Assembly: GCA_025558095.1 (NCBI GenBank)
Contig: JAIVFI010000004.1
Coordinates: 248,001-312,000 of the forward strand
Length of the DNA stretch: 64,000 nucleotides
Source of the DNA: Hyaloraphidium curvatum SAG 235-1
Taxonomy: Eukaryota > Fungi > Monoblepharomycota
Direction: 5' to 3'
Positions 1-64,000 of the stretch are shown one piece after another. Positions within the stretch are counted from its first letter, which is position 1; each line of letters begins with the position of its first letter. The translations under genes and the position numbers were made by a program. A model generated the notes under the pieces. That model was not told where the DNA came from and did no database searches. It saw only the letters and a list, made by a program, of their open reading frames with translations.

Positions 1-1955
1 AGAAGGACACCTTCCAGCTTGTCGTGGTCGGCGATGGTCCCGGAGGTGGGTCTTCGGTTTCTTCTTACTGCGTTTGTTGTGTCTCACCGTCCGTGTCGTG
101 TGTTTCGGAACCAGGTCGAGCCCACTTGGCGGGCCGCACACGGGTTGGCGACTGCGTTGAGGACGAGTGGCTCATAGTCTGGCTTCTTTTTGAACTCTCG
201 AAGCGTTTCGATGGCACCGTGGCGACGGTGCGGGACTACGACGGGGAGTTTCTGCTGATCGAGGCTGCAGCCGTCCTGCCGGCTTGGGTAGAGCCGGAGG
301 CAGCAGAGAACAGGGTTTTGATTCATGCCGGCCGGCTGCACTTGATTCGGCCGCCGCGGGCGCCGAAGGAAGTGGGGAGGTACCCCTCTGGGAAGCTGGA
401 GTTGCCGGCGGCCATCGGCCATGTTCTGGACGGCACCTTGGACACGCTGGCGCCCGCGGAGGTCGAAGCCGCGGTGCAACAGCGAATATCCGGGTATCCG
501 GCTGCCGTTGCGGAGAACGTGCACCGGGCGAGGTGCTTCGTGCCCCGCAGGATCGCCGAGATTCTTGCCCGGAACCCGCAGCTCGTTGCCCCGGCCGTGG
601 AGACCTTTTATACCCGGGATCCGATCAGCATGCGAGCTGCGTCTAAGCTGGAACGCTTTGATCCGGCGACCTCGGTTCCGGTGACCGTGCGCTTTTCGCG
701 GATGACTTACGCGATGCTTGTCAGCCAGCAGTTCTACCCGCCAAAGAAGTTTCTCCCGCACATTCCTCCGCCCTCGAGCGGGGATCACCTGGCGTGGCAG
801 GCGGGAGTTAAGCTTGCCTGCGGTTTCGAAATGCTTGCTTCTGAACCCCGTTGGCGACGGATCGAGGAGCAGAATCCCGGCTGGACCGTCGCAACACACG
901 ACTTCGATGGGGATCCGCAGTGGCATTCGTACCGGCGGGCGTTGGAGGCTCGCTCTTTCTTTGCCTCGCCGGGTTCGGACCCGAGCCTCCTTGACGCTTT
1001 GGCGAAGGAGCAGTACGTCCTCCATGCTCTCTCTACACTTCATAGTCGTGCAAAGACGGCGGCGGATCCCGTAGAAGTGCTCCGCAATCCTGCTTCCGAG
1101 ATTGCGCGGCTCCTATCTCTTCCCGATCTCCCCGACGAAGCGCTGAACCGGGAGCCCGAGGATTCCGACGCTTGGATGTCCATCGACGAGGCCGAGCTCG
1201 AGGGACTCGTGGCGGCCAAATCGGTGCCCCTGACGGCCGAGGACATCAGCGCGACACAAGAAGACGACATTGTCGAGGGCGGGAGCAGCTCGGGGTCGGA
1301 TGCGGACGACGAGGACGAGGAAAGCGCGGAGCTCGAGAAACTGAGGAAGCTCGTCACTGGCATGAGCACTTTTCTGGAACGTGAAAGCGGGATCGACGGT
1401 GTCGTGTTCCCGGAACAGACTTCGGACCAGGAGGAGGACGACGGAGAAGGTGGCCTGGAACGCAGGTTTGAGGAACTCATGGACGAGGATTCGGACGACG
1501 ACGAGGAGGAAGCCGCACCGAGCAAGAGCGAAAGGCGGAAGAAAGACGGCCGGGGCGCGCCAAGCCTCGACGCCGATCGCTTTGTCAGCGAAGTCAAGCG
1601 TACCCTGGGCTTCCCCATGACGTCGAACCCGGCACGGCAACCGGACAGCGACGACGAATCGGACTTCGCGCCTGATGACGCCGTCGACGGGTCGGTCGAT
1701 GGCGAGATCGAAGGGTACATGGAAGCCATGGACCGCGAGCTGGCGTCAACCGCGCTGGCAAACGACTTTGAGCGCACCGGACCTGCGGAGGCGGACGCGA
1801 ACGGCGAGCTGCCGCCGGTCAACCTGGACTACAATCTGGTGAAGAACCTGCTGGAGTCGTTCCATGCCCAAGAGGGGCTTCCGGGGCCAGCAACAGGTCT
1901 TTTGGGCGGGCTTGGGGTCGGAAACTTTAAGCTGCCAAAGGAGGATGATTCTTGA
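1..1955 (+). CDS. ECD: Ecdysoneless/SGT1-family protein (5' end outside window)
   Basis: Family-typical segments GDCVEDEWLIVWLLFELS, DYDGEFLLIEAA, NRVLIHAGRLHLI, KLACGFEML and C-terminal VNLDYNLVKNLLESFHAQEGLPGPA; probable in-frame GT-AG intron 46-114. Confidence 0.85.
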   Translation, partial: KDTFQLVVVGDGPGGGSSVSSYCVCCVSPSVSCVSEPGRAHLAGRTRVGDCVEDEWLIVWLLFELSKRFDGTVATVRDYDGEFLLIEAAAVLPAWVEPEAAENRVLIHAGRLHLIRPPRAPKEVGRYPSGKLELPAAIGHVLDGTLDTLAPAEVEAAVQQRISGYPAAVAENVHRARCFVPRRIAEILARNPQLVAPAVETFYTRDPISMRAASKLERFDPATSVPVTVRFSRMTYAMLVSQQFYPPKKFLPHIPPPSSGDHLAWQAGVKLACGFEMLASEPRWRRIEEQNPGWTVATHDFDGDPQWHSYRRALEARSFFASPGSDPSLLDALAKEQYVLHALSTLHSRAKTAADPVEVLRNPASEIARLLSLPDLPDEALNREPEDSDAWMSIDEAELEGLVAAKSVPLTAEDISATQEDDIVEGGSSSGSDADDEDEESAELEKLRKLVTGMSTFLERESGIDGVVFPEQTSDQEEDDGEGGLERRFEELMDEDSDDDEEEAAPSKSERRKKDGRGAPSLDADRFVSEVKRTLGFPMTSNPARQPDSDDESDFAPDDAVDGSVDGEIEGYMEAMDRELASTALANDFERTGPAEADANGELPPVNLDYNLVKNLLESFHAQEGLPGPATGLLGGLGVGNFKLPKEDDS

Positions 1956-2006
1956 CAGCAACACGTCTGATTCCAACGATACCAAGAACTAGCTTCGATA
2001 CACACA

Positions 2007-4057
2007 TTAAATACCGCATCCGGCGTCAGCCTTGGTCCTTCTCAGCACGTCCACCCACTCCTGTGCTCCCCCAGACTGGTCTTCCATGACCCAGTCCCCG
2101 CCGCGAGGCACGTGCACCACAAACCGTGTCCGGTCCACCAGCTCGCACCAAACTCCGTCCTGCGCGAGGTCCAACTGTTCCTTTACCTTCCTGTGGTTGT
2201 CGGGCTGGAACGCGAGCAGTCGCGGGCGATCCGTCAGCACCAAGGGCCGCGTAGCGGAGGAAACCATCCCGAAAAAGGTCCGTCGGCGAACAGTATTGTG
2301 CGAGACCTTCACAATGCTCTCGCCGGGGTCCAATGCCAATGTGAACATGAAGAGAGGAGACGCAGGATTGCGCTGCGAAGCCAACGGGTCCGGAACCGCA
2401 GCCGCAGATTGAGGAAGGCCGCTGCGACCGAGGCTCTGGGTCGCAGTAGCACCAAGCGGCGCCGACGCGCCACGCGATGCGACCCTGGGGCCAACAGCGA
2501 GCGGCTGAAGGTTGTTTGGCACGGTAAGCGGGCGCGAGGTATCTGTCCGGGGGGGTATTGGCCGCCTCAGCGGGACCGTCGCCACTGAGTCCCCTTCGGG
2601 ATTCGGAGCGGTCGAGCCAAGGTTGTGCAGGGAAGCCGAACGCGGCGTCGCTTCCTCGTGGATTGCCAGCTGGTTCACCAAGTTTGGCTCGGAAGCAGCC
2701 GCAACAACCACCCCCAAGGCACCTGGAGCGGCGGCAAGAATCGGCGCGGCAGCAGGGATAGCCGAATGTGGCGCCGAGACGCTCCCGTTCTGCAGGGGAT
2801 CGGCACCCGTTCCCACACCCTCGTGCGGCCCCATGTTGTCCAGCATCCTCTCAAGATTGCCCAGGTCAATCATTCCGTTGGCCGCCTCCGGAGTGCTGAC
2901 CTCGGTGCCGCCCGCCGAACTGCGCCCCGAGCGGCTGGGAGGAGCTTGCACGGGAATACCCGAGCGTACCGGGGGCGGCTCTGCTGTGTCAAGATGTCCC
3001 CAGGATATCCCATTGAAGAACGGGTGAGCCTTCAGGGCCGGCCAGCCTCCCCCTGCCTCGGACGGGGCGCCGAGCCGCGCGTCCGGTTCTTCCACCAAAA
3101 GCTTCCGCACGAGGTCCGCCGCGTCCGGAGGGAAAAGGTCCGGTATTGCGTACTCCATCCGCAGAATCTTCTGAAAGGTCTGGTATTCGTTCCCGGCCTT
3201 GAAGGGAGGTCGTCCGGCGAGGAGCTGGTAGATCACGCAGCCCAAGGACCACAGGTCCGACGCGGGGCTGGCGGAGCGCTCGTTCAGCAGCTCGGGAGGG
3301 ACGTATTCGGCGGTGCCGACGAAAGAGTTGGAGCGCTGCTCCGAAGGGTTCGGGGGCGGCTCGGCGGCCTCCATCTTTGCCGTGCCAAAGTCCGTCACCT
3401 TGATGTGCATGTGGTCGTCGAGTAGAATGTTCTGTTAGAGCAAACGTCAGCAAAGTCCGGCGCACCGCGACGGAGGGGCCGGCTCACCTCGGGCTTCAGG
3501 TCACGGTGGATGACGCCTTTCGAGTGCATGTACTCGATCGCCTCCACGAGCTCCGCCGCGTAGAAGCGGGCCACGTCGAAATGGAAAGTCCCGAACTTCT
3601 TGAGAAAGCCCAGCATGTCCCCATTCTCCGCAAGGTCCAGGATAAAGTACAGCGAGGTCTCGTCTTGGAACGTGTAGTAGAGCTTCACCACGAAAGGGTG
3701 CCCGCCCAGCACGTTCAGCACCGCTTTCTCGACGTTGACGTACTTGACCTTGCGGTTCTTTATGATATGGCGCTTGTCGAGGATCTTTGCGGCGAACTCG
3801 CGGCCCGTTTCGCGGTCCCGCGCGCGGACCACCGTCGAGTACGCGCCGTCGCCGATGGAGTCGCCAAAGTCAAAGTCCGCCGGGCTCCGTTTCCGCAAGC
3901 TACCCCCGGGCGTCGCCACCGAAGGCGTCGCCAGGCCGAACGACGCCTGCAACGCCGAGGGAGTCGCGAGCGGACTCGTCGGAACCGTAGGCGGTCTGCT
4001 GAAATAGTCTCCCGCGACGCCGAGCGACGCGGCGGACGCGCCTCGCGACGCCGCCAT
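2007..4057 (-). CDS. PDK1: PDK1/Pkh/Ksg1-type AGC protein kinase with C-terminal PH-like domain
   Basis: [16 protein letters not shown]|NILLD across an intron at ~3433-3487, DFGTAK, RSNSFVGTAEYVPPELL; PH-like tail LVLTDRPRLL...WVDVL. Confidence 0.9.
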
Positions 4058-4343
4058 TATGCCTCTGGGCTTCCGGCTACGTGCCGCCCACGGGGCGAGG
4101 CCGGGGGTGGCACTCCGCCATTTTCGTGTTGGGGGAGACGGTTGGTTTAGGGTTGGGTCTGGAGTCGCGAGTCTGGACCGAATTTCCGGCCTATTGACGC
4201 GGGCCTTGACTTGATACTTGATCGGGCGGAAAACCGGCCAATTCATCACGCCGGTCCATTGCGGAACTTCAACGTCACCCGCCTTCTCCCAAACGAGGTC
4301 ACTGCGAACCGCGACGGCGCATCGCTTTCCGTTCGCTGCCACC

Positions 4344-5917
4344 ATGCTGTCCTCTGCCCCGCGCTCCCTGGCCTCGCGGTCGCTCCCGCGGCTGCTCCGG
4401 GCCGCCGGCCCCGCGGCGCCGCGCGCCGCACTTTTCCGCGCCTCCCCGGCGGCGGGCCCCGCGGCGTGCCGGCAGGCCCGGTCGTACTCGTCGGAGGCTG
4501 AGGTGCCCCAGATTGCCTCGCTGAACACTTTCACGGACGAAGAGATGGCCATGCGCGACATGGTATCGAAGTTCGCCACCGAGGTGATCGCACCGAAGGT
4601 GAAGCAGATGGACGAGGCGGAGGTCATGGACAAGGAGGTCCTCAAAGCCCTGTTCGAGAATGGCCTCATGGGGATCGAGGTCGAGCCCGAGTTCGGGGGC
4701 TCGGGGGCGTCGTTCGTGTCCTCGCTCATCGCGGTCGAGGAGATCAGCCGCGTGGACCCCAGCGTGTCTATCGTCGTGGTGAGTGTCATTTGAGTCTAAG
4801 GGAGGGAGTGTACCCGGTCTCGGGTGCTCCTGGAGTCGAGCTCCCGGAGCGTCCCCGAGCGCGGCTTCACATGCTGCCTCTCGTTCCTGCTTCTGACGTC
4901 CCAATCTGTTCAGGACATCCAAAACACGCTGGTCAACACCATCTTCCGCAAGCACGCCTCGGACTACATCAAGGAGAAGTACCTGACGCGGATGGCCACC
5001 GACACCATCTGCTCTTTCTGCCTCTCCGAGGCGGGCTCCGGCTCAGACGCGTTTGCTCTTGCTACCAAGGCCGAGAAGAAGGGCGACTACTATTCCATCT
5101 CGGGCAGCAAGATGTGGATCTCGCAGGCCGCGGAGGCGGACCTGTTCCTTGTGTTTGCCAACGCGGACCCGGCGTCCGGCTACAAAGGGATCACTGCGTT
5201 TGTTGTGGAGAAGGACATGGGCGTACAGATTGCGAAGAAGGAGGCCAAGGTGTGTTCGTGTCGCTCCACGCTCCGTCCGGCCGGCACTGATCCAATCGGG
5301 CACCTCAGCTCGGCCTCCGCGCGTCTTCAACGTGCGCGCTGACCTTTGACGAGATTAAGGTGCCCGAAAAGAACGTTCTCGGCACCGTCGGGCACGGCTA
5401 CAAGTACGCCATCGGCCTCTTGAACGAGGGCCGGATCGGCATCGCGGCACAGATGCTCGGCCTGGCGCGCGGCGCGTACGACCACGCAGTCCAGTACCTC
5501 TTCCAGCGCAAGCAGTTCGGCAAGCTCATCGGCGAGTTCCAGGGGATGCAGTTCCAGTACGCGCAGGTGGCGACCAACATCGAGGCTGCGCGGCTCCTCA
5601 CGTACAACGCGGCGCGGTTGAGGGATCAGGGGCTGCCCTTCATCAAGCAGGCCGCCATGGCCAAGCTGTACGCTGGGCAGGTCGCGGAGGAGGCGAGCAG
5701 CAAGGCCGTCGAGTGGATGGGCGGCGTTGGCTTCACCAGGGACGTTCCGGTGGAGAAATTCTACCGAGACGCAAAGATTGGCGCAAGTGGGTTGACTGGG
5801 CACGCGCGATTCTGCTACCGGATGTTGACGTTTTTTGGTTCCGCAGTCTACGAGGGCACTGTCAACATCCAGCTCCAGACCATTGCCAAGCTTCTCGCAC
5901 AAGATTACAAGGCGTGA
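4344..5917 (+). CDS. ACADSB: Short/branched-chain acyl-CoA dehydrogenase, mitochondrial
   Basis: Arg/Ala-rich presequence; [49 protein letters not shown] after splicing; introns at ~4779-4913, ~5250-5309 and 5787-5846. Confidence 0.92.
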
Positions 5918-6016
5918 GACAACCGTGGATTCTTGCAGAATGCCTTTGGTCTATAGATACCATGTCGTCTCGAAACATCCCGTGCTGGGTCCCCCATGAG
6001 CTTCACGCCTTGTCGC

Positions 6017-7477
6017 TCACTCGTGCCCCACGGCCTCCTCGAGCGCCTTCTTTGCGTCCTCGACCGCCTCGTCTATCGCGCCTCCAGCCTCGTCCGCCGC
6101 CTTCTCGACGATCGCCTCGGCCTTCTCGGCCACCTTCTCGGCTGTGTTCTCGACCACGGCCTCCGCCTCCTTGGCAGTCTCCGCGACAGCCGATTCCGTT
6201 TTGTCCGCCACGTCGCGCACGGCCTCTTCGACCGCGCCGACGACTTCCGTGGCCTCCGCCTTGGCAGCGTTCGGCTCGTCGGGTTTCGAAGCTTCGGTCC
6301 CTTGGGCGGGCTCCGAAGTGGGTGCGGCGGATTCCGGTGCGGCCTCGTTGGCAGCAGGCGCCTCCTCAGCCTTCCCAGCACCTTCCTCCTTCGCGGCAGG
6401 CTCGGCAGGAGCAGTCTCTTCCGCCGGTTTCTCAGGTGCCTCGTCCGTTTGAGGCTTCTCGACCTCGGTGGTGCTCGCCTTGGGTTCTTCAGGAGTTGAC
6501 TCCGCAGGCTTTGACTCTGCCAGCTCTTCCTCCTTCTTTGGCGGCTCCTCGACGGCCGCTTTCTCCTCGCCCTTGACTTCTGCCGTCTCTTCGGTCGCAC
6601 TGCCGCCCGTTGCCTCCTTTGCGAGCTCCGCAAGCTTCTTCTTGGTTTCGGGATCGGCCTCGACCACTTCTTCCTGAGCGGGCTCTTCTTCAGGGGCCTT
6701 CTCCGCAGAAGAGGCCTCCACAGCGCTGGTTTCCTGCTTCACCTCCGCGGTTTTGTCCTCGGTCGGCTCCGAAGTTTTCGTCTCGGCAGGGGCCTCCTCC
6801 TTGGCGCCAGCTTCAGCTTCCACCTTCTCGGCAGGTGCCGGAGCAGGTTCGGGCTCTTTCTCGGGAAACGGCAGCACCTTGAGGCCTCCGACCGGCTTGC
6901 GCGGCGACGTGGGACCTTCGGTCTTGGGCGACGAGGCCGACGCGCCGACCGTCGTCACGGACGGCGGGGTCGTGACGACGACGGGCGACCACTTGCTCTT
7001 GTGCTGCTCGGAGCCGAAGCCCTCGGCGTAGTTGCCCTTGAGCTTGAACAGCTGGGTGTAGCAGTTCTGAATGGGATGAGGTCCGTGAGAACCCGCGCGC
7101 GGCAGGCAACGCCAGCCTCTCGAGCGGCTACCTTGTGGTAGAACTTGCCCTCCAACGACGCGTAGTTGGTCAAGGTCATCAGCGATTTGCACTGCTGGCA
7201 GCGGAAGCAGCTTTGGAGGCCAACGGCATCGAGGTGTGAAACGATCCGGCGACGCGCGGTTCCAGGTCCGTGTCAGTGACAGAGAGCTTCCATCCGACAC
7301 CCGCTCCACCCACGCTTTGTGGAAGAGGTGTCCATCTGCGGAATGGAACGATAGGGGTCCATGAGCGACGCTTCGATGGGCGAGCGGCGCGAGTCGCTCA
7401 CCGACGGCGAACTTCTCGTTGGCATAAACGGTCTTAGTGCAAGTTTCGCACTTTTCACCTCCTCCGAAGGTCGCCAT
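6017..7477 (-). CDS. Single-LIM-domain protein with long Glu/Ala/Lys-rich tail
   Basis: Spliced LIM: CETCTKTVYANEK..FHKA|CFRCQQC..YHK|NCYTQLFKLKGNYAEGFG (EPLIN/plant WLIM-like post-LIM motif), followed by low-complexity acidic region. Confidence 0.85.
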   Translation of the reverse strand: MATFGGGEKCETCTKTVYANEKFAVGERLAPLAHRSVAHGPLSFHSADGHLFHKAWVERVSDGSSLSLTRTWNRASPDRFTPRCRWPPKLLPLPAVQIADDLDQLRVVGGQVLPQGSRSRGWRCLPRAGSHGPHPIQNCYTQLFKLKGNYAEGFGSEQHKSKWSPVVVTTPPSVTTVGASASSPKTEGPTSPRKPVGGLKVLPFPEKEPEPAPAPAEKVEAEAGAKEEAPAETKTSEPTEDKTAEVKQETSAVEASSAEKAPEEEPAQEEVVEADPETKKKLAELAKEATGGSATEETAEVKGEEKAAVEEPPKKEEELAESKPAESTPEEPKASTTEVEKPQTDEAPEKPAEETAPAEPAAKEEGAGKAEEAPAANEAAPESAAPTSEPAQGTEASKPDEPNAAKAEATEVVGAVEEAVRDVADKTESAVAETAKEAEAVVENTAEKVAEKAEAIVEKAADEAGGAIDEAVEDAKKALEEAVGHE

Positions 7478-7608
7478 CGTGCTCCGCGAGCTTGCGGCGG
7501 TGGACGGGGTGGCGCGTGTTTGGTTCAGAAGGGACCCCGCGGCGGGACCAAGTAAACACACTCCCGGACCTTCGCTCCTGGTGCCCAATCGGAAGAGCAG
7601 TACCAGCG

Positions 7609-8336
7609 ATGGGGAAAGATCAGAAAAGTAAAAGCGCGCCGGCAAAGTCAAAGTCGTCAGCCGCGGACGATGGGGATGGAGGCGGCGGCGGAAAGTCGGA
7701 CAAGTTGAAGCCCGCGAACTCTATCAAGGCGAGCCAGCTCAGCGTAGAAACATTTTGCTTCCCGGCTGACGTTATCATGTAATGATCTTTGCTTGATGTG
7801 GTGCGACGTGACGCGATTCGTCTGGCTTCCGGTGCGGATCGGCCAACTTCGATACCCGCCATTCCGCGGATCGGTCAACTTCGAACCAACTTCGATAGGT
7901 CAGACACATCCTTTGCGAGAAGCATTCGCGAGTGGGAGGGGAACCCGCGTTCGTTCCGTGACTGTTGGCCGACGAGAGCGCATGGACGCAGATCATGGAA
8001 GCCATGGAGAAGATCAAGGCGGGAGAGCGGTTCGACAAGGTCGCGGAAGCGTATTCGGAAGACAGTCGGTTTCGCCTCTTTCTTGTCTAGACCTCGGCTC
8101 ATTGATGTGCGCCAGAGGCCAAAGCCGGCGGATCGTTGGGCTGGATGGTTCGAGGATCAATGGTCGGCGCGTTCCAAGAGGCAGCCTTTGCCCTAAAGCC
8201 TTCGACTTGCGACAAGCCGGTCATGGCCGGGCCTGTGAAGACCCAGCATGGCTATCACCTAATCATGGTTCGTGTCGGACTCCGTCACGGGGTGATGGTG
8301 CTGATGGCTCCAAGCCAGGTCGAGGATCGGAAATGA
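7609..8336 (+). CDS. PIN4: Parvulin-type peptidyl-prolyl isomerase (Par14)
   Basis: Basic N-terminus, then spliced IK|[11 protein letters not shown]|IMEA...[14 protein letters not shown]...[10 protein letters not shown]|VEDRK*; 4 introns, the first with a GC donor (7729-7898). Confidence 0.92.
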
Positions 8337-8539
8337 GTGATTCATTCTCATTCGAAATCTGCACTCTGTTGTCTACAACGCGATACCCCATGGAACAAGC
8401 GTGTGGGCGGGCCCTTTGCCCGGAGAGCCGGCGGCCGTTCTCAGCCTCCGCACCTGTTCGCTGGGCGAACGTAGCTTTGGGCGCGAAGGATTCATTGACC
8501 GGGGCATCATCCAATCAAGGGCCCGCGAGAGGTGTGCCT

Positions 8540-9025
8540 TCATGCGGGCTTGGGAATCAAGACCACCAAGCACACGATGAGGATGGTCAGGATGACGACG
8601 TTCAGAAGAACGATCGGGAGGATATACTGGCTGGAAGGTACAAGAGGTTAGGCGATCTTCAGTGCGGCTGCGGCACAAAGACGTTACCTGTATCATTTGA
8701 TCTCTCGCCACCACTTCGGGCCGCGGTCTACGCAACTCAGATGACAATATTTGTCGTCGTGCCCATCCTCGATTTGCCGCAAGACTCTTTTGCACCGTCC
8801 ACATTTGCAAGACGGGATGTCCACCTCGCGAGGATCCAGGGGAGGGTCGAAACGCCGCACAGTCGTGCCCGGAAGGGCATAAGTGGCACTTCCGTACGTC
8901 GGCGCGGGATTCAACGACGGGGGAACAAGGGTTGAGTTGGAGTCGTCAGAAGTCCGCTTCTGTTCTGGTGTAGGTGCCAGGACCCCTCCAACAGGCGGTT
9001 TTGGAAAGTACGATGACGCCGCCAT
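8540..9025 (-). CDS. Small orphan protein with Cys cluster and C-terminal transmembrane helix
   Basis: ORF MAASSYF...CKCGRC...YCHLSC can splice to an exon encoding QYILPIVLLNVVILTILIVCLVVLIPKPA*; exact donor ambiguous. Confidence 0.5.
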
Positions 9026-9112
9026 CGCTGCGGCGCCGCAACGGGCGGTAGGACAGAGCTGCCGCTCCTCGGATTTTGAAGTTCAGGCTCCTGGGGACCA
9101 GCCACACACGCA

Positions 9113-10129
9113 TCAACGATTTGCCGCAGACATACACAGCTGCGAGATCGCCCGCGCCAAATCTCCCGCGTTAGGCCTACGAGCTTCCGCAGCTACGTCT
9201 GCTTCCGATTCCTTCAATCGCGCCGTCGTTGTCGGCCCGATGCTCGCGATCCGGACCCCCTGCCACCAAGCCGATCGGCGGCACTCTGGCAGGGCGATAT
9301 CGACGCCGCTGGGGCTGAAAAAAGCGACCCACTGCGGCGGCCCGCTGATGGCGGTCCTTGTGGCGAGATCCGAAGGGAAGGATTCGGACGGGCACGTAGC
9401 GTAGACCTGCAGCTCTGCGATCTCCACCGGGCTGCCCGCAAGGCGTTGGAACAGGGTATCTCTCCGCTTGTCCCCTGTAAGGAAAAGCAGCAGCCTTTTC
9501 TCCGCTCTGAAATCGTCGACGGCATGATCGTCGAGAATGAGATCGGCCAGGCGGTCGGCAACACCGGTCTCCTGCCCTCTCGGCACGAATCCCAGAGCGG
9601 CTACCGACGCCGCAGTGGCCTCGCCGACGACGTAGAAAGGTTTTTCTTTCCACGAGTTGGCTTCAGAGTCTTGAGAAGCGTGTGGACGAGGGGCATCAAT
9701 TCCGGTTCGAATGAACCGCAAAGCTTGCAGCCCACCAGACAGAGCAGCGAGGGAGCCGTCCCATGCCACTTTCCAGGCTTCCACTGCACGTTTGCTGGTG
9801 GCAATGACCCCGCAATACTCCTTTTGCTTGGTCCGGATGCGGAGACCGAGTTCGTCGACGTTACAAAGTCGGTGTCCAAGAACCGGAATCGAGAAACAGC
9901 GCAGTCCGGTCGCTGCAAAGGCATCTGAGTACTCGTCCGGTTGCGAATCCGGCTCAATGGCAGCTTGCGGCGCTGAAGCCGGCGACGGTGTCGAAGGGTG
10001 CTCCGCATTCCCGTCCACGAGGCCATCCTTTCCGCCAGAATCGCGATGCCGTTTTCGTGGCGCGTCCGGATCGCTCGGATTTCGGAACAGAAAGACAGTT
10101 TGCCGTCCCTCGCCCGAGGTTGGAGCCAT
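9113..10129 (-). CDS. HEM4: Uroporphyrinogen-III synthase
   Basis: GVIATSKRAVEA, FYVVGEATA, LLFLTGDKRRDTL, VYAT, WVAFFSPSG, SIGPTT; probable in-frame intron near 9680-9750. Confidence 0.88.
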   Translation of the reverse strand: MAPTSGEGRQTVFLFRNPSDPDAPRKRHRDSGGKDGLVDGNAEHPSTPSPASAPQAAIEPDSQPDEYSDAFAATGLRCFSIPVLGHRLCNVDELGLRIRTKQKEYCGVIATSKRAVEAWKVAWDGSLAALSGGLQALRFIRTGIDAPRPHASQDSEANSWKEKPFYVVGEATAASVAALGFVPRGQETGVADRLADLILDDHAVDDFRAEKRLLLFLTGDKRRDTLFQRLAGSPVEIAELQVYATCPSESFPSDLATRTAISGPPQWVAFFSPSGVDIALPECRRSAWWQGVRIASIGPTTTARLKESEADVAAEARRPNAGDLARAISQLCMSAANR

Positions 10130-10358
10130 CGTCCGTGGCCACGGAGTGCCTCACTCCTCAATCCCCAAGTAGCAACGCGTTCTCCGGTTCCACTCCGGCC
10201 CAGCACGAAAAGCAAATCGACCGCCAAGTGCTGAATCGAACGGACTACGCGTTTTCTCGCGTCAAGGGCGGAGCAGACGGTAGCGCAGATTTGACATCTC
10301 AACACGGCCGCGGACGAGCGAGACACGTCGTCCCCGAAGCAAACGCCGATTTCGTGCC

Positions 10359-10988
10359 ATGCACTCAGACGACGACTCCAGCACCGACGATGGCACCGCG
10401 TCGCCTTCGATCCTGACCAGGCCGCGCGCCCCCCGCCCTCCCCCGCCGCCGGCTGCTCCGCGACCCGGTGCGAACCTCCCCGCACCCACCGCGCCGGAGC
10501 ATCCGCGCACCTCTCCCGCGAACGAAACCGCTGAGGGAGCCAGTCCCGGCAAAGAGCTTGCCCAGCCCGGCCTCGGACTGCCGCCCCTGCCCGGCGCCGA
10601 CGCCGGATCGCCCGCTTCGCACCTCCCCCTTGCGACACCCCCGGATCCTCCCCCAAAGAAGGAGCCCGCGATCGCGCCCAAGAAGACCCCGCGCAAGCCC
10701 AAGGGCCCCGCGGACCCGAACGCGCCGAGGACAGTGCGGACGTCGTACCATTTCTGGTGCGAGGAGGTCCGCGCCAGGGAGGGACCGGGACGGAAGGGGA
10801 AGCGCGAGCGGCCGCTGCTGGAGGAGTGGAAGCTCATGACCAAGGAGCAGAAGAAGCCGTACGCGGAACTGCAGGAACGGGACCAGCAGCGGTTCAGCGC
10901 CGAGAAGCGGAGGTACAAACTGAAGGTGGGACTCGAACGATCTGGTGCCCCAATGTCGCTGACAGACGATGCGCGCAGCAATGCCTGA
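10359..10988 (+). CDS. HMG-box protein with Pro-rich N-terminus
   Basis: DPNAPRTVRTSYHFWC...EEWKLMTKEQKKPYAELQERDQQRF. Confidence 0.8.
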   Translation: MHSDDDSSTDDGTASPSILTRPRAPRPPPPPAAPRPGANLPAPTAPEHPRTSPANETAEGASPGKELAQPGLGLPPLPGADAGSPASHLPLATPPDPPPKKEPAIAPKKTPRKPKGPADPNAPRTVRTSYHFWCEEVRAREGPGRKGKRERPLLEEWKLMTKEQKKPYAELQERDQQRFSAEKRRYKLKVGLERSGAPMSLTDDARSNA

Positions 10989-11105
10989 CCAAGCTCCTCT
11001 CCCGGTCGAATGAGCACTAGTATTTACAGCCATTAGCTAGCTAATACCCTTGACAAAGCTCGCATACGTTCCGTTCCGTGCAAGAGACCCCGCGCCTCCA
11101 AGACC

Positions 11106-13261
<2,156 letters not shown>

Positions 13262-13538
13262 TCAAAGGTGCGGCAGGAGAGAGGCCGCGGCGGGGGAGGC
13301 AACCGGAGGGGATCCCGCCCAGTCCGCGGCCGGTGCTCCGCGGTGCTCTGGGCGGGAGGCGGCTACCGAGTCTGCGGCATCCCGGCGCCGCACACCCCAC
13401 AGTGCGCTGGCAGGAAGTGGATTGGAGAAGGGGGGTGGTGCGACCGTTCCCTTATTGTCCGGAGCAAGCTCGGAGACGGAGCGACCGCCGTCCCGCCTCG
13501 CCCCTCTCGCCGACCGATGCGCGGCTAGCGGGCCGGCG

Positions 13539-16500
13539 ATGTGGCTGCTCGACGTGAACGTCCCCGCCATCGAGCCCGAGGACGGCGAGGGCGAAGGCGC
13601 GTCGCGGCAGTGCCCCGCGCCGCCCCGCTGACCCCCCCGCAGCGACGCCCGCCCGCAGGTTCACCGTGTGGCTCAAGCCGGGGAACAAGTTCGTCGTCGG
13701 CAGGAAGCGTGAGTCGCTCCCCCGCACCCCCCGGGCACCCCGCCCACCCCCGCATCGCCCCAGCGACCCGCAACGGGGCGGACCCCAACAAGATCGTCAT
13801 CCCGCAGAAGAGCATCTCCAAGGCACATGCGGAATTCGTCGTCGGCCAAGCGGCCCTGGACGAGGTGCGTGGGCACTTCTCGCTTACCGGCACCACCTGA
13901 CGCCCCCACTTCCCCGCAGAACGGCAACGTCCCGCGCCCCACCGTGACCGTGCGGGACCTGGTGTCCAAGTACGGCAGCCACGTCAACAATGCTCAGATC
14001 AACGAGACCACCCCGCTGGCGGAAGGGGACCGGATCGAGCTGGGCGAACCCGGGTTCGAGGACACGGTCTTCCTGACGTGGGCCGCCCTCCCCTGCCCGG
14101 CCCGCGGCCGCCTGACCGCCCTCGCCCAGCCTGCAATGGCAGCCCCTGATGCTCGCCATGTCCGGCTTCCGGAAAACCCAGAAGGCCAAGGTCAAGGAGG
14201 ACTGCGCCGAGCTGGGCATCGAGTGCCACGAGGGCAAGGGCATCGCCCCCGGCACGGACATGCTCCTCGTGCCCAACCTCAGGGTCACGGCCAAGGTGGT
14301 CCAGGCGCTCATGTCGGTGCTCCCGCTGGTCACGGAAAAGTACGTCGACGCGCTGAGGGAGGCGCCGACGGTGGAGTTTTCGATGCCGGACCCTAAGGAG
14401 TGGGTGGCCCGGTCGCCGCCGTCTGCGCGGCAAAGCCGACAGGTGTTCCGCAGCTACTGCCCCACCGAGATTGCCGACGACCTGGTCTCGGCCTCGGCTT
14501 CCGCCTTCCACCCGAATCCCGAGAGGAAGAAGCTGTTCGAGAACAAGGTCTTCGTCTCGATCCTCCAGGACCAGGTGAGGCGCCGCACGCACGCACGCAC
14601 CGTCTCCTTCCGCTCACTGCCCCCAAGTACGAGCGTGTGCGCTTCCCCGTCGAAGCAGGCGGCGGCCAGATCCAGCTCGTCCGCGCCGAACCCGGCGTCA
14701 CCGCCGCGGAGCTCGTCACCCGCATCGCCCGCATCCCCTACGCCGTCCCCCTGGACCCCGCCAACGGCGACGAGCTCGGGTACGAGACCGAGGCCGCGCG
14801 CACGGCGATGGCGGCGCGGTTCGCGCGGCTGGTGGGGGAGCAGGAGATCGCGCACGCGGTGGTGCACTGCTCCACGGAGCTGTTCTGCAACCCGGAGCTC
14901 GCCTACGATCCGCTGCCGGGGCAGAGCCAGGCGTCGGTGATGGCGAGCGCGGTGCAGGGCGCGGGGCCGGCGGCGTCGGGGAGGCCGCCGGCGGGACCGC
15001 AGGCGTCGGGCAGGCAGGGAGGGGCGGCGTCCGCGGGGCCGTCGAACAGGGTGGAGCAGCCGCAGGAAGAGGCGCCCAAGGCGGCCGAGATCGAGATGCT
15101 GGTCGGCATGCCGAAGAAGGTGCGTTTTCGTGCCTGTGCCGTGCCCCGATTCCCTCCAACTTGATCTCGTTTTGGCAGGCAACAAAGACGTCCAAGAAGC
15201 CGATCAAGATGGACGACTTCCTCGACTCGCTCATGGACCAGGTGGAGGTGCAGGCGCAGTCGCTCCCCCAAGGCGACAGCATCGCGTCGCAGGACCGGAG
15301 CGGGCGCAATTCGGGCGGGGACGACTCTGGCGGGGCCAAGCGCCGCGCGTCGCTCGAGGACTCGGGCCACGTCACCTCGGGCTCGCAGGCCTCGCGCCCG
15401 GCCAAGCGACCGAAGCTCGACGCCGTGGACAGCGTGTTCGGGGTGGAGGAGGAGATAGCGCCGGAGCAGGTGGCCCCCGCGCGGGGTCCCAGGCGGCTCA
15501 CGGGCGGCCGGGGGTACTCGCAAGCGGCGCCGGCGCCGGCGCCGACGGCGGGGCAGCCGAGGCAGTGGTCGCAGACGGTCCGCCCGCAGATGGAGGTCGA
15601 GGAGGCGCCGGACGCGGCCATCGACGTGGACGAGCAGCCCGAGTGGCAGGACGCCCCCGAGAGCATGTACAAGCCGCTGCAGCCGGGCGATCCGGGGTAC
15701 GACTACCTGCACGAGGAGCCCCCGGATGACGACGACGACAGGGTCGGGTTTGAAGACATGGAGCCGGCGACGGGCGCCAAGGGCAAGAAGACCGCGAAAG
15801 TGGCGAAGCCCGGCTTCACCATGAAGCCCGAGAAGGTGGCCGAGATGGCGCGCAAGGCGGTCAAGGCGCGCAAGGACGCGAGGCCGGAGGACAGGGCGCT
15901 GCTGGAGCTCAACGAGCAGATGGGCGCCATCAAGGTCTCCATCGGCGCCAAGGTCTTTGAAACTCCGAAGCCCACGCGGGTCGAGGCGCCGCCGAAGAAG
16001 GGCAAAGGCAAGGGGAAGGAGAAGGAGGGGGCCACGGACATCCCGAACTTCAAGAGGTTCCGCAAGGTGCGACGGACTTCTTTGTTCCACTCTTCTGATG
16101 GCTCATTCTCTTTGCGCGGCGCAGAACTTGCAGGCCGATCGGAACCATCCCGTGCTCAGGGAGACGATCAACTGCGTGGTCGCGACCCGCGACGACGAAT
16201 GGTCAGATCGCGTGTGGCTGCAGGAGGCCGAGGACCCGCAGCTGAGGAGGCGGGTGGCCGGCTCGGCGCCGCAGGGCATGCAGTACCGCAACATCGAGGA
16301 GCTGCATCGGGAGCCCGACGAGGACGACGAGGAGCGCGAGCAATTCGACGACGACAACGCCTCGATCACGTCGCGCGCCAAGAGCAGGAAGGGGGCGAGC
16401 GCGTACGGCGACGACGACGCCCACTCTGTGTCGCGGTCGACCGTGCGTTCTCGCGCGACGAAGCGGCAGCGCGTGGGGAGCGACGACGAGGACTCGCTGA

Positions 16501-16646
16501 GGAACGACTCGCTCCTGCATTACAACCCCCCGAAGCCGCTGCGCCCGCGCGGCAAGTCCGCGGGCAAGGGGTCGCGGCTGGTCGATCCGTTTGTGATCGA
16601 CGACTCGGACGACGAGGAGAACGACGAGTCAATGTTCCGGCTTTGA
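13539..16646 (+). CDS. NBS1: Nibrin/Nbs1 (FHA-BRCT, MRN complex)
   Basis: N-terminal MWLL..FHA (VVGRK, SISKAHAEF, SKYGSHVN), BRCT-like region, Mre11-binding NFKRFRK motif, acidic C-terminus ending MFRL; several introns. Confidence 0.85.
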
Positions 16647-16693
16647 GCTGCAGGGTTTGGCATAGATTCCCCTTTGTCAAGACAGAGATACCC

Positions 16694-18019
16694 CTACTCC
16701 TTCACCAGAACTCCGAATTTGAGGTCGAACTCTCCGTCCTTGGTTCCCGGATCCGCCCTGGTCCACACCACGTCGTAGCTCTCCTCCGTGGGCACCGGGA
16801 ACGAGAATCGCGACGTCTTCCCGCCCTTATAGCTGGACTTCAACACAGAGGAGCCGTCCGACTTCTTCGTCACCTCGACGGCCAGCGGCTCTTCGGCCAC
16901 AAAGGTGAAGGTCGCGACGGCCTTGCCCTTGCCGTCCAGCATTTCCTCAATGATCTCCAGATTGAAGGCGAATCGCGAGTGGACGCTGTGCGTGTGGTAG
17001 TCCAGCGGCGTCGAGTCCGTGATGAGCTCCAGCTCCTCTTCTTCGTCCTCGTGGACCGTCGTTATGTCGACCGACGTTCTCCGCCCGTGGCCTTCGGTGA
17101 AGAGCTTCGGGACGCAGCCCCCCTCCATATGCGAGCAGGTGCACTTGCCGCCGTACCGCGCGGGCAGGTTTTCGGCAGGAATGTGCTGAAGGAGGATCTT
17201 TTGGTAGTCGCCTCCCAGGATGTGGACTTTCTCCTGGACTCGTTTGTCGAGCCAGCCCCTCAAAACGCGCCAAATCTTGACGTATCGTAGCTAGTCAGCA
17301 AAAAGGTTGCCAAAGGGTCAAGAGAAACCTACGAGCGTAAACACGTAAGGAGCATTGACGACAAACAGCTGGTTGAGGCGCTCGGGGTATACGCGTTGGT
17401 CGCAATCCGTCACGGTCTTTAGCAACTGGAGCGCCGGGGTGTGGAGCTGGTGGAATCCTAGGCCCTCGACGTCCATTAGGGCGGTCAATTGGGAATCAGG
17501 GTTGCCTCGCTGCTCAGAGAATTCCATGAGCGGTCCCAACAGCGCTTCCGAATTGAGCAAATGCCATTCCATGAGCTCGTTCGGCGGTGTCGTCGCGTGG
17601 AAGCCCTTGGCATCATGTCTGCCAGGCAGTTCGATGACGAGGGGACGCCCTTCCTTGTCGAACTTGTGCCAACATCCCCCGCCGTGATTCGAGAGCCAGT
17701 TCCACCGAGGAACGCGCTTGTCCGAAAAGTCGACGTTCGAGTCCTTAACTAGCGGCCCGTAGCCCCGAATCGGAAACAGGGCAGGACGTCCGTCGACAAA
17801 GTAGAGCTCGCGGTCGTCGAGCTTCCATTCCCGGCGGAAGGCAAAGTATTCCACGAGCATCTGCTTCGCTTTGGCCAAATCGTTCTGTCGGGCCACGATG
17901 AATCGTTCGAGGTCCCTGTCCGTGAGCTTCTCAACGTCTGCCTTGTTCACGTCCGGAGTGGCGAGGAGCATTTGTCGGAGCTTCGAAATGGAAGCATCGT
18001 CGACACGCACGGTCGACAT
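16694..18019 (-). CDS. CRAL-TRIO (Sec14-like) lipid-binding protein with C-terminal beta domain
   Basis: LERFIVARQNDLAKAKQML, DKEGRPL, YPERLNQLFVVNAPYVF, IPAENLPARYGG; one intron at ~17285-17331. Confidence 0.88.
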
Positions 18020-18171
18020 CACGAGGGTAGTTCGCGGAGCGAAAGCTGAGGAGCGTTTCCGGACTGGACAGACGTGGTGGTGCGCGCGTCGGACTCGCTC
18101 CATCACGCGCTCCCGCCTCAAACTCCGCACGTGAGATCGGCAGAAAACGAGCACGGCCGGAGACCTTCGCA

Positions 18172-20619
18172 TTACTGCTGCTTACATTCCGCTTCCTGCT
18201 TCCTCGCATCGGCCGAGGACGGGGCGCTGCCTCCCGCCTTCTTGTTGACGAACACCTGCTTCGGCGCACGGCCGCCCGCGGCCGCACCGATCGAGTCATT
18301 GGGAGCCAATCCCGTGCCGGGAACGGAGTCCAGCCGCTTCGTCCCGGGTGCTGTAGATGGAGGGTCCTCGGTCACCCGTTCCGCCGTTGGTACTCGTTGG
18401 CGGCGCGGCCCGGCGCTTAAAGTGTGACCAAGAGCCGATCCCGGGATCTCCGACAGCGGATTCCGATCGGCAAGCGTCCGAATCGGCGTCGGGCCGGCGG
18501 CAGCGCCGCCGGAAGAGGCGTTCTCCGCGATCGGGTCCGAGTCCAGAGGAGACGCAGGGCTCCGCGTCGGCGCATCCTGAGAATTGGGTGTGCGCTCCAT
18601 GCCGCGCTTCATGTTGCCGGTCGTCACGGCAACCAAAAGAGACCGTGTTTGCGTATGGCCGGTCTTGAGCGAGGCCGACGTCACGTTCGAGAACGTGTTT
18701 TCCATGTTCATGGAACCGGCCGACGAGCTGGAAGTGTCGCTGTCGATCTCATGCCTTACCGAGCGGATGGTAAACTCGGCCGGAGAGTCACTGTCGGCTG
18801 CGGGGAGCGGATCGGGTTCTGACCGGGTTTCCGGTGCCGCAGGCCTGGGGAGCTCGGGCAGGTCGGTGTCCAGGGCGACAGCACTCGCAAGCACAAGCTT
18901 CTGGGGGAGCTCCGCAGGAGCTGGTTCCACATCCAACGGTGAGAGCTCCTGGTCTGTCTGACTTGCGATGTGGCGCCGCGTGCGGCGCTCAGTACCCGAG
19001 ACCGCAGGCGCATCCTCGATCACGGTCTCGGAAACGAGGTTGCTCAGCTGCTCCTTCTCCTCCAGGAGAACCTTGGCTTCCTCCGCCTCCCACTTCCATT
19101 TTGCGGCCTCGTTCCGGAGCCGCTCGATCTCCTCCTCCTTCTCGCCCAGCGCCCGCTCCGTCTTACGTAGCTTCTCGATCTCCCCTACGCGAAGCATCTT
19201 CATGGTCCTCAGCTCCCCGCGGAGAAACTCGCACTCCGACTCGAGGGTCGAGAGGCGGAGCCGGAGCGTCTGCAGCGTCTGGGCATCGCTGGCACTGGGG
19301 GCTGCAGCGCCGACAATGCCGTTGTCCATCCCCACGGGTACTTCTGCGCTTGCTCCACCCCGCTCGAGGGCGGCGATCCGGGCGACCAGCGCCCTGTTTT
19401 CGCTGTCCTTTTCGCCGAGCGCCTGCTCCAGTCGGTGCAAGCGCTCCTCGTCCGTCCGGGACTGGGTCAGCTGCGTGAGCCGGCTGATGTGGTTGCGCAT
19501 TCGCTCCTGCTGATGCACGTTCTGGTGGTGAACACGCATCAGCCCCTTGTGCTTGGCAGTGAGCTGGTTGTGCCGTGACTCGAGGGCCTGCCGGCGGTCC
19601 TCGACCTCGGAAAAGAGGCTATGGGCATTCTCGTCGTCGTCGAACACGTCCACAGCGGCGAGATTGACGGCGGCAGCATTCTTCTCGCCGTTCAAGATGG
19701 CCTTGAGGTTCGCAACGAGATCCCGCTCGTCGGCGAGCTTCCCCTCCAGCTCGTCGATCCGGCTGTGCTGCAGCACGTTCTCGTCCCGGAGCGTCTCCAT
19801 GCCGTCGCAGCGCTCCTCGAGCTCCCTGCAGCGCAGGGCCCAGGATTCCGCTTCCTGGCGCAGGCCGTCCAGCTGCCCCTCGGCGTGGTCCGCCCTCTGC
19901 GCGAGCTCCTCCGCGAGGGATTCCAGCTCATCAATCCGGGCCGCGTAGGCGGCCTCCGTGCCGGCAAGCTTCTTGCCCTCCTTGACCTGCTTGAGGATTT
20001 CGGCTTTTTCGCGGGCCAGCTGGGCCTTGTCGGCCTCGAGCTCGCGGATCGCGACCAGGGCCTGGGACAGCTCCTCCTTGTGCGCCGCTTCGAGGTCCTT
20101 AGCCTTCTTGTCGTGGATCAGGTTTGCCCTCTCCAGCTCGGCGTTGGCAAATGCGAGCGAATCGAGCCTCTGCTGGAGCTCCTGGTTGATCCGTTCCAGC
20201 TCGAACAGGTGGTTGACCGTCAGGTCCTCCCCCGGCGCCCGATGCCTGGATCCCGCGCCCTGGGAAGCCGGCGGGGTCGGGAGCACGGCGGCCGCATCGC
20301 CGCCAGCCGGCTGCCGCGCCAGAGCGCTCTCGTAGTCCTCGAGCACGCGGTTGTACTCGGCCTTGAGCTGCTCGTTCGCCTCGAGCAGCTTCGAGCCGAT
20401 CTCGGCGGCCAGCGCGCAGTCGCGCTCCTTCTCGCGCACGAGGCGCCACGCGTCCTTCAGCGCCGACCGCAGTTCGATTGCGGTGAGACGGTCGACTGCC
20501 GGCGTGGCGGGGAAGGAGCCGACCGACCCACGCCCCGACGGCGTGTGCGCTGCCCGGCTGCCGCCGCGCGAAGACGGCGTCTGCGGCATTGCCGCCTCTG
20601 GCGCGTCGTCCGGTTCCAT
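18172..20619 (-). CDS. SPDL1: Spindly-like dynein adaptor (coiled coil, CC1 box, Spindly motif, CaaX)
   Basis: LAAEIGSKLL (CC1 box), HSLFSEVEDRR (Spindly box), C-terminal CKQQ*; intronless. Confidence 0.75.
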   Translation of the reverse strand: MEPDDAPEAAMPQTPSSRGGSRAAHTPSGRGSVGSFPATPAVDRLTAIELRSALKDAWRLVREKERDCALAAEIGSKLLEANEQLKAEYNRVLEDYESALARQPAGGDAAAVLPTPPASQGAGSRHRAPGEDLTVNHLFELERINQELQQRLDSLAFANAELERANLIHDKKAKDLEAAHKEELSQALVAIRELEADKAQLAREKAEILKQVKEGKKLAGTEAAYAARIDELESLAEELAQRADHAEGQLDGLRQEAESWALRCRELEERCDGMETLRDENVLQHSRIDELEGKLADERDLVANLKAILNGEKNAAAVNLAAVDVFDDDENAHSLFSEVEDRRQALESRHNQLTAKHKGLMRVHHQNVHQQERMRNHISRLTQLTQSRTDEERLHRLEQALGEKDSENRALVARIAALERGGASAEVPVGMDNGIVGAAAPSASDAQTLQTLRLRLSTLESECEFLRGELRTMKMLRVGEIEKLRKTERALGEKEEEIERLRNEAAKWKWEAEEAKVLLEEKEQLSNLVSETVIEDAPAVSGTERRTRRHIASQTDQELSPLDVEPAPAELPQKLVLASAVALDTDLPELPRPAAPETRSEPDPLPAADSDSPAEFTIRSVRHEIDSDTSSSSAGSMNMENTFSNVTSASLKTGHTQTRSLLVAVTTGNMKRGMERTPNSQDAPTRSPASPLDSDPIAENASSGGAAAGPTPIRTLADRNPLSEIPGSALGHTLSAGPRRQRVPTAERVTEDPPSTAPGTKRLDSVPGTGLAPNDSIGAAAGGRAPKQVFVNKKAGGSAPSSADARKQEAECKQQ

Positions 20620-21013
20620 GGGCCCACGGCGCGGCGAATTCGAAGACGAAGGTGGGGGGGGGGGGGGAGAAGTCAACAACACTCACGTCAATCACGCTGC
20701 TCGGCCATGCCCCGATCACGCTTCAGATCACGTGCCAACTGCTAGTCAAACGAAGAAGAAAGCAAAGAGCATGGAGCGTGGATACTGGGCCCTTGCGGTT
20801 GTGCCCGCTTAAGATCGGCCCCGTACGCTTCAGGTTGCCGGGCGCCCTGCCAGAAGAAACCGACAGGATGCTTCGAAATAAAGGTGCTCAGGATCAAAGC
20901 TTTCCATTCTCTGTTAGACGCCGGCGGAGAGATCGATCGATCGATGAGTAGTCCCCGACGAAGACCCTGACGACCGCCCGCCGCGTCCCCCCGCACACCC
21001 ACACCGCGCTACG

Positions 21014-22194
21014 ATGGCCAGCAACCCGCCGCCGCCTGCGGCCACCACCTACGCGGCCCCTACGTACGCGGCCCCTACTTACGCCGCCCCGGCCGTCGGC
21101 ACTTCGTCGGTGGCCGCGGCGCCGGCCGTGCCCCAGCAGGTAATTGATCCCCCATCCTGGAAATGCCACGGCGTCGCTGTGCCATCTTTCGACTGTCGGC
21201 CAGCCGTTACCGACGGTCGGATAGCTTGCTCCACGCGACCGGCGGTTGCAGAGACTCGAAATCTGGGGATCCGAGGCATGAGAGGCATCGTCCCGGGCGC
21301 AGATAGTCGGCCACCCAAGCTCGGGCCAATCGGCGACTTACACTTCTTTCTCCGTCCAGGTATACTATCCTCCTGCTCCTCAAGTTCCTGCCGGCGGTCC
21401 GCAGGCCTTCACTGCCCCGCTTGCTGGCCCGGCTCCTCCTCCGCCGTTCGTGGCCCCGTGCGACCTCGAGACGAGGACTTGCTGCTGACACAGAGCCGTA
21501 CAGTCCGGCGAACGTTGTGTACGGGCCTCCTGCCTATGCTGCGCCTCCCCCCGGCGCCGTGGATCCCTCGGAGACCGCCCCCCCGCCCGCGTACACTGCC
21601 ATCTACACGGATCCGACCAAGAGCCCGACCATCTTCGACCCGCAGACCAATCAGCCCGTCTACTATCAAGTCGGTCGTGGTGTTGGCCCGGCGGAGATGG
21701 TTCTCTGACTCTGCCATCTCCCTCAGGTCCAGGATCAATGGGTCGTCGTCAACACGACCCACGCGCTGCGCATGTTCTGCCCTTACGATCAAGATTGGGT
21801 CACCACTCACTGCGAGAAGGCGCCTGGAGGCCAAGCTCTCTGCTGCTGCATGTTCTTGTGGTGTTTCTGCTGGCCTCTGGTCCGTTTTGCCTCGGCCGCC
21901 GTGTTGTCGCCCCGCTGACCTGCTGTCCACCAGATGCTGTGCCCCTTCCTCATGCCAAGCTGCTACGACGAGGTCCGATTTTTTTGCTCCTATAGTGAGA
22001 CATTGTCTGACCATGGCTTCCTTCTCTCCCTTCGCTTCTTCCACGTCAAACTTCTGGTGCTCGTTGGTTTTCTAGGTACACAGTGGGTATGAACCTTGTT
22101 CTGTCTTTTCTCGTTGTAACCAAAGCCTCTTGCAGTCTGCCCCCGCTGCAATCGCACTTTGGCAGTCGTTCCTGCGGGACAGCGGGCAACGTAG
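21014..22194 (+). CDS. LITAF-domain membrane-associated protein with PPxY motifs
   Basis: Pro/Tyr-rich N-terminus (PPAY); spliced FCPYDQDWVTTHCEKAPGGQALCCCMFLWCFCWPL|MLCPFLMPSCYDE|VH|ICPRCNRTLA; includes 7-nt microexon 22076-22082. Confidence 0.8.
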
Positions 22195-22305
22195 TGGAAG
22201 GCGTCATTGGAACGGAGCGACGAGTGTGGCACTATTCCTCATGTCTCATCAAGTTTCACATTACACTAAGTTTGATTCGAATTTCTTGTGGCCAAATCCA
22301 TTCGT

Positions 22306-24137
22306 TCAGAAGGCTTCGTCCGCGGCTGGAAGTGTGACTTTCTCCACGACAAGAGTCGAAGTCGCAGTTTCGATCACCGCGGGAGCCTCGTCAGCTGCCG
22401 CCTCCGCCATCTCGACATCACCGTTGGCCTTGTCTTCCTTTTGCTCGCTCTCGGCGGGCTCCTCTGCAGCGGGCTCGGGATCGGCTTTCTGTGCGGGCTC
22501 CTCGACCATCGGCTCGTCCGCAGCGGCCCCCGCCACAGCAGGTGTCTCGGCAGCAACCGGTTCGGCGGGCACTTCCGCAACGGGCTCATCAGCAGCAGGC
22601 TCTTGGACAGCCGGCTCCTCTTCGGCGACCGGAGCAGGCTCATCGGCGATCGGTGCCTCCCCGGCGGGCTCCTCGGTCGCGGGCTCGTCAGCTGCGGGCT
22701 TCTCGTCCGCGGGCTCGAGCCTTGCTTTCTTGGCCGAGGGCTTCTCTTCTTCCTCCGTCGACTTGTCGTCGTCGGAATCGACCAGCTCCTTCGACAGCTC
22801 GCCCTTCTTCTGCAGTTGGGGCCGCGGATCAGCAACCGCACGGAGTAAGAAACGACAAAACCAACAGGGCTGGATGTCTTGCGCTTTTTCGAAGGCGCTT
22901 TCGCCTTTGCAGCGGCAGCTTTCTTCGGGGCTGCGCGCTTTCTCTTGGGCTGGCCGCGACGGGAAGAGCGTCAGACCACAGCAACACGCGACCGAGCCTC
23001 GAGTAACCTTGTCGTCCTCCGAGTCCTGCTCCGGCGGCGATTCCGATTCCGGTTCCTCCTCTTCCGGCTCATCCTCGCTCTCCGACTTGCGCTTCTTCGG
23101 GGCGGCCTTGGGCTTCGCAGCGGCTTTCTTTGCCGGCGTCTTTTTCTTCGGCTGTGTAAAGCACGGCGTGAGTCGAGAAACGGCGCAGTTTCAGAAGCAA
23201 TAAAAGGTACCTTCTCCTCCTCAGACTTGACATGCCGCAGCGGACTGTTAGACGATGTGTACTCGTGCGCGGGACACCGACCAACCTTTTCCTCCACCTC
23301 CTCGGGCTCGGACGGTTCCTCTGAGCTTTCTTCGTCCTCCTCATCGTCGTCGTCGTCCTTGCGACCCTTTCGCTTCTTGGACGCGCTGGCCTTCTTCTTG
23401 GGCGCGGACTTTGCCTTGGCACCGCCGCTCTTGCGCCTCTTGGAGGTTTCCGACTCGCTGGGCTCCTTCAGGAATGACACGATACGCTCAATCAAGTCCT
23501 CCTTGGTTCCGCTCAGCTTGGTTTGGAGAAACGTTGGTCAGGAGTACTTTGACAGCTGCATCCCGGTTACCTGAAGGTTGAGCACCCTCGCGACATCCTT
23601 CAGGATATCCATCTTGGGCTTCTCAAGCTTCTGCCGCACTTTCTTCTCCTCGGCTTCGGATTCGAAGACAAAGCCGGAGAAGGAGCGGATATGGCCCTTC
23701 GCCTTGAGGTGGTCGCCCGGAGTGTTGAAGAGAACCCGGTGCAGCAGCTTGACGACCTCGTCGCCGCCCTTTCTCTTCTCAAGCTCGTGTTTGATCCCCT
23801 CAATGCTTCCCAGCTCGACGCCCTTGCCCTTGACGATTTCCACGGCGTGGGACTTGGGGCCCGCGTCGGCGGTCGGGTCGAACGCTTGCACGGGCTTCGA
23901 CGCCCTCTTCTGGCGCCGCGCGCCGATTCCGACATGCGCTTCGTCGGCCGAGGCGCCCGTTTCGGCGGCATCTTCCGCGTGGGACGCCTCTGCGGGATCC
24001 GCTACGGGTTCGGCCGACGGTTCGCGGTCTTGCTCGGCCGCTGGGGCCTTTTTGGCGGCTTCCGGCTCCTGGGCCGCCGTCGGAGCGTCCGACACTTCGG
24101 CCGCCGGTGCCGGCTCAACCACAGCTTCGTCGGACAT
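22306..24137 (-). CDS. DEK: DEK-like chromatin protein (pseudo-SAP/SAP region, acidic tail)
   Basis: GKGVELGSIEGI..LLHRVLF..KGHIRSFSGFVF..ARVLNL|LSGTKEDLIERIVSFLKEP; multi-exon acidic/Lys-rich C-terminus. Confidence 0.75.
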
Positions 24138-24284
24138 TGCGCGAAACGTTTCGGGACGGTCGATTGTTTGCAGGAGTTGGTCGCGCTAAACCCGTCTGGC
24201 CAAGTACGCGAAAATTCTTCACGCGCCGGACAAACATCGCGTGTTGACTTCCAATTCCAGCGCGTGGCTCCCGGCGCCAGCATC

Positions 24285-27200
24285 ATGGCTCCGACTCTGC
24301 CATCGTCGCCGCGCGGGAAAGGCCCGGCCAACCCCGGATCCCCGGGCGCTTCGCCGACAAAGCTCGTGAAGGTGGGCACACACAGTCCCCCTCGAGACCC
24401 GCGATGTTTCGAGCGCCAACGTCTTTTCGCCCGGCAGTCCATGCCTTCGTCGCCGATGAAGACGATGAAGAGTTTCTTCGAGAAGGTTTACACGCCTGCG
24501 CCCGCCGAAGTCGCCTCTCACCGATGTCGCCACAGAAATCCAACCGCGTTGCTCCGACGTGGGACGGGGCCCTAACGGTGGAGTCCGCCTATCATTTTCA
24601 GGTACGTGAGAGCGTCGGCTCCTGATGATGCCGCCGAGAAGCTCACGCGCTCGTCGCCACAGTTCCCCGGCACGTCGCGCGACGCCGTCAACGACCGTGC
24701 ACTGCAGGAGTTCGCTCGGGACACCAACTCCATTGTGACTGCTCTGACCAGCTTCCAGAATGTGAGTTTTTCCGTGCCACTCGTGTGCCTATGATGAAGC
24801 CTAAACTGATGGCACCGCAACAGAGCCTCGCTTCGCTTGAGCTTCAAGATGCAAGGACGATCCACAGCCAAATTGGAAACGCCGCAGCTCAGACGCGGAT
24901 CATTGCCACGAGTGTCAAGAGCATTGCAGAGGCTTATGCTCGCATCGGCAATGTGGTACGTGTCAGAGCACGGTAGATCCCAATCACGGCTGACTTGCAA
25001 ACCAGATCGGGGGCTTTGACCAGGCGTTTTTCGAGGCATACAAAAAGAGCACGACCAAGACCGTTGCTGAGCATGGGGTTCGTGCATTCCGTGCTCCCCG
25101 GTAACACGTTACGAATCCACGCTTCAGGGGCAGAGCGTTTCGGACATTGTGCATTCTCCCCTGCGACTCCTGTCCTACATGCGCCATTTTGTCCATGTAA
25201 GCCTGGATGCTGTCTTTCCTATGTCGGGAAACTCAAACGGTGTTGTCCAGGTCACCGGCAACAGGACGGAGATGCGGAGGCCCGACACCTTGCTCAAGAC
25301 CCTCGGGGACGCGATCGGGAACATGCTTGCGACAGAAGAGGCGAAGCTTTTCAACAACATGGCGGAGCTCGAGCTCCTCCTGGGCGTGAACGACTTGGGT
25401 TGCCTGAGCGTCGCTCTGCCCAGCGCCGGCGAAGAAGCCGAGCAGCACGAGGTAGTGCAGCAGCTTGTCAGTCTGTGGCACATCGGCTGACGTTGTCTCC
25501 AGCGCATCTGCCTTCAATTGACCAAACCTCGCGCGAACGACCTGCGGGGTCTTCCGCAAAGGATCGTCTCGACCGTTCACTCGAACGGGAAAGACAACGG
25601 ACCCGAATCACCCGTCTACATCCTCGACGATGCCATCCTCGTCACCGAGCCGGCGCACGGCGCATCGCTTCTCGACAGGGTCCTGTCGCACCCCAAGGCG
25701 GGCGACTCGTTCAAGCTCAAGTATCCGCCGTTTTCCAAACAGAACCTGCACATCACCGACCTGCGGGACGTGACCAACACCAAGCATCTCATTGCTATGC
25801 GAGACGAGACTGTCGGCTTTGTGCAGGTCTTCCAGGTCAAGTCGAAGGCCGACAAAAACGCCGTGCTGTCGAACATGAAGGCACACGGGTACAAGGTTGT
25901 CGAGGACGAAGGTGGGCATCAAATACCTTTTTCTGACGTCCGGGCCGTCGGCTTACAGCTAGAACCCCAGATCCCGTTGAGAAGAAGCTGCAGATGGCGA
26001 TTCTTGCGAAGGCCGGATATTTCTATCTGAACGTAAGCATATCGTCCTTCCCAAGTTCCATAAGTGTTGTGACGCAGATTGCCGCCAGAACCCCGACCTG
26101 ATCGCAAATCACTCCAACCCCCTGGCGCGCCGCTGGGCTACCTACGACAAGGACAAAGCCACGGACTTTGTCGCTCAGTATCCGCTTTCGTTCTGCGCCG
26201 TCAAAGATGCGGAGGCCAAGAGTGGCTGGCGGAAGATGCCCGACATGCAGGCGGTCCTTTACCTGACGGCAGACCAAAGCTTCTTCGTGACCTTCCAGGA
26301 TGGGCCGACCCAAGTGGCGCGCTTTAGCATGCGGTTGCCCCCGCCTTTCGGCTACACCGCCAACGAACGTGCCGTTTACCTGAAAGTTCACGATCTGCGT
26401 GGCACTGGAACGGCCGAGGACGAACAGGTCGTCACGATCGCCTGCACTTTCGAGCTGCAGTCGGACAGGCAGTTGTTTGAGGCGGCGTGCGGAGGCACTT
26501 TCTCTGCGTTCAACGACATGGTGCACGAGATTGCAAGGAAGCGCACGTTCAGCAGCGACGACTTGAACACTGGCGCGATTCTGGAAACGATTCCGCAGAC
26601 CGAGGTTGCCGCAGCAGCTGCAGGCGAGGCCACAGTGCCGAATGTCTCGAGAGCTGAGCAAGAGGAGTCCGAGGCCCCGAAAGCGCTCGCAGCGGAGCCG
26701 CTCCTTGCCCCGGCACCTGTGGAACAGCAGCGCCCCCTGTTCTCCTTTCCTCACATCGGAACCACACAAGAGACGCCCGCGCCCTTCAGCTTCGTCATTC
26801 CCGCGCACAATGGAGCGATCCCTCAGCTGTTTAGCCAAGGAGATGCCGTGCTACCGGACCAAGCCCGAGGGCTTTTCGACGACGCTCCCGAAGACCGTGC
26901 GCTCACGGCCGCAGCATTCTCGGCCCCGCCTGTCCCTGCTACGTCGTTCACGTTTGGACCGATTTCTCTTCCTCCTTTGACCGGCGCCTTCGCATCTCCG
27001 AGCACGACTCTGGACGTGTCCCCCGCAAAGGACGCGGGAAAGGTCAACACGAGCTCTGCCATGTTTGAGCCTGACACAGAAGGACTTGCAGTTGCATCCA
27101 CGGTGCCTTTTCCCGGCTTTGTGGACAGAATCTCTTTCCCCGATGCCGCCCAGAACGAAGTGCCCCTGCGAATTACTGCCCCCGAACAGGCGCACAAGGC

Positions 27201-27898
27201 GTCAGAGGGAGAGGTGATGGGCATGGACGAGCTGGGTGCTCGGTCGATTGTCGAGCTCGATCAGGAAACGATGGATGCACCCGATGCGGACAAGCGCGAA
27301 TCCCTGGCTTTCATGAGCGAGGAGGATTCAAGGGCTCTCCTAGCGACGGTCGACGGAGCCGCTGGCGGGATCGACGAGCCCCCACAGATCAAGGCCGAGC
27401 TGCCAGCCTTCTCGTTTGCGAACCATCCCTCCGAAATGACGCTGGGCTCCGTGGCAAGCTTGGCAACCCGCGAGCTCGCTGCGGCGTCGGACGGCGGATC
27501 GGATATCAACGAGCTTCCGAAGTGGCGCCAGAACCTCAGGCATGTGGACAAGGATGCAGGGAAGACCAAGATCGCCCTTGCTTTGGAAAGCGCTCGAATT
27601 AGGGTGCGATTTGCAACTTCTTCATGCTCGAAACCAGCTGATGGATCCGTCCCGGCAGATCCACAAAAGATTCGAGGCCCTCCAGCTCCGGGTGGATCAG
27701 CTCGAGGAAGAAAACGCAACCCTGAGGCGTGAGCTCGTGCAGAAGACGGAGGCGTACCTGGACCTCAAGAACGACGCCGAAGTGCTCAAGCTGGAGAACT
27801 GGGATCTGCGAGACCAAGTCAAAGAATACGCTGAGAGGTACGAGTCGCTGCAAGGCAGAGTGGCCTGGCTGGACGTCGCCAAGCCGAGCGAGGCGTAG
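24285..27898 (+). CDS. Large multi-exon protein of unknown function (possible DH/PH-like region, disordered middle, C-terminal coiled coil)
   Basis: Chain of + strand exons with GT-AG boundaries; PH-like VYILDDAILVTEP..FKLKYPP; terminal coiled-coil exon FEALQLRVDQLEEENATLRRE; exon model approximate. Confidence 0.55.
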
Positions 27899-28051
27899 AG
27901 AGCCTTAGGACTTGAGGGCGAGGCGTAGGACTTGTTGATCGTCATCTACACCCCGACATTTCGACGTGCATATGTGATCGCGTGTTGCTGTGATAGCCAG
28001 TTGATAATTGTAGATTCGTGAACATCGTAGGAGTAGACTCAGGTCGAATCA

Positions 28052-28103
28052 CACTTCTGCCACCCATGCAAATCAATCCACTTCTGCCACCCATGCAAAT
28101 CAA
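28052..28103. repeat. Tandem duplication of ~27-bp unit (cacttctgccacccatgcaaatcaa)
   Basis: Two adjacent copies visible in the lower-GC intergenic region between convergent genes. Confidence 0.85.
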
Positions 28104-28149
28104 CCACGATGACCGAGCCAAAGACAATTGTGTAGATGAAAGCACTTCG

Positions 28150-30117
28150 TCAGTGTGCCTCGCGCAGATGCTGTGTAACGAATCGTTGGTCGATGCCAAA
28201 TCGAAAGCGAAGCGCACCAACCTCCTGCAACCGGGGCATGTTTGCGAACTCGCCCGCCGCCGTATGACGCGGGCACGTCATTGGCCCTTTGATCCACGAC
28301 TCGCATTGCTTGCCGTTAATCCGAACAGTTCCGTGTTGCTCGAGTTCGCCGATGACCTTGTAAATGGTGAGGGTGGAAAAGGGAGACGAAATTGACAAGG
28401 AGCCTACCGAATCAAGCGTGCGAAAGAACGGAGTGTTGAAGGAGTTCCAGTGCTGCACGAGCTCCGTCAGCCATGCCGCGGCGGAGAGCAAAACGGAATC
28501 CCACCTTCTTTTGCTTCAAAGCTGGCCCGCGGAAGTCATTGCTCATGACATGCATATGGAGGCAGTACATCGACGGCACGGCATGGAAGCCCATTATGAA
28601 TTGCAGGTGCGCCTTGCTGTTCGGTCTGATGAGGTGCTTGTACGACATGGCGCGCATCTTTTCGAGGAGAGGGATGTCGGCCTTGGTGAGCTCGGTGATC
28701 TTGTCGATACGGAGCTTGCGCGGCATCGCGAGAAAGTGGCACGCGCTCTTCGGGTACTCGTCCCTCAGAAGAACAACCTGGGATGCTGTTTCAGCACGCG
28801 TCGACGACCAAGAACCGTGCAAACACACCTCGTCGTCGTGGTACTCGACCTGGGTGTACTGCATGCGGAGCGTTAGAATCCGCAGGACCTGGAGAAACGC
28901 CTCCTGACCTTCTCCGGCTGATCGATGTACTTCTGCAGGACATGCAGATACGCCTTCTTGCTGTGTCCGCCGCCCCAGCCTCCACCGCCTGCAGGCAAGC
29001 CGACGCTCTCCGACTGCGTCTTGAACGCGCCGGACTTTTCCTTTGCCGCGTTCATCAACAGGGAGAAGGCGTTGCGCGACGCCGCCACGGCCTTGTCAGA
29101 GCTCAAGCTTCCGGGCTGCGCCTCGTCGGTCGAATCCGCGAGCTCGCGCACAAAGAAGGAAAGCACCGCCAGCCACGACGTCTTCAGCACTTCGACGGGA
29201 TCTTCAATCGGCTTGCCCTTGCCCTTGGGATCCACGGTCGCGTTGAGCGCCGCGCACGAAAAGAGCAGGGTACGGATCCCTTCGCGCCAACGCAGCATCG
29301 CGTCGACCTTCACGTCGACCGAAACGACGTAGCCGACTTTGGAAACGCCCCCCGGGAAGCGGTTCTTGACGTCCTGCATCAGGCTCTCGCATGTCGACGG
29401 ACCTTCTGCCGTGCTCTTTGATGCCAGTTCGCACATCTCCCGCGCCGCGTCCGTAGCCGCCTTGGTCCTCCAGGTGACTTCGCAGACGGCCGCATCCACG
29501 AGGCCATTTACGCCTCCCTTGGAGCGCACCGACGACGGATCGCAGTCCAGGACGACGAGGCGCTTCGACTCCAACAGCTCCGATGTGCCTGCTGCTCCAG
29601 TCCACAACGTACGAACGTCCGCATCGGGCTCGCAAACGATCAGCACGACGTCCGGGTGCGCATTCAGGAAGGTGACGACGATCCGCATGGCGTGCTGCAC
29701 GACTTCCGCGCTTGACAGGAGCGTCTGCCGCGCCGAGTACAGTCCGAGCGTGGGAACGGCGATGCGGCTCCGTTTCGGTCCCTCGTCGCTGGCATCGCTG
29801 ACCACGCTGTTGGTGTCGGCGGTTTCGATGCTGTCCGCGCCCTGCGCGTGCGGTTCCGAGGAGACGTCGGGCAGCTTCACGAGCGCTTGGGTTTCGTCGT
29901 CGTGCGCGATCGAGTCTCGCGGCCGCTGGCCGGCCGGTGGCTCGGTAGGCGACGGCTTCGATCTTCCAGTAGCGAGCGGCTGCGTGTCGTCGTCCACGCT
30001 GTCGGCGAGCTTCGGCCGTTTCTTGGGGCTCGGCCTGCGGTAGCGGTACTCCCGCGGGACCGCGCCGCGCTCATCGTCGGTGGACGAATCGGACGACGAA
30101 TCGTCTCCTCGGGACAT
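28150..30117 (-). CDS. APTX: Aprataxin (HIT + Zn finger) with N-terminal Macro-like domain
   Basis: DEYPKSACHFLAMPR, GFHAVPSMYCLHMHVMSNDF, KK|HWNSFNTPFF, CPRH..NMPRLQE|HL; upstream Macro-like segment RIAVPTLG..LDCDPSSVRSKGG..WRTK. Confidence 0.88.
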
Positions 30118-30377
30118 CGCGAGACAGCAGAGTGTGCAACAGTTCTGGCGACCCACGTCCCGTCGCGTGCAAGCGCCGTTCTATTGCGGCCGCCGTGCAG
30201 CAATTCCCTAGCTTTCCTCTGGACGCCGCGGGGCCCGCCTCTTGGCCCCGAGCTGGCTTCAGATTCCCTCTTATCAACACGGTGGCGCGCTTCTTGACGT
30301 GCCTCCCGCTTTTTTTGGGGCCCCCACTCCTTCGCGGCCGGTTTACGGGCCTCCACGCGCCGTAAAGGCCCGGCACC

Positions 30378-32795
30378 ATGTCGGTTCTACGGCTCCCGAC
30401 TTCGAGCCTCCGGGCTGCCCTGTTCAACAATGTCATGACTGGAGCGCTGACGACGGTGCTGGACTTTGAGTCCAGGTGGGGCGAGCTCTTGGGAAATCAA
30501 ACGAATCCGGTCTCATGGTTCGGACGCGACAGAGGAGAGCGTCCAGCTGAGCAGTTTCTGGAGCTGCCTTTGAGGGCGGACTTTCCCGACTACTACGAAG
30601 TCATCGACACCCCAATCGCCATCTCCACGATCCAGGTGCGCTGCTGACGGTGTCTCTGGGTTTGTGCGGGGGCCTGACGCGGCCATTGCCCGCAGAACAA
30701 GATCAAGAAGCAAAAGTACTACACGCTCCGCGAATTCCAGGAGGACTTCCACAAGATGGTGGAGAATGCCGGAATCTACAACAAGCGCTCGGCTGGGATC
30801 GTTCGCGACGCCGTCGCGCTCCAGGAGGTGTTTGACAAGTCGCTGGACGAGCTGATGCAGAGCAACGGGCTGGACCTGACGTCGGAATTGGAGCCTGGAA
30901 CTGGGAAACCTGGGCCCTCGAAGTCGAAAGGCATAAAGGTCGGCCTCGAGCTTTGTATCGGCGGTCTTCTCGGGTTGACACTTCGACCCAGAGCGAAACG
31001 CTTCATGACCAGATCCAGGACATCGTCAGCAAGCTCGTCAAGTACAAGACCGCGGAGTGGGTAGCTTTTTCTCTCCACGTGGCCGGGTGCTGACGATCCG
31101 CGGCAGTAAACGTCAGCCGTTGGATCTGTTCATGGAGCTTCCGAGCAAGGACGAGTATCCGGACTACTATGAGCAGGTGGGACCGGCGTTTGTGAATAAC
31201 GGGAGTTTGCATTGACCGACGCTGTCCTGCAGATCAAGGAGCCCATAGCCGTCAACCAGATTCTCGAAAAGAACGGGGCGCAAGGATATACCACCCTCAA
31301 GGAACTGGAGGCGGATCTGGACCTCATGTTTGAGAACGCGAAGCAGTACAACGAGGAGGGAAGCCAGATCTACAACGATGCCGAGGAGCTCCAGGTACCG
31401 GTCCCTTTCATCTCCGCATTTTCAAGATCTCACTCTACGATGCCAGAAATACGCACGCACCCTGGTACAGACCCCTTCGGACGGCGTTGTCATCCTTCCG
31501 ACGTCGCCTAGCGTCGAAGTCACGGAGATGGAGGTCGACGGGCAGACATACAAGCTCGGCGACTACGTCTACGTGGCCAGCACGCTGCCGGATGGGAGCA
31601 AAAAAACGGTCGTCCAGATTCACGCTATCAACAAGCACGAGGACGGGTTTGGTTCCTTCGTTCGGCGCAATCTGCGAACCTTGGCTGAACCGAGGCTCTT
31701 TGGCAGGCAATTCACGTTCAACGGCCTCTGGTTCTTCTACCCCGAGCAGACGGTGCACAGGGCTTCGCAGCGCTTCTACGAGAACGAGGTCGTCAAGTCG
31801 TCCCGCGTCAACCCCTACCTTTCGTCCGAAATCCTCGGCCGTTGCCTCGTCCTCTACTACAAGGACTTTGTCCGTCTGCGGCCGGTGGGTTACGACCCTC
31901 AGGACGTCTACATCTGCGAGCTCCGGTACGCCGAGGCCGGCAAGAACCTGCACAAGATAAAGGACTGGCCTGGCACGTTTCCGAAATCCGTCAAGGGGAC
32001 GGAGGAGCTGGGGATCGAGTTTGCCGAGATTTCTCCGCCGCTCAAGGTCGAGCGGACCGTGCTGATTCACCATCCGGACAAGGAGTCGAGCGTGCCGCCG
32101 TTCGGCACGGACGATGGGTCGCAACCGGACGATGACGACGTGAGTGTCGGCGTTGCGATGGCCCGGGCTCGCGTTGACAGGTCCGGCAGGACGAGATGGA
32201 CTACGATGCCCCTCGCGGGCGAAAACACAAATCGGACGGTGGTGAACGGCAACCCAAGCGCCAGCGCAACGACACGCCGCCGGCGTTGCCCCACGCAATC
32301 CACGTTGCCGCGCCGCTGAAGGCTCGCGTCACCCCGGCGAGCAAGGCGCTGGCGGCCAACGTCAAGCCGCAGCTGGGGACCGTTCCTTGGGTTCCTACGC
32401 CCGCGATCGCATCGCCGATACGTGTGGCCGTTGGACGCAACGACAGGGTACCGGCGGACGTGGCGGCGAAGTTCGAAACAACGGTGGATGGCAAGCTGCT
32501 CTGGTTCCAGCAGCCGCCCTTGGACGTTGTGCCCCCGGCGCAGGCGGTACATTCGCCGAAATACCTGGAGTGGAAAATGCGGCGCAGAGAGGCCACTCGG
32601 ACGGTGGAGCAAGTCGTCGAGGTTCGGCCAGCGCAGCCGCCGGTCAAGGTGACCCCGGCTGCGCTGGCCACGGTCGTGGAAGGTTTGGCGGAGGATTGGC
32701 TGAAACAGGCAGGCGATCTGCGGAGAGCCTTGACCCCGGTACCGGTGGATACCTCGGTGGATACCTCGGACCCGATGGATGTGTCTACCCGATGA
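30378..32795 (+). CDS. RSC1/RSC2/polybromo-type chromatin remodeller subunit (2 bromodomains + BAH)
   Basis: FLELPLRADFPDYYEVIDTPI..NAGIYN; FMELPSKDEYPDYYE..MFENAKQYNEEGSQIYNDA; BAH YKLGDYVYV..WFFYPEQTVHR..FYENEV. Confidence 0.88.
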
Positions 32796-32951
32796 CATGC
32801 AGCTACGGAACTGTAATTCTCTTGCAAATACCACCCTTCCCTGCTCTCCACTTTCTGGTTCTTTATCCAGATGCATGATGGAAGTGAAGTTCCTCTCGAA
32901 GTTCATGCCGCGGCACGATCAGTCGATCGTCGGCATCGACCGACAACATCC

Positions 32952-34212
32952 ATGGAAGAAATGCCGCCGGTCTTCCTGACGGACTATCCCCCGCCGCTCC
33001 CGGAATCGTTTTCCTTAAAAGAGCTTCTCGCCTCGAAGGAGGAGGACCGGGTCGCGAAGGCAGCGCAGCAATCGGCGGAATCCGAAGCAGCATGGTCATC
33101 GTTCGACCACCCTGCGTTCCGTGATGAGCTGCTCACGCGCGTCTCGCGTTTCGTGAGTTACGTGCGGGCAGCTGCGAACAGTACTGCGGCCTCAAATGCC
33201 GCCGAGGCCAATGCTGCACGCGATGCGCTTTCCTCTTTGCTGCGGGCCTTTTGGGACGCCGAGGCAGACCGATCGTCGTTGGCCCCCTTCTTCGGCGGCA
33301 CCGTGCCGCCCGACTTGATGCCGGCCCCATTCAATGGGCCCGGAGCTGTTCCGCACTGATGCGGATTCCTTCTCCGCCGCGTTTCCGGCCATTCGGCGGA
33401 TCTTCCGCGCAGCGGCCGACCCAGTTTATCGCTATCGCGAGCCCTTCCCCTCGATGCTGGAGTTTGCTCGAACCATCTTCCGCATCTTCTGCTACTCGCG
33501 CCCTTCCCGCAAGAGGCTAAACAGGGACCCGGAGTTTCTGGAATGGGTTGCCTCAGACGTTTGTGCCCTCATCGAGGCTCTCGATTTGGAGGATCGTGCC
33601 CGCCAGGAATTGCTCGCTATGGCCCTCGATGGTGCACCCCAAGCTCACAACGGTGCCTTTTCCGAGCTCTCCCAGCTTATCAATCCCTTCGTGGGAATCG
33701 TTGTGGAACGGAAGCGGCGCTGGGGCGAATACGCTCGCGACGCTGCCGCCGCCGGCCGTCCGGCGCATTTGCACAGGCTCGTGGGCGTCCTCTACCGCCT
33801 CCTCGCGGAGCTAGATTCCAAGGGGATGGAGAGTTTGCCGGTGGTGCATATGCCCGAGGAGGGTGCGACGCTCCTGATGCCGAGGATGCTCGGCAATCAA
33901 GGCATGCTGCGGCAGTGGATGCGTGTGGGCAAGATCCTCACCCCGCTTGCCCGGGAAGCCTATTCCCCGGAAGAAAGGGAACAAATCATGCCCCTGGGGG
34001 AGCTCGCAAAGGTGGTCTTCTTTGACGTTTCCGGATACACGTACGATATCGACCCTCTGGAGAGCTGCGACCAGTGCCGGCAGACGGTCGAGGAAGGCCA
34101 CACGCTGCGTCGCTGCGCGCGTTGCCGGGTGGCCGTTTACTGCGGGCCCGATTGCCAGCGGGCCGCGTGGAACGACGGGCACAGGGACGCGTGCGTTGCC
34201 ATTGGGCGGTAA
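32952..34212 (+). CDS. MYND zinc-finger protein
   Basis: CDQC..LRRCARCRVAVYCGPDCQRAAWNDGHRDAC at the C-terminus; 5' part lies in another frame (intron or frameshift near 33153-33345), so start uncertain. Confidence 0.7.
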
Positions 34213-34369
34213 TGCGATCGGACCCGTCTCTTTGTCTTAAGGATGTTACGTGTCATTGTCATTAAGTTGTTTACATTACATCGGTATGGTACAATATGTC
34301 GGTACGACAGTTCTCCTTTCGTCTTGCTCTCGTCTCGCTCCGTGCATCAGCAGTTCTTTCGGGTTCCGC

Positions 34370-35715
34370 TCAGGCGTCGGCGACGATCTGATCGTCCGAG
34401 GCGGCGTCGTCATCGTTCGGCACCGCGTCGAGGTCGTCCCTCGCCGACTGCGCGATGAGCCTCGAATCGACCTTGACCTGCGACGGGGTCCTGCGGCGCA
34501 GAAGCAGGTCAGTTCCTGCGCACGGAAGGGAAGGACTTGGGCACCTGGGGAACTTGCCGGCGGTGAGGAAGCCTGCGGCGGATTCGCTGACCGTCGGCCT
34601 CTCGATCTCCTCGGCGGGGTGCACGACCGGCTCGGCGGGCTCGGGGACCGGGGCGGGAGGCGCGGCGGGGGCGTCCTTCTTGACGAGCAGCAGGTTGGCG
34701 CCGACCCTCCTCCCCGCGGGGGCGGCGGGCTTCTTGCCCTGGACCTGCGGCGTGCCGGCGGTGCTCGCGGGGCTGAGCAGCGGCCTGACGCCCGCGCCGG
34801 CGATCCTGGTGCCCGCCGAGACCTTGCCGCTCCCGGTCGACCCCGCGGAGCCGGCCGACGGCGGCGCGGGCTCCTCGTGCATGCTGGCGGCCTCGATGGC
34901 GGCTGGCTCCTCGTTCTCGGCGTCGGGAACCACGGCGGCGGGCTCGGAGGGTGCGGGCGCGGGCGCGACGGCCTTCTTCTTCCTGGGCGCCTTGGGCTTG
35001 GCGGGGGCGGGGGCAGCAGGGGCGTCGGGCATCTCGGCGTCGGCGGCGGCGTCGGCGGGCTTGCTGGCCTTGTATTTCTGCGCGGAGGAAGGCGGGAAGG
35101 CGACGGAAGGCGGATCGGTGCGAAAAGGTGCATGTCAGACGCATTCTAACGAAGGCGATGCGATCGGACTACGAACCGCGAGCTCGGCCTCGTACTGCTG
35201 GACCAGGACCTGGCGCGCGTCGACGTACTTCTGCTTTCCGTCCTTGTCGAGGGCTGCAACGGTCCGATCAGTGGGTCTACTCCCCCGCCGACCGGCGATC
35301 GGAACCCACCCTTCCACTCCGCGCTCAGCAGGGCGGTGATCTCCTTGTTGTTCAAGCCCGGGTTCGCCTTCCTGACCGCCTCGCCCCTCTCGCGGGTGAA
35401 CATGACGTAGGTGTTCTGGCATGGCATTCGAGGTCACGCTTCTGTTAGGGCGACGGCCGCACGGTTCCGCGATTCTCACCGCAGGCGCCTTCGGCTCGTT
35501 GGGGTCCTTGATCTAACACAATGCAGACGTTATTGAACCGTCCGCCGCGAGCCGACAGCCCGTCCCGCGACCGCGCGCACCTTCTTTGGCTTCGCGTCGG
35601 CGGGCTTGGCCTTCTTCTCCGCCTTGGGCTTCTCGATCCTCCCGTCCTGGATCTTTGCCACGGGATCGAGCTTGGCGTCGGTGCCGACCTTCTTGCTGGC
35701 CTTGGGCTTGGTCAT
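34370..35715 (-). CDS. HMG-box protein with Lys-rich N-terminus and disordered tail
   Basis: KDPNEPK, NTYVMFTRERGEAVRKANPGLNNKEITALLSAEWK|ALDKDGKQKYVD; multi-intron. Confidence 0.8.
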
Positions 35716-36159
35716 CCTGCGGTGCGGCGGTGCGAAGCCGCCGGGCGGGGGTGAGCGGGTGCGCGGTGTGGGGGAAGACCGCGCGGGCGCGCGGGGCGAC
35801 GAGAATGGCGCAAAGAATGCGCGGAGAGGGGGGGCGCGGCCCCGCGCGGCGGGGAAAGGCCCGAGATCCGGGGCCGGCCCGCGACGGCCGGCGCGACGGT
35901 TCCGCCCCGCGCGGCGCGAACTCGCGCCGAAACGCACCTGCGCTGTCGGAAAGACGTAGAAAGAGGCGAATGGAGCGGCGGAGGCGCGGTGGTGGGCGGC
36001 GCGGGGCGGGAAGTGCGGTGCGCGGTTGGAGTTGCGTGATGAGGTGTCGGTCCGGCCGATCACCCCCTTCTCTTTTGTACTCCGACCTTGACGCAGCACC
36101 ACGGCGAGCGAGCAATGAATTCAGAAGCAAATACACTCCCCGATCACCGCCCAAGAAGC

Positions 36160-37840
36160 CTAGAATTTCGACAGCTCTGCCGGCGCCTCAGGATGCGCCC
36201 TGTTGTACCTCTCGAGCACGTCGGGCTCGTAGATGCGCACCCCGTCCAGCTGGTTCCCCAGCGTCATCCATCCATCCCGCGTGTTGTGCATCCGCCCGAA
36301 GATCTCTGCGGGATGCAACGGGTGAGCCGTCACCGACGAACAGGGGCTGGCCCGCGCCCCGACCCACCGATCTTGCGCGAGTTGGGGCACAGCCGATCGA
36401 TCAGCCCGTACACCTCGTCCGGCTTCCTGCTCGTCTCCCTGACTTCCGCCACCAGCACGTCCGCATCCACCCATCCGTTGTACGCCGGCCGCCCCTTGAC
36501 CCCGACCAGGCAGTGCTCCTTCGAATGGTTCAGCCAGTGCCCCGTCCTCCCCGTGCGGATCAGGCGCTGCAGCTGGTTGGTCTTTATCCAGAGGAGCTCG
36601 CCGACGCGGTCGTAGCCCCAGATGGAGAGGCATTCCCGGCCGAGCTCCATGGCGCGGCCGGTGACCCAGAGGAAGATGAACCCGTCGTCCTGGAGCTCGG
36701 CGATGGGCATCTGGCGCATCTCGTCGTCGGTCATGGTGCCGTACGGGAGCTACCAAAGGGGGAGTGATTCAGTGTCGGCCGAATGTGCGGGAGGCTGACA
36801 ACACCCACCGACATGTGGATGTCCCACGGCGGGTCGGCCATGATGACGGAAAACTTGCCGAGGACCGAAAAGTCGAGCTTGCGGATGTCGCAATTGAGCC
36901 ACTGCGCCGGCCACAGCCGCGTGATGGGCATGAGCGTCTGGTTCAGCTTGGCCGGTTCGATCGTGGCCAGCTCCTCGTCGTCGATGTCGTAGTGCAGGAA
37001 CTTGCACGTCTCGAGCCTGTGGCAGGTGTTGAGGTACGAGCAGTCGCCCAGCGAGTGGTCCGTGTGCGGCTTGACGATCTTGCGGAAGTGCACGCGCGAG
37101 CAGGGCGCCGGGGCGCGGCGGGCGGCGCGGCAGTCGTCCTTGGTGCCCCAGAAGCAGTACTCGCGGAAGTACACGCGGCCTTTCGATTGGAATGTCCGCC
37201 TGACCAGCGCCTCTTTCGCGGTTGGGCGGTCCAGAAGCGCGGCGACCTCGGCCAGAGGGCCTGCCCCCGCAGCCTCGCCGGCGGTTGGGCGGTCGATCAG
37301 CGCCTCGAGCTCGGCCTCCTCGTCCGTGGGCTGCACCACGCGCAGCGGGATCGCGGGCGTGCTGTCCGCTGCCATCGCGGGCTTGCGGGCAGGGCGGCGC
37401 GGGACCACCGCCCGCAGGCGTGGCCTTGGTGCGCCCGGCCTGTGCACCAGCAGCCGCAGCCTGCCGCCCAGCTCGATGCGCTCCAGCCGCACGTGCGCGG
37501 GGCCCATTGCCCGCAGGTACTGCTTTGCCGCGGCCTCGAGCGTGGCGACGCCGGCGGCCTCGCCCGCGCGCAGGATGTCGGGGCGGCGGCGGGCGGCCGC
37601 GCGGAACAGCGCCGTCGCGTCGGCCGGAAAGGCGACGTCGGGCGCCGCGTCGCTCATCAGCGCCTGGAACGCGGACGACACCGCCTGCGCGAGCTCCGCG
37701 TCGACGGCCGCGGGGGGCGCACCATCGGCATCGGCACCCAGCCCGGGGGCGCGCACGCCCTCGCCCACCCGCCGCCGCTTGGCCGCGGGGCCCTCCGCGA
37801 GCCGCCGCACCGCATCGAGCTCGTCAATCAGCGACGCCAT
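36160..37840 (-). CDS. METTL3: mRNA m6A methyltransferase catalytic subunit (MT-A70, METTL3/Ime4)
   Basis: CCCH region [26 protein letters not shown]; [12 protein letters not shown]; [15 protein letters not shown]; [17 protein letters not shown]; TSRKPDE; GWMTLGNQL. Confidence 0.95.
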
Positions 37841-38003
37841 TCCAACACCCGCTGCTGCACTCAAGTGTTCGGCCGGATTCCGCGTTTCTGAGAGCACCCA
37901 TTGCCCATTGCGAGATCTGACTTCTCGGCCCGCATACTTCCGGTGCGGCCCATCGGAACACTCTTTTGCGAATTCGCCAGACGGCCTGTGCCCGTCCATC
38001 GCG

Positions 38004-39225
38004 ATGGACGGGCTGGCAGAAGGCGCCGGCGACATCGTCGCCCCCGTTCCCCTCCCGGCCTCCGTCGCCCAGAAGATGGCCTCGGCCTGCCTCGGCGCCG
38101 TGCTCACCTCGCTGGTCGTCACGCCCTTCGACGTCGTCAAGACGCGCCTGCAGGCCGGCCGCGCCGTCGCTGGCGGGGGCGGCTACGGCCACCTGCAGGT
38201 GCACGAGTGCTGCCGCGAGGTGTTCTTCGGGCAGCCCGTGGTGTGCAGGTTCCCGGCGCCGGCGGTGGCGCTGGACGGCGCCGCGTGCGCGGGGAGCATC
38301 GCCGTCGGCGCAGAGGCGGCGTCGGCGCGGCTGTTTACGGGGACGCTCGAGGGGATGGTCAAGATCGTGCGGTACGAGGGCGTGCAGAGCCTGTGGAGCG
38401 GGCTGTCACCGACGCTGTACGTGTTGCTGGCGTGCAGCGGAGGACTACCGGAGATCTGATCTATTGCTGGTTGCCCGAACAGCCTCATGCAGGCGCCGGC
38501 GACGGTCGGGTACTACCTCGGCTACGAGTTCATCCGGGACCGGCTCGTGGCGCGGTTCCGCGGCACGGGAATCGACCCCGACCACTATGCGCCGCTCGTC
38601 GCCGGCTCTTTCGCAAGAAGTGGGTCTATACGCTGCCGACTGCCCTTCCTTGGCCTCACCGTCGCCCTGATCCCGTGATCTCCACCAACTGGTTTCGCCA
38701 GCCATCGCAGCGACCGCCATTTCCCCCATCGAACTCATCCGCACGCGCGTGCAATCCTCCTCCCAGCCCCTGCGATCCGTTCTCGCCGGCGTCCGCGCCG
38801 AGGCCGCCCTCAACGGGCCCCGCTGGCTCTGGACCGGCCTCGCGCCCACCCTGTGGCGGGACGTCCCCTTTTCCGCGATCTATTGGTTCGGCTACGAACG
38901 GACGAAACGATATTTGCTCGGTCTGCCAGCGTACCAGCGCGGGGGCGTGTGGGGCGAAGGCTGGGCGAGCTTCCTCGCCGGCGCCGCTTCCGGCTCCCTC
39001 GCCGCGGTGGTGACCACGCCCTTCGACGTGGCCAAGACGCGGAACCAGATCGGCGAGGGGCCGCAGCCGGGGATGGTGGCCATCATGCGGGCGATCGTCG
39101 CCGCGGAGGGGTGGGCCGGGCTGATGGCCGGGTGGACGGCGAGGGTCGCCAAGGTGGCGCCGGCGTGCGCGATCATGATTTCCACGTACGAAGTGGGGAA
39201 GAGGATGGCGGGCGGTTTGCCGTGA
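38004..39225 (+). CDS. Mitochondrial carrier, SLC25A39/40 (Mtm1)-type
   Basis: TPFDVVKTRLQ, LWSGLSPTL, SPIELIRTR, RDVPFSAIYW, TTPFDVAKTR, KVAPACAIMISTYE; 2 introns. Confidence 0.92.
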
Positions 39226-39422
39226 CTGGATCGGGGGGATCGGGGGCGGGTGCGCGAACCGGGAGCGGGAATCGGAAAGGTGGACCTGCTAGAGTGGCTA
39301 GATCTGACCGCTGGCATAGCATGAATCTGCGTCTGTACATATCAGCTCTGACACTGCGACACGACATTCATCAATCTTGACCCCAGCCCGTGGTTAAGCC
39401 CCACTACGTCCCCGATCCCAAG

Positions 39423-40289
39423 TCATTGGCCCTCGCCCTTCTTCCCCGTTTCCCGCGCGCTCTTGTCCCACCTCGCCCAGGTCCTCGACAGCCCCCTCAC
39501 GTCGTCCCACACCTCCCCCAACCAGCGCTTCCAGAGCTCCCCGCCCCTCTTCACCATCTCGGCCGCCTTCCCCCCGTCCGGCCACCCCTCCCCGCGGATC
39601 CCGAACCCGTCCTCTGCGATCCGTTTGAGCAGCGCCGCGGCGCGCCCCGAGTCCCACGAGGCGCGGAACCGCTCCGCGAACCGCAACGCCGGGGCCGCGT
39701 GCTTCTCGGCGAACGCGCGCAGGTCCGACACCGCGCCCGGCAGGAAATCGTCCCCCGGCGCCGACTGCTGGAGCTTGGTCGGCGGAGCGGGGGCCGTGAT
39801 CGTCTGCGGAGCGTGCTTGGGCACCAGCGTGCGGAACCGCACCACGATCGTGTCCTCCGTGATGTCCAGGCATTCCGCGCCCTCGGCCGGCGTCCCGGGC
39901 GGCTCGCGCATGCCCCACGCCTGGCCAACCATCGCGTCGACCGCGGAACGCTGCGTCACGGCGGCGCGGAAGGGGAGGAGCGGCGGGGCGGCGCCGGGCG
40001 GGCGCTCGCGGAGGGCGTCCGGGCGGCGGAGGAAGCACGTCTGCTCCACACGCAGCGCGGCGCCGATCTCCATTGTGGCCGAGAAGCAGACATCCCCGGC
40101 GGGCGGCCTGAAGAGCCGGACGTGCGGCGGCGGCGGGCGCGGCGCCGCGAGGAAGCGCGCCGCGGAATCGGCGGCCGCCGCCGCGGCGGGCGCCGAGAAG
40201 CCGTCGCGCTCGAGCTTCGCCCGGAACGCCGCGCGGAAGGCCTCGATGTCGGCCGCGCTGGCGGGCGGAACGCCGCCTGGAGGCTCCAT
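39423..40289 (-). CDS. Hypothetical protein (~290 aa, intronless)
   Basis: Open frame from MEPPGG with protein-like composition; no recognisable motif. Confidence 0.55.
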   Translation of the reverse strand: MEPPGGVPPASAADIEAFRAAFRAKLERDGFSAPAAAAAADSAARFLAAPRPPPPHVRLFRPPAGDVCFSATMEIGAALRVEQTCFLRRPDALRERPPGAAPPLLPFRAAVTQRSAVDAMVGQAWGMREPPGTPAEGAECLDITEDTIVVRFRTLVPKHAPQTITAPAPPTKLQQSAPGDDFLPGAVSDLRAFAEKHAAPALRFAERFRASWDSGRAAALLKRIAEDGFGIRGEGWPDGGKAAEMVKRGGELWKRWLGEVWDDVRGLSRTWARWDKSARETGKKGEGQ

Positions 40290-40461
40290 GTGTGCTGCGA
40301 GCGCTACTGCGACTGATGCCCGCGCTGATGCGCGCCCGCGCGCGCAGCTAGCACGCGATCGATCTCGGTTCCGCGGCCAGTTCCGCGAGGACGCCGGAAC
40401 GCCGCTCCCCTGGAATAGCCCTCCACGGAGCACTCATATTCACTCCCGAGCCCGTGTCGTG

Positions 40462-40935
40462 ATGGCTGCGCTGCAGGGCTACGATGGCTACCCTCCCGAG
40501 CCGTGCACGGAATGCCCCGAGTGCGACAACTTCCTAAAAGGCAGAGTGATCAACATCTGCGACTGGTGCGGCCATAATGCCAGTGTGCACAAGCCGAACC
40601 AGCAGGCGGCCGGTAAGATTCCCTGCTCGGCGCGTCTCCTCGCGCTTACCTTCCCAGGCCCTTCACACATTCCTGCGTTCAAGTACCATGGAATGCCTCC
40701 ACGACCAGGCCTTGGACCGCAAATGGGCCAGCAGGCACCCAAGCCGCCCGCGCCACACTCCGTGTTCCGGACCGCGATGGCTGCGCCGACGGGCTACGAC
40801 CCGAGTGGCTACCCTCTCGAGCCGTGCACGGAATGCCCCGAGTGCGACAACTTCCTTGAAGGCAGAGTGATCAACATCTGCGACTGGTGCGGCCATAATG
40901 CCAGTGTGCACAAGCGGAACCAGCAGGCGGCCGGT
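40462..40935 (+). repeat. Near-identical duplicated coding module (40462-40614 and 40777-40935)
   Basis: Both copies begin ATGGCTGCG, encode CTECPECDNFL.GRVINICDWCGHNASVHK.NQQAA and end at an equivalent splice donor; only a few nucleotide differences in the core. Confidence 0.92.
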
Positions 40936-43204
40936 GAGTGGTCTGGCTCGCGTATCTCGGGCCGGTGACATCAAGCCGTCATCCTCTCCTCTCCAGTAAT
41001 GTCGTACAGACCGGCCGCTTCCGATGCCTGGGTTCTGCGCTACGGGCTTGACGCGCAGATGAAGCTTCGCGCGGATTGCAGGAACTGCGACTGTGCGGTG
41101 TACGCGCGGCAGAGCATGGGGAATGGTTGCGGGAACCCGAAGTGCCGCCACCTCTCGACCGATCACCGCCGTGGGATCATCTCCCGCAGTACAGCATTGT
41201 GTGCATTGACCACGCTGCACCTTAGAGGTCATTGAGTTCTGCGAGATCGACAGACCCTACTACGAGTTCAGCAATTCCTACGTCTCCCCGTTCCTCGACG
41301 CAGAGGGCAAGCAATGGGCGACTTCGGAGCACTATTTCCAAGCGCGCAAGTTTTTTCCACACGCACCCTGGTTGATGGAGCAGATACGGAGGCTGCCGAC
41401 TCCGCGTGATGCGTTCGAGCTCGCTCAACAGCACCGGGCGCAGATGCGGCCCGACTGGCATCAAGGAGAGTCCCTCAAAGTCATGAAGGAAGCCGTGCAC
41501 CGCAAATTCGTGCAGAACAATGAGCTCCTGGTGAAGCTTCTGGACACGGGGGACGCGTACATCGTGGAGCACACTACCAATGACGCGTACTGGGGAGACG
41601 GAGGCGGCAACGGCCGTGGCCGCAACGAGCTCGGGAAGGCGCTCATGCAACTTCGAGACGAGCTCAATGGAAGGGTCCGCCAACCGATCAAGGATCCGAC
41701 CGCGAGACCGCCGGAGCCCGACCGGCGCCAGGAAGCAGAAACTGAGGCGCGGCGTCGCCGGGAAGAAGAGCTGACGCGCGAGCACCAAAGGTTGGAGTTC
41801 GAGCGGCTGCGGGCGGCGGATCAGGCTCGGGAGGCCGAGCGAGCGCGTATAGCAGAGGCCGAGCGCCAGAAGAAAGATGCGGAGCAGGAGGCGGCACGGC
41901 TGCAGCAGCGCGAGGCGGACAAGGCGGAAGCCCGCAGGAGGCACCAGCAGCTGGCCGACGAAGCTGCCCGCGTGCGGGAACAGGAGGCGGAGGTGGCCCG
42001 CCGCATGGAGGAGCTCCGGGTTCGGGAGCAGGAGGTGGAGAGGAGGAAGGCTGAGGTTGAGGAGATGGCCAAGCTCGCCCCCCTTTTGCGTGCAACGCCC
42101 TCCTCGGACTCCTCTGAGGCAACCAAGCTCCCCTCGGAACCCTCCCGATCGGATGAGGCGACTAAGCTCCCCTCGGAACCCTCCCGATCGCGTGCTTCCT
42201 CGGGCAGCGCCAAATCCGACCATGCGGCCTTCCTCTCCAAGCTCCGCATCACGAAGGACGAGGTGGCTTACTCCACCGACGCCACGGCAGTTCTCGGCGA
42301 GGGCAGCTTCGGCATCGTGTACCGCGGCCTGCTCAGAGGCGCGACGCGGGTTGCCGTCAAGGCGATCAAAGGTGACGTGACCCCCGAGACGGTGGCGATG
42401 TTCCTCAAGGAGATCGCGGTGTGGGACGGGCTGAATCAGCGGAACGGTGAGCCCTCGAGCCGTCTTTCGCCATCACGGGCTTAATCTTCCCCGCAGTGCT
42501 TCCGCTCCTGGCGTTTTGCGAGTCCCCGCCCCTACTGATTTCGGAGCTGACCGAGGGCAGCATGCGCTCCCGACTGGACGCGCTGCGCTGGGACCAGGCC
42601 GTTGGGCTCAGGTACCTTCGCGGGGTAGCCGCAGGGATGGCCTACCTGCATTCCTACAAGGTGCTCCACGGGGACCTCAAGTGTGCCAACATCATGATCG
42701 GTGGGACTGCCGGGCGCATCTCGGGTCGCTCATCTCATCCGGGCAATGGCAGACCACGACATCCCCAAGATCGCCGACTTTGGCCTCGCCAAGGTCCGCT
42801 CCCACCTCTCCCTCGGCTCCACCCGCGGCGACGGCGATGCCACCGGCGGCGGCGGCGGCACGCCCCCGTTCATGGCCCCCGAGCTCTGGCGCGGGGGCAA
42901 GCTCCGCACACCCGTGGACGTGTACGCGTTCGCGATGGTGTGCTACGAGGTCACCGACGAGGGAGGATACCCTTTCGAAGGGCTGTGGATGGCGGCAGTG
43001 GGTGGTCCTGCACGCCGGATTTGATCGATCACTGGAGTTCTTTTCCTTTGTAAGGTCAGCGAGGCCGTCCTGCGTGGGGACCGCCCCGAGCGCCCCGACA
43101 ACGCCGATGACAAGATGTGGGCGCTCATGGAGCGCATGTGGGCGCAGAGCGCGGCCGACAGGCCGACGTTCGTCGAGGTCTGCGCGGAGATGGAGCGGTG
43201 GTAG
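40462..43204 (+). CDS. Fusion protein: Cys/His repeats - NADAR (YbiA/RibX) - coiled coil - TKL-type protein kinase
   Basis: Phase-compatible GT-AG introns 40613-40657, 40934-40996, 41189-41225, 42447-42496, 42701-42752, 42998-43054. NADAR motifs FSN, SEHYFQARK, EHTTNDAYWG, GRNELGKALM. Kinase motifs GEGSFG, VAVK, HGDLKCAN, DFG, MAPE. Confidence 0.85.
42114..42190 (+). repeat. 39-bp in-frame tandem repeat (EATKLPSEPSRS x2) in the kinase linker
   Basis: Two copies of aagctcccctcggaaccctcccgatcg, 39 nt apart. Confidence 0.85.
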
Positions 43205-43234
43205 GCATCAAGCTGTTGCTCGCCGGCGGGGTCC

Positions 43235-43800
43235 GGGGTTCTTGGAGAGGGCGGGTTTTGGCCTCCTGCGACGCCGATCCTGCACCTTGACGTAAGGACG
43301 ACAACGTGCTGATCGACGAGAACGGGGTCGCCAAGATCTCGGATTTCGGGATGTCCAAGATCCGGGCCACGGCCTTTCTACACTCCACGAAGCGTTCAGG
43401 AGGGACACCCGTCTTCACTTTCCCCCGAAAGTGGGATTGCCCCCCGAGCTCTTACGGCCATCCCGATCACTGACCGCCCCTTCCGCCCGCTCAGGCGTCG
43501 CCGCCGCGACCCAAGCCCGGCACCGCCACGGATCTTTACGCCTTCGCCATTGAGCTCCTCTCCGAAGACGATATTTTCCTCAGGGACCGGCTCATGGACG
43601 AGGAACTGATGGTCCCTGGGCACGGCATCGATTTGGAGCCCTTCGGCGCGCGTCTGCGGAGCGACCCGGCGTTCAGGCCCGAGCGGCCCCGTGGGGTACC
43701 GGACGCGACATGGGAGCTGATGAGGAGGTGTTGGGCGATGTATTCGGGGAGGTCGTGGCTGATCCTCCGGAGCACCGGCCGATCGCACGGAACTGCCATC
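43235..43800 (+). pseudogene. Fragmentary second TKL kinase domain
   Basis: Disjoint pieces VLGEGG.., DNVLIDENGVAKISDFGMSKIR..GGTPVF, ATDLYAFAI, RPERPRGVPDATWELMRRCWA in different frames; VAIK and HxD segments not found; in-frame stops immediately upstream of the DNVLID segment. Confidence 0.7.
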
Positions 43801-43944
43801 CAGACGGAGGGTCAATTCCATTTCCTGATAGATCATTACATATGCTTATGCGAACAATGGTCTTGTGCTCGCCGGGCGACGAAGAAGATATCAATCGTAC
43901 GCGCAGCCAAACCCCACCCAGATGTCGGCCGTACCGACGCAGCT

Positions 43945-45717
43945 TCATTTCTTCGGCAGCTTCGGTTCCGGCAGATCGGCTTCGCCTTCCGACTGTCCGT
44001 GAACCGGCGCCTCAACCATCGCCCCTCTCCGCAGCCGCCCCGCCGCCGTCGCGCAGGTCCTGGAGCAGTAGTTGTACCCCTGAAGCTTCGCCCGGGTCTT
44101 GCACTGAGGGCACGCGATCTCCTCGGGGAGCTGCTCCCGCTGCCGCCTGTCTTCTCCCGTCCCGCCACCGAACGCCTCGAGCGCATCCCGTAGGCGCTCC
44201 TGGAGCGGGCCGTCGCTTTCCCCAGCAGCGGAAAGCAGCGTTCGCACGGCTTCCGCCATCCGTGCTTCGCCCTCGTCGAGGAGATCCGCGTAGGTCGGAT
44301 CGAGCAGGAAGGACGAGACGTCGGCAGCAAGGAAGCCCACGCGATCCAGGAACACGTCGAGCAGCCTGGCCGCCCGCGCGATCGCAGGGCCGTCGACGCC
44401 CCCAGGCGGCTGTGGTGCGAGAAAGACAAAGTCCAGATCGTCCCCCCACAGCTCCTGGAGCAGTAAATCGTCGAACAACTGCACCGCCGTCCCGATCGCC
44501 GCCCTCGTCCCTTGCCCGTCAGCGGCCGGCCTGCGCGCCCGGCGCACGCCGTCCACGAGCCGGTGGAACGTGTCGTCGGCGAGCGAGTACCCGACAAACA
44601 GCATGTGTTTGGTGATGAGCATGGCCTGGACGATGCCAAAGAGCGCCGTGGCGCGCTCGGGGAGGCCGAGGTAGTCGGCCCGGGTGAGCACCATGTCGCC
44701 GCGGGAGATGTCGCCGTGGAGCTTGAGCACCCACCGGCCCTCGGGCCCGATGGGCTCGTAGGGCAGCACGGCGACCTTGCGGCCGCCGGAGCGGCATGCA
44801 TCCTCGTAGAGCGTGTCGTAGTTGGTCGTGACCGCCTCGCGGGCGCCGAGGCCGGCGAGCAGCGCGTGGGCCAGGGCGTGGCGCTCCGAGCGTACGAGGT
44901 CCGCGAGCGCGGAGCGGTAGTTTGCATCGTCCTGGAATTTGCGGGCTACGAGGAGGGCCTGGTCGCGCACGTCCAGCGCGCGAAGGCGCTCCCGGTAGGA
45001 CGCGTCCATGCCCAGCGGGGCGGCGAGCTGCTCGATCAGCGCGTTCCACATCGGCAGGCCGGCCCCGGCGCTCACGCCGGCGCCGAGGAAAAGCACCAGG
45101 TCGCGGCGCTGGGCTGTGCCGGCGAGCCTTTCCGCCTGCGCATTCAGCGTCTCCGATCGCTCGCCCATGTCCCACCGCTGTGCATCGGGCGTCTTCTGCC
45201 TGGCCCGCTGGGCGGCGGCGTAGCCCACGGGACCGAACGCCACCAGCACCACGTCGACGCCCACGTCGCTTGCGGCCTTTGCCAGCCTCTCCACCAGCAC
45301 GGCATACACGGCGCCCTTTCGGCCCGCCATGCCGCCCGCGCCGGTGCCGACGACGTGCACGGCCACGCGCGGCGGGGGGCCCGCCGGTCTCTCGGCGTCT
45401 TTTGCGTACGCGGCGACGAACTCGGCGGCCCCGTCCGCGTACCATTCCGGGGGCCGGTTGCTGTGTCCCACCGCCCCGATCCAAATCGCCGGCGAACGCG
45501 GCCCGCCCGGCCGGAGCTGGAAGCACCGCACAGCATCGACCCAGCCGGCCGGCGGCGTCACGTCCGCGGGCAGCCGGCACTCGTCGGGCGCGAGCCCGAG
45601 CGCTGCGCGCCACCGCGGCGTGATGCGCAGCCCGCGGTCGGACGGCACGAGCACGGCGTCGCACACGAGCCGCGTGAGGTCGCCGTCGACGATGAAGAGG
45701 TGGCCGGGCGTCGCCAT
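43945..45717 (-). CDS. Macro-like + SIR2-like (SIR2_2, NADase-type) protein with C-terminal Zn finger
   Basis: GDLTRLVCDAVLVP and VAVHVVGTGAGG (Macro-like); LVLFLGAGVSAGAGLPMW, TTNYDTLYE, VLKLHGD, MLFVGYSLADDTF (SIR2); CPQC..YCSRTC; intronless 590 aa. Confidence 0.88.
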   Translation of the reverse strand: MATPGHLFIVDGDLTRLVCDAVLVPSDRGLRITPRWRAALGLAPDECRLPADVTPPAGWVDAVRCFQLRPGGPRSPAIWIGAVGHSNRPPEWYADGAAEFVAAYAKDAERPAGPPPRVAVHVVGTGAGGMAGRKGAVYAVLVERLAKAASDVGVDVVLVAFGPVGYAAAQRARQKTPDAQRWDMGERSETLNAQAERLAGTAQRRDLVLFLGAGVSAGAGLPMWNALIEQLAAPLGMDASYRERLRALDVRDQALLVARKFQDDANYRSALADLVRSERHALAHALLAGLGAREAVTTNYDTLYEDACRSGGRKVAVLPYEPIGPEGRWVLKLHGDISRGDMVLTRADYLGLPERATALFGIVQAMLITKHMLFVGYSLADDTFHRLVDGVRRARRPAADGQGTRAAIGTAVQLFDDLLLQELWGDDLDFVFLAPQPPGGVDGPAIARAARLLDVFLDRVGFLAADVSSFLLDPTYADLLDEGEARMAEAVRTLLSAAGESDGPLQERLRDALEAFGGGTGEDRRQREQLPEEIACPQCKTRAKLQGYNYCSRTCATAAGRLRRGAMVEAPVHGQSEGEADLPEPKLPKK

Positions 45718-45912
45718 GGCTCGGTGTGTCTCCCAGCGTTAACGAGTCTAAGCATCACGGCGCCATCAACCCGCTAGACCCTGATGCACCCTGATCGGCC
45801 ATTCGAGTTAGAGCAGCGACACTCTCATCCGGAGCTGCAGGTGTCCACGTTGCAGCCGATCGCCCAGAGTCGTCTCCAAAAGAGCAACATTACGATTCCT
45901 TACACATCTCAA

Positions 45913-46489
45913 CTAAGAAACGGACCAGTCGGCCGATATCGTGCACTCCCCCACGATGTTGCCAATGTTATCCGGGACAAAGAGCAGCGCGTTGAGCGAG
46001 TAGTTGCCCCGCTCCGTCCACTCTTCCGGGTACTGTTCGTGCGCAGTCAACCCGGCAATTCGCATCAGTTGTCTGCCCAGGGGCGGGGGTAGCCAAGCAA
46101 CCCACAATGACCTCATTCACAGCAAACGCACCCCAGCTGAACGTCCCCAGCTCCGACGCCCCGACGCTCCCGTCAAACAGCGAGGTATCCCCGCGGCGGA
46201 TGGAGACCGAGACGCTGCAGCGTTCCAGGAATACGTTGTCGGTGGGGAGGTCGGACCATGTGACCGTGGCGCGCACAGGCTGGCCCTGCGGGTATCTGTC
46301 AACTGTGCGATGTGCGGGCGCCAAGATCGCGCGTGTGATCTGTCGCACCGGGACGGGGGGGTTCGTTTCGCAGGACACCTCGATGGAGTAGTTCTTGGTG
46401 AAGCTGGGCGGGTTGTTCCCGGAGAGCGGCCGCGACGTGAACTCGTTGAACGTGAAAGTCCCGAAGCCGCGGACGGCGCCGACAGACAT
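45913..46489 (-). CDS. Small beta-rich orphan protein
   Basis: ORF MSVGAVRG..AVNE can splice (GT..CAG, ~46033-46110) to YPEEWTERGNYSLNALLFVPDNIGNIVGECTISADWSVS*. Confidence 0.55.
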
Positions 46490-46559
46490 GGCGCGACAAT
46501 CAGTGCGAAGGACGACGCGTGACGAGCGCGGCTCTCAGTCTAATAGCGGCGTTGTCTCG

Positions 46560-46856
46560 AATCTCGGCACACGCGAGGTGTGGTCCGCCGGACGCGGACG
46601 CGGCAAAATCTCCTTCGGCGGCAGAGTGGAAAGAAGTCCGAGGTCTGCAATCAACGCCGGCGGCCGGTAGAAGCTCCCGATCATGTTCTTCCCTGCAGTA
46701 TGTTGACGCCCGTCTTGCCGCCCACCGACAAATCGATCATGGAGGAGCGTTGTCGGCACCTGAACGAAATCGATGCCGCGCTGATCGCAGCCGCGAACCC
46801 TGCATGTCGTTATCGACACCGCCTTCCAACACGACCACGAGGGCGCCGCGGTCGAA
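46560..46856 (-). pseudogene. aroB: Decayed partial copy of 3-dehydroquinate synthase (aroB)
   Basis: Aligns by eye to 56306-56585 (e.g. gtggaaagaagtccgaggtc, ggtagaagctcccgatcatgttcttccc); encodes [14 protein letters not shown] and [10 protein letters not shown] with frameshifts and an insertion. Confidence 0.9.
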
Positions 46857-46888
46857 ACCTTCGTTGCCGATCCCGATCGCCCTCCATT

Positions 46889-48760
46889 TCACGCGTGCAG
46901 CATCGCCGACTGCAGCACCACTCCGACCGTCTGCGCGCCGCCCCCGGGCCGGTACTTGGCGTCCACGTTCTGGCACAGCACGTGCAGCCTCGGATCCCTC
47001 CCCAGCCTGTCCACCAGCTCGTCGAACCTGACCCTGTGCGGATCCTCCGCCAGCGCGTCGACCACGGCCACGGTGCACATGCCCTGCGACCGGCGGCCCC
47101 CGAGGTTCATGTCCAGCCCGGGGCCGACGTTGCCGATCAGCGCCGTGCGCGGGGGCAGGTCCGAGGCAACGGCAAAGGTGAAGCAGCCGTCGAGGATGAC
47201 GAGCTTGCGGCAGCGCAGGTCGCCGAGCGCGGGGAGCATGGCCGAGGGCTTGAGGAGGCCGCCTTCGACGACGAGGCTGCCGTCTTCGGTGCCGTGGCCC
47301 GAGTAGTGCAGGACGAAGAGGTCGTCTTTGCCGAGCTGGCCTCCTTCCTGGGCGATGGCGGCGCGGATGGCCTTGGGCTTGGCTTCCCTGCCGAAGAGCT
47401 TGGTGGTGGTGAAGCCGCGCTTCTGCAGTGCGGAGCGCATGACGTCGAGGTCGTGCTCCGGGCCCTGGAGGTTCCCGCCCGAGTGGCCGACGAGCAGGGC
47501 GCGGCCGCGGCCGGGCTGCACGGCGACGGACAGGCGGAACTTTTCGTTGCCGCCCAGGGTGATGACGGAGCCGTCCTTGAGCGGGACGTGCTTGCCCGGC
47601 TGCGCTTTGGTGCCGTCGACCAGGGTCCCGTTGGACGAGTTGAGGTCGACGATGGAGAAGCCGTGCCTGCCCTTGGCATTCTCGGGCGGGTACAGGAGCG
47701 CGTGGTTCCTGCTGATGCGGATGTTGTCCGAAACCATGATGGCCAGCTGGGCGTCGCGGATGTTCCCCGACAGCGCGCGCGCGCCGTGGTCCTCGACGCC
47801 CTCGGACCTGCCGAGGTGCACGACGCAGTCGACGGTGAACTCGGGCCCGCGCGGGTTGCCCGACGAATCGAGCTGCCTGAGCTTGCCGACGGTCTCGCCG
47901 GCGCGGGCATGCACGGGCCGCGGCGGAGTCGGCGACACGGGCCTGCCCGAGCCGAAGGCGTCGAACAGCTTGCGCACCTCGGGGCTCGTGGCGACCTCCG
48001 CGGCGGTCCTGCCGGCCTTGTTCCTGCGCCTGACGTCGACGCGGTCCGTGCGCGAGAGCAGCAGCTTGACGGCGACGTCGTGGCCGTTGCGGCTGGCGAC
48101 CATCAGGCCGGTGTTGCCCTCGAGGTCGACTGCGTTAACGTCGACGCGCGAGCTGCCGAGCAGCAGCAGCAGCACGTTTGCTGCGTCGCCGTTGAGGCAG
48201 GCTGCGATGAAGCCGGTGTCGCCGGCTGCGGTGTGCACGTTGACGTTGACGCGGCGATCGGCCAGCAGCAGCGCGACGACCTCTGAGCGGCCGGTTGCGC
48301 ACGCGGCCACGAAGGGCGTGTAGCCGCCGTCGTCTGCCTTGTTTGCGTCCGCGCGGCCGTCGAGCAGCAGCGCGCCGGCGACGTCCCCGTGGCCCTCCTG
48401 CGCGGCGACGAACAATGCCGTGCGGCCGTCGGCGTCCGCCGCGTCTGCGTCGACGCGGCGATCGGCGAGCAGCGCGCGCGCGGCGTCCGCGGCGCCGAGG
48501 CTGCACGCGACGAGCAGCGGCGTGGCGCCGCCCGGCCCGGCCGCGTCGGGGTCGACGCGGCGATCGCCCAGCAAAACACGCACGGCGTCCGCGCTGCCGC
48601 CCATCGCCGCGTAGTGCAGCGGCGTCGCGCCGTCGCCGTCGCGCGCCGCGGGGTCGACGTCGGGCCGCGCGAGGAGCTCCCGCATCCGCGCCACATCGCC
48701 GCTCGCGCTCGCCTCGAACAGCTTGAGCGTCTTGGTCGGCTTGGACCCGTTGTTGCCCAT
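46889..48760 (-). CDS. Ankyrin repeat - FHA - caspase-like (peptidase C14) protein with N-myristoylation motif
   Basis: MGNNGS start; ~7-8 ankyrin repeats (GATPLHYAA, GRTALFVAA, GNTGLMVAS); FHA LGRS..ISRNHA..SSNGTLVDG; caspase RALLVG, HYSGHG, VILDGC; intronless. Confidence 0.88.
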   Translation of the reverse strand: MGNNGSKPTKTLKLFEASASGDVARMRELLARPDVDPAARDGDGATPLHYAAMGGSADAVRVLLGDRRVDPDAAGPGGATPLLVACSLGAADAARALLADRRVDADAADADGRTALFVAAQEGHGDVAGALLLDGRADANKADDGGYTPFVAACATGRSEVVALLLADRRVNVNVHTAAGDTGFIAACLNGDAANVLLLLLGSSRVDVNAVDLEGNTGLMVASRNGHDVAVKLLLSRTDRVDVRRRNKAGRTAAEVATSPEVRKLFDAFGSGRPVSPTPPRPVHARAGETVGKLRQLDSSGNPRGPEFTVDCVVHLGRSEGVEDHGARALSGNIRDAQLAIMVSDNIRISRNHALLYPPENAKGRHGFSIVDLNSSNGTLVDGTKAQPGKHVPLKDGSVITLGGNEKFRLSVAVQPGRGRALLVGHSGGNLQGPEHDLDVMRSALQKRGFTTTKLFGREAKPKAIRAAIAQEGGQLGKDDLFVLHYSGHGTEDGSLVVEGGLLKPSAMLPALGDLRCRKLVILDGCFTFAVASDLPPRTALIGNVGPGLDMNLGGRRSQGMCTVAVVDALAEDPHRVRFDELVDRLGRDPRLHVLCQNVDAKYRPGGGAQTVGVVLQSAMLHA

Positions 48761-49065
48761 CGCGGTTTGCTGATGACTGATTGCGAGCACCGACGATGAG
48801 GACGACGTCGAGGCGGTGAGACTGATCGCGATCGCGGGGAAACTCCAGCACCCACCGCCTTCCGCCGATCTCGACGTAGAGGCACTCGAGGCAAGACCTA
48901 TGAAGGAGCAGTTCACTCTCTTTCGCGTTCGCGTTATCACTCGCAGCAGTGGCGGCGGGTCCAGACCGTCTCCCAGCCGCAATCGCGATCGATGCCTTGA
49001 CTGACTGACTGACTTTGCCCTGACTTTACCCACGACCGTTGCGGAGCACATCCGGCCCGCCAGAC

Positions 49066-52000
49066 ATGGACGGCCGCGGGTACGGCTTGGACGGTTCGGT
49101 AGCCGTGCCGATGTCCGACCTGGACTGGACGTCGAACCCGCTCGCCGCGCCGTTCGCCCCCGTGGCGCCGCGCGGCACCCCGTTGGCCGCGGACGGCCCC
49201 GGGGCCGGGAGCCCCGCCCCGGCGCTGGCGGCGTACGCTCCCGTGCCGCCCCGCGAGCCCCGGCGCTACGCGCCCATCACGGATTTCCCCAAGCGCTCCG
49301 TGACCACGAAGAAGATCCCGCTCACCGAGAAGGGCAACCTCCAGAGTGAGTGCTCCCCGGCGCGGCCCCGGCCCCGCAGAAGCGGGATTGGCATCGAGCG
49401 TAATGCTCAACCGCGTGCCAAGTCGACCTTCCGGTGCCGACCGACGTCCTCAACTACGTCAGCATGGACCCAAGCAAGGAGTTCACGCACATGCGGTACA
49501 CGGCCGTGACATGCGATCCCAACGACTTCGATCACAAGGGGTACACACTGAGGCCCGTTACTTACGAGCGAAAAACGGAACTGTTCATCGTCGTAACCAT
49601 GTGGGTACCGCAGGCATAGAAGCGGCGCGCCCGGAGAAGCTGCACGCTGATCTTGATGCTCGCTCGCCGCCACCAAGGTACAACGAGGCTCCACAACTCT
49701 TCATCAATACGATGGTAATGGCGTTTGCCGTCCCACTGGTGTGAGGCGGCTCACGTCGATCGTCGCAGCACGCCATAACTACCAACGTCAAAAACTTCAT
49801 GGCCCGAGAGAGCTCCCAGACCTGGGGCGAGGACGCGTGGCAGAAGATCGTGATCTGCGTGGTGGCAGACGGTGCCGATTACATCCACACCAGAACGCGG
49901 GACCTGCTTGCCCTCATGGGCTGCTACCAAGACGGCGTGATGAAGACAAAGTTCGGGGACGAGGACGTCACGGGCCATTTGTTCGAGTACACGACGCAGG
50001 TGGACCTGGATCGGAACGGGAACGAGCTCATTTGCAATTCTGGACCGCCGGTGCAGATGATGTTCCTCATCAAGGTTGGCGCCCGGACGCGGGTCATCGT
50101 CGAGAGTGCGCTCACCTCTCCAACAGCAACAGAACACCAAGAAGATAAATTCGCATCGCTGGTTCTTCAATGCTTTCTGCCCCGTCTTGAATCCCAAAGT
50201 CACCATGCTCATCGACGTTGGCACACGCCCGCTGGATACGTCGCTCTATTACCTCTGGAAGGTCTTCGACAGGCATCCCAATGTTGGCGGCGCCTGCGGG
50301 GAGATTCGGGCCGATATTGGCACTGGGTGGTACAAGTGCTTCACCAACTGGTTGGTTGCGGTTCAGAACTTTGAATGTGCGTCCTGCGAGCGCCCGATTT
50401 ACATCCGGGCACTACTGATCGCACTGATCAACAGACAAGATGTCCAACATCCTGGACAAGCCGCTCGAATCCTCTTTCGGCTACATCTCCGTGCTCCCCG
50501 GCGCGTTCTCGGCCTACCGGTACGAGGCGCTGAAGTCCCTTGATGACGGCACCGGACCGCTCGCATCCTACTTCCTGGGCGAAGACATGCATTCGGGAAA
50601 GGTTGAGGGCGGCGTTTTCAAGAACAAGTGGGTCCGCCACCCCATGCTCACCAACCCGCTCTCATGCCTGATTGTCCCCGCCACGCCTTAGCATGTACCT
50701 TGCCGAGGATCGCATCTTGTGCTTCGAACTCGTCGCCAAACGCGGTCAATCCTGGACGCTCCGCTACGAGCGCCGTGCCGCAGGCGTAACCGACGTGATC
50801 GAAGAGATACCGGAGCTGCTGAAGCAACGCCGGCGGTGGCTCAATGGGTCCAACTTCGCGGCGTTCTACGCGTTGCTGAATTGGGGAAGGATTTGGAAGT
50901 CGAGCCACTCGACCGGGAGGAAGATCGTTTTCATGCTTGAATGGGTATACCAGCTTCTGGTGATGCTTTTCAGCTGGTTCTCGATTGTAGGGCAGCTCAT
51001 CCGTCACATGCGGCACCTTTCGTTGACTGACGAGTTTGCCGCAGGCAAACTTCTTTCTGGCTTTCTACTTCCTCATGGAAGCAACGGTTCCTCAAACCCT
51101 TTCTACGCCCGGTGGCACCCTCCAGGGCGCGTATCGACCGCCCTTCTACGAAGGCTCGGAGGTCGTCTTCCAAGTCTTTACGTGGATCTACGTGCTGCTC
51201 ATGCTCGTGCAGCTTATCATCTCGCTCGGTAACAGCCCGAACGGCTCAGTGAACGTGTACCGGTTCCTTGTCATTCCCCTCTGGGTGCTCATCATGGCAA
51301 TCATCCTGGCTCTCATCGGCAGCAACCTGTACTTTGTTTTCAGCACGGTTGCTCAGCCGGGCGTCAATGTCGGGCAGCTGCTGCTGAGCGTGGGTCATCT
51401 GCTCGCCGTCGTATGTCTTGGACCCCAAGATCTGACTTTCTGTCGCACCAGAGCCCGAACTTCCAGGCCACCATCCTGGGTCTGGGTTGCACCTTCGGCC
51501 TGTGGATCCTCGCTTCGATCCTATTCCTGGACCCGTGGCACATGGTGACATGCTTCCTGCAGTATCTCCTGCTAATGCCATTTTGGGTGAATGTGCTGCA
51601 GACCTACGCCATGTGCAACACGAACGGTCAGTCTGGAATCGTGGATCCGGTGGATCCGCAGGCACATGGCTGATGCATCCACGAACCAGACGTTTCCTGG
51701 GGCACAAAAGGTGACACTGAAGCTCCCAAGCACGACGCTGACAATGCTGTGAAGCTCACAGGGCCTGCTGACGGCCGTGAGGCGGAATTTAGTGTGCCGG
51801 ATGCAAGCAAGAAAGACGAGGCCAATGCTATCTACCGGGCTCTGTTGGCGGAAAGCCAGACTCTGAACGATAAAGATAGGAAGGACGAGTCTCCCGAGGG
51901 CAAAGAGAAGGAGGCGAAGAAGAAGGCTGAGGCCGAGAAGAAAGCCAAGGAGGAATATGCAAAGGCGGGTGTTTGCCTCGGATCCTCCACGGAAAGCACG

Positions 52001-52307
52001 CCAACCTTGCCGACGACAGATGTTCCGCACGAATGTCGTCCTATGCTGGGTTTTTTCGAACCTAGCACTCATCGTCGTGCTCACGAACCCGAGGATCAAG
52101 CAGCTCATGACGGTTCCCCCACCGGTAGAGAACCCCAACCTCATGGGTTTCTCGGGCTACCTCGACTTTCTCTTCTGGTCCACTCTTTTCTTCTCGCTCG
52201 TGAAGTTTCTGGGGGCCATGTGGTACCTGTGCGCCCAACAGTGGTTTGACCGCAAGGATGAGGATGCCAAAATCGAGAATGCGCTCGCCCAGAGGCCAAA
52301 CTTTTAG
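49066..52307 (+). CDS. CHS: Chitin synthase (division 1 type, no myosin motor domain)
   Basis: [72 protein letters not shown]; multiple introns and TM segments. Confidence 0.95.
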
Positions 52308-52487
52308 GCTTGTAATGTACAGCACGGCTGTGCCTCCTTCGTGTACGCAATGGACTCGGCGTCGTCGTCGTCTGATAAATGGATGGTTCTGGTCTTTGAG
52401 GAGAGAAGCCAAGATCCACATCACTCATCCGTACACTTTTGCATGCAACCTCCCCCCAAAAAAAGGCAAGACCCGCTGTGAACCGGC

Positions 52488-55400
52488 TCACGCAGACTCC
52501 GGCTCCCGCTCGTCCTCGAGCGAGAACGGCTCGGCGCACCAAAGCTCCCCTTCCTGCGACGGCGTCGCGTCGCCCGCGGCCGGATCGCTCCCCTCGAGGC
52601 CGGTCTCGTCCCCCTCCACGCCCTCGACCCCCTCCTCGCCAAACACCTCGTCCCACTCGTCGCGCAGTGAGCCTCCATCCAGCCCACGGGATCTCGTCTC
52701 GGTGTTGGCACGGGTCACGGGCCTCCTCTCGGCCTCGGCCCGCCCGGCTGCGCTGCGCCGCAGCTCCTCGAGCTCCCGCCTCAGGTCCTCCAGCTGCTCC
52801 AGCCCGTGCGCGGCCGCAAATGCGTCCGGATCCTCGGCCAGCGATCCCGTCGATGCAGCAGGGCGGAACCGGCCCGTCACGCCGACTGCCGCGCGGCGGT
52901 GCTCTGCGAGCCGGCCAGCGACGGCGGCGTACCGCGCGCGGTAATGCCTCGAGACCACTGCCTCCCGTTCGAGCCTCCGCTCGAGCTCTTCGCAGCGCAG
53001 CTCGGACCTGCGCAGCTCGGCTGCCAGCCTGGCAATCTCGGCAGCCGATGCCACAGCCGACGCCGCGGCGGCAGCAACCGCACCCGGGTCCGCGGTCCTG
53101 GGCGCAGGGGGAGCCTGCGCATGCAGCAGTTGGTGCTGCTGCTCCAGCACCCGCGCCTGCAGCCGGGCCATCTCGCGCTCGCACCGCCTCCTCCCCTCCT
53201 CCGCCTCCTCCCTCTCCCTCTCGGCCCGCCTCACGCGCTCCTCGGCTGCCTCGAGCCTCGCCCGCTCGAGCTGAGCCGCGTGCGCCCGCGTCTCGTCCCA
53301 CCGCCGCGCGCGCTCGTCCCACTCGCGCTCCTGCCGCTCGCGCTCCCGCTCCAGGTCCACGAGAACGCGCTGCGCCTCGTCCTCGGCGCGGCGGACGGCG
53401 CGCTCCCGGTCCTGGAGCTGCGTGTGGAGCGCCTCGGCCTCGGCCAGGCGGCGCATGCGGCGCTCGATCGCGCGGGCAGCCTCGCCGGATGTGGTCCGCG
53501 GCCGCGGGAGCGGCGGAGGCGCGTGCATCCTCGCCTCCTCCGCGGGAGCGACGTCGACCTGCGGCGCCGGTGCAGCCACCAGCTCGCCGGCCGACGCCCG
53601 CTCCTCGCCCTCGGTCCCTGTCGCCTCGTCCTTCCTCCCGCGCCTCCCTTTCCTCTCAACGTGCCTGGCGACCCCGTGGCCGACAGACACCTCCTCCGCC
53701 TCGTGGTGGCTTGCACGCGCAGGGGCATGCGCATGCCCTTCGTCCCTCGGTTCCGCGACCGGCCCGAAGTCGTCCACTCCGATCGCGACCCTGGCTTCGC
53801 CGCCTCCGACGGCAACCCAGGCGTCCCAAACTCTGCTCCTGACCTCCTTACCTTCCACCGTCCTCGCCACCCAACCCTTAGACATCACTTCCGCTCGCAC
53901 CGTTGCAGTCCCCAGCGGTCTCCCTCCGACGGAGGCCTCGATCTCGAGGGGCAGCGAGAGCAGGGATTCTAGGCGTGCGGGAGGGAGCTCCCTTGCCGCC
54001 GGGTGGCGCGAGGCGGGGAGGTCCGCGGCACCGTCAGGGCCGGCTGTCGCGGCGGCTTCTCGCGGCGGGAGGAGGGGATGCCGCGCGGTGAGGGTGACGG
54101 AAGTGCAGGGGGTGAAGTGGCGCAGGGAACGGAGATCCAGCGTCAGGCGGTACCGGTGCGGTGCGGCGTCAGTGGGAGGGGGCGGCGTGGGCGCACGCTC
54201 GGCCGGGGTCGGCGGGTCACTGTCAAGGAAGGAAAAGAAGCGCCGCGGCCGGGATTCGAGGGAGATGGAGACCTCGACTGATGCCGGGCCCAGCGGGTAC
54301 GTGCCCCGGAGCTCGGCGCGCCCGCCGCCCGAGGGGTCCAGCCGAGATGCGAGGGCATCGCCGGCGGGGACGGTGGCCTCTGCGATGCTCAAGGAAGACC
54401 GATCTGCGCGCCGGAGATGCACAGCAAGCGGGCCTAGGCCCGCTGGGAGCCACGCGAGGAGAGCTGCGGGCGAGGCACGCAGCCTGACAGTGGCATGCTC
54501 GGGAGGGAAAGGTGCGGTCGCATGGGAGCCGGTTCGGGGCAGCGGAAATACGTTCGTGCGCACCACGGTGCCCAGCAGATCGATGGAGAGCGAGTAGGCA
54601 TTGGGCTGGGAAAAGTCCGTGGGATCGGCGACCAGCCTCTGCAAGCCGCGGGCAGAGAGAATACCGATGCGCAAGGTGTACTCGATACGGTCCTCGGGAG
54701 AAGAGAGCGCCGGATGGCCGGGCGGTGGGATGAGCTCGTAGACCCCGTCATCCGCGGCCAGCACGGTGAAGGGCAGCTCCGCGGGCCGGGTGTGTTGTGC
54801 CCGCGGCGGCGAGGTCTGCGGGCGCTGCGCAGCTCTGCGGGGAGGGGAGCGCCCGACGGGCGCAGGGGGCGGCAGGGGGGGGAGCGTCGTCGGCCGAGCT
54901 CCGGCTGCCGACCGGGGTGCGTCCCACCAGGCCGGCGGGGGCTGCGGGGATCTGTCGGCGCCACGGGTCGCCACCGCAGCAGCCGCCTCTGTCACGGAGC
55001 CCGCCACGGCGTCTCCGAGCACGCCGACGCCGAAAGCGAGCCGCACTTCCGGGCGGCCCCACTCGGAACGCGCGGCGCCGGCCAGCGGCACCCAGCGCTC
55101 GGGCGGCGGGAAGTTGGGGCTCCCGCGCAGGTCGAGCACCACGTGGCCGACGTGCACCGCCGCGCGCGTCCTCGGGTCGACCAGCTGGAAGCTCAGCTTG
55201 AGCCCGGCGCGGTGCGTGCGCAGGTAGTGGAGGATCTGCAGCCCGCGAAGAGAAACAGTATCAGACCAATTAGAGGACTATCTGTACTCTAGTTGCAGCG
55301 ACGCACCTTGCCGTCGACGTCCCACGCCATCTCGGTGTCCCACACCGGCGCGCCGTCGTCGCACGCCGCGAAGCCCGACTGCAGGGCATCGTCGCCGAAC

Positions 55401-55534
55401 GCGCAGCGCACCTGCGCGCGTGCGCCCGCGCCCAGCCGCGGGAAATTGCGCGCCTCGAACACCGTCACGAGCACAGTGTGCCGCGCGAGCGACCGAGCGG
55501 TGGCCGCGCCCGTCGGGGCGGCGGTGGTCGCCAT
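52488..55534 (-). CDS. CEP120: CEP120-like centriolar protein (C2 domains + coiled coil)
   Basis: N-terminal C2 VLVTVFEARNFP..PVWDTEMAW..LKLSF..VGHVVLDLR; further C2-like blocks (RYRLTLDLRSLR); C-terminal coiled coil. Confidence 0.7.
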
Positions 55535-55723
55535 GGGTCCGGTGCGGCGGGCCCAAGCCTGCCCCCAATCGACAACGGCCGCGCTCTGGCAGTCGTCTAA
55601 AATGCTGCTGAGCGCAGCAAGGCCGCGTAGGGCCCGGTAGGCCCGGGAATCACGGAGAAATTCAGAGCAAACAGGTGTGACAGGTGAGATTGGCGGGTCC
55701 CCGGATCTCCGCCCGCATTGCCT

Positions 55724-56872
55724 CTACAAAACCGCTGCTACACCTTCCCGGGCCACGTCGACCGTAGCATGCTCCACCGGCACCGTCGCATGAGCAGCCA
55801 GCGCCTTGGCCAGGGCATCCTGAGGCACCGTTCTCACGATCGCCTTTCCCAGGCCGTCGAGGAGCACGAACTTGGGCACGCCCGCGGTGCTCTTCTTGTC
55901 CGTGCTCATCAGCTCCAACCACTTGGCCAGGGACCACGCGGGCGCCCGCACCGGCAGCCCGGCGGCGGAGATGGCCGCACGAAGCCGGGAGAAGGCTGCG
56001 CGGTCGAGCAACCCCAGCACGACAGAAAGCTCGGCGGCCAACACCATGCCAGCGCCGACGGCCTCGCCGTGCAGCCACTCCCCGTAGCCTATGCCGGCCT
56101 CGATGGCGTGGCCGAAGGTGTGGCCAAAGTTGAGGATCGCGCGCAGGCCGCCCTCGCGCTCGTCGAGGCTCACGACCTCGGCCTTGATCTCGCAAGACCG
56201 GGCGACGGCCTTGGCGAGGGCGGGAACGTCGCCAGCTCGCAGCGCAGGCATGTCCGCTTCAACGGCAGCCAGGTACGCCGTGTCGCGGATCGCGCCGTGC
56301 TTGACAATCTCGGCAAGGCCGGCGGAAATCTCCCTGGGCGGCAGCGTGGAAAGAAGTCCGAGGTCCGCAATCACCGCCTGCGGCTGGTAGAAGCTCCCGA
56401 TCATGTTCTTCCCCGCAGGATGGTTGATGCCCGTCTTGCCGCCGACCGACGAGTCCACCATAGCCAGGAGCGTCGTCGGCACCTGGACGAAATCGATCCC
56501 ACGCTGGTATACCGCGGCCGCGAACCCTGCCATGTCGCCGACGACTCCGCCTCCTAAAGCGACCACGAGCGCGCCGCGGTCGAACCGGGCCTCGAGCATC
56601 GCGTCGAACGCCGCCGACAGAGTTTCCCAGTCTTTGTGAGCCTCTCCGTCGCGAAAGGCGACCTCGATCACCTGCTTGGCCCCCTGCACGGCCTGCCGCG
56701 CTCGCGCCGCGTACAGCGGGCCGACGACATCGTTCGTGATGATCGCGACCTGGCGGCCCGCGGCGAGGCGAGAGAGGGTGCCGCCGGGTGCGAGCAGGCC
56801 GGATCCGATCTCGATGCCGTAGGCGCGGTCGCCCAGCTCGACGCGGACGGTGTGCAGCGGAGCGGAGGCCAT
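55724..56872 (-). CDS. aroB: Stand-alone 3-dehydroquinate synthase, bacterial type
   Basis: [69 protein letters not shown]; intronless; not fused to other AROM domains. Confidence 0.95.
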
Positions 56873-57336
56873 TGAAGAGGAATGGAGATGGCCGCCGCCT
56901 CTTTCTGGTCGGAGTAAACAAGCCGAAGCGATCGCGTCGGTCATCCGGACGCTGGCCTGCACTGCCTCCCCCGAAACTTATAGTGCGCCCGGCTCCTCGC
57001 CCCTCCCAATTTCAATACCAGCAAGTCATCTGGAATGTCAGTAGATGATCTAGAGAAGTGGACGTCGCATCATGCTTGTCGGGAGCAAGTGGAACGAAGG
57101 GCGCTGGAGAGGACGTTTCCATTTCAGCCCAGCCCCAGGGCCGTTGCGCCTATGCGAGCAATGCAGCTTCTCGATATCTTTCCAAGGGTCTGACATTTTC
57201 GGAGATTTAGGAGCGAGGTTGATTTTGACGCATCCGTCCTTGGGGCTCCCATGTCCAGCCAGGTCCGATGGACCCGCAATCGAATCGCCTTCGCGCGCTC
57301 CGTGGCGCGCCTGACTCCTGGCCTCATCCCGACACG

Positions 57337-59346
57337 ATGCGGCTCCACGTTTCAGCGGTCGTCATTCTGGCCCTAGTGGCCGGTCTGACGGCCGCGCAGT
57401 TCGCGCACGCATTCCCCGCGGGCCAGGCAGAGCCCGAACCATTCGCGGTCCCCGGCGCTCAGGACGCCGCAAGCGCCGGGCCACCCATGATCCGACTCGG
57501 TCGGTGGTCGAGCAACCTTTGTTAGTTTGGGCCCCTGACCGACACACGGCGTCGATTCATTCCCCATCAGAGCGCCGCGAAGTAGTCCAGGCGGAGGACC
57601 CTCGCTGGTGGGCAATCTTTGCGTACATTCGGATCCTCCACGAGAAACTTTCGGATGCGAAGAGGTGCTTCCGTGGGTTTCTGGCCGTCCGCTCCATTCC
57701 CTGGGCCGTCGACGCTGAGGCTTTTGCCTGTTTCAGTATACGGTAGCTTTGTGCTCGAGTACAACCCAACGGCGGGCGTTTTCCCGTACATTCTCGGCGC
57801 TATGGGCCAGGTCAATGATACAAGGACGAATGAGGGCGCGACTGTGCGATCGTTGTCGCGACTGCCCTCCCGACCTAACCCGTTCGTTCGTTGGCAGCAC
57901 AACTTTCTATCCAACCCCAAATACTTCGACCAAATGCGGATGTGCCACCTGTTCAAGTCCAAGACTCCCTGCTCAGGCAACTACGGCTGTCCCATTATGG
58001 AAAAGGCACCAGGTTGGTGGTGATCGTGAAACGCCGCAGTTTGCTGACGACATCCCCCCTCCAGATGGAACCTTTCATGCGAAGCAGTACCAGCTGACAT
58101 TTCAGAAGAAGCTGAAGTTCCTGTGCAAGAAGGAGTGCTCCGCAATGTCGAAAGATCTGCGGAAAGTTCGTGGCCCTTTCAATGTCACAACGAGCGCACC
58201 TGACCAGGGCCGGTCCGCAGGTCTCGTCTGCTTGCCCAAAGACGGAGAAGGAGCCAAAGGGGACAATGATGTACTACCTCTTTTGCGTTACAGACCCCAG
58301 TACGAAGCGTTCAAGGCATTACGTCTTCTTAAAGCTAGGTACGAAGGCAACCCGGTGCACCGTAAGATTTTGCTCAAAGAGCCGCATCCATCGCAGAGGG
58401 ATACACGACAAGCCTAAGGAGCCCGGGGCAGACTGCTTTGCACGGGTGGCAATGGCTGGCGAGGCACAATGTTTGACTTCCGCCTTGAAGCCCACTGCCG
58501 TGCTTGCTCAGATCCATCCTTTCCAGCCCATGATCCCAAGCTCGAAGACCAAAGCGTACCTGTTCAGGCGAGAAGACGCAATTGAGGACCTGGTGAAGAA
58601 GTTCGAGAATGAGGCGAAAAAGACCTTGAAAAGCGTGGAGAGCGGAACCAGCGGCGAGACTGACGAGAGTGATGAGAATGGCGAGGACGTCAACGAAGAG
58701 AACGCCGACAACGGCGAGGCCGTCGAAGTTGCATCGTTCCGAAGGCTCTTGAGCCGAGGAGCAAAGTACAAGAAACCGGAAGGGATAGTCAAGATCGTCA
58801 ATGCTGTGGGGGGATGGAAAGGGCAAACCAGCGCTGCAAGCTCGATAGACGACGACTTCGACGACGAGCTGCTTTCAGAAGACGACATGTGGGACGAGGA
58901 TCTTCGGCATCGGCCACGCAGCTTTCTGACTCCATGTTGGCAGCCCGCTCGAGTTCCCAGATGGACAAAAGCCCGCGAATCTTGAGGCAGCTGTGCAACT
59001 CTACAGACAGCTAATGGCTTTGTTCGGCAAGGATGACCTCAAGGCATTCAGCCGCCTGGTTACAGACCGGACCCGCAAACAGAAGATGACGGAGGCGTTC
59101 AACTTCTACCAGGCCAACGTCCGAGTTGGCCTGGAGATGTGGATTCCGGTTGACGTCACAGAGGCCATTGCCCGCGAGGCCATGACAACGATCCCTGGCG
59201 GCGAGCAGACGATCAAGCGGCACATTGATTGCCAATTCAAGCTGAAGGAGCTATTCAACAGCATAAAGAAGTCGAAGCCGAGCAAGAACCAGGTCCTGAT
59301 GCTGCCGCCCGATTGCGACGGCCTCAAGCTTCCGAGCGAGGTGTGA
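57337..59346 (+). CDS. Putative secreted multi-exon orphan protein
   Basis: Signal peptide MRLHVSAVVILALVAGLTAAQFAHA, propeptide ending LERR after splicing, Cys-containing exons; exon chain approximate. Confidence 0.55.
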
Positions 59347-59475
59347 CAGCTTGGAAGGAAGTAGGGTTGAGGCGACGACTGCTCCCTCCGTGCGGGCCGT
59401 CTTGACGGACAAAGAAGGACACGCCAGTCCTGTACAGTGCACGGTGCAAATGAATCCAGAGTTCCGCATTGTACA

Positions 59476-60369
59476 TTAATCCATTTCATCGTCATTCGAC
59501 GCGTCGACACCGTTGCCGTCCATGAAGCCAGCTTTCTCGGCGATAGCGCGCGTCGTCCGCGCCAGAGCTGTGACGACAGAGACGCGGTTGGCCCTTTCCA
59601 GACGCAAAGCTTCTTCGACCGTAGTCCGCAGTGCATCGGGATGAGCTCCGAGGGCTTCTTCGAGCACCGCATCGATCTCCCCGTGGTTTACCAACGGCGG
59701 TGTTTCGAAGCGTGGGTACCGCGGCGCAAGACGGTCATCGATCCAGGCCAATCTGTCGAGAACCCAAGCGGTCCCGCCCCGAGTGCCGTCCTGGGTCGCA
59801 TTGCCGCCTTCGTCCCAAGCGGCATCCTCCTCGATGGCTCGCTGTGCCACCCAAGCGGTGCTACGCCACGTTTCCTCCACAAACTCCTTGGCAAAGGACC
59901 GCGAAATCCTCAATGCCCCCGCCATGCACACGTCCAGGTACGATTGCGCGACTGCGGCCGCCGGATCCGGATGCAGAGGATCCGAACAGCTCACATAGAT
60001 CCAGCAAGAGGGGGCGCGGCCTTCAGACTCGAGCCACGGCGCTCCCAGGCCGGAATGGCTTTCGTGCAGTTCCAAGAGCTCCCAAGGCACCGGGGTCCGG
60101 TTGTAGCCGATCTCTCGTTTGTCCAGGAGCGCGAGCGCCGCGTCGTCCGTGAGGCCGAATGCCAGCGCCGGCATGCCGCCCGCTTCCGACGCGTCCCGGA
60201 TCGCCGTCACGACGGTCATGGTCCGGCCCCTTATCGCCCACGCGCGCCGGAAGCCGCGGACGCGTACGGCGCGCTCAGAACCCGGAACCAAAGCATCGCC
60301 AACGGTCCGACGGAGAGACTCGGGAAGGAGCAGCGAGCCAAAGCCAATCACGTAGTGGGCAACCGGCAT
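59476..60369 (-). CDS. Gamma-glutamylcyclotransferase-like (GGCT/AIG2/ChaC fold) protein
   Basis: N-terminal YVIGFGSLL, VRGFRRAW, LDKREIGY, QSYLDVC. Confidence 0.75.
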   Translation of the reverse strand: MPVAHYVIGFGSLLLPESLRRTVGDALVPGSERAVRVRGFRRAWAIRGRTMTVVTAIRDASEAGGMPALAFGLTDDAALALLDKREIGYNRTPVPWELLELHESHSGLGAPWLESEGRAPSCWIYVSCSDPLHPDPAAAVAQSYLDVCMAGALRISRSFAKEFVEETWRSTAWVAQRAIEEDAAWDEGGNATQDGTRGGTAWVLDRLAWIDDRLAPRYPRFETPPLVNHGEIDAVLEEALGAHPDALRTTVEEALRLERANRVSVVTALARTTRAIAEKAGFMDGNGVDASNDDEMD

Positions 60370-60614
60370 GTTGTCAGAAGAGCGGACCCGCAGGCCTGCC
60401 CGCGGGTACTCCGTGGGCTGCTCCGTGGACCTTCCGTGAGCACTCCGCGCGGACCGCGCGCGTGGTCAGCGGCCCTCGTACAGCGCATATCCTGCCAATT
60501 CTGGATTAACCGACGCTGCCCAGGCTCCATGCCGTGGAACAGCAATTCGAATCCTGCTTTCTAATCTGCCGAACGTCCTTGTTGCCGGGGTTTGGCCTCG
60601 CCTGGTGACCGGCC

Positions 60615-62795
60615 ATGGCGTCGCCGCCGCCTACCGCCGCGACAGGCTCGCGCCCGGAATGCGTCAAGGTGGCCGTGCGATGCAGGCCCCTTTCGGACCG
60701 CGAACCTCCTCCCGGAGATCCTCCCGTCCGCGGCGCCGTCCTGTGCGATCCGGCAGCAGCGACGGTGACGGTCTTGTCTCCGGCACCACCGAAAGCGTCT
60801 GCTTCAGGAGCCGCGGAGGCCCCCAAGCTCTTCACGTTCGACGCCGTGTTTGGGGCTGCCTCGACTCAGTCGGAGCTTTACGACTCGTGCGCCCGCAGCA
60901 TCGTGGACGGGGTGCTGGACGGATTCAACGGCACCGTCATGGCGTACGGCCAGACCGGCACCGGAAAGACATTCGCCATGGAAGGCGACCCTACCGACGA
61001 GGAGAAAAAGGGCATCGCTCCTAGGGCATTCGACCACATCTTTGCAAGGATCGCGTCCTCGCCGGCGGGATCGCGCTACCTCGTACGCGCCTCGTACCTT
61101 GAGATCTACAACGAGGACATCCGGGACCTGCTCCAGCCAAAGCAGCAGAACAAGCTCGAGATCCGCGAGGTCCGCCCGCGCGACGCCCAGCCCAAGGACG
61201 ACGCAAGGCCGGAGGTCTACGTTCGGGGCTTGACCTCCGTCGTGGTCAAGGATGCCGTCGAGATCGCAAAGCTGGCCGCGATTGGAGCAAAGAACAGGGC
61301 CGTGGCCGGAACCGCCATGAACGAGCGATCCTCGCGGTCGCACTGCATCTTCACCGTCACGGTCGAGCGCAGCGAGTCCGCCTCGGGAAGCGGGGAGCCA
61401 CAGGAATCCGCGGACCAGGTGATCCGCGTCGGAAAGCTGCACCTCGTCGATCTTGCGGGGAGCGAGCGGCAGGACAAGACCCACGCCACGGGCGACCGGT
61501 TGCGGGAGGCCAACAAGATCAACCTGAGCTTGTCCGTGCTTGGCAACGTGATCGCGGCCCTGGTAGAAGGCGGCCGTGCAGGACACGTGCCGTACCGCGA
61601 CAGCAAGCTCACGCGATTGCTCCAGGACTCGTTGGGAGGCAACTCGCGGACGCTGATGCTGGCGACCGTCGGGCCCAGTCCCATGAACCTGGAGGAGACC
61701 CTGAGCACCCTGCGGTACGCAAACCGGGCAAAGAACATTCGCAACCGTCCGCATGTGAACCAGGATCCCAAGGATGCGCTGATCCGCGAGTTCCAGGAGG
61801 AGATCCAAAGGTTGAAGATGCAGCTCGAGGCGGTCGAAAGCGGCCAGGCTCCGATCGGCGAAGATGGCGGACACGCTCACCCTGCGGCTGCGGGAGAACC
61901 CGGGGACGTCCCCGCATCCGACTTCGCCGGCCGGCAGGCCGAAATCGATGCTTCCAGGGCCGCCGTGATGCAGTCCACAACCAAGACGCAGGACGAGAAA
62001 GACGCCCTTCTGCGTGAGCTGGATGCGCGGGCCAGAGAACTGGATGCCGAAAGAGCAGAACGTGGAGCACTGGCTGAGAAGCTTCGCGATATGGAGGCGA
62101 AGCTGCTCGTCGGCGGGGTGTCCATCCTCGATCGACATCAGGAGCAGCAACAGCAGCTCGCGCGGCACACTGCGGAACTCGAGGAGCGCAAAATGAGAGA
62201 GCGGCAGATGCGCCGCGAGCTGGAAGAGAGGGCAGAGCAGACGATCCAGATCGAAGGGTCGTATGCCAGCCTCCAGGAAGAGGCGGCCGCAAAGACCAAG
62301 AAGCTAAAGCAGCTCTGGGCGGTCCTGACGAGGCAGAAGCAGGAGATCCGGAACGTGCAGGAGCTGTTTTCAAGGGAGCGCGAGGACCTGCTCGAGGTCG
62401 TGAGGAGCCTGGCACGAGAATTGAAGCTGAAGATGCTGGTCCTGGACGCATGCATGCCTGAGGAGGAGCTTTCGTTCCTGGAACAGAACGCCGTGTGGCG
62501 GGAGGACCTCGGCGTTTGGACCTTCAAAGGCATCGACCTCGGAGATCAATCGTCTTCGAAGCGAGGCTCCAGCAAGACCGCGTCCGGCTCTGGTCGGACA
62601 AACCGGCGAAACGCTTCCCCGGAATCCCAGTCGCCATCCAAAGCGGAGAAGGAAACCCCCGAACCTCCACAAGCTGAACAGCAGGATGGCGGCTACGAAA
62701 AGTTGTTTGAGAACGTGTACCTCTCGGCGGCAAAACTGACGAAGGGAGAGGCGTCATCGGCACAGAACCCACGGCAGCTCACGGCAACAGCTTGA
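60615..62795 (+). CDS. KIF3: Kinesin-2 (KIF3A/B-like) motor subunit
   Basis: YGQTGTGKT, NERSSRSH, DLAGSER, HVPYRDSKLTRLLQDSLGGN, kinesin-2 neck NQDPKDALIREFQEEIQRLK; intronless. Confidence 0.9.
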   Translation: MASPPPTAATGSRPECVKVAVRCRPLSDREPPPGDPPVRGAVLCDPAAATVTVLSPAPPKASASGAAEAPKLFTFDAVFGAASTQSELYDSCARSIVDGVLDGFNGTVMAYGQTGTGKTFAMEGDPTDEEKKGIAPRAFDHIFARIASSPAGSRYLVRASYLEIYNEDIRDLLQPKQQNKLEIREVRPRDAQPKDDARPEVYVRGLTSVVVKDAVEIAKLAAIGAKNRAVAGTAMNERSSRSHCIFTVTVERSESASGSGEPQESADQVIRVGKLHLVDLAGSERQDKTHATGDRLREANKINLSLSVLGNVIAALVEGGRAGHVPYRDSKLTRLLQDSLGGNSRTLMLATVGPSPMNLEETLSTLRYANRAKNIRNRPHVNQDPKDALIREFQEEIQRLKMQLEAVESGQAPIGEDGGHAHPAAAGEPGDVPASDFAGRQAEIDASRAAVMQSTTKTQDEKDALLRELDARARELDAERAERGALAEKLRDMEAKLLVGGVSILDRHQEQQQQLARHTAELEERKMRERQMRRELEERAEQTIQIEGSYASLQEEAAAKTKKLKQLWAVLTRQKQEIRNVQELFSREREDLLEVVRSLARELKLKMLVLDACMPEEELSFLEQNAVWREDLGVWTFKGIDLGDQSSSKRGSSKTASGSGRTNRRNASPESQSPSKAEKETPEPPQAEQQDGGYEKLFENVYLSAAKLTKGEASSAQNPRQLTATA

Positions 62796-62877
62796 TTCCA
62801 GATGTCAAGCAGATGCTTACAAAAGATGCCAAATGCCAGTTGGTCAAGATATCCGTCGATCAGAAAGCTCGGTACCG

Positions 62878-63975
62878 TCATTGTTCACCATCAGTGTCCG
62901 TGTCCTCCACGACGTCTGCGTCTCCGTCGGCGTCCTCCCCGCTTTCTTCCTCGTCTTCCTCCGAGCTCCACTCCACAGCGTCCCCGTTCACGTTGCCGTT
63001 TTCCTGTTGCTGGATCGCCACTTGCGGAATCCCTCCGCCCTGGGCACCTTGCACCCGGCCGGCCATGGCCGAAATCATCCTCGACACCTCGTCGATCGTG
63101 GTTCGCAGCTGCGGCCGGAGCCTCATCTCCTGGAGAGGCGCGTAGAAGATGGATGCGAGGGCGACGGGAAGCCTGTTCAGCGTCGTCATGGCGCCGCGGA
63201 GGCTGGACAAGTACCGGTTGTTGAACACCGGGTTGAGCGCAAAGTCGTTGCGCTCGCGGACGAAGCAGGCGACTTCTGCCTCGCCCAAGTCGCTGGGCAC
63301 GACTCGCGTGAGAATGAGTCCGACAAAGAGAACGGGGGCCTCGCTGTTTGCAATGTAGGTCGGCGAGGTCGGAGAGGGAGCGGAGCCGTTGCTTTCGGTC
63401 GGCGAAGCTGACGTCGGAGAGGGCAGGGCTTCCGAGCCTTGCGGTGTGCCCTGCGCTGAACCACTGGCGCTTTCTTCGGTCCACGCGGAGTAACCCCATC
63501 CCATGTGGTCCCCACACACGGCGCAGTAAGCCTGCCTCCATGCCGTTCCGGGAAACCAGCAGTGATCCGGCGTCGGCCGAGTCCAGTGGTCGGGCCCGCC
63601 CCGCGGCCGCTCGAACTTTATCGCCGGGGTGGGCCTGATGCGAACGACGTCGAAGCGGTGGGAAGTCGGGTTCGTCGCGCTGTAGGCCCACACGACAAGA
63701 GGCTCCAGAGTTCCGTCAGGATATCCGTGGTCCCCGCGCTCCGGGGCCGCTCCGCCCGTCTCCGACTCTTCCTCGATCACGTGGCCTTCATCGAGAGAAA
63801 AGAGGTACTGAAAGACGGCCGGCCGCCAGCACTCGATGCGTTCGAGGAGCAGGTCTTCCGGGCCGGCTATTGGAAACCTGCACGTCGAGCAGACGAGGTA
63901 GCGACGCTTGGACGAGTCTTCCGCGGCGAGCTCCGTCTCGTACGCCTGCTCGACGGCCTCCGGCTCCGGTTCCAT
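62878..63975 (-). CDS. Stand-alone cereblon-type CULT (Yippee-fold) domain protein
   Basis: CSTC..NPTSHRF..HCWFPGTAWRQAYCAVCGDHMGWGY..FVGL; no LON domain visible in the ORF. Confidence 0.8.
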   Translation of the reverse strand: MEPEPEAVEQAYETELAAEDSSKRRYLVCSTCRFPIAGPEDLLLERIECWRPAVFQYLFSLDEGHVIEEESETGGAAPERGDHGYPDGTLEPLVVWAYSATNPTSHRFDVVRIRPTPAIKFERPRGGPDHWTRPTPDHCWFPGTAWRQAYCAVCGDHMGWGYSAWTEESASGSAQGTPQGSEALPSPTSASPTESNGSAPSPTSPTYIANSEAPVLFVGLILTRVVPSDLGEAEVACFVRERNDFALNPVFNNRYLSSLRGAMTTLNRLPVALASIFYAPLQEMRLRPQLRTTIDEVSRMISAMAGRVQGAQGGGIPQVAIQQQENGNVNGDAVEWSSEEDEEESGEDADGDADVVEDTDTDGEQ

Positions 63976-64000
63976 CGCGTTCAAGGGGGCCAAGTCACGG

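Follow-up and report, generated by a model that had tools for sequence, protein, structure and literature searches.

Positions 40462-48760 of the window, the 64,000-nucleotide stretch of the Hyaloraphidium curvatum SAG 235-1 genome that we analysed, carry three intact genes of defence type side by side (Table 1). A sequence-only reading had placed a trio of multidomain genes in about 8.3 kb here, and Pfam, profile and fold searches located all three and upheld each of the proposed domains (NADAR, kinase, Macro, SIR2_2, ankyrin, FHA and caspase); their catalytic residues are intact and their sequence motifs complete. Both gene remnants that had been taken as a sign of local turnover, a kinase fragment and an aroB fragment, are present, and a recent finger duplication in gene 1 is a further such sign. 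To these we add a fourth intact, spliced gene between genes 2 and 3. Its open reading frame was considered as a remnant and rejected since it is intact after splicing; exons 1 and 2 have no Pfam match, and exon 2 is single-copy. Other bacterial-type metabolic genes, for example aroB, lie nearby.

Table 1. Features of the locus, with positions counted from the first nucleotide of the window.
Feature	Position	Strand	Description
Gene 1	40462..43204	+	806 aa; three Cys fingers, NADAR, coiled coil, non-RD TKL kinase; six introns
Gene 1 exons	40462-40612, 40658-40933, 40997-41170, 41226-42446, 42497-42700, 42753-42997, 43055-43204	+	
Two recent Cys/His finger copies	40462..40933	+	91% DNA identity; absent elsewhere in the genome
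Third Cys/His finger	40997..41170	+	similar to the N-terminal part of P0135, a finger-NADAR protein of environmental origin (pairwise E 4e-05)
NADAR domain, YbiA-type	41237..41665	+	Pfam 1.4e-32
Glu/Arg-rich coiled coil	41730..42075	+	common to paralogous LRR- and ankyrin-kinases; 70% DNA identity to L029
TKL kinase	42260..43204	+	Gly loop, VAVK, helix-C Glu, HGD (non-RD), DFG, APE
Kinase remnant	43269..43750	+	LRR-finger-kinase paralogue; partial, frameshifted, still spliced (intron 43431-43494); 76% DNA identity to a paralogue on contig C6
Gene 2	45717-43945	-	590 aa, intronless; Macro (residues 1-180), SIR2_2/SIRim (186-467; N299, H334)
Gene 2 C-terminal parts		-	helical tail, then host-type Cys finger (residues 536-555)
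Orphan gene	46489-45916	-	146 aa, intact; exons 46489-46349, 46285-46106, 46032-45916; both introns in RNA
aroB fragment, decayed	46606..46856	-	with indels; 85% DNA identity to intact bacterial-type aroB at 55724-56902
Gene 3	48760-46889	-	623 aa, intronless; MGxxxS myristoylation motif, ankyrin repeats, FHA, caspase-fold protease
Gene 3 key residues			FHA G317-R318, S350, H353, N377; caspase H489, C526

For five GT..AG introns of gene 1, the RNA contigs of run X1 show the splice as a joint, and a loose end in the RNA indicates the sixth (42701-42752); splicing yields one uninterrupted open frame that runs to 43204. Transcription of genes 1 and 2 is supported by this same run. The NADAR domain combines a profile match with all of the catalytic Glu, Lys, Glu, Asp and Trp residues (E235, K242, E315, D320 and W323), at the spacing of the P. 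nicotianae residues that served as our reference (E43, K50, E125, D130 and W133; PMC11543638). It is thus like the NADAR hydrolases YbiA, DarG1 and oomycete NADAR in its entire active site, but differs from them in being fused to a TKL kinase, a fusion seen in none of 13 NADAR matches, which is weak evidence for its rarity as the homologue search went no deeper than 99 candidates, limited by length. Unlike the known settings of NADAR hydrolases, the locus has no DarT or PARP gene beside gene 1. Pfam matches to the kinase extend across three exons, with the full set of catalytic motifs in one reading frame, and both kinase and coiled coil match paralogues that carry ankyrin or LRR N-termini, in a kinase family that is expanded in this genome (at least 24 close matches). 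Judged by sequence, the NADAR of gene 1 is a eukaryote-type finger-NADAR placed on a host TKL kinase.

The SIR2_2 domain of gene 2 is a strong Pfam match (2.6e-24; 86.4 bits against a cut-off of 24.5), while the Macro domain was missed by Pfam and recognized by a macroH2A profile (6.9e-08) and by its fold (Z 15.3 to a macrodomain). N299 and H334, which correspond to N112 and H152 of ThsA, are invariant in 109 sequences, and the sequence of the SIR2 core holds no Zn-binding Cys tetrad. By motif and fold, gene 2 is of the SIRim/SIR2_2 class, with its NADase residues intact, and is a predicted NADase. The NADase-type SIR2 fold is shared with Thoeris ThsA, DSR2 and KomC (Z about 22; 22.4 to ThsA), and the Macro domain is a plausible sensor of an ADP-ribose signal, as in Thoeris-like systems. 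Thoeris pairs its domains as SIR2-SLOG (type I) or Macro-TM (type II), and gene 2 stands apart in that no SLOG, TM or neighbouring TIR was found at the locus. Macrodomain and sirtuin also meet in one fungal protein in the macrodomain-fused SirTM Mfs1, whereas the sirtuin of gene 2 is SIR2_2 and not SirTM (Z about 10-11 to SirTM), and whole-chain superposition on Mfs1 is poor (Z 11.2, rmsd 16.4), which places gene 2 outside the class defined by a SirTM-type sirtuin with a zinc macrodomain.

The island had been proposed as undescribed, and for gene 2 this does not hold, since Macro-SIR2 proteins of eukaryotes are already published as SIRim clade C (Bonhomme et al., bioRxiv 10.1101/2024.09.18.613514). 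Gene 2 shares the Macro plus SIRim architecture and motif order of the clade C sequences in the table of that preprint, along with the catalytic Asn and His and the ThsA-like fold. It differs in being intronless and in its added host finger, and the fungal entries that we located in the table belong to clade A, not C. Gene 2 shows 38-52% identity to proteins that come mostly from Actinomycetota, and in a tree built from its database matches, without the published clade C sequences, it falls among bacterial, Actinomycetota-type sequences. Because its best matches are bacterial proteins about 50% identical and its motifs follow, by eye, the actinobacterial consensus, the fungal Macro-SIRim probably arrived by a transfer of its own. 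No eukaryotic orthologue was found in the databases searched, which contained no related fungal genomes. The tail finger, absent from all 119 prokaryote-type homologues, recurs in two copies in L029, an LRR-kinase of the host with a kinase domain from the family that gave rise to the remnant adjoining gene 2, and also on fungal and environmental NADAR proteins.

For gene 3, Pfam recognized ankyrin, FHA (4e-13) and Peptidase_C14 (1.4e-08), and the folds were confirmed. The phospho-Thr-binding FHA motifs GR, SxxH and NG are all present, and the protein has the features of a C14 peptidase: of 76 family members, 70 have the His and 73 the Cys of its dyad. It is distinct from the two other C14 matches of the host. 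Elsewhere, the FHA-caspase unit is a stand-alone family of about 345 aa found in DPANN archaea and some bacteria, to which gene 3 is 31-38% identical in full FHA-then-caspase order over 84-98% of the region. In a quick tree, gene 3 sat at the tip of a long branch (1.19) inside a clade of 30 members (support 99), among them one Woesearchaeota protein and two proteins on bacterial contigs. With metacaspases and orthocaspases (clan CD, C14) gene 3 has in common the His-Cys dyad and the fold (Z 17.6 to Arabidopsis metacaspase 4), but it belongs to the prokaryotic stand-alone family, is joined to myristoylated ankyrins and has a short C-terminal part. A literature search that included DPANN found no paper on the prokaryotic family and the ESM Atlas yielded no cluster for it (best score 0.77); the family appears to be an undescribed, likely phospho-gated group of caspases of DPANN archaea, one of which has arrived in a eukaryote. 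As for gene 2, no eukaryotic orthologue turned up in databases devoid of related fungal genomes. We also considered a 97-codon 5' extension of gene 3 (from 49051), which is unlikely given its GC3 of 0.66 and a TCAGT repeat that also lies upstream of paralogues.

Parts of the host's large Ank/LRR-coiled-coil-TKL kinase family recur in each of the three genes. The ankyrins of gene 3 have their best in-genome matches mostly in ankyrin-kinases, with a kinase in 7 of 11 fetched loci. Bacterial contamination or a chimeric assembly was ruled out: in-frame fusions join genes 2 and 3 to host modules, their GC3 (0.88-0.94) resembles that of the host, their neighbours are spliced, and a single RNA contig spans the spliced kinase remnant into gene 2.

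We further examined whether the combination has a prokaryotic precedent, and found none for NADAR, Macro-SIR2 and FHA-caspase at 83 bacterial Macro-SIR2 loci and 10 FHA-caspase loci. Around the former we counted no NADAR, one kinase, ten NrtR and ten ADP-ribosylglycohydrolase genes, and one weak match to the FHA/caspase profile (4e-10) with no strong full-length match; around the latter, no NADAR, no Macro-SIR2 and one kinase. Co-transfer of one prokaryotic operon is ruled out by this lack of linkage, and the donors differ, being Actinomycetota-type SIRim for gene 2 and DPANN or bacterial FHA-caspase for gene 3. The idea that the locus is built from prokaryotic-style conflict domains is supported for Macro-SIR2 and FHA-caspase; gene 1 has a eukaryote-type NADAR and a host TKL kinase.

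We therefore favour, at a probability of roughly 60%, a domain-shuffling, rearrangement-prone patch of three separately acting biotic-conflict proteins, which is neither an inherited operon nor a dedicated three-part circuit. The architectures, intact active sites, donors and common host parts are shown by the data; the modular receptor-kinase family of the host, in which a coiled coil and a TKL kinase follow ankyrin, LRR or finger parts, would have exchanged parts with conflict enzymes. Each protein may then act alone. In gene 1, NADAR would bind or hydrolyse an ADP-ribose adduct and dimerisation of the coiled coil would switch on the non-RD kinase; in gene 2, occupation of the Macro pocket by an ADP-ribose derivative may drive oligomerisation and NAD+ hydrolysis by SIRim, as in ThsA-like effectors; and gene 3, tethered to the membrane, could bind through its FHA a phospho-Thr that one of the host TKL kinases has produced, bringing protease domains together and activating them. 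The domain families suggest an immune role for all three. Even with no circuit, an early-diverging fungus would here be making prokaryotic conflict enzymes its own through fusion to receptor-kinase parts, the enzyme domains of two of the three genes having been taken from bacteria and archaea, and each protein is a single chain that can be tested directly in yeast or in vitro.

Two things speak against such a patch. Around the kinase paralogues, the neighbours that we scanned were for the most part everyday genes such as MFS and FAD oxidoreductase, or retroelements, and not further conflict enzymes. The other is the clustering itself. Matches are rare genome-wide, with two for NADAR, two for SIR2_2 and, by Pfam, three for C14, and their meeting within about 5 kb has a probability of about 2e-6 under uniform placement, in a post hoc test; with 14,000 genes assumed and 2-8% of them counted as conflict genes, 0.4-27 triplets of this kind are expected. 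Three rare domains within 8 kb also have one common theme, and genes 1 and 2, both ADP-ribose-related, are convergent. The latter two might form a pair in which SIRim makes ADP-ribose or an adduct that the NADAR-kinase removes or senses, with gene 3 an unrelated neighbour. Consistent with this, P0139, whose NADAR is of the same clade as that of gene 1, comes from a locus where NADAR and PARP genes form two convergent pairs, in one of which both partners bear fingers like that of the gene 2 tail, and bacterial Macro-SIR2 genes often sit within NrtR or ADP-ribose hydrolase clusters. We nonetheless consider such a pair unlikely: the analogous locus is a single one and has PARP instead of SIR2, NADAR is near 0 of 83 bacterial Macro-SIR2 genes, and the gene 2 finger is explicable as captured from the broken LRR-finger-kinase between genes 1 and 2.

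The sequence-only reading had gone further and joined all three proteins in one coherent circuit. In that scheme a nucleotide is sensed by the NADAR-kinase, which phosphorylates a protein that the membrane-bound caspase recognizes through its FHA, and Macro-SIR2 serves as an effector in parallel. This claim was not borne out. In its favour, the residues for catalysis and phospho-binding are all intact, one and the same RNA run contains transcripts of genes 1 and 2, and Ser/Thr kinases are encoded by all five FHA-caspase-bearing archaea, compared with 13 of 30 controls, the two genes being adjacent in one case, but the kinase enrichment was not significant after genome-size matching (p 0.15). 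The three origins are unrelated, no operon precedent was found, a search of databases devoid of related fungal genomes gave no orthologue from another fungus and so no case of synteny, and the orphan gene is interleaved. In addition, the genome is dense in kinases (at least 158 matches, 642 candidates), and well above a hundred host kinases could supply the site that the FHA of gene 3 reads; a kinase-to-FHA link is plausible at the level of the family and not specific to the neighbouring kinase. In the ALPK1-TIFA axis of animals, a nucleotide-sugar sensor kinase generates a phospho-Thr that an FHA domain reads; ALPK1 belongs to the alpha-kinases and has an ADP-heptose domain of its own, and TIFA acts as the adaptor to TRAF6. 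The suggested likeness survives as an analogy of logic, with no homology beyond the FHA fold, the kinase here being TKL and the sensor NADAR. We accordingly regard as improbable a de novo linked ADP-ribose-sensing death pathway of this logic, assembled from actinobacterial Macro-SIRim, DPANN-type FHA-caspase and the fungus's own receptor kinases; if true, it would be a rare eukaryotic immune pathway caught mid-assembly, with foreign effectors grafted onto a host sensor chassis.

Finally, the genes could be metabolic or housekeeping recruits, serving NAD+/ADP-ribose clean-up or as a regulatory protease, or else neutral passengers with no immune role, which we judge very improbable. YbiA-type NADARs do clean up riboflavin intermediates (PMC11543638), the NAD regulator NrtR is among the neighbours of bacterial Macro-SIR2, prokaryotic FHA-caspases are surrounded by housekeeping genes, and bacterial-type metabolic genes accompany this locus. 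Against this, the fold of SIR2_2 in gene 2 is nearest to the defence effectors ThsA, KomC, DSR2 and Avs5, its best PADLOC match is ThsA (4e-23), the genes are fused to receptor-kinase parts, and some bacterial homologues carry nuclease fusions.

Three unusual multidomain genes are clustered in the window as the sequence-only reading had claimed, their domains being confirmed, together with the frame of gene 1 and the folds of genes 2 and 3, and both of the gene remnants it had taken as a sign of local reshuffling are present. With a probability of about 0.6, we take the locus to be a patch of shuffling whose conflict genes each act on their own. The surrounding genome (31.9 Mb, 55 contigs) is rich in introns and GC.

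Features of the locus and its flanks, in positions of the window
Feature	Position (strand)	Description
Left flank		MT-A70 methyltransferase, mitochondrial carrier and unknown ORF, read from sequence
Gene 1	40462-43204 (+)	Cys fingers, NADAR, coiled coil, TKL kinase
Gene 1 introns	40613-40657, 40934-40996, 41171-41225, 42447-42496, 42998-43054	GT..AG joints in RNA contigs, run X1
Gene 1 intron	42701-42752	Fixed by loose end of RNA contig, run X1
Kinase remnant	43269-43750 (+)
Gene 2	45717-43945 (-)	Macro-SIR2_2 (SIRim)
Orphan gene	46489-45916 (-)	Intact, spliced, 146 aa
aroB remnant	46606-46856 (-)	Decayed partial copy, 9.5 kb from aroB
Gene 3	48760-46889 (-)	Ankyrin-FHA-caspase
TCAGTCAGT repeat	48999-49008	Upstream of gene 3
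Right flank		Chitin synthase, then farther away bacterial-type aroB, read from sequence
aroB	55724-56902	Intronless, bacterial-type

Splicing in the contigs of the RNA sequencing run X1 indicates that its sequence derives from RNA, and the joined exons of gene 1 yield an open frame of 806 aa. Of the three Cys/His fingers it encodes, the first two are almost copies of each other (91% identity at the DNA level); NADAR, a coiled coil and a non-RD TKL kinase with all kinase motifs follow. NADAR residues E235, K242, E315, D320 and W323 are spaced as in the oomycete NADAR active site (PMC11543638). Public databases were searched with single exons, the joined model serving for the frame check and for comparison with fetched loci. 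Its kinase is one of an expanded family, with at least 24 close matches; across the host genome there are at least 158 PK_Tyr_Ser-Thr matches. Since the scanned kinase paralogues carry ankyrin or LRR N-termini, in some cases with a related coiled coil next, and the finger-plus-NADAR front end has kinase-less look-alikes (proteins P0135 and P0139), gene 1 is, judged from sequence, a host chassis with its sensor slot swapped.

Gene 2 encodes 590 aa without introns and has more than 1,300 homologues, the best 120 being 38-52% identical across most of its length; the named ones among these 120 come from Actinomycetota, and Atlas clusters concur. In the predicted model (pLDDT 88.9) residues 1-180 form a Macro domain (fold Z 15.3; macroH2A profile 6.9e-08), and the nearest folds to the SIR2 domain are ThsA, KomC and DSR2. 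ThsA N112 and H152 correspond to N299 and H334, which do not vary in the aligned homologues. Because Macro-fused SIRims from 83 species have been described as a eukaryotic group, clade C, and the clade C sequences tabulated there have the same motif series (Bonhomme et al., 10.1101/2024.09.18.613514), the architecture is already known, and gene 2 is an additional member of a known family. The fungal rows found in that table, including Gonapodya's single entry, belong to clade A (10.1101/2024.09.18.613514). Gene 2 falls among bacterial-type sequences in a tree built without clade C sequences, which makes its arrival by separate transfer likely rather than proven.

The C-terminal Cys finger of gene 2 occurs in 0 of 119 homologues; a similar finger is found in fungal and environmental NADARs and in the host LRR-finger-kinase locus L029, ordered LRR, finger, LRR, finger, coiled coil, kinase. 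The kinase remnant is a frameshifted fragment from the L029-type subfamily. That genes 1 and 2 work as a functional pair is unlikely; among 83 bacterial Macro-SIR2 loci, NADAR was nearby in none and a kinase in one, and NrtR and ADP-ribosylglycohydrolase were nearby in 10 each. One actinobacterial cluster (L115:805-8557) holds two ADP-ribosylglycohydrolases, NrtR, a metallophosphoesterase, an ankyrin-like gene and Macro-SIR2, and in proteins P0014 and P0074 Macro-SIR2 is fused to a GIY-YIG or PD-(D/E)XK nuclease. At the locus itself, a single RNA contig (43157-45555) spans the spliced plus-strand kinase remnant and minus-strand gene 2, which suggests overlapping 3' ends or antisense read-through.

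Gene 3, also intronless, encodes 623 aa beginning with a canonical myristoylation motif; its FHA and caspase folds were both confirmed. Its last 340 residues align end to end with stand-alone FHA-caspases of about 345 aa, a family of DPANN archaea and some bacteria (P0121-P0254; loci L033, L205-L212, L207) that gave 8 matches in one search and about 100 representatives at 50% identity in another. Members occur in 6 of 251 Nanobdellota genomes, seed genome counted, in one named Woesearchaeota genome and on bacterial contigs. In a quick tree, gene 3 lies on a long end branch inside a 30-member clade (support 99), and the FHA phospho-Thr residues and His-Cys dyad are conserved across the family and in gene 3. 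Prokaryotic members are orphans among housekeeping neighbours, with an adjacent kinase in 1 of 10 loci. None of the longer matches checked was fused to ankyrins; those of gene 3 resemble the ankyrins of host ankyrin-kinases. We found no paper on the stand-alone family, which appears to be undescribed and merits its own study. X1 contains 74% of the sequence words of 40400-49000, more than other genes explain, and we infer that gene 3 is transcribed; this RNA evidence is one run, in which contig depth does not equal expression level. The orphan gene has no match in Pfam. Its exon 2 lies near the 3' end of a 1,746-nt RNA contig, so transcription of gene 3 may continue into the orphan gene.

The architectures, residues, donors and host parts in common are shown; from family knowledge, gene 1 would recognise or remove an ADP-ribose adduct and respond through its kinase, gene 2 would be a ligand-gated NADase, and gene 3 would be a protease tethered to the membrane and switched on when phospho-Thr drives its clustering. 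The sequence-only reading had joined these parts into one circuit, the NADAR-kinase phosphorylating a target read by the FHA of the membrane caspase and Macro-SIR2 depleting NAD in parallel. That interpretation is partly supported: its conflict-type domains stand, and their sites are intact; the single system is not supported and is improbable. Three rare domains side by side, a common theme, intact active sites and one other locus with a related finger-NADAR and finger-PARP as a convergent pair speak for it, but the genes have three separate origins and lack operon precedent, orthologues in other fungi were not found, an orphan gene is interleaved, two remnants mark local reshuffling, and the host genome is kinase-rich. 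Moreover, a broad-class calculation, with gene number and class size as assumptions, expects such triplets by chance. The architectures of genes 1 and 3 were not found elsewhere in the searches made. Taken as a whole, the locus is a case of a eukaryote that has domesticated prokaryotic conflict domains, a kind of event already known, and it is very improbable that its genes have no immune role.

A probably eukaryotic locus (L233:3125-11001, GCA_040384145.1) with two convergent NADAR/PARP gene pairs and Cys-finger-repeat proteins looks like an ADP-ribosylation toxin-antitoxin cluster. In the host, receptor-kinase paralogues at L029 (G000:C6:870000-879999) and L032 adjoin reverse-transcriptase elements. 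The TCAGTCAGT repeat also lies upstream of several receptor-kinase paralogues (L023, L027, L028, L029) and is possibly a core promoter element.

Follow-up and report, generated by a model that had tools for sequence, protein, structure and literature searches.

Can an enzyme that removes ADP-ribose from nucleic-acid bases be wired directly to a protein kinase? The question is raised by a gene at positions 40462-43204, on the forward strand, of a 64,000-nucleotide stretch of the Hyaloraphidium curvatum SAG 235-1 genome (contig JAIVFI010000004.1, positions 248,001 to 312,000; hereafter the window), which was predicted from the sequence to join a NADAR domain to a TKL-type kinase. It was recognized only recently that NADAR hydrolases can erase ADP-ribose from nucleic-acid bases. 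Every NADAR subtype assayed removes ADP-ribose from guanine in vitro, and what these enzymes do in eukaryotes has been described as unknown (PMC11125620). A 2026 review notes that fungi have yet to yield an experimentally identified NADAR (PMC13720257).

One expressed gene joins NADAR and kinase

A single expressed, correctly spliced gene of H. curvatum joins NADAR and kinase. Its seven exons, all on the forward strand, sum to 2421 nt, corresponding to 806 codons plus a stop, in frame. The six introns are short (45-63 nt), begin with GT and end with AG, and are all removed in contigs of a public run, bearing out the six introns originally predicted. Exon 1 (40462-40612) contains the start codon and zinc module 1 and is followed by intron 1 (40613-40657, 45 nt), which is removed at a spliced contig joint (40611>40657). 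Exon 2 (40658-40933), delimited by contigs and module alignment, encodes a Pro/Gln-rich spacer and zinc module 2, and is separated by intron 2 (40934-40996, 63 nt) from exon 3 (40997-41170), which encodes zinc module 3 and lies on the same contig as NADAR. Beyond intron 3 (41171-41225, 55 nt), exon 4 (41226-42446) carries NADAR, a long helix, a linker and the kinase N-lobe in one frame. The remainder of the kinase is encoded, as placed by profile matches, in exon 5 (42497-42700; hinge to catalytic loop, also seen in contigs), exon 6 (42753-42997; DFG, a long Gly-rich activation loop and APE) and exon 7 (43055-43204; end of the C-lobe and a TAG stop at 43202-43204). The intervening introns 4 (42447-42496, 50 nt) and 6 (42998-43054, 57 nt) are removed in contigs. 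Intron 5 (42701-42752, 52 nt) is inferred from a low-depth joint (42698>42752, depth 25), a loose end at 42700 matching sequence from 42753, and its GT..AG ends.

The original prediction placed NADAR and the kinase N-lobe in one open reading frame at 41372-42446. The shared frame holds, with Pfam matches to both in a stop-free stretch from 41210 to 42481; position 41372 is merely the first TTG, and the exon itself begins at 41226. A single contig of 1251 nt contains module 3, NADAR and the entire helix (40996-42254), and the kinase is covered by further overlapping contigs of similar depth (590-712). No contig in the public run joins NADAR to the kinase catalytic core; breaks occur at 42254 and 42436. 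The predicted protein is soluble and, from its sequence and models, has five parts: zinc modules, NADAR, charged helix, Ser/Pro linker and kinase. Searches of the spliced model were run exon by exon, and residue numbers are arithmetic on exon lengths. No identical protein was found among the database relatives retrieved.

The NADAR domain belongs to the YbiA family and has a complete catalytic core

The NADAR domain spans approximately residues 202-351 (41228-41677). It matches PF08719 over profile positions 2-162 of 163 (E 1.5e-32; 113.5 bits against a cut-off of 35.1) and TIGR02464 (106 bits against a cut-off of 73.7), and a sequence search returned E. coli YbiA (2B3W) at E 7e-31. AlphaFold2 (AF2) modeled the domain with high confidence (pLDDT 94-98), and the predicted structure has the helical core and two small flanking sheets of the YbiA fold. 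Foldseek aligned it to 2B3W (E 2.8e-11, TM 0.79, rmsd 1.9) and to the P. nicotianae NADAR structure 8BAU (TM 0.67).

Every NADAR and kinase motif quoted in the original prediction was found at verified coordinates. The NADAR motifs include SEHYFQARK (41324-41350) and IVEHTTNDAYWG (41561-41596). Alignment to 2B3W and 8BAU identifies the core Glu (41327-41329) and Lys (41348-41350), as well as the last-strand Glu within VEHT (41567-41569); residue mapping adds Trp (41456-41458), Asp (41582-41584) and a second Trp (41591-41593). Equivalents of P. nicotianae E43, K50, W89, E125, D130 and W133, residues whose roles are defined in PMC11543638, are thus all kept. The last-strand Glu is a hallmark of the YbiA family (PMC11125620), a position occupied by Asp in BC4488 and DarT1-linked NADARs and by His in phage NADARs (PMC11125620, PMC11543638). 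With the catalytic Glu, the Lys and the last-strand Glu all present, the H. curvatum domain is assigned by sequence and predicted fold to the YbiA family. We also considered a DarT1-associated NADAR antitoxin, a reading opposed by the last-strand Glu in place of Asp and by the lack of an adjoining transferase gene. DarT (PF14487) had no match in the H. curvatum genome; the control genomes likewise gave none, so this absence is weak.

Several adenine- and diphosphate-contacting residues of the P. nicotianae NADAR are replaced (K75->F, G78->A, R79->Q, Y84->Q, D86->R and R93->S). Since these ADP-ribose contacts differ, the substrate may be something other than ADP-ribosyl-guanine. The genome contains two NADAR loci, of which the second is of a different type (27% identity), leaving the NADAR of the fusion as the sole copy of its type.

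Three zinc modules precede NADAR

Upstream of NADAR are three Cys/His modules, at 40504-40590 (ligand-type residues C15 to H43), 40825-40911 and 41077-41166, placed by module alignment and the third also by a contig. Six Cys/His columns are invariant in the module alignment, and the first NADAR strand begins three residues after the end of module 3. Module 2 is, judging from DNA identity, a recent exon duplicate of module 1 (91% between 40462-40638 and 40777-40958). The modules fit no named class: Pfam gave sub-threshold zinc-ribbon hints alone, and a Foldseek search of the predicted fold (AF2 pLDDT 70) against the PDB returned no match at E <=0.001, just zinc-ribbon-like noise. A search of the H. 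curvatum genome found no such modules elsewhere.

A charged helix and a flexible linker connect NADAR to the kinase

NADAR is followed by a helix of about 122 residues rich in Glu, Arg, Ala and Gln (41723-42088), which AF2 predicts with high confidence (residues 166-287 of the exon 4 product, pLDDT >92). The original prediction described this segment as a long coiled coil through which the kinase might dimerize. The long helix is retained in our model, but its residue content does not fit a coiled coil: 55% of residues are charged (E 24%, R 23%) and 12.6% are hydrophobic (LIVMFYW), and in the best register only 25% of a/d positions are hydrophobic. There are 51 opposite-charge pairs at i+3 or i+4 within 111 residues. 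By composition and a monomer model, the segment looks like an ER/K-type single alpha-helix rather than a heptad coiled coil, and dimerization is unsupported because the helix lacks a heptad core. A homodimer prediction for the helix scored 0.26 against a mark of 0.32, a value that counts neither for nor against a dimer.

Between the helix and the kinase is a Ser/Pro-rich linker (42089-42283) that contains a tandem 12-residue repeat (42116-42190) and is probably disordered (pLDDT <50 for residues 288-329 of the exon 4 product). Look-alikes of the exon 4 product in the ESM Atlas consisted of weak kinase-fragment rows alone (0.83 or lower).

The kinase is an intact member of a modular, lineage-specific family

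The kinase N-lobe occupies the end of exon 4 (42284-42446, Pfam). Together, the four kinase exons cover positions 4-257 of the PK_Tyr_Ser-Thr profile, the later three accounting for positions 67-257, and three of the four score higher with this profile than with Pkinase. All elements of a complete catalytic domain are present: the G-loop GEGSFG (42296-42313), VAVK (42350-42361) with its beta3 Lys (42359-42361), the alphaC Glu, the HxD..N loop as HGDLKCAN (42667-42690), DFG (42776-42784) and APE (42875-42883). The HGDLKCAN sequence makes this TKL-like kinase a non-RD one of Ser/Thr type. Many immune kinases are of the non-RD type. Distant matches are annotated TKL-ccin, and the nearest solved structures, obtained with the kinase domain of a paralog (residues 285-551) as a proxy query, are tyrosine kinases.

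At least 149 six-frame matches to this kinase family occur in the H. curvatum genome. Annotated paralogs are single proteins that run from an N-terminal module (LRR_6, Ank, RCC1 or Sel1) to the kinase. HGD is present in all members examined, many of which also show an ER/K-rich segment ahead of the kinase. From these sequences, the family is large, lineage-specific and built with interchangeable N-terminal modules. The fusion gene shares its helix-linker-kinase cassette, conserved intron positions and HGD. In paralogs such as KAI9029127.1, the cassette is 76.5% identical in DNA, introns included, and amino-acid identity is 86-94% in the kinase-core exons and 78% in the last exon. A comparison with the nearest paralog gave dN/dS of 0.21 at dS 0.57; the catalytic exon taken separately gave about 0.1.

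The gene is a chimera of a kinase cassette and an older zinc module-NADAR architecture

Sequence comparison shows the gene to be a chimera of two sources. The helix-linker-kinase cassette, with its three introns, derives from the lineage-specific kinase family. Because protein homology to LRR-kinase paralogs starts near 41795 and DNA homology at 41939, the latter continuing through the introns to the stop codon, the fusion junction is placed inside the helix. The zinc module-NADAR half is an older eukaryotic architecture that is also present in Jimgerdemannia and Soliformovum. In Jimgerdemannia flammicorona (RUP45442.1) and in Soliformovum irregulare, a protein has the same Cys/His module directly upstream of the same NADAR type (up to 57% identity) and, unlike the fusion, no kinase.

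In Jimgerdemannia, the NADAR gene is head-to-head with a gene for a WW-PARP. More generally, the closest NADAR relatives adjoin genes for tankyrase-like PARPs in six of seven informative loci; these PARPs are mutually homologous and keep the H-Y-E triad, and one has a zinc-finger type in common with its NADAR neighbor. The closeness of these relatives is defined by identity, architecture and a weak topology: in a tree of 260 NADAR domains, the window domain groups with two others (P0021 and P0037) at a support of 80, within a poorly resolved tree (supports 80, 3, 73 and 0) whose deeper branches are unsettled. The view that NADARs are usually stand-alone needs qualification for this type, which normally has N-terminal zinc modules and pairing with a PARP gene. 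A one-protein query and a four-row profile did not find the NADAR-linked PARP type in the H. curvatum genome; its three PARP Pfam matches resemble another type, with an N-terminal Cys-rich region.

NADAR-kinase combinations are rare

The original prediction knew of no characterized protein with this architecture, and the survey agrees: the combination is rare and uncharacterized among NADAR relatives. None of 84 relatives of 233-742 aa combines NADAR with a kinase, one protein among the best 150 representatives does so, and literature searches for NADAR combined with kinase, NLR or TKL returned nothing relevant. The H. curvatum fusion is present in one genome only. Other NADAR-kinase proteins were found only in one mushroom, Collybiopsis confluens (KAF5386369.1, D9757_006627), where a TKL-ccin kinase from an expanded, domain-shuffling HGD-type family precedes NADAR. 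These proteins have the reverse order and lack both zinc modules and an ER/K helix. Their NADAR has other residues in place of the two catalytic glutamates and is therefore probably a pseudo-enzyme. By sequence, this combination arose independently. Basidiomycetes contain NADAR-like domains fused to TKL kinases or MLKL_N, with the catalytic glutamates lost.

Neighboring genes

The NADAR-kinase gene has as neighbors a ThsA-like SIR2 gene and an ankyrin-FHA-caspase gene, the latter at 46889-49051 on the minus strand. Among defense families, the best match of the SIR2 neighbor is the Thoeris ThsA SIR2 (E 4e-23). This gene is convergent with the NADAR-kinase gene, and a contig shows that their transcripts overlap at the 3' ends. 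Pfam found no macro domain in the SIR2 neighbor, and a PDB search offered no more than a macroH2A hint (E 0.91). Immediately downstream of the NADAR-kinase gene is the decayed remnant of a kinase.

Discussion

What might such a protein do? The interpretation we favor, tentatively and at a little under an even chance, is that the fusion is an input variant of a modular sensor-kinase, in which the zinc-NADAR half couples ADP-ribose-type marks to phospho-signaling. The NADAR half would function as an eraser or reader, acting on an N-glycosidic adduct of ADP-ribosyl type that most probably sits on a nucleic-acid base, and the zinc modules would help to hold the modified substrate. NADAR would take the place of the input module of the kinase family. 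On engaging a modified substrate, NADAR and the zinc modules could position or release the kinase, tethered by a stiff helix of about 16-18 nm and the flexible linker. The kinase would then phosphorylate proteins at the marked site, and ADP-ribose-type marks would thereby be coupled to phospho-signaling. As the partner PARP type was not detected, the marks may come from other enzymes, own or foreign.

Because the kinase family shuffles domains freely, an odd fusion could also persist without functional coupling. An uncoupled or merely regulatory fusion is the less likely reading, yet one to be taken seriously: NADAR would go on doing housekeeping work, for example in the damage control of ribosyl N-glycosides or by reversing endogenous ADP-ribosylation, and a kinase cassette acquired by chance recombination in a helix-coding repeat would at most regulate the enzyme by autophosphorylation. 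That NADAR passes the cut-off of TIGR02464, a riboflavin-intermediate N-glycosidase model, fits such a role, as do the junction in low-complexity helix-coding DNA, the free shuffling just mentioned and the kinase remnant downstream, suggestive of a locus in flux. Against this stand the intactness of both halves and purifying selection on the kinase at dS 0.57, which mark the gene as no fresh accident; in addition, NADAR sits at the N-terminal position where every paralog has a partner-binding module, and NADAR and a TKL kinase were combined independently in Collybiopsis. Production of separate NADAR and kinase products, by an internal start or processing, is very improbable. It would accommodate the contig breaks at 42254 and 42436, as contigs cannot show transcript ends, but the frame is open throughout 41226-42446, the contigs overlap at similar depth, the breaks coincide with the onset of paralog similarity, as expected of a k-mer graph, and each annotated paralog is a single protein running from N-module to kinase.

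The original prediction went further, proposing that NADAR senses an invader's ADP-ribosylating toxin or serves as an integrated decoy for it, with the kinase dimerizing through a coiled coil. We consider this improbable. Its sensor component finds some support in a general form, as an input domain, from the swappable N-terminal modules and from the basidiomycete NADAR fusions to kinases or MLKL_N, whose missing catalytic glutamates are what pure sensors would be expected to show; a non-RD kinase, the ThsA-like SIR2 and ankyrin-FHA-caspase neighbors, and the failure to find a cognate PARP in the H. curvatum genome also lean this way. The decoy component is not supported, as the core catalytic residues are all kept and there is no separate copy of this NADAR type to mimic. 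The helix lacks a heptad core, and gene adjacency in one genome is weak evidence in a eukaryote. Pfam found no NACHT or NB-ARC domain in any exon. Similarly doubtful is a small-molecule sensor, in which NADAR would bind a soluble NAD-derived nucleotide (ADP-ribose or a cyclic or isomeric derivative, with the ThsA-like SIR2 a possible source), gate the kinase and degrade the signal. The Thoeris ThsA match of the SIR2 neighbor and the 3' overlap of the two transcripts are compatible with it, and soluble ADP-ribose derivatives have been proposed as targets of viral NADARs (PMC9503650); yet macromolecular substrates are indicated by the zinc modules and by the pairing of relatives with PARPs, the residues for diphosphate and adenine contact are replaced, and the SIR2 adjacency is known from a single case.

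We also speculate that a surveillance kinase, an FHA-caspase and a SIR2 NADase could form a three-gene module leading from NAD and ADP-ribose to cell death in an early-diverging fungus, an idea that we regard as a long shot. A PARP-partnered eraser would have lost its writer in the H. curvatum lineage, and NADAR would instead read nucleic-acid ADP-ribose marks left by viral or bacterial transferases or by stress. The phosphorylated kinase targets could then be read by the phospho-threonine-binding FHA domain of the neighboring ankyrin-FHA-caspase.

A single unusual fusion is not in itself surprising, because the host kinase family shuffles domains freely. The H. curvatum gene nevertheless provides a concrete, expressed case, with both halves intact-looking, of a predicted NADAR eraser wired to a protein kinase, and the idea that ADP-ribose marks feed phospho-signaling becomes directly testable with two recombinant domains. 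Its importance may be broader, in that amoebae and early fungi repeatedly encode the same NADAR type next to a tankyrase-like PARP. Together, the PARP-paired NADARs and the catalytically dead basidiomycete NADARs, fused to kinases and to a killing domain of MLKL type, point to an unexplored writer, eraser and reader system in microbial eukaryotes.

Comparison with known systems

Plant kinase-fusion resistance proteins and integrated-domain immune receptors likewise combine a kinase with an unusual "integrated" domain in a fast-evolving family. The likeness seen is one of architecture and does not extend to an immune role, pathogen effectors or a guarded target. Within H. curvatum, the N-terminal module of the paralogs is a partner-binding repeat scaffold, whereas the fusion gene has an enzyme domain and zinc modules in its place. 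DarT1-NADAR (DarTG1) and YarT-YbiA are pairs of a NADAR and an ADP-ribosyltransferase, and the relatives of the H. curvatum NADAR are paired likewise, with transferases of PARP type. The bacterial pairs are operons, whereas the H. curvatum gene has no adjoining transferase gene, and DarT1-linked NADARs have Asp at the last-strand position where H. curvatum has Glu. The closest structural counterparts are E. coli YbiA (2B3W) and the P. nicotianae NADAR (8BAU), whose fold and core catalytic residues match those of H. curvatum, although several ADP-ribose-contact residues of 8BAU are replaced. Both of these proteins are free-standing; in H. curvatum, the NADAR is set between three zinc modules and a helix-kinase.

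Transcript support for a NADAR-kinase fusion

The original prediction placed a NADAR domain and a kinase N-lobe in one uninterrupted open reading frame within the gene at 40462-43204 (+) of the window (G000:C4:248001-312000). Our analysis confirmed this arrangement: Pfam detects a NADAR domain that is nearly complete (PF08719, E = 1.5e-32), together with the kinase N-lobe, in a stop-free frame at 41210-42481, and every predicted NADAR and kinase motif was found at verified coordinates. Three more pieces complete the kinase, bringing Pfam coverage of the PK_Tyr_Ser-Thr profile to positions 4-257 in total.

One public sequencing run (X1) contains 76% of the words sampled. Its assembled contigs skip short GT..AG segments, indicating that the run is RNA-derived, and all six predicted introns are absent from them. 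Introns 1 to 4 (40613-40657, 40934-40996, 41171-41225 and 42447-42496) and intron 6 (42998-43054), all on the plus strand, are spliced out with GT..AG ends; intron 5 (42701-42752, +) appears as a low-depth joint (depth 25) and a loose end, read with GT..AG ends. The exons measure 151, 276, 174, 1221, 204, 245 and 150 nt, a sum of 2421 nt or 806 codons plus the stop, with the frame kept at every junction. The third of the zinc modules preceding NADAR, the NADAR domain itself and the whole of the helix that follows are joined in a single 1251-nt contig. Contigs of similar depth overlap it in a chain, one link spanning 42235-42436 and the next reaching from ~42412 over intron 4 as far as 42700. 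Among the X1 contigs, none runs singly from NADAR into the kinase core, and transcript ends are not visible; contig breaks coincide exactly with the start of paralog similarity. The fusion is real. Large protein searches, in which the spliced model was queried exon by exon rather than as a joined protein, returned same-species paralogs and no identical or near-identical protein, and the gene may be absent from public annotation.

An N-terminal half with a probable role in ADP-ribose chemistry

E. coli YbiA aligns with the NADAR domain along the latter's full length (E = 7e-31); the alignment with the P. nicotianae NADAR is weaker. Its AF2 model (pLDDT 94-98) matches the YbiA structure 2B3W with a TM score of 0.79 and an rmsd of 1.9 Å, and the P. 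nicotianae structure 8BAU with a TM score of 0.67. Roles have been described for P. nicotianae residues including E43, K50, W89, E125, D130 and W133 (PMC11543638), and equivalents of all of these are present in the H. curvatum domain. It also has the last-strand Glu that marks the YbiA family (PMC11125620), which assigns it to that family. Relative to 8BAU, several adenine- and diphosphate-contact residues are substituted, and its true substrate may therefore not be ADP-ribosyl-guanine. The proposal that the domain serves as a decoy did not hold up in the available tests: the catalytic core is kept, and the only other NADAR found in the 31.9-Mb, 55-contig genome (G000:C2:154955-155407) is free-standing and of a different type, with 27% identity.

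Ahead of NADAR stand three zinc modules with the pattern C-x2-C-x(1-2)-C ... C-x(2-4)-C-x-H-x4-H. Modules 1 and 2 are 91% identical in DNA, a likeness that reaches into the intron donor and points to a recent exon duplication. Neither Pfam nor Foldseek assigned the module to a class, and no further copies were found elsewhere in the H. curvatum genome. Jimgerdemannia flammicorona (57% identity), Soliformovum irregulare and other contigs also carry this module ahead of a NADAR of the same type, a distribution which indicates that the N-terminal half is an old eukaryotic architecture.

Among loci encoding the nearest relatives of this NADAR, seven had usable context. Their sources are a mucoromycote fungus, a genome assembly and several contigs of metagenomes or run assemblies; an amoeba-type Dicty_CAR gene lies near one of the loci. 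In six of the seven, a gene with a PARP catalytic domain is an immediate or near neighbor of NADAR. A WW-PARP gene stands head-to-head with NADAR P0019 in Jimgerdemannia (L019, 1298-5743), and in L023 (2905-8149) the PARP gene lies between two NADAR genes (P0021 and P0037), with a Sel1-kinase two genes beyond. The PARP gene is ~800 bp from P0022 in L026 (7001-9234), close upstream of P0106 on the opposite strand in L027 (5477-8064), and immediately downstream of P0115 in L028/L029 (L028:667-3491), while three PARP-like segments surround P0029 in L030 (2779-9948). No PARP lies beside P0014 in L025. These NADAR-linked PARPs are mutually homologous (E = 1e-21 to 1e-56), keep the H-Y-E triad together with four invariant Cys, and have tankyrase as their nearest solved structure; that of L023 carries the same zinc-finger type as its NADAR neighbor. 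The adjacency resembles a writer/eraser pair conserved in eukaryotes, of which we found no description, and this signature lends support to an ADP-ribose-related role for NADARs of this type. With the queries used, no member of the NADAR-linked PARP type was found in the H. curvatum genome. The only three PARP-domain matches there (G000:C30:412425-414341, G000:C7:432518-434434 and G000:C42:33407-35320) are paralogous ORFs of ~640 aa whose N-terminal region is Cys-rich; they seem to represent another PARP type and may be PARP6/8-like.

A probable spacer helix and a modular kinase

Residues 166-287 of the exon-4 product are predicted to form one helix (AF2, pLDDT >92), originally proposed to be a coiled coil through which the kinase dimerizes. 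This proposal found no support in the 111-residue helix core, which is 24% E, 23% R, 19% A and 10% Q. Its residues are 55% charged and just 12.6% large-hydrophobic, and hydrophobic residues fill only 25% of the a/d positions when the most favorable heptad register is taken. Such a composition argues for an ER/K single alpha-helix, a stiff spacer, rather than a dimerizing coiled coil. Before the kinase, the linker at 42116-42190 (+) contains two perfect tandem copies of a 12-residue Ser/Pro-rich unit, of which the nearest paralog has one.

The kinase has at least 149 six-frame matches in the H. curvatum genome, and its closest annotated relatives bear N-terminal LRR_6, ankyrin, RCC1 or Sel1 modules. 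One paralog is the H. curvatum protein KAI9029127.1, which contig C6 encodes at 99% identity; this assigns the genome to that early-diverging, chytrid-like fungus or to a very close strain. All family members examined have HGD, making them non-RD kinases, and in many family members an ER/K-rich stretch precedes the kinase. DNA homology to the nearest paralogs (76.5% identity) starts at 41939 and continues without a gap, through the introns, as far as the stop codon, and protein homology begins near 41795; these starts place the fusion junction inside helix-coding, low-complexity DNA. Summed over exons, comparison with the nearest paralog gives a dS of 0.57 and a dN/dS of 0.21, falling to ~0.1 in the catalytic-loop exon; the cassette is neither new nor decaying. 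Just 3' of the stop codon, at 43291-43800 (+), is a decayed second kinase comprising a catalytic loop-to-DFG piece and a remnant of the C-lobe lying in a different frame; transcripts cover it, but splicing of its GT..AG intron (43431-43494) disrupts the kinase frame.

Genomic neighborhood

Convergent with the fusion gene is an intronless 590-aa ORF (43945-45717, -) whose SIR2_2 domain is closest to that of Thoeris ThsA (PADLOC, E = 4e-23), and the two transcripts merge in one X1 contig. A proposed N-terminal macro domain in this ORF was not confirmed: Pfam was silent and a PDB search gave only a hint at E = 0.91. The next gene (46889-49051, -) encodes 720 aa with ankyrin repeats, an FHA domain and a caspase domain (Peptidase_C14). 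FHA domains bind phospho-threonine, and we speculate that this product could read the output of the nearby kinase. The adjacency of both genes, seen once only, is suggestive. A small ORF at 45968-46489 contains a 73-nt intron (46033-46105) with CT..AC ends, that is, on the minus strand, spliced out in RNA contigs.

Upstream genes are ordinary-looking (BAH, MYND, mitochondrial carrier). The divergent 336-aa ORF at 39423-40433 (-) has no Pfam match, and its translation resembles a real protein. Its start, at 40433 or at the following in-frame Met (near 40292), is ~170-330 nt upstream of the fusion's start codon, so a promoter region may be common to both genes.

A probable new input variant, compared with other NADAR fusions

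The original observation is confirmed and its interpretation supported in part. We favor reading the protein as a new input variant within a modular family of kinases. We infer every functional step of this scheme, in which zinc modules and a PARP-partner eraser NADAR, predicted to be still catalytic, would act as the input.

The searches show the architecture to be rare. None of 84 NADAR relatives (233-742 aa) contains a kinase; their partners include Macro, Nudix and ankyrin. In a library of 1.84 billion proteins, one of the best 150 representatives combines NADAR and kinase (Collybiopsis confluens KAF5386369.1), and a neighboring gene in that species encodes a second such protein. The Collybiopsis proteins differ in that their kinases are of the TKL-ccin family and come first in order. 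Unlike in H. curvatum, both catalytic glutamates are gone from their NADARs and from a Phanerochaete MLKL_N-NADAR. In the basidiomycete NADARs P0118 (1150-1330, 2225-2402), P0250 (490-650) and P0013 (235-385), the SEH Glu is replaced by A, S or Q and the VEH Glu by W, F or Y. Judged by these replacements, the basidiomycete NADARs fused to TKL-ccin kinases or to the MLKL_N killing domain are probably pseudo-enzymes acting as binders. The Collybiopsis and Phanerochaete fusions indicate that fungi have repeatedly recruited NADAR-like domains, probably as pseudo-enzymes, to modules for signaling or killing; among these fungal fusions, only the H. curvatum NADAR retains a catalytic appearance.

Follow-up and report, generated by a model that had tools for sequence, protein, structure and literature searches.

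The window, 64,000 nucleotides of a Hyaloraphidium curvatum contig, carries on its minus strand a gene of actinobacterial (Acidimicrobiia-like) origin that is integrated in a eukaryotic chromosome, intact and transcribed (Table 1). Its 590-residue product joins a macrodomain to a defence-type SIR2_2 domain and ends in a tail with a four-cysteine finger, which is an addition made in the host. We consider the chances somewhat better than even that this single-gene bacterial transfer, intact and transcribed as it is, encodes a macrodomain-gated NADase equipped with a host finger. The original prediction had described a 590-residue open reading frame at this position without giving its strand; the reading frame is there, and the sequence motifs quoted for it were all located in the protein, with their residue positions checked. 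The surrounding open frame spans 597 residues, local GC is 0.698, and the gene is present as a single copy in the 31.9-Mb host genome.

Table 1. Features of the Macro-SIR2_2 gene and its product, with positions in the window
Feature	Residues	Positions	Strand	Remarks
Whole ORF, 590 codons plus stop	1-590	43945..45717	-	ATG 45715-45717 is the start point of the bacterial homologues
Macrodomain	1-182	45172..45717	-	GDLT..CDAVLVP strand-loop and GTGAGG phosphate-loop-like motif
GDLT motif	12-15			macrodomain part
CDAVLVP motif	19-25			macrodomain part
VGTGAGG motif	123-129			macrodomain part
Met130 codon	130	45328..45330	-	possible alternative start; start of the 461-aa gene model on record
SIR2_2 (SIRim, defence-type) domain with helical extension	~196-520	44158..45132	-	Pfam PF13289
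TTNYD motif	297-301			SIR2 part
Asn299 codon (TTNYD)	299	44821..44823	-	expected catalytic Asn; invariant in 61 aligned sequences
KLHG motif	332-335			SIR2 part
His334 codon (KLHG)	334	44716..44718	-	expected catalytic His; invariant in 61 aligned sequences
Lineage-specific C-terminal tail	521-590	43948..44157	-	no bacterial counterpart
Four-Cys finger, C536-x2-C539-x11-C551-x3-C555 (CPxCK...KL.G..YCSR.C)	536-555	44053..44112	-	3 copies in genome; CPQC-x10-YCSRTC in the C-terminal finger
RNA-derived contig, 2,357 nt (run X1)		43157..45555	.	0 mismatches, 0 gaps

Actinobacterial origin and chromosomal integration

Searches returned 1,307 homologues, and all those that are named or were checked for context are bacterial, mostly Actinomycetota, the named ones belonging to Mycolicibacterium, Aquihabitans and Acidimicrobiia. 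Identity to the bacterial relatives is 40-52%, the nearest of them (45-52%) being bacterial or metagenomic with bacterial context, and the best match is located on a bacterial-type contig. Among the source-named entries in the best 120 matches (E <1e-93), none comes from a eukaryote. The nearest Atlas clusters are Actinomycetota as well; with a score of 0.76, an Ascomycota macrodomain cluster appears there too, but only as a weak neighbour. Sixty bacterial homologues share 110 columns at 90% conservation or more, and the host protein retains 106 of these; in every region, including residues 1-129, its identity to bacterial sequences is at the level seen between bacteria.

In four trees, the protein is nested within Actinomycetota, several nodes deep among Acidimicrobiia-like sequences. 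It falls in a clade of 19-21 rows (95*, 93/87, 96*) within larger actinobacterial sets (97*, 100/99*), at the end of a long terminal branch of 0.6-0.85 changes per site. An AU test (49 rows, LG+G4) of placement outside the inner bacterial clade gave a borderline p = 0.058, with no formal rejection. Codon usage is slightly nearer to that of host genes (r 0.94) than to that of bacterial genes (r 0.89), and both codon usage and GC3 were discarded as transfer signals because host and donors are all GC-rich.

The gene sits ~292 kb into a 957-kb contig and is flanked by spliced eukaryotic genes, which encode a NADAR-kinase, an Ank-FHA-caspase and a kinesin. Spliced RNA contigs derived from the same organism run over the reading frame without a joint. 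One of them is colinear with 43495-45555, so that codons 55-590 are unspliced; its only joint is a plus-strand GT..AG intron (43431-43494) of a neighbouring kinase remnant, and the neighbouring genes show five introns in RNA contigs. The claim that the gene is intronless thus stands for the RNA-covered codons 55-590, and the linkage to flanking intron-containing genes, which had been named as a point on which the earlier reading could fail, is established by the RNA contig that joins the reading frame to a spliced neighbour. RNA contig depth over the gene is comparable to that of its neighbours. DNA contigs from a second study cover gene and flanks alike at ~5x. Bacterial contamination is therefore ruled out, as is mis-assembly, by the RNA contig running unspliced over the gene between spliced genes and by the even DNA depth. 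Together with the bacterial relatives, the nesting in all four trees and the single copy, this unspliced state between spliced host genes upholds the original prediction of horizontal acquisition from bacteria.

We also asked what surrounds the bacterial homologues, taking 52 loci in which each flank extends for at least 5 kb and searching for partners within 8 kb. An NrtR-like Nudix, ARPP-1 or ARG-DSPc gene is present in half of these loci (26/52), and all three are present in 14/52. Such genes define the ARG-centric systems, which are predicted ADP-ribose-sensing conflict systems (Iyer, Burroughs, Anantharaman, Aravind 2022, PMC9503650). In addition, BREX, Mokosh, Shango, Dpd, type IV restriction and NERD-helicase genes occur among the neighbours, and some homologues carry a fused GIY-YIG or REase-ARP nuclease. 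Whether the homologues lie in defence islands had been proposed as a check, and their neighbourhoods are of the defence or ARG-centric kind. TIR is not among the families that match at least two of 136 bacterial neighbour proteins. Co-transfer of bacterial neighbours was considered and rejected, as no NADAR gene occurs in 82 bacterial loci and the interval 39000-52000 of the window holds no bacterial neighbour-gene remnants; likewise, the eukaryotic flanks contain no ARG, R-P phosphatase, Nudix or WYL TF, or ARPP genes that could have been transferred along. A viral vector was also rejected, since viral contigs carry only distant SIR2-only relatives (23-31% identity).

Domain anatomy and the host-added tail

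The N-terminal region had been called Macro-like on the basis of motifs, and this guess proved correct: while a Pfam search with the 590-residue protein on its own brings up no match to the Macro model, a profile of the family matches the Capsaspora macroH2A1.1 macrodomain by sequence (E 5.3e-7), and residues 1-182 are assigned to the Macro fold. An ADP-ribose pocket would call for an adenine-contacting Asp, a glycine-rich loop 1 and a phosphate loop 2; in the Macro-SIR2 family, conservation extends to Asp20, within DAV, and to the GTGxGG loop. A GGG loop 1 cannot be recognised in the macrodomain, and the protein sequence contains neither the NAAN nor the GGG motif that mark hydrolytic macrodomains. 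We take the macroH2A1.1 macrodomain to be of the binding, non-hydrolytic type. Judged by its motifs and its closest sequence match, the macrodomain of the host protein is most likely of this binding (macroH2A-like) type; binding of ADP-ribose is not assured, because GGG loop 1 is not recognisable and the Pfam Macro model missed the domain.

The second domain matches Pfam SIR2_2 (PF13289) at E 2.6e-24, with 86.4 bits against a cut-off of 24.5, and it was this family alone, with no classical SIR2 model, that the Pfam search reported. PADLOC models for ThsA1 (4e-23) and Dsr1 also match the SIR2 part; of the ThsA models the SIR2 part alone is matched, and SLOG was not found. KomC, DSR2 and ThsA are the sequence matches in the PDB, and Foldseek returns the same three at E ~1e-12, with a target TM of ~0.7 to DSR2 SIR2 chains, for a full-length predicted structure of pLDDT 88 and pTM 0.87. 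The protein has the NAD-binding loop FLGAGVSAGAGLP (GAGxS) together with Asn299 and His334, at alignment columns that do not vary among 61 sequences; moreover, His334 aligns with the histidine that is mutated in the deposited DSR2 H171A and KomC H146N entries. Within residues 196-520, C308 is the sole cysteine, and a sirtuin zinc module is therefore lacking, as the original prediction had noted. A canonical sirtuin, including the macrodomain-linked SirTM, was accordingly rejected, given the lack of a classical SIR2 match and of a four-Cys module in the catalytic domain. The profile matches, the fold neighbours and the invariant Asn/His pair agree with the earlier assignment to the defence, NADase flavour of SIR2 rather than to the deacetylases, and we predict that the domain has NADase activity.

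Bacterial homologues stop near residue 515-525, and in a 5.8-billion-protein database no protein of 325-1030 residues shares the tail that follows in the host protein, the predicted structure of which is not confident (pLDDT <50). This tail does contain the CxxC-x10-YCSxxC finger that had been read from the sequence. None of the 196 bacterial homologues examined carries it, and the only paralogues are two copies in an LRR-kinase gene of the host (G000:C6:875058-875675). Because both other copies in the genome reside in this host gene, the finger is a host module, and the suggestion that the bacterial body was extended in the host is supported. The finger has no significant counterpart in Pfam, in a PDB profile search or in a region search of the 5.8-billion-protein database. 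MYND, HIT and FCS-type fingers were rejected, the values for zf-MYND (E 0.45), zf-C6H2 (E 0.17) and Rubredoxin (E 0.054) all falling far short of cut-offs and the motif having four cysteines only; the putative finger may bind zinc.

Proposed mechanism and alternative explanations

After its transfer, the gene gained the 70-residue tail with the four-Cys finger. We propose that its product most probably acts as a ligand-gated enzyme, as the original prediction had also envisaged. The macrodomain would bind an ADP-ribose-containing ligand (free ADP-ribose, an ADP-ribose conjugate or a PARP product), ligand binding would switch on the SIR2 domain, and the active SIR2 domain would consume NAD+, thereby acting as an effector in stress, immunity or cell death, with the finger probably anchoring the protein to some partner or pathway of the host. 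Two observations make gating by the macrodomain more plausible: its motifs are macroH2A-like, of the binding type, and the bacterial neighbourhoods centre on ADP-ribose. On the other side, TIR genes are absent from the host genome, which makes a Thoeris-like signal unlikely. A NADase that is indeed gated in this way would offer a simple one-chain model of ADP-ribose-triggered NAD+ depletion.

The same two domains could instead form a writer-eraser enzyme, in which SIR2 ADP-ribosylates a target and the macrodomain removes the mark or a self-modification, in the manner of macrodomain-linked sirtuin operons and with no sensing involved. Macro-sirtuin pairs are indeed named as a coupled transferase-hydrolase system in PMC9503650, and the bacterial neighbours are ADP-ribose-removing enzymes (ARG, phosphatases). 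However, the SIR2 domain is here of the SIR2_2 type, the solved relatives of which (ThsA, DSR2, KomC) were deposited as NADases, and the macrodomain is nearest to that of macroH2A1.1 and lacks the NAAN and GGG hydrolytic motifs, so we regard this arrangement as unlikely. We would give no more weight to the idea that the main product is a 461-residue protein starting at Met130, a start that would take away most of the macrodomain and leave a truncated relic, with SIR2 regulated otherwise or not at all. The gene model on record does begin there, and the main RNA contig reaches only to 45555, beyond which depth falls roughly ten-fold (~20 in 45546-45742 against 230 downstream), so that in the sampled condition the main product might lack most of the macrodomain; but RNA ends cannot be read from contigs, and RNA at low depth does extend over 45556-45742. 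Moreover, codons 1-129 are open, begin where the bacterial proteins begin and keep all family-conserved residues, and their similarity to bacterial sequences, equal to that of bacterial homologues to each other, would be unexpected had they long been untranslated.

A recent transfer that is transcribed by chance and serves no host function would fit the single copy and the fact that no other database entry holds a tail-bearing orthologue. Such a neutral passenger is nonetheless quite improbable, as the frame has remained intact and nearly all conserved columns have been kept in spite of the long terminal branch, a host finger was acquired in frame, codon usage is slightly nearer to the host's, and RNA contig depth is comparable to that of the neighbours. 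Vertical descent from an existing eukaryotic clade of SIRim proteins fused to a macrodomain (clade C, see below), rather than a separate transfer, has in its favour that this clade exists, with 83 species, and that the Atlas lists the Ascomycota macrodomain cluster, if only as a weak neighbour. Set against it are the lack of source-named eukaryotes in the best 120 matches and the nearest relatives being bacterial or metagenomic with bacterial context, among which the protein is nested in all trees (trees that hold no clade C sequences); we judge it very unlikely. Contamination or mis-assembly, to which a bacterial-type, intronless gene might point, is hardly credible for a gene deep inside a long contig, between spliced eukaryotic genes, that an RNA contig of a different data set connects with a spliced host intron, that DNA contigs of a further study cover at the same depth as its flanks, and that bears a host-specific finger in frame.

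Beyond the gated NADase, a far-reaching scenario can be drawn, which we put forward as speculative and rather doubtful. The protein might, as executioner, deplete NAD+ within a eukaryotic immune or cell-death module assembled from bacterial and host parts, and might itself sense ADP-ribose signals, for instance those of host PARPs or pathogen ADP-ribosyltransferases; it might be wired through its finger to the LRR- and NADAR-type TKL kinases and form a co-regulated island with the adjacent NADAR-kinase and Ank-FHA-caspase, and the bacterial family might represent the missing suicide effector of ARG-centric systems.

Relation to known systems

The closest counterparts are actinobacterial Macro-SIR2_2 proteins of ~515 residues, annotated as 'SIR2 family protein' (Mycolicibacterium, Aquihabitans, Acidimicrobiia MAGs), which share the two-domain body end to end and the family-conserved residues, including Asn299 and His334. 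These proteins differ in lacking the 70-residue tail with its finger, in residing in defence or ARG-centric neighbourhoods and, in some cases, in being fused to nucleases. The donor family is large and unnamed, and its association with the predicted ARG-centric anti-ADP-ribosylation systems is tight, although these systems by their definition have no sirtuins. In PMC9503650, these systems were selected without coupled sirtuins, and Macro and NADAR are listed as accessories only; about half of the bacterial homologues adjoin their defining genes (NrtR-type Nudix TF, ARG with R-P phosphatase, ARPP, TY-Chap2, REases, helicases), and one is fused to a REase-ARP domain. The partner genes were not co-transferred to the eukaryote.

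Acquisition of a Macro and SIR2 combination by eukaryotes from bacteria has already been described (bioRxiv 10.1101/2024.09.18.613514), and the novelty of the present case is moderate. In that study, Bonhomme et al. read eukaryotic sirim clade C, a SIRim domain fused to a macrodomain, as bacteria-derived candidate immune proteins. Clade C likewise combines a eukaryotic defence-type SIR2 with a macrodomain, but the paper mentions no finger tail such as the one present in the host protein. The actinobacterial nearest relatives, together with the best 120 matches holding no named eukaryote, suggest an acquisition separate from and later than that of clade C. The gene represents a well-documented entry of a bacterial defence-type NADase gene into a eukaryotic genome, with RNA and independent DNA support, evidence of constraint and remodelling by a host domain, and it adds a lineage in which the claim that eukaryotic immune parts derive from antiphage genes can be tested.

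ThsA of Thoeris, which occurs as a type I SIR2-SLOG protein and as a type II form that includes a macrodomain (bioRxiv 10.1101/2024.09.18.613514), resembles the host protein in its SIR2 domain, by models and structures, and its principle, an effector gated by a domain that senses a ligand, is the one we propose here. In contrast to ThsA, the host protein has no SLOG, carries its macrodomain N-terminal to SIR2 and has relatives whose bacterial loci show no recurrent TIR neighbour. Membership in Thoeris was rejected, since neither SLOG nor the type II TM+Macro form is matched, TIR does not recur among the bacterial neighbours, and the host lacks TIR genes. DSR2, DSR1 and KomC are the best solved matches in sequence or fold for residues ~196-500, but they rely on large C-terminal sensor domains or partner proteins and not on a macrodomain. 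Vertebrate FAM118A/B (SIRanc), which PMC12700824 relates to antiphage sirtuins, belong to the same broad SIR2_2/SIRim class, yet they have no macrodomain, represent an old opisthokont lineage and are absent from the close matches of the host protein.

The host genome contains only two NADAR loci and two SIR2_2 loci. One NADAR gene, that of the NADAR-kinase, directly adjoins the Macro-SIR2 gene; this adjacency, noticed post hoc, hints at a clustering of NAD/ADP-ribose conflict genes.

Domain architecture of the Macro-SIR2 protein

The original prediction had described a 590-aa ORF with Macro- and SIR2-type motifs and a C-terminal finger; the open frame and every one of these motifs were found in the window, within a stretch of 70% GC. 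The gene is present as one copy in the host genome (31.9 Mb, 55 contigs).

Features of the Macro-SIR2 gene and intron joints in its flanks (window coordinates unless given as residues; X1, RNA run)
Feature	Position	Strand	Evidence
Macro-SIR2 ORF, 590 codons	43945-45717	-	open frame
GDLT	residues 12-15		present
CDAVLVP	residues 19-25		present
VGTGAGG	residues 123-129		present
TTNYD	residues 297-301		present
KLHG	residues 332-335		present
Four-Cys motif C536-x2-C539-x11-C551-x3-C555	44053-44112		found in Macro-SIR2 tail
GT..AG joints (X1)	42446-42495, 42998-43054, 43431-43494	+	RNA contigs
CT..AC joints, minus-strand introns (X1)	46033-46105, 46285-46347	-	RNA contigs

Pfam SIR2_2 matched residues 294-397 (E 2.6e-24). 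Among solved sequences, the closest are KomC, DSR2 and ThsA, all defence NADases; the PADLOC and NCBIfam models of ThsA, Dsr1 and Dsr2 were matched in their SIR2 portion alone. A full-length AF2 model, confident for residues 1-520 (mean pLDDT 88, pTM 0.87) and of low confidence in the tail, returned DSR2, ThsA and KomC as top Foldseek matches (E about 1e-12). The SIR2 domain is thus of the defence-NADase flavour that had been proposed and, as C308 is the only cysteine within residues 196-520, it lacks the sirtuin zinc module.

The first 200 residues had no Pfam match, even at E 10. An AF2 model of the N-terminal part (64 homologues in the alignment; pLDDT 91.5) adopted a macrodomain fold, with TTHA0132, macroH2A, YmdB and PARP14 macro 3 as Foldseek matches, and by sequence alone the family profile matched the Capsaspora macroH2A1.1 macrodomain (E 5.3e-7), with which GDLT..CDAV..PT aligns nearly letter for letter; the suggested Macro-like fold was thereby confirmed. 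Conservation extends to the adenine-contacting Asp of the DAV motif and to the GTGxGG loop, but not to the GGG loop 1 and NAAN motif of hydrolytic macrodomains. MacroH2A1.1 binds ADP-ribose and does not hydrolyse it; by this likeness, the Macro-SIR2 macrodomain would fit a sensor better than an eraser.

An actinobacterial family and its gene neighbourhoods

Searching a word index with Macro-SIR2 gave 1,307 proteins with E no higher than 0.001. Of these, the top 120 are about 515 aa long with 38-52% identity, their query coverage ending at about residue 520, and all source-named proteins among them are bacterial (Mycolicibacterium, Aquihabitans, Actinomycetota MAGs). The top relative, at 51% identity, is encoded on a compact contig of bacterial type, where a sigma-70 gene and an SF1 helicase adjoin it. 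In a scan of prokaryotes with one genome per species, 139 matches were confirmed, and the best 80 loci, which were retained, are overwhelmingly from Actinomycetota (Acidimicrobiia, Mycobacteriales, Pseudonocardia, Micrococcales). The nearest ESM Atlas clusters are Actinomycetota, and a related bacterial cluster has Pfam Macro and SIR2_2; an Ascomycota macrodomain cluster was a weak neighbour only. A viral vector was considered and rejected, the relatives on viral contigs being distant and SIR2-only.

In all four trees, Macro-SIR2 is nested by several nodes within Acidimicrobiia-like and uncultured sequences. One of these is a FastTree phylogeny (197 rows); in an IQ-TREE mixture-model quick tree (102 rows), the protein falls inside a 19-row clade (support 95) within 74- and 77-row sets (97 and 95), with Micrococcales and Pseudonocardia outside. 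A careful LG+G4 tree (49 rows) gave 100/99 for a 36-row set and 93/87 for a 19-row clade, and in a tree of the SIR2 domain, with distant SIR2s from viral contigs as the root, a 21-row clade had 96. Forcing Macro-SIR2 outside 35 inner bacterial rows, a group named only after the tree had been seen, was 38 log-likelihood units worse in an AU test (p 0.058), so that this placement is not formally rejected; under the constraint, Macro-SIR2 still falls between two bacterial groups. Avoiding a bacteria-to-eukaryote transfer would need a root on Macro-SIR2's own branch, which is implausible when a single eukaryotic sequence stands against over a thousand from bacteria. The nesting, with its borderline AU result, thus favors the predicted acquisition from bacteria.

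Neighbour proteins were clustered and annotated over the best 80 loci. Three partners turn up repeatedly: an NrtR-like Nudix-wHTH regulator, ARPP-1 and an ADP-ribosylglycohydrolase (ARG) fused to a dual-specificity phosphatase. Of the 52 loci that extend 5 kb or more to either side, 26 have one or more of these genes within 8 kb, and 14 have the full set. Other repeated neighbours are TY-Chap2, NERD-UvrD, SF1 helicase-RNase H, PLD-ResIII-DUF3427 and calcineurin-like phosphoesterases. The NrtR-Nudix/ARPP-1/ARG-phosphatase neighbourhoods are ARG-centric systems, which, in the passages cited, are predicted to counter viral ADP-ribosylation, have Macro and NADAR as accessory genes and are defined by having neither ARTs nor sirtuins coupled to them (Iyer, Burroughs, Anantharaman, Aravind 2022; PMC9503650); whereas SIR2_2 is a frequent partner here, those passages make no mention of it. 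A nuclease is fused to some of the homologues, either GIY-YIG or the REase-ARP type characteristic of such systems. A survey of 34 loci, covering the closest two genes to either side, found among them BREX, Mokosh, Shango, Dpd, type IV restriction and NERD-helicase components; TIR was absent from the families matching two or more of 136 neighbours. Such surroundings suggest a role in ADP-ribose-centred conflict, in which the SIR2 domain would be the effector.

The large actinobacterial Macro-SIR2_2 family, which is unnamed, often lies beside NrtR-Nudix, ARPP-1 and ARG-DSPc, for example in the bacterial loci L046:5400-12000 and L078:8000-15600. In an Arthrobacter locus, a 2,227-aa ORF is situated directly upstream of the homologue (L061:1355-8038, minus strand).

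Host residence, transcription and the C-terminal finger

The gene is flanked by coding sequence for a NADAR-kinase, an ankyrin-FHA-caspase and a kinesin, and a search of window 39000-52000 detected no trace of the genes that adjoin the bacterial homologues. In X1, a run of spliced RNA from the same organism, a single 2,357-nt contig is colinear with 43157-43430 plus 43495-45555 without mismatch, physically linking a spliced host intron to Macro-SIR2 codons 55-590. The gene is transcribed, and no joint occurs in these codons while the neighbours are spliced, consistent with its description as intronless. X2, a DNA run from another study, gave short exact contigs over gene and flanks at an even 4.4-6.7x. 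Contamination or mis-assembly is excluded by the RNA contig joined to the host intron and by the even X2 depth.

The RNA also reveals a convergent 3'-end overlap (window 43157-43944), where the contig passes from a plus-strand kinase remnant (intron 43431-43494) into minus-strand Macro-SIR2. At window 45899-47760 (minus strand), another contig joins the 3' portion of the Ank-FHA-caspase ORF, via both minus-strand introns, to the sequence downstream, so that the "orphan" ORF region 45968-46489 is transcribed on the same assembled contig. Exact 151-nt pieces of the locus (window 43394-43544 and 43690-43840) occur in two freshwater metagenome runs, indicating that the organism or a very close relative inhabits fresh water.

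The recorded gene model P0001 (461 aa) starts at Met130, and the main X1 contig ends at 45555, depth falling roughly ten-fold in the next bin and to essentially zero at 45743-45898. A main transcript from near 45555 would have Met130 as its first in-frame ATG and lose most of the macrodomain. However, RNA ends cannot be set from contigs, 45556-45742 has some RNA coverage, and without translation of codons 1-129 their conservation would be difficult to account for; we therefore regard this form as less likely and a 590-aa protein from Met1 as more likely. Macro-SIR2 keeps 106 of 110 family-conserved columns (at least 90% in 60 bacterial homologues), and its similarity to the bacterial proteins equals theirs to one another in each of four regions, residues 1-129 among them. 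A long terminal branch (0.6-0.85 changes per site) combined with an intact frame and motifs argues for purifying selection on the entire two-domain body, rather than a neutral passenger. Codon usage is slightly nearer to host than to bacterial genes, both being GC-rich and the comparison carrying little information.

Bacterial homologues stop near residue 515-525, and none of 196 has CxxC...CxxxC in its C-terminal part. A tail-only search of a 5.8-billion-protein collection (candidates of 325-1030 aa) returned Macro-SIR2's own protein alone, and the tail had no significant Pfam or PDB family match. In the host genome, protein search, profile search and a degenerate DNA pattern agree on only three true finger copies, one in Macro-SIR2 and two in one contig-6 gene (G000:C6:875058-875675; L002:937-2928). 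Its product combines RNI-type LRRs, the two fingers and an E/R-rich coiled coil with a kinase, and the half comprising coiled coil and kinase resembles the NADAR-kinase adjoining Macro-SIR2. Thirteen positions are identical across all three copies (CP.CK...KL.G..YCSR.CA). With the finger missing from bacterial homologues and otherwise confined to this host gene, the tail is, on sequence grounds, a host module gained after transfer, as had been proposed; its four cysteines suggest that it may bind zinc. Bacterial transfer followed by addition of a host finger is the history supported by these comparisons.

Relation to known systems and a candidate mechanism

Eukaryotic SIRim proteins have been described as stemming from several acquisitions from bacteria; one group of them, clade C (83 species), typically has a macrodomain fused to SIRim and branches beside ThsA-like proteins (bioRxiv 10.1101/2024.09.18.613514). 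The kind of gene is therefore already known. The lack of a named eukaryotic protein among the close matches, together with a position inside the actinobacterial proteins, favors an acquisition separate from that of clade C. New are the donor family with its ARG-centric context, the host finger shared with the LRR-kinase, the NADAR neighbour and the direct RNA and DNA support.

A ligand-gated NADase is plausible, in which the macrodomain would bind an ADP-ribose-containing ligand and the SIR2 NADase would then be released or assembled. The gating logic would be that solved for ThsA, whereas the sensor domain differs. The host genome has no detectable TIR genes and holds three PARP-domain genes, three canonical macrodomain genes, two NADAR genes and two SIR2_2 loci; given this inventory, a PARP- or pathogen-derived ADPr signal would be the likeliest ligand. 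The only SIR2_2 locus besides Macro-SIR2 is a weak match (27 bits; G000:C21:128577-128783, minus strand).

The NADAR domain of the neighbouring kinase gene (window 41225-41680, plus strand), one of the two host NADAR loci, lies about 2 kb from the Macro-SIR2 3' end. Given about ten such genes in 32 Mb, a distance of 5 kb or less would arise by chance with a probability on the order of 0.3%, the adjacency having been noticed post hoc. NADAR was a neighbour in none of 82 bacterial loci, which argues for a eukaryotic arrangement and not co-transfer. Upstream of the NADAR exon, window 40480-40960 (plus strand) contains two near-identical Cys/His-rich modules (EPCTECPECDNF..GRVINICDWCGHNASVHK), with a motif different from that of the Macro-SIR2 finger.

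Follow-up and report, generated by a model that had tools for sequence, protein, structure and literature searches.

The Hyaloraphidium curvatum SAG 235-1 contig JAIVFI010000004.1 carries, at positions 46889-48760 (-) of the window analysed here (a stretch of 64,000 nucleotides, positions 248,001 to 312,000 of the contig), a single open reading frame of 623 codons. Its 623 aa product comprises, from the N- to the C-terminus, the sequence MGNNGSK, eight ankyrin (ANK) repeats, a Pro-rich disordered linker, an FHA domain, a caspase fold and a disordered tail (Table 1). An identical 623-aa model is on record in NCBI nr. The ATG at 48760, which the first-pass annotation had taken as the start codon, is supported both by this model and by codon periodicity. 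GC3 amounts to 0.94 over the whole ORF and 0.88-0.97 in each 120-nt bin including the ANK-FHA linker, whereas the in-frame 291-nt extension 5' of 48760 shows GC1/2/3 values of 0.51/0.64/0.66 and no codon periodicity; the step-up in GC3 falls on the ATG itself, which lies in the context GCGATGG. A 720-aa ORF starting with the ATG at 49051 was dropped because the extension lacks coding periodicity and this ATG lies 15 bp from that of a divergently oriented chitin synthase gene (49066). The caspase and chitin synthase genes thus have a 305-bp upstream region in common.

Run X1 was taken as RNA since its contigs carry GT..AG joints; the contigs give neither the strand nor the start of a transcript. 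One contig is unspliced over 46348-47760 and runs through the stop codon, and a second is unspliced over 48118-48400. A third extends from 48677 into the chitin synthase gene, spanning the whole intergenic region as well as 84 nt inside the caspase ORF (48677-49066), and hence the 5' ends of both transcripts overlap or one of them starts inside the other gene. The contigs cover most of the ORF and none is spliced within it. The absence of introns noted in the first-pass annotation therefore holds for the first two stretches, and the gap between them (47761-48117) is without contig coverage. This gap contains the ANK-FHA junction and its linker, so that the support for the junction is the continuous coding signal and not RNA. 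Contamination or an assembly chimera was ruled out by the spliceosomal introns of the flanking genes, the host-like codon usage and the RNA contig that leads from the 5' end of the gene into the chitin synthase gene. The gene is genuine, transcribed and single-exon, and the wider reading that includes fusion and acquisition is held with moderate confidence.

Past the stop codon lie a fragment of aroB, a small spliced gene and a gene with a SIR2_2 domain (Table 1). The aroB fragment is 75% identical over 61 aa to an intact stand-alone aroB at 55727-56962, which points to a local duplication or rearrangement. The small gene directly downstream of the caspase gene has a GC3 of 0.84 in its spliced form, and its unspliced ORF has no Pfam match. 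One RNA contig runs across both this gene and the caspase 3' end, which means that the two transcripts overlap or read through. The N-terminal third of the SIR2_2 ORF is without a Pfam match, and the exact ORF is absent from the protein collection. Approximately 34 kb from the caspase gene there are two further family matches, ~1 kb from each other, namely a second one to TKL kinases and a second one to FHA.

Table 1 Features of the ANK-FHA-caspase gene and of its surroundings (window positions)
Feature	Position	Strand	Details
Start codon and MGNNGS (Lys at 7)	48743..48760	-	N-myristoylation consensus; residues 1-6 disordered in the model
Ankyrin solenoid, residues 9-270	47951..48736	-	8 helix pairs, 7 G-x-T-x-x repeat cores; Pfam Ank_2 E 1e-35; pLDDT 85-98
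Pro-rich disordered linker, residues 271-289	47894..47950	-	Fusion point of ANK array and prokaryote-type module; pLDDT <50 at 272-287; GC3 0.95-0.97
FHA domain, residues 290-414	47519..47893	-	R318, S350, H353, N377-G-T; Pfam FHA E 4e-13; strands in both models
Caspase-fold (clan CD, C14) protease domain, residues 419-596	46973..47506	-	His489 at 47294-47296; Cys526 at 47183-47185; acidic D437, D524, D550
Disordered C-terminal tail, residues 597-623, and TGA stop (46889-46891)	46889..46972	-	ORF and model
aroB (3-dehydroquinate synthase) fragment	46535-46819	-	70-350 bp past the caspase stop, within the transcribed 3' region
Small spliced gene, ATG 46489 to ~45916	45916-46489	-	Two GT..AG introns, ~46285-46347 and ~46033-46105; ~146 aa spliced
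SIR2_2 neighbour ORF, 590 aa	43945-45717	-	ThsA-like (Thoeris) SIR2, PADLOC E 4e-23; Pfam SIR2_2 E 3e-24
Second TKL-kinase match / second FHA match	12556-12948 / 13938-14045	- / +	Genome coordinates G000:C4:260556-260948 / 261938-262045; whole-genome family searches

Domain architecture and predicted fold

The first-pass annotation had read an MGNNGS N-terminus, an ankyrin array, a complete FHA domain and a C14 protease with intact His and Cys from the letters alone, and all of these elements were recovered. MGNNGS is present and is followed by a lysine (M1-G2-N-N-G-S6-K7), the eight repeats are recognised by Pfam Ank families and seen in the model, the FHA match covers residues 337-403 with the motifs G317-R318, S350-R-N-H353 and N377-G378-T379, and the catalytic residues sit in S487-G-H489-G and D524-G-C526. 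The full-length model has a pLDDT of 85. Its N-terminus is free over residues 1-6, and the ordered parts are the eight ankyrin helix pairs, an all-beta FHA domain and a six-stranded alpha/beta protease domain. The G-R, S-x-x-H and N-G motifs are placed on the predicted all-beta FHA sandwich with all phosphothreonine-binding motifs kept, and a family-specific insert of ~12-15 residues separates GR from SRNH.

Pfam Peptidase_C14 (PF00656) matches residues 418-517 with 35.1 bits against a cut-off of 21.4, covering profile positions 1-111 of 233 only. This partial match is attributed to divergence and not to truncation of the protease, since the model contains six strands and aligns over the full domain. 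The model of the module can be superimposed onto Arabidopsis metacaspase-4 with a Z score of 18.0 (183 residues aligned, rmsd 3.0, 26% identity), and gives Z scores of 16.8 for GSU0716, 16.6 for MALT1 and 16.5-17 for caspase-6/7 and legumain over ~175-185 aligned residues. MALT1 is the top match in Foldseek (E 1e-7), and the closest solved structure by sequence profile is GSU0716 (PDB 3BIJ; E 8e-15, 26% identity). The protease domain is thus predicted by the model to be a complete caspase-hemoglobinase fold.

N-myristoylation follows the PROSITE pattern G-{EDRKHPFYW}-x-x-[STAGCN]-{P}. The Gly2 site G-N-N-G-S-K fits this consensus, and the N-terminus is exposed in the model, with pLDDT <50 for residues 1-6. 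The pattern is a common one, and as such the match hints weakly at lipidation.

A family of prokaryotic FHA-caspase proteins

Residues 290-623 are the end-to-end counterpart of stand-alone prokaryotic FHA+C14 proteins of ~350 aa, and the link with bacterial multidomain caspases that the first-pass annotation had drawn holds. A word search with residues 300-623 returned 14 proteins of 343-401 aa that combine FHA and C14 and share 30-37% identity with the fungal protein. A HMMER search across all 1.84 billion protein representatives gave 402 matches at E<=1e-3, of which 89 reach E<=1e-10 and 17 reach E<=1e-30, with a top identity of 39%. Nearly all of these are 330-400 aa long and align from query residue ~5 to ~293 of 323. 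The end-to-end match to the stand-alone proteins has an E value of 2e-45 and 35-39% identity. Neither an ankyrin-fused nor a eukaryotic relative was found among the 1.84 billion representatives; because this library holds fungal and EukProt proteomes, the absence carries weight for eukaryotes as far as they have been sequenced. The ANK+FHA+C14 architecture accordingly occurs in no other protein of this search, and the H. curvatum genome contains one copy of the module.

The representative of the 90% cluster of the fungal protein (P0179) is a peptide of 57 aa (P0180) that is unrelated to it and comes from an AT-rich bacterial contig with an EAL gene (L103), which is why the fungal protein is missing from the results of representative-based searches. 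The peptide was rejected as a relative and is regarded as a database clustering artefact.

In the alignment the FHA and dyad residues are invariant, S-G-H489-G and D524-G-C526 being identical in 15 family members. The stretches SRNHAL(I/L)YPP, GHxGGNL, SGHG and ILDGC as well as the insert between GR and SRNH are common to the family and the fungal protein. A nearly invariant family loop after the catalytic Cys, K-A-Y-E-G, reads P-G-L-D-M at fungal residues 547-551, where the acidic residue is kept as D550. To judge from the sequence, this change could result in a weaker or altered S1 pocket.

The named family members belong to Candidatus Peregrinibacteria and Candidatus Woesearchaeota and most homologues are unlabelled metagenomic proteins. 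The family has no name, and its members are labelled 'FHA domain-containing protein' or 'caspase family protein' at NCBI. All ten genomic contexts of homologues are prokaryotic, with ribosomal operons, gyrase, archaeal Spt4/S24e/S27e and sigma factors nearby. A genome locus search with a 7-row alignment recovered one locus only, in a Peregrinibacteria MAG. The module found no match in a scan of viral contigs, and a metagenome scan gave distant generic caspase matches of <=33% identity and no close relative. No PADLOC or NCBIfam family matches the module, caspase matches being sub-threshold only, and ESM Atlas feature hits all score <0.8 and serve as leads only. Surveys of the Aravind group list FHA and caspase, each on its own, among the effector-type domains of conflict systems, and no description of the FHA-caspase family or of the fungal ANK-FHA-caspase architecture was found in the searchable literature. 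The prokaryotic family is rare and apparently undescribed.

In an unrooted tree of 62 rows the fungal copy is nested inside a 30-row clade with an SH-aLRT support of 93. It sits on a long branch (1.55 compared to a median of 0.96) and is paired with another long branch, which makes its exact placement unsure.

Two bacterial loci are possible natural contexts in which the module could be studied. In one (L001, 7108-9107) only 3 bp separate the FHA-caspase gene from a PP2C phosphatase gene in front of it, and in the other (L002, 5652-11604) it lies between a Ser/Thr kinase gene and a pair encoding TPR and STAND-NTPase proteins.

Possible mechanism, genomic context and origin

The reading preferred on balance is that of a host-type ankyrin array fused to an entire prokaryote-type FHA-caspase protein, probably an active protease that would dock via its FHA domain. 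The N-terminal half looks home-grown. At least 70 similar ankyrin stretches occur in the genome, the nearest of which are 35-50% identical, and six of the nine ANK arrays tested belong to ANK+TKL-kinase genes. As the ankyrin half resembles the arrays of the genome itself and the remainder resembles prokaryotic proteins, the gene is viewed as the product of a fusion in which an imported module was joined to a host array.

Genome-wide, ankyrin genes fused to TKL-type kinases are expanded (e.g. L088, L091, L092, L095), which is unusual for a fungus. For the PK_Tyr_Ser-Thr (TKL) family, the 642 first-look candidates in 31.9 Mb yielded 149 scored matches.

The caspase-fold domain is probably an active cysteine protease. 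It lacks a long inter-subunit linker and for this reason the enzyme is likely to be single-chain, like proteins of the GSU0716 type. The S1 residues of MALT1 are Asp365, Asp462 and Glu500 (PMC4357240). In the fungal protein D437, D524 (two residues before the Cys) and D550 occupy the corresponding motif positions, the equivalence being one by motif. Three acidic S1-type positions suggest cleavage after Arg or Lys, and a P1 preference for these two residues is therefore likely. It is proposed that the FHA domain acts as a recruitment prodomain that would dock the protease on a phosphothreonine-marked partner, and such docking may serve to select substrates or to raise the local concentration of the enzyme. 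The ankyrin array would constitute a second docking surface of the same type as in the ankyrin-TKL kinases of the genome. Phosphorylation gating is plausible in view of the conserved FHA residues. A myristoylated Gly2 may in addition hold the protein at the membrane, the basis for tethering being the consensus motif on an exposed N-terminus.

Paracaspase-type proteins act partly as scaffolds. By analogy the fungal protein could be a pseudo-protease, which would keep the caspase fold for interactions only and use its ankyrin and FHA domains as adaptors in kinase signalling. The replacement of K-A-Y-E-G by P-G-L-D-M in the substrate loop and the long branch in the tree would agree with such a role. 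It is nevertheless unlikely, as the His-Cys dyad, the SGHG and ILDGC motifs and the three acidic pocket positions are all kept, and GC3 and the integrity of the ORF argue for ongoing selection for coding.

In a similarly improbable scheme, the three genes for NADAR-kinase, Macro-SIR2 and ANK-FHA-caspase form an immune or cell-death island, with the preferred active protease as its executioner. The kinase would phosphorylate either a target or the protease, the FHA domain would read the mark and the membrane-bound protease would kill. The scheme draws on the adjacent gene with its defence-type SIR2 domain (Table 1), on the NADAR-kinase gene located 3.7 kb away at 40462-43204 and on the two bacterial loci described above, where the homologue lies beside a Ser/Thr kinase and a STAND NTPase/TPR pair or directly after a PP2C gene. 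Against this, SIR2, Macro and NADAR neighbours are found in none of the ten prokaryotic contexts, eight of which also have no kinase or phosphatase, and several homologues are situated among housekeeping genes. In H. curvatum the small spliced gene and the aroB fragment stand between the caspase and SIR2 genes, the abundance of TKL kinases means that one should turn up at a distance of a few kb rather frequently, and the module belongs to no PADLOC or NCBIfam defence family. The suggestion of the first-pass annotation that the NADAR-kinase activates the protease finds no support for much the same reasons, given that two genes lie between them, TKL kinases are very common and a kinase or PP2C gene accompanies only two of the ten homologues (one Ser/Thr kinase, one PP2C). 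Nor do two contexts out of ten support a conserved kinase partner. A search of the fungal genome for gasdermin (PF04598) gave no match, with the controls silent too. The broadest version, in which a prokaryotic protease wired into the host ankyrin/TKL network as a membrane-anchored, pThr-recruited executioner would form, together with a ThsA-like Macro-SIR2 NADase, a eukaryotic immune/death island built from prokaryotic parts, is likewise unlikely.

As for the origin of the preferred fusion, its relatives make a bacterium or archaeon the most likely source of the module, which would have been acquired long ago. Codon usage is fully host-like (GC3 0.94), which indicates that the transfer is old and that no donor can be named. 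An old prokaryote-to-fungus transfer, a direction that we infer, is the most economical reading. Very unlikely is the view that no transfer into the fungus took place, and that the gene is ancient, vertically inherited and lost in nearly all other eukaryotes or moved from a eukaryote to prokaryotes, for although the wholly host-like codon usage, the lack of a close donor (top identity 39%) and the unrooted tree leave room for it, a library with fungal and EukProt proteomes holds no eukaryotic relatives and ~90 diverse prokaryotic representatives surround one fungal copy.

Activation of caspase-fold proteases usually depends on recruitment domains, CARD, DED and death domains among them. In the present case a phosphothreonine reader would take this role, and the unit of reader and protease makes up a compact protein family in uncultured bacteria and archaea. 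Among the 1.84 billion protein representatives no member other than the fungal copy is eukaryotic or fused to ankyrin repeats. This copy would be a clean example of how a eukaryote captured a prokaryotic module and equipped it with a targeting array of its own. What is new, as far as sequence comparison goes, is the unique ANK-FHA-caspase architecture, its link to the FHA-caspase family and the host-type ankyrin array. The module of ~330 residues is also a tractable system for the phosphorylation control of a caspase-like enzyme.

Comparison with known systems

The prokaryotic stand-alone FHA-caspase proteins resemble residues 290-623 from end to end, including the FHA insert, the motifs and the short single-chain caspase domain. 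The fungal protein differs from them by ~290 extra N-terminal residues (a myristoylation-type start, eight ankyrin repeats and the linker), by its altered K-A-Y-E-G loop and by its occurrence in a eukaryote as part of a larger protein and not as a stand-alone one of 330-400 aa.

MALT1 shares with the fungal protein the caspase fold (Foldseek E 1e-7, Z 16.6), the three S1 motif positions with their acidic residues and the joining of a protease to protein-interaction domains, a combination that serves kinase-driven signalling in MALT1 and may do so in the fungal protein. Unlike MALT1, the fungal protein has neither a death domain nor Ig domains according to Pfam and the model, and identity between the two is 16-19%. 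Recruitment would proceed via the FHA and ankyrin domains rather than via a CARD/BCL10 filament.

The term 'metacaspase-like' used in the first-pass annotation is appropriate insofar as the clan CD fold, the His-Cys dyad and the acidic pocket are shared with fungal type I metacaspases such as Yca1 and the copy encoded by H. curvatum itself. It is imprecise in that the fusion contains a prokaryote-type FHA-caspase module, lacks a Pro/Gln-rich prodomain and has a catalytic domain of ~180 aa without the C-terminal (p10-like) region of metacaspases. The canonical metacaspase of the genome is a separate gene (G000:C10:735754-736635) that matches Pfam C14 positions 1-224, compared to 1-111 of 233 in the fusion. 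Its product agrees at 100% identity with an H. curvatum protein at NCBI, and its next-best named matches come from other fungi, two chytrids among them.

GSU0716 (PDB 3BIJ) and bacterial orthocaspase-type C14 proteins are close in their protease part, GSU0716 (E 8e-15, 26% identity, Z 16.8) being a bacterial homologue of caspases that consists of a single chain and is itself uncharacterised, but they have neither FHA nor ankyrin domains. A bacterial protein with a C14 domain followed by two FHA domains (P0122) is distant (E 2e-8) and differs in domain order, whereas a cyanobacterial FHA+CHAT cluster of the Atlas, a feature-level match of <0.9 only, differs in its protease family. These two examples show that the pairing of a phosphothreonine reader with a caspase-like protease arose repeatedly in bacteria.
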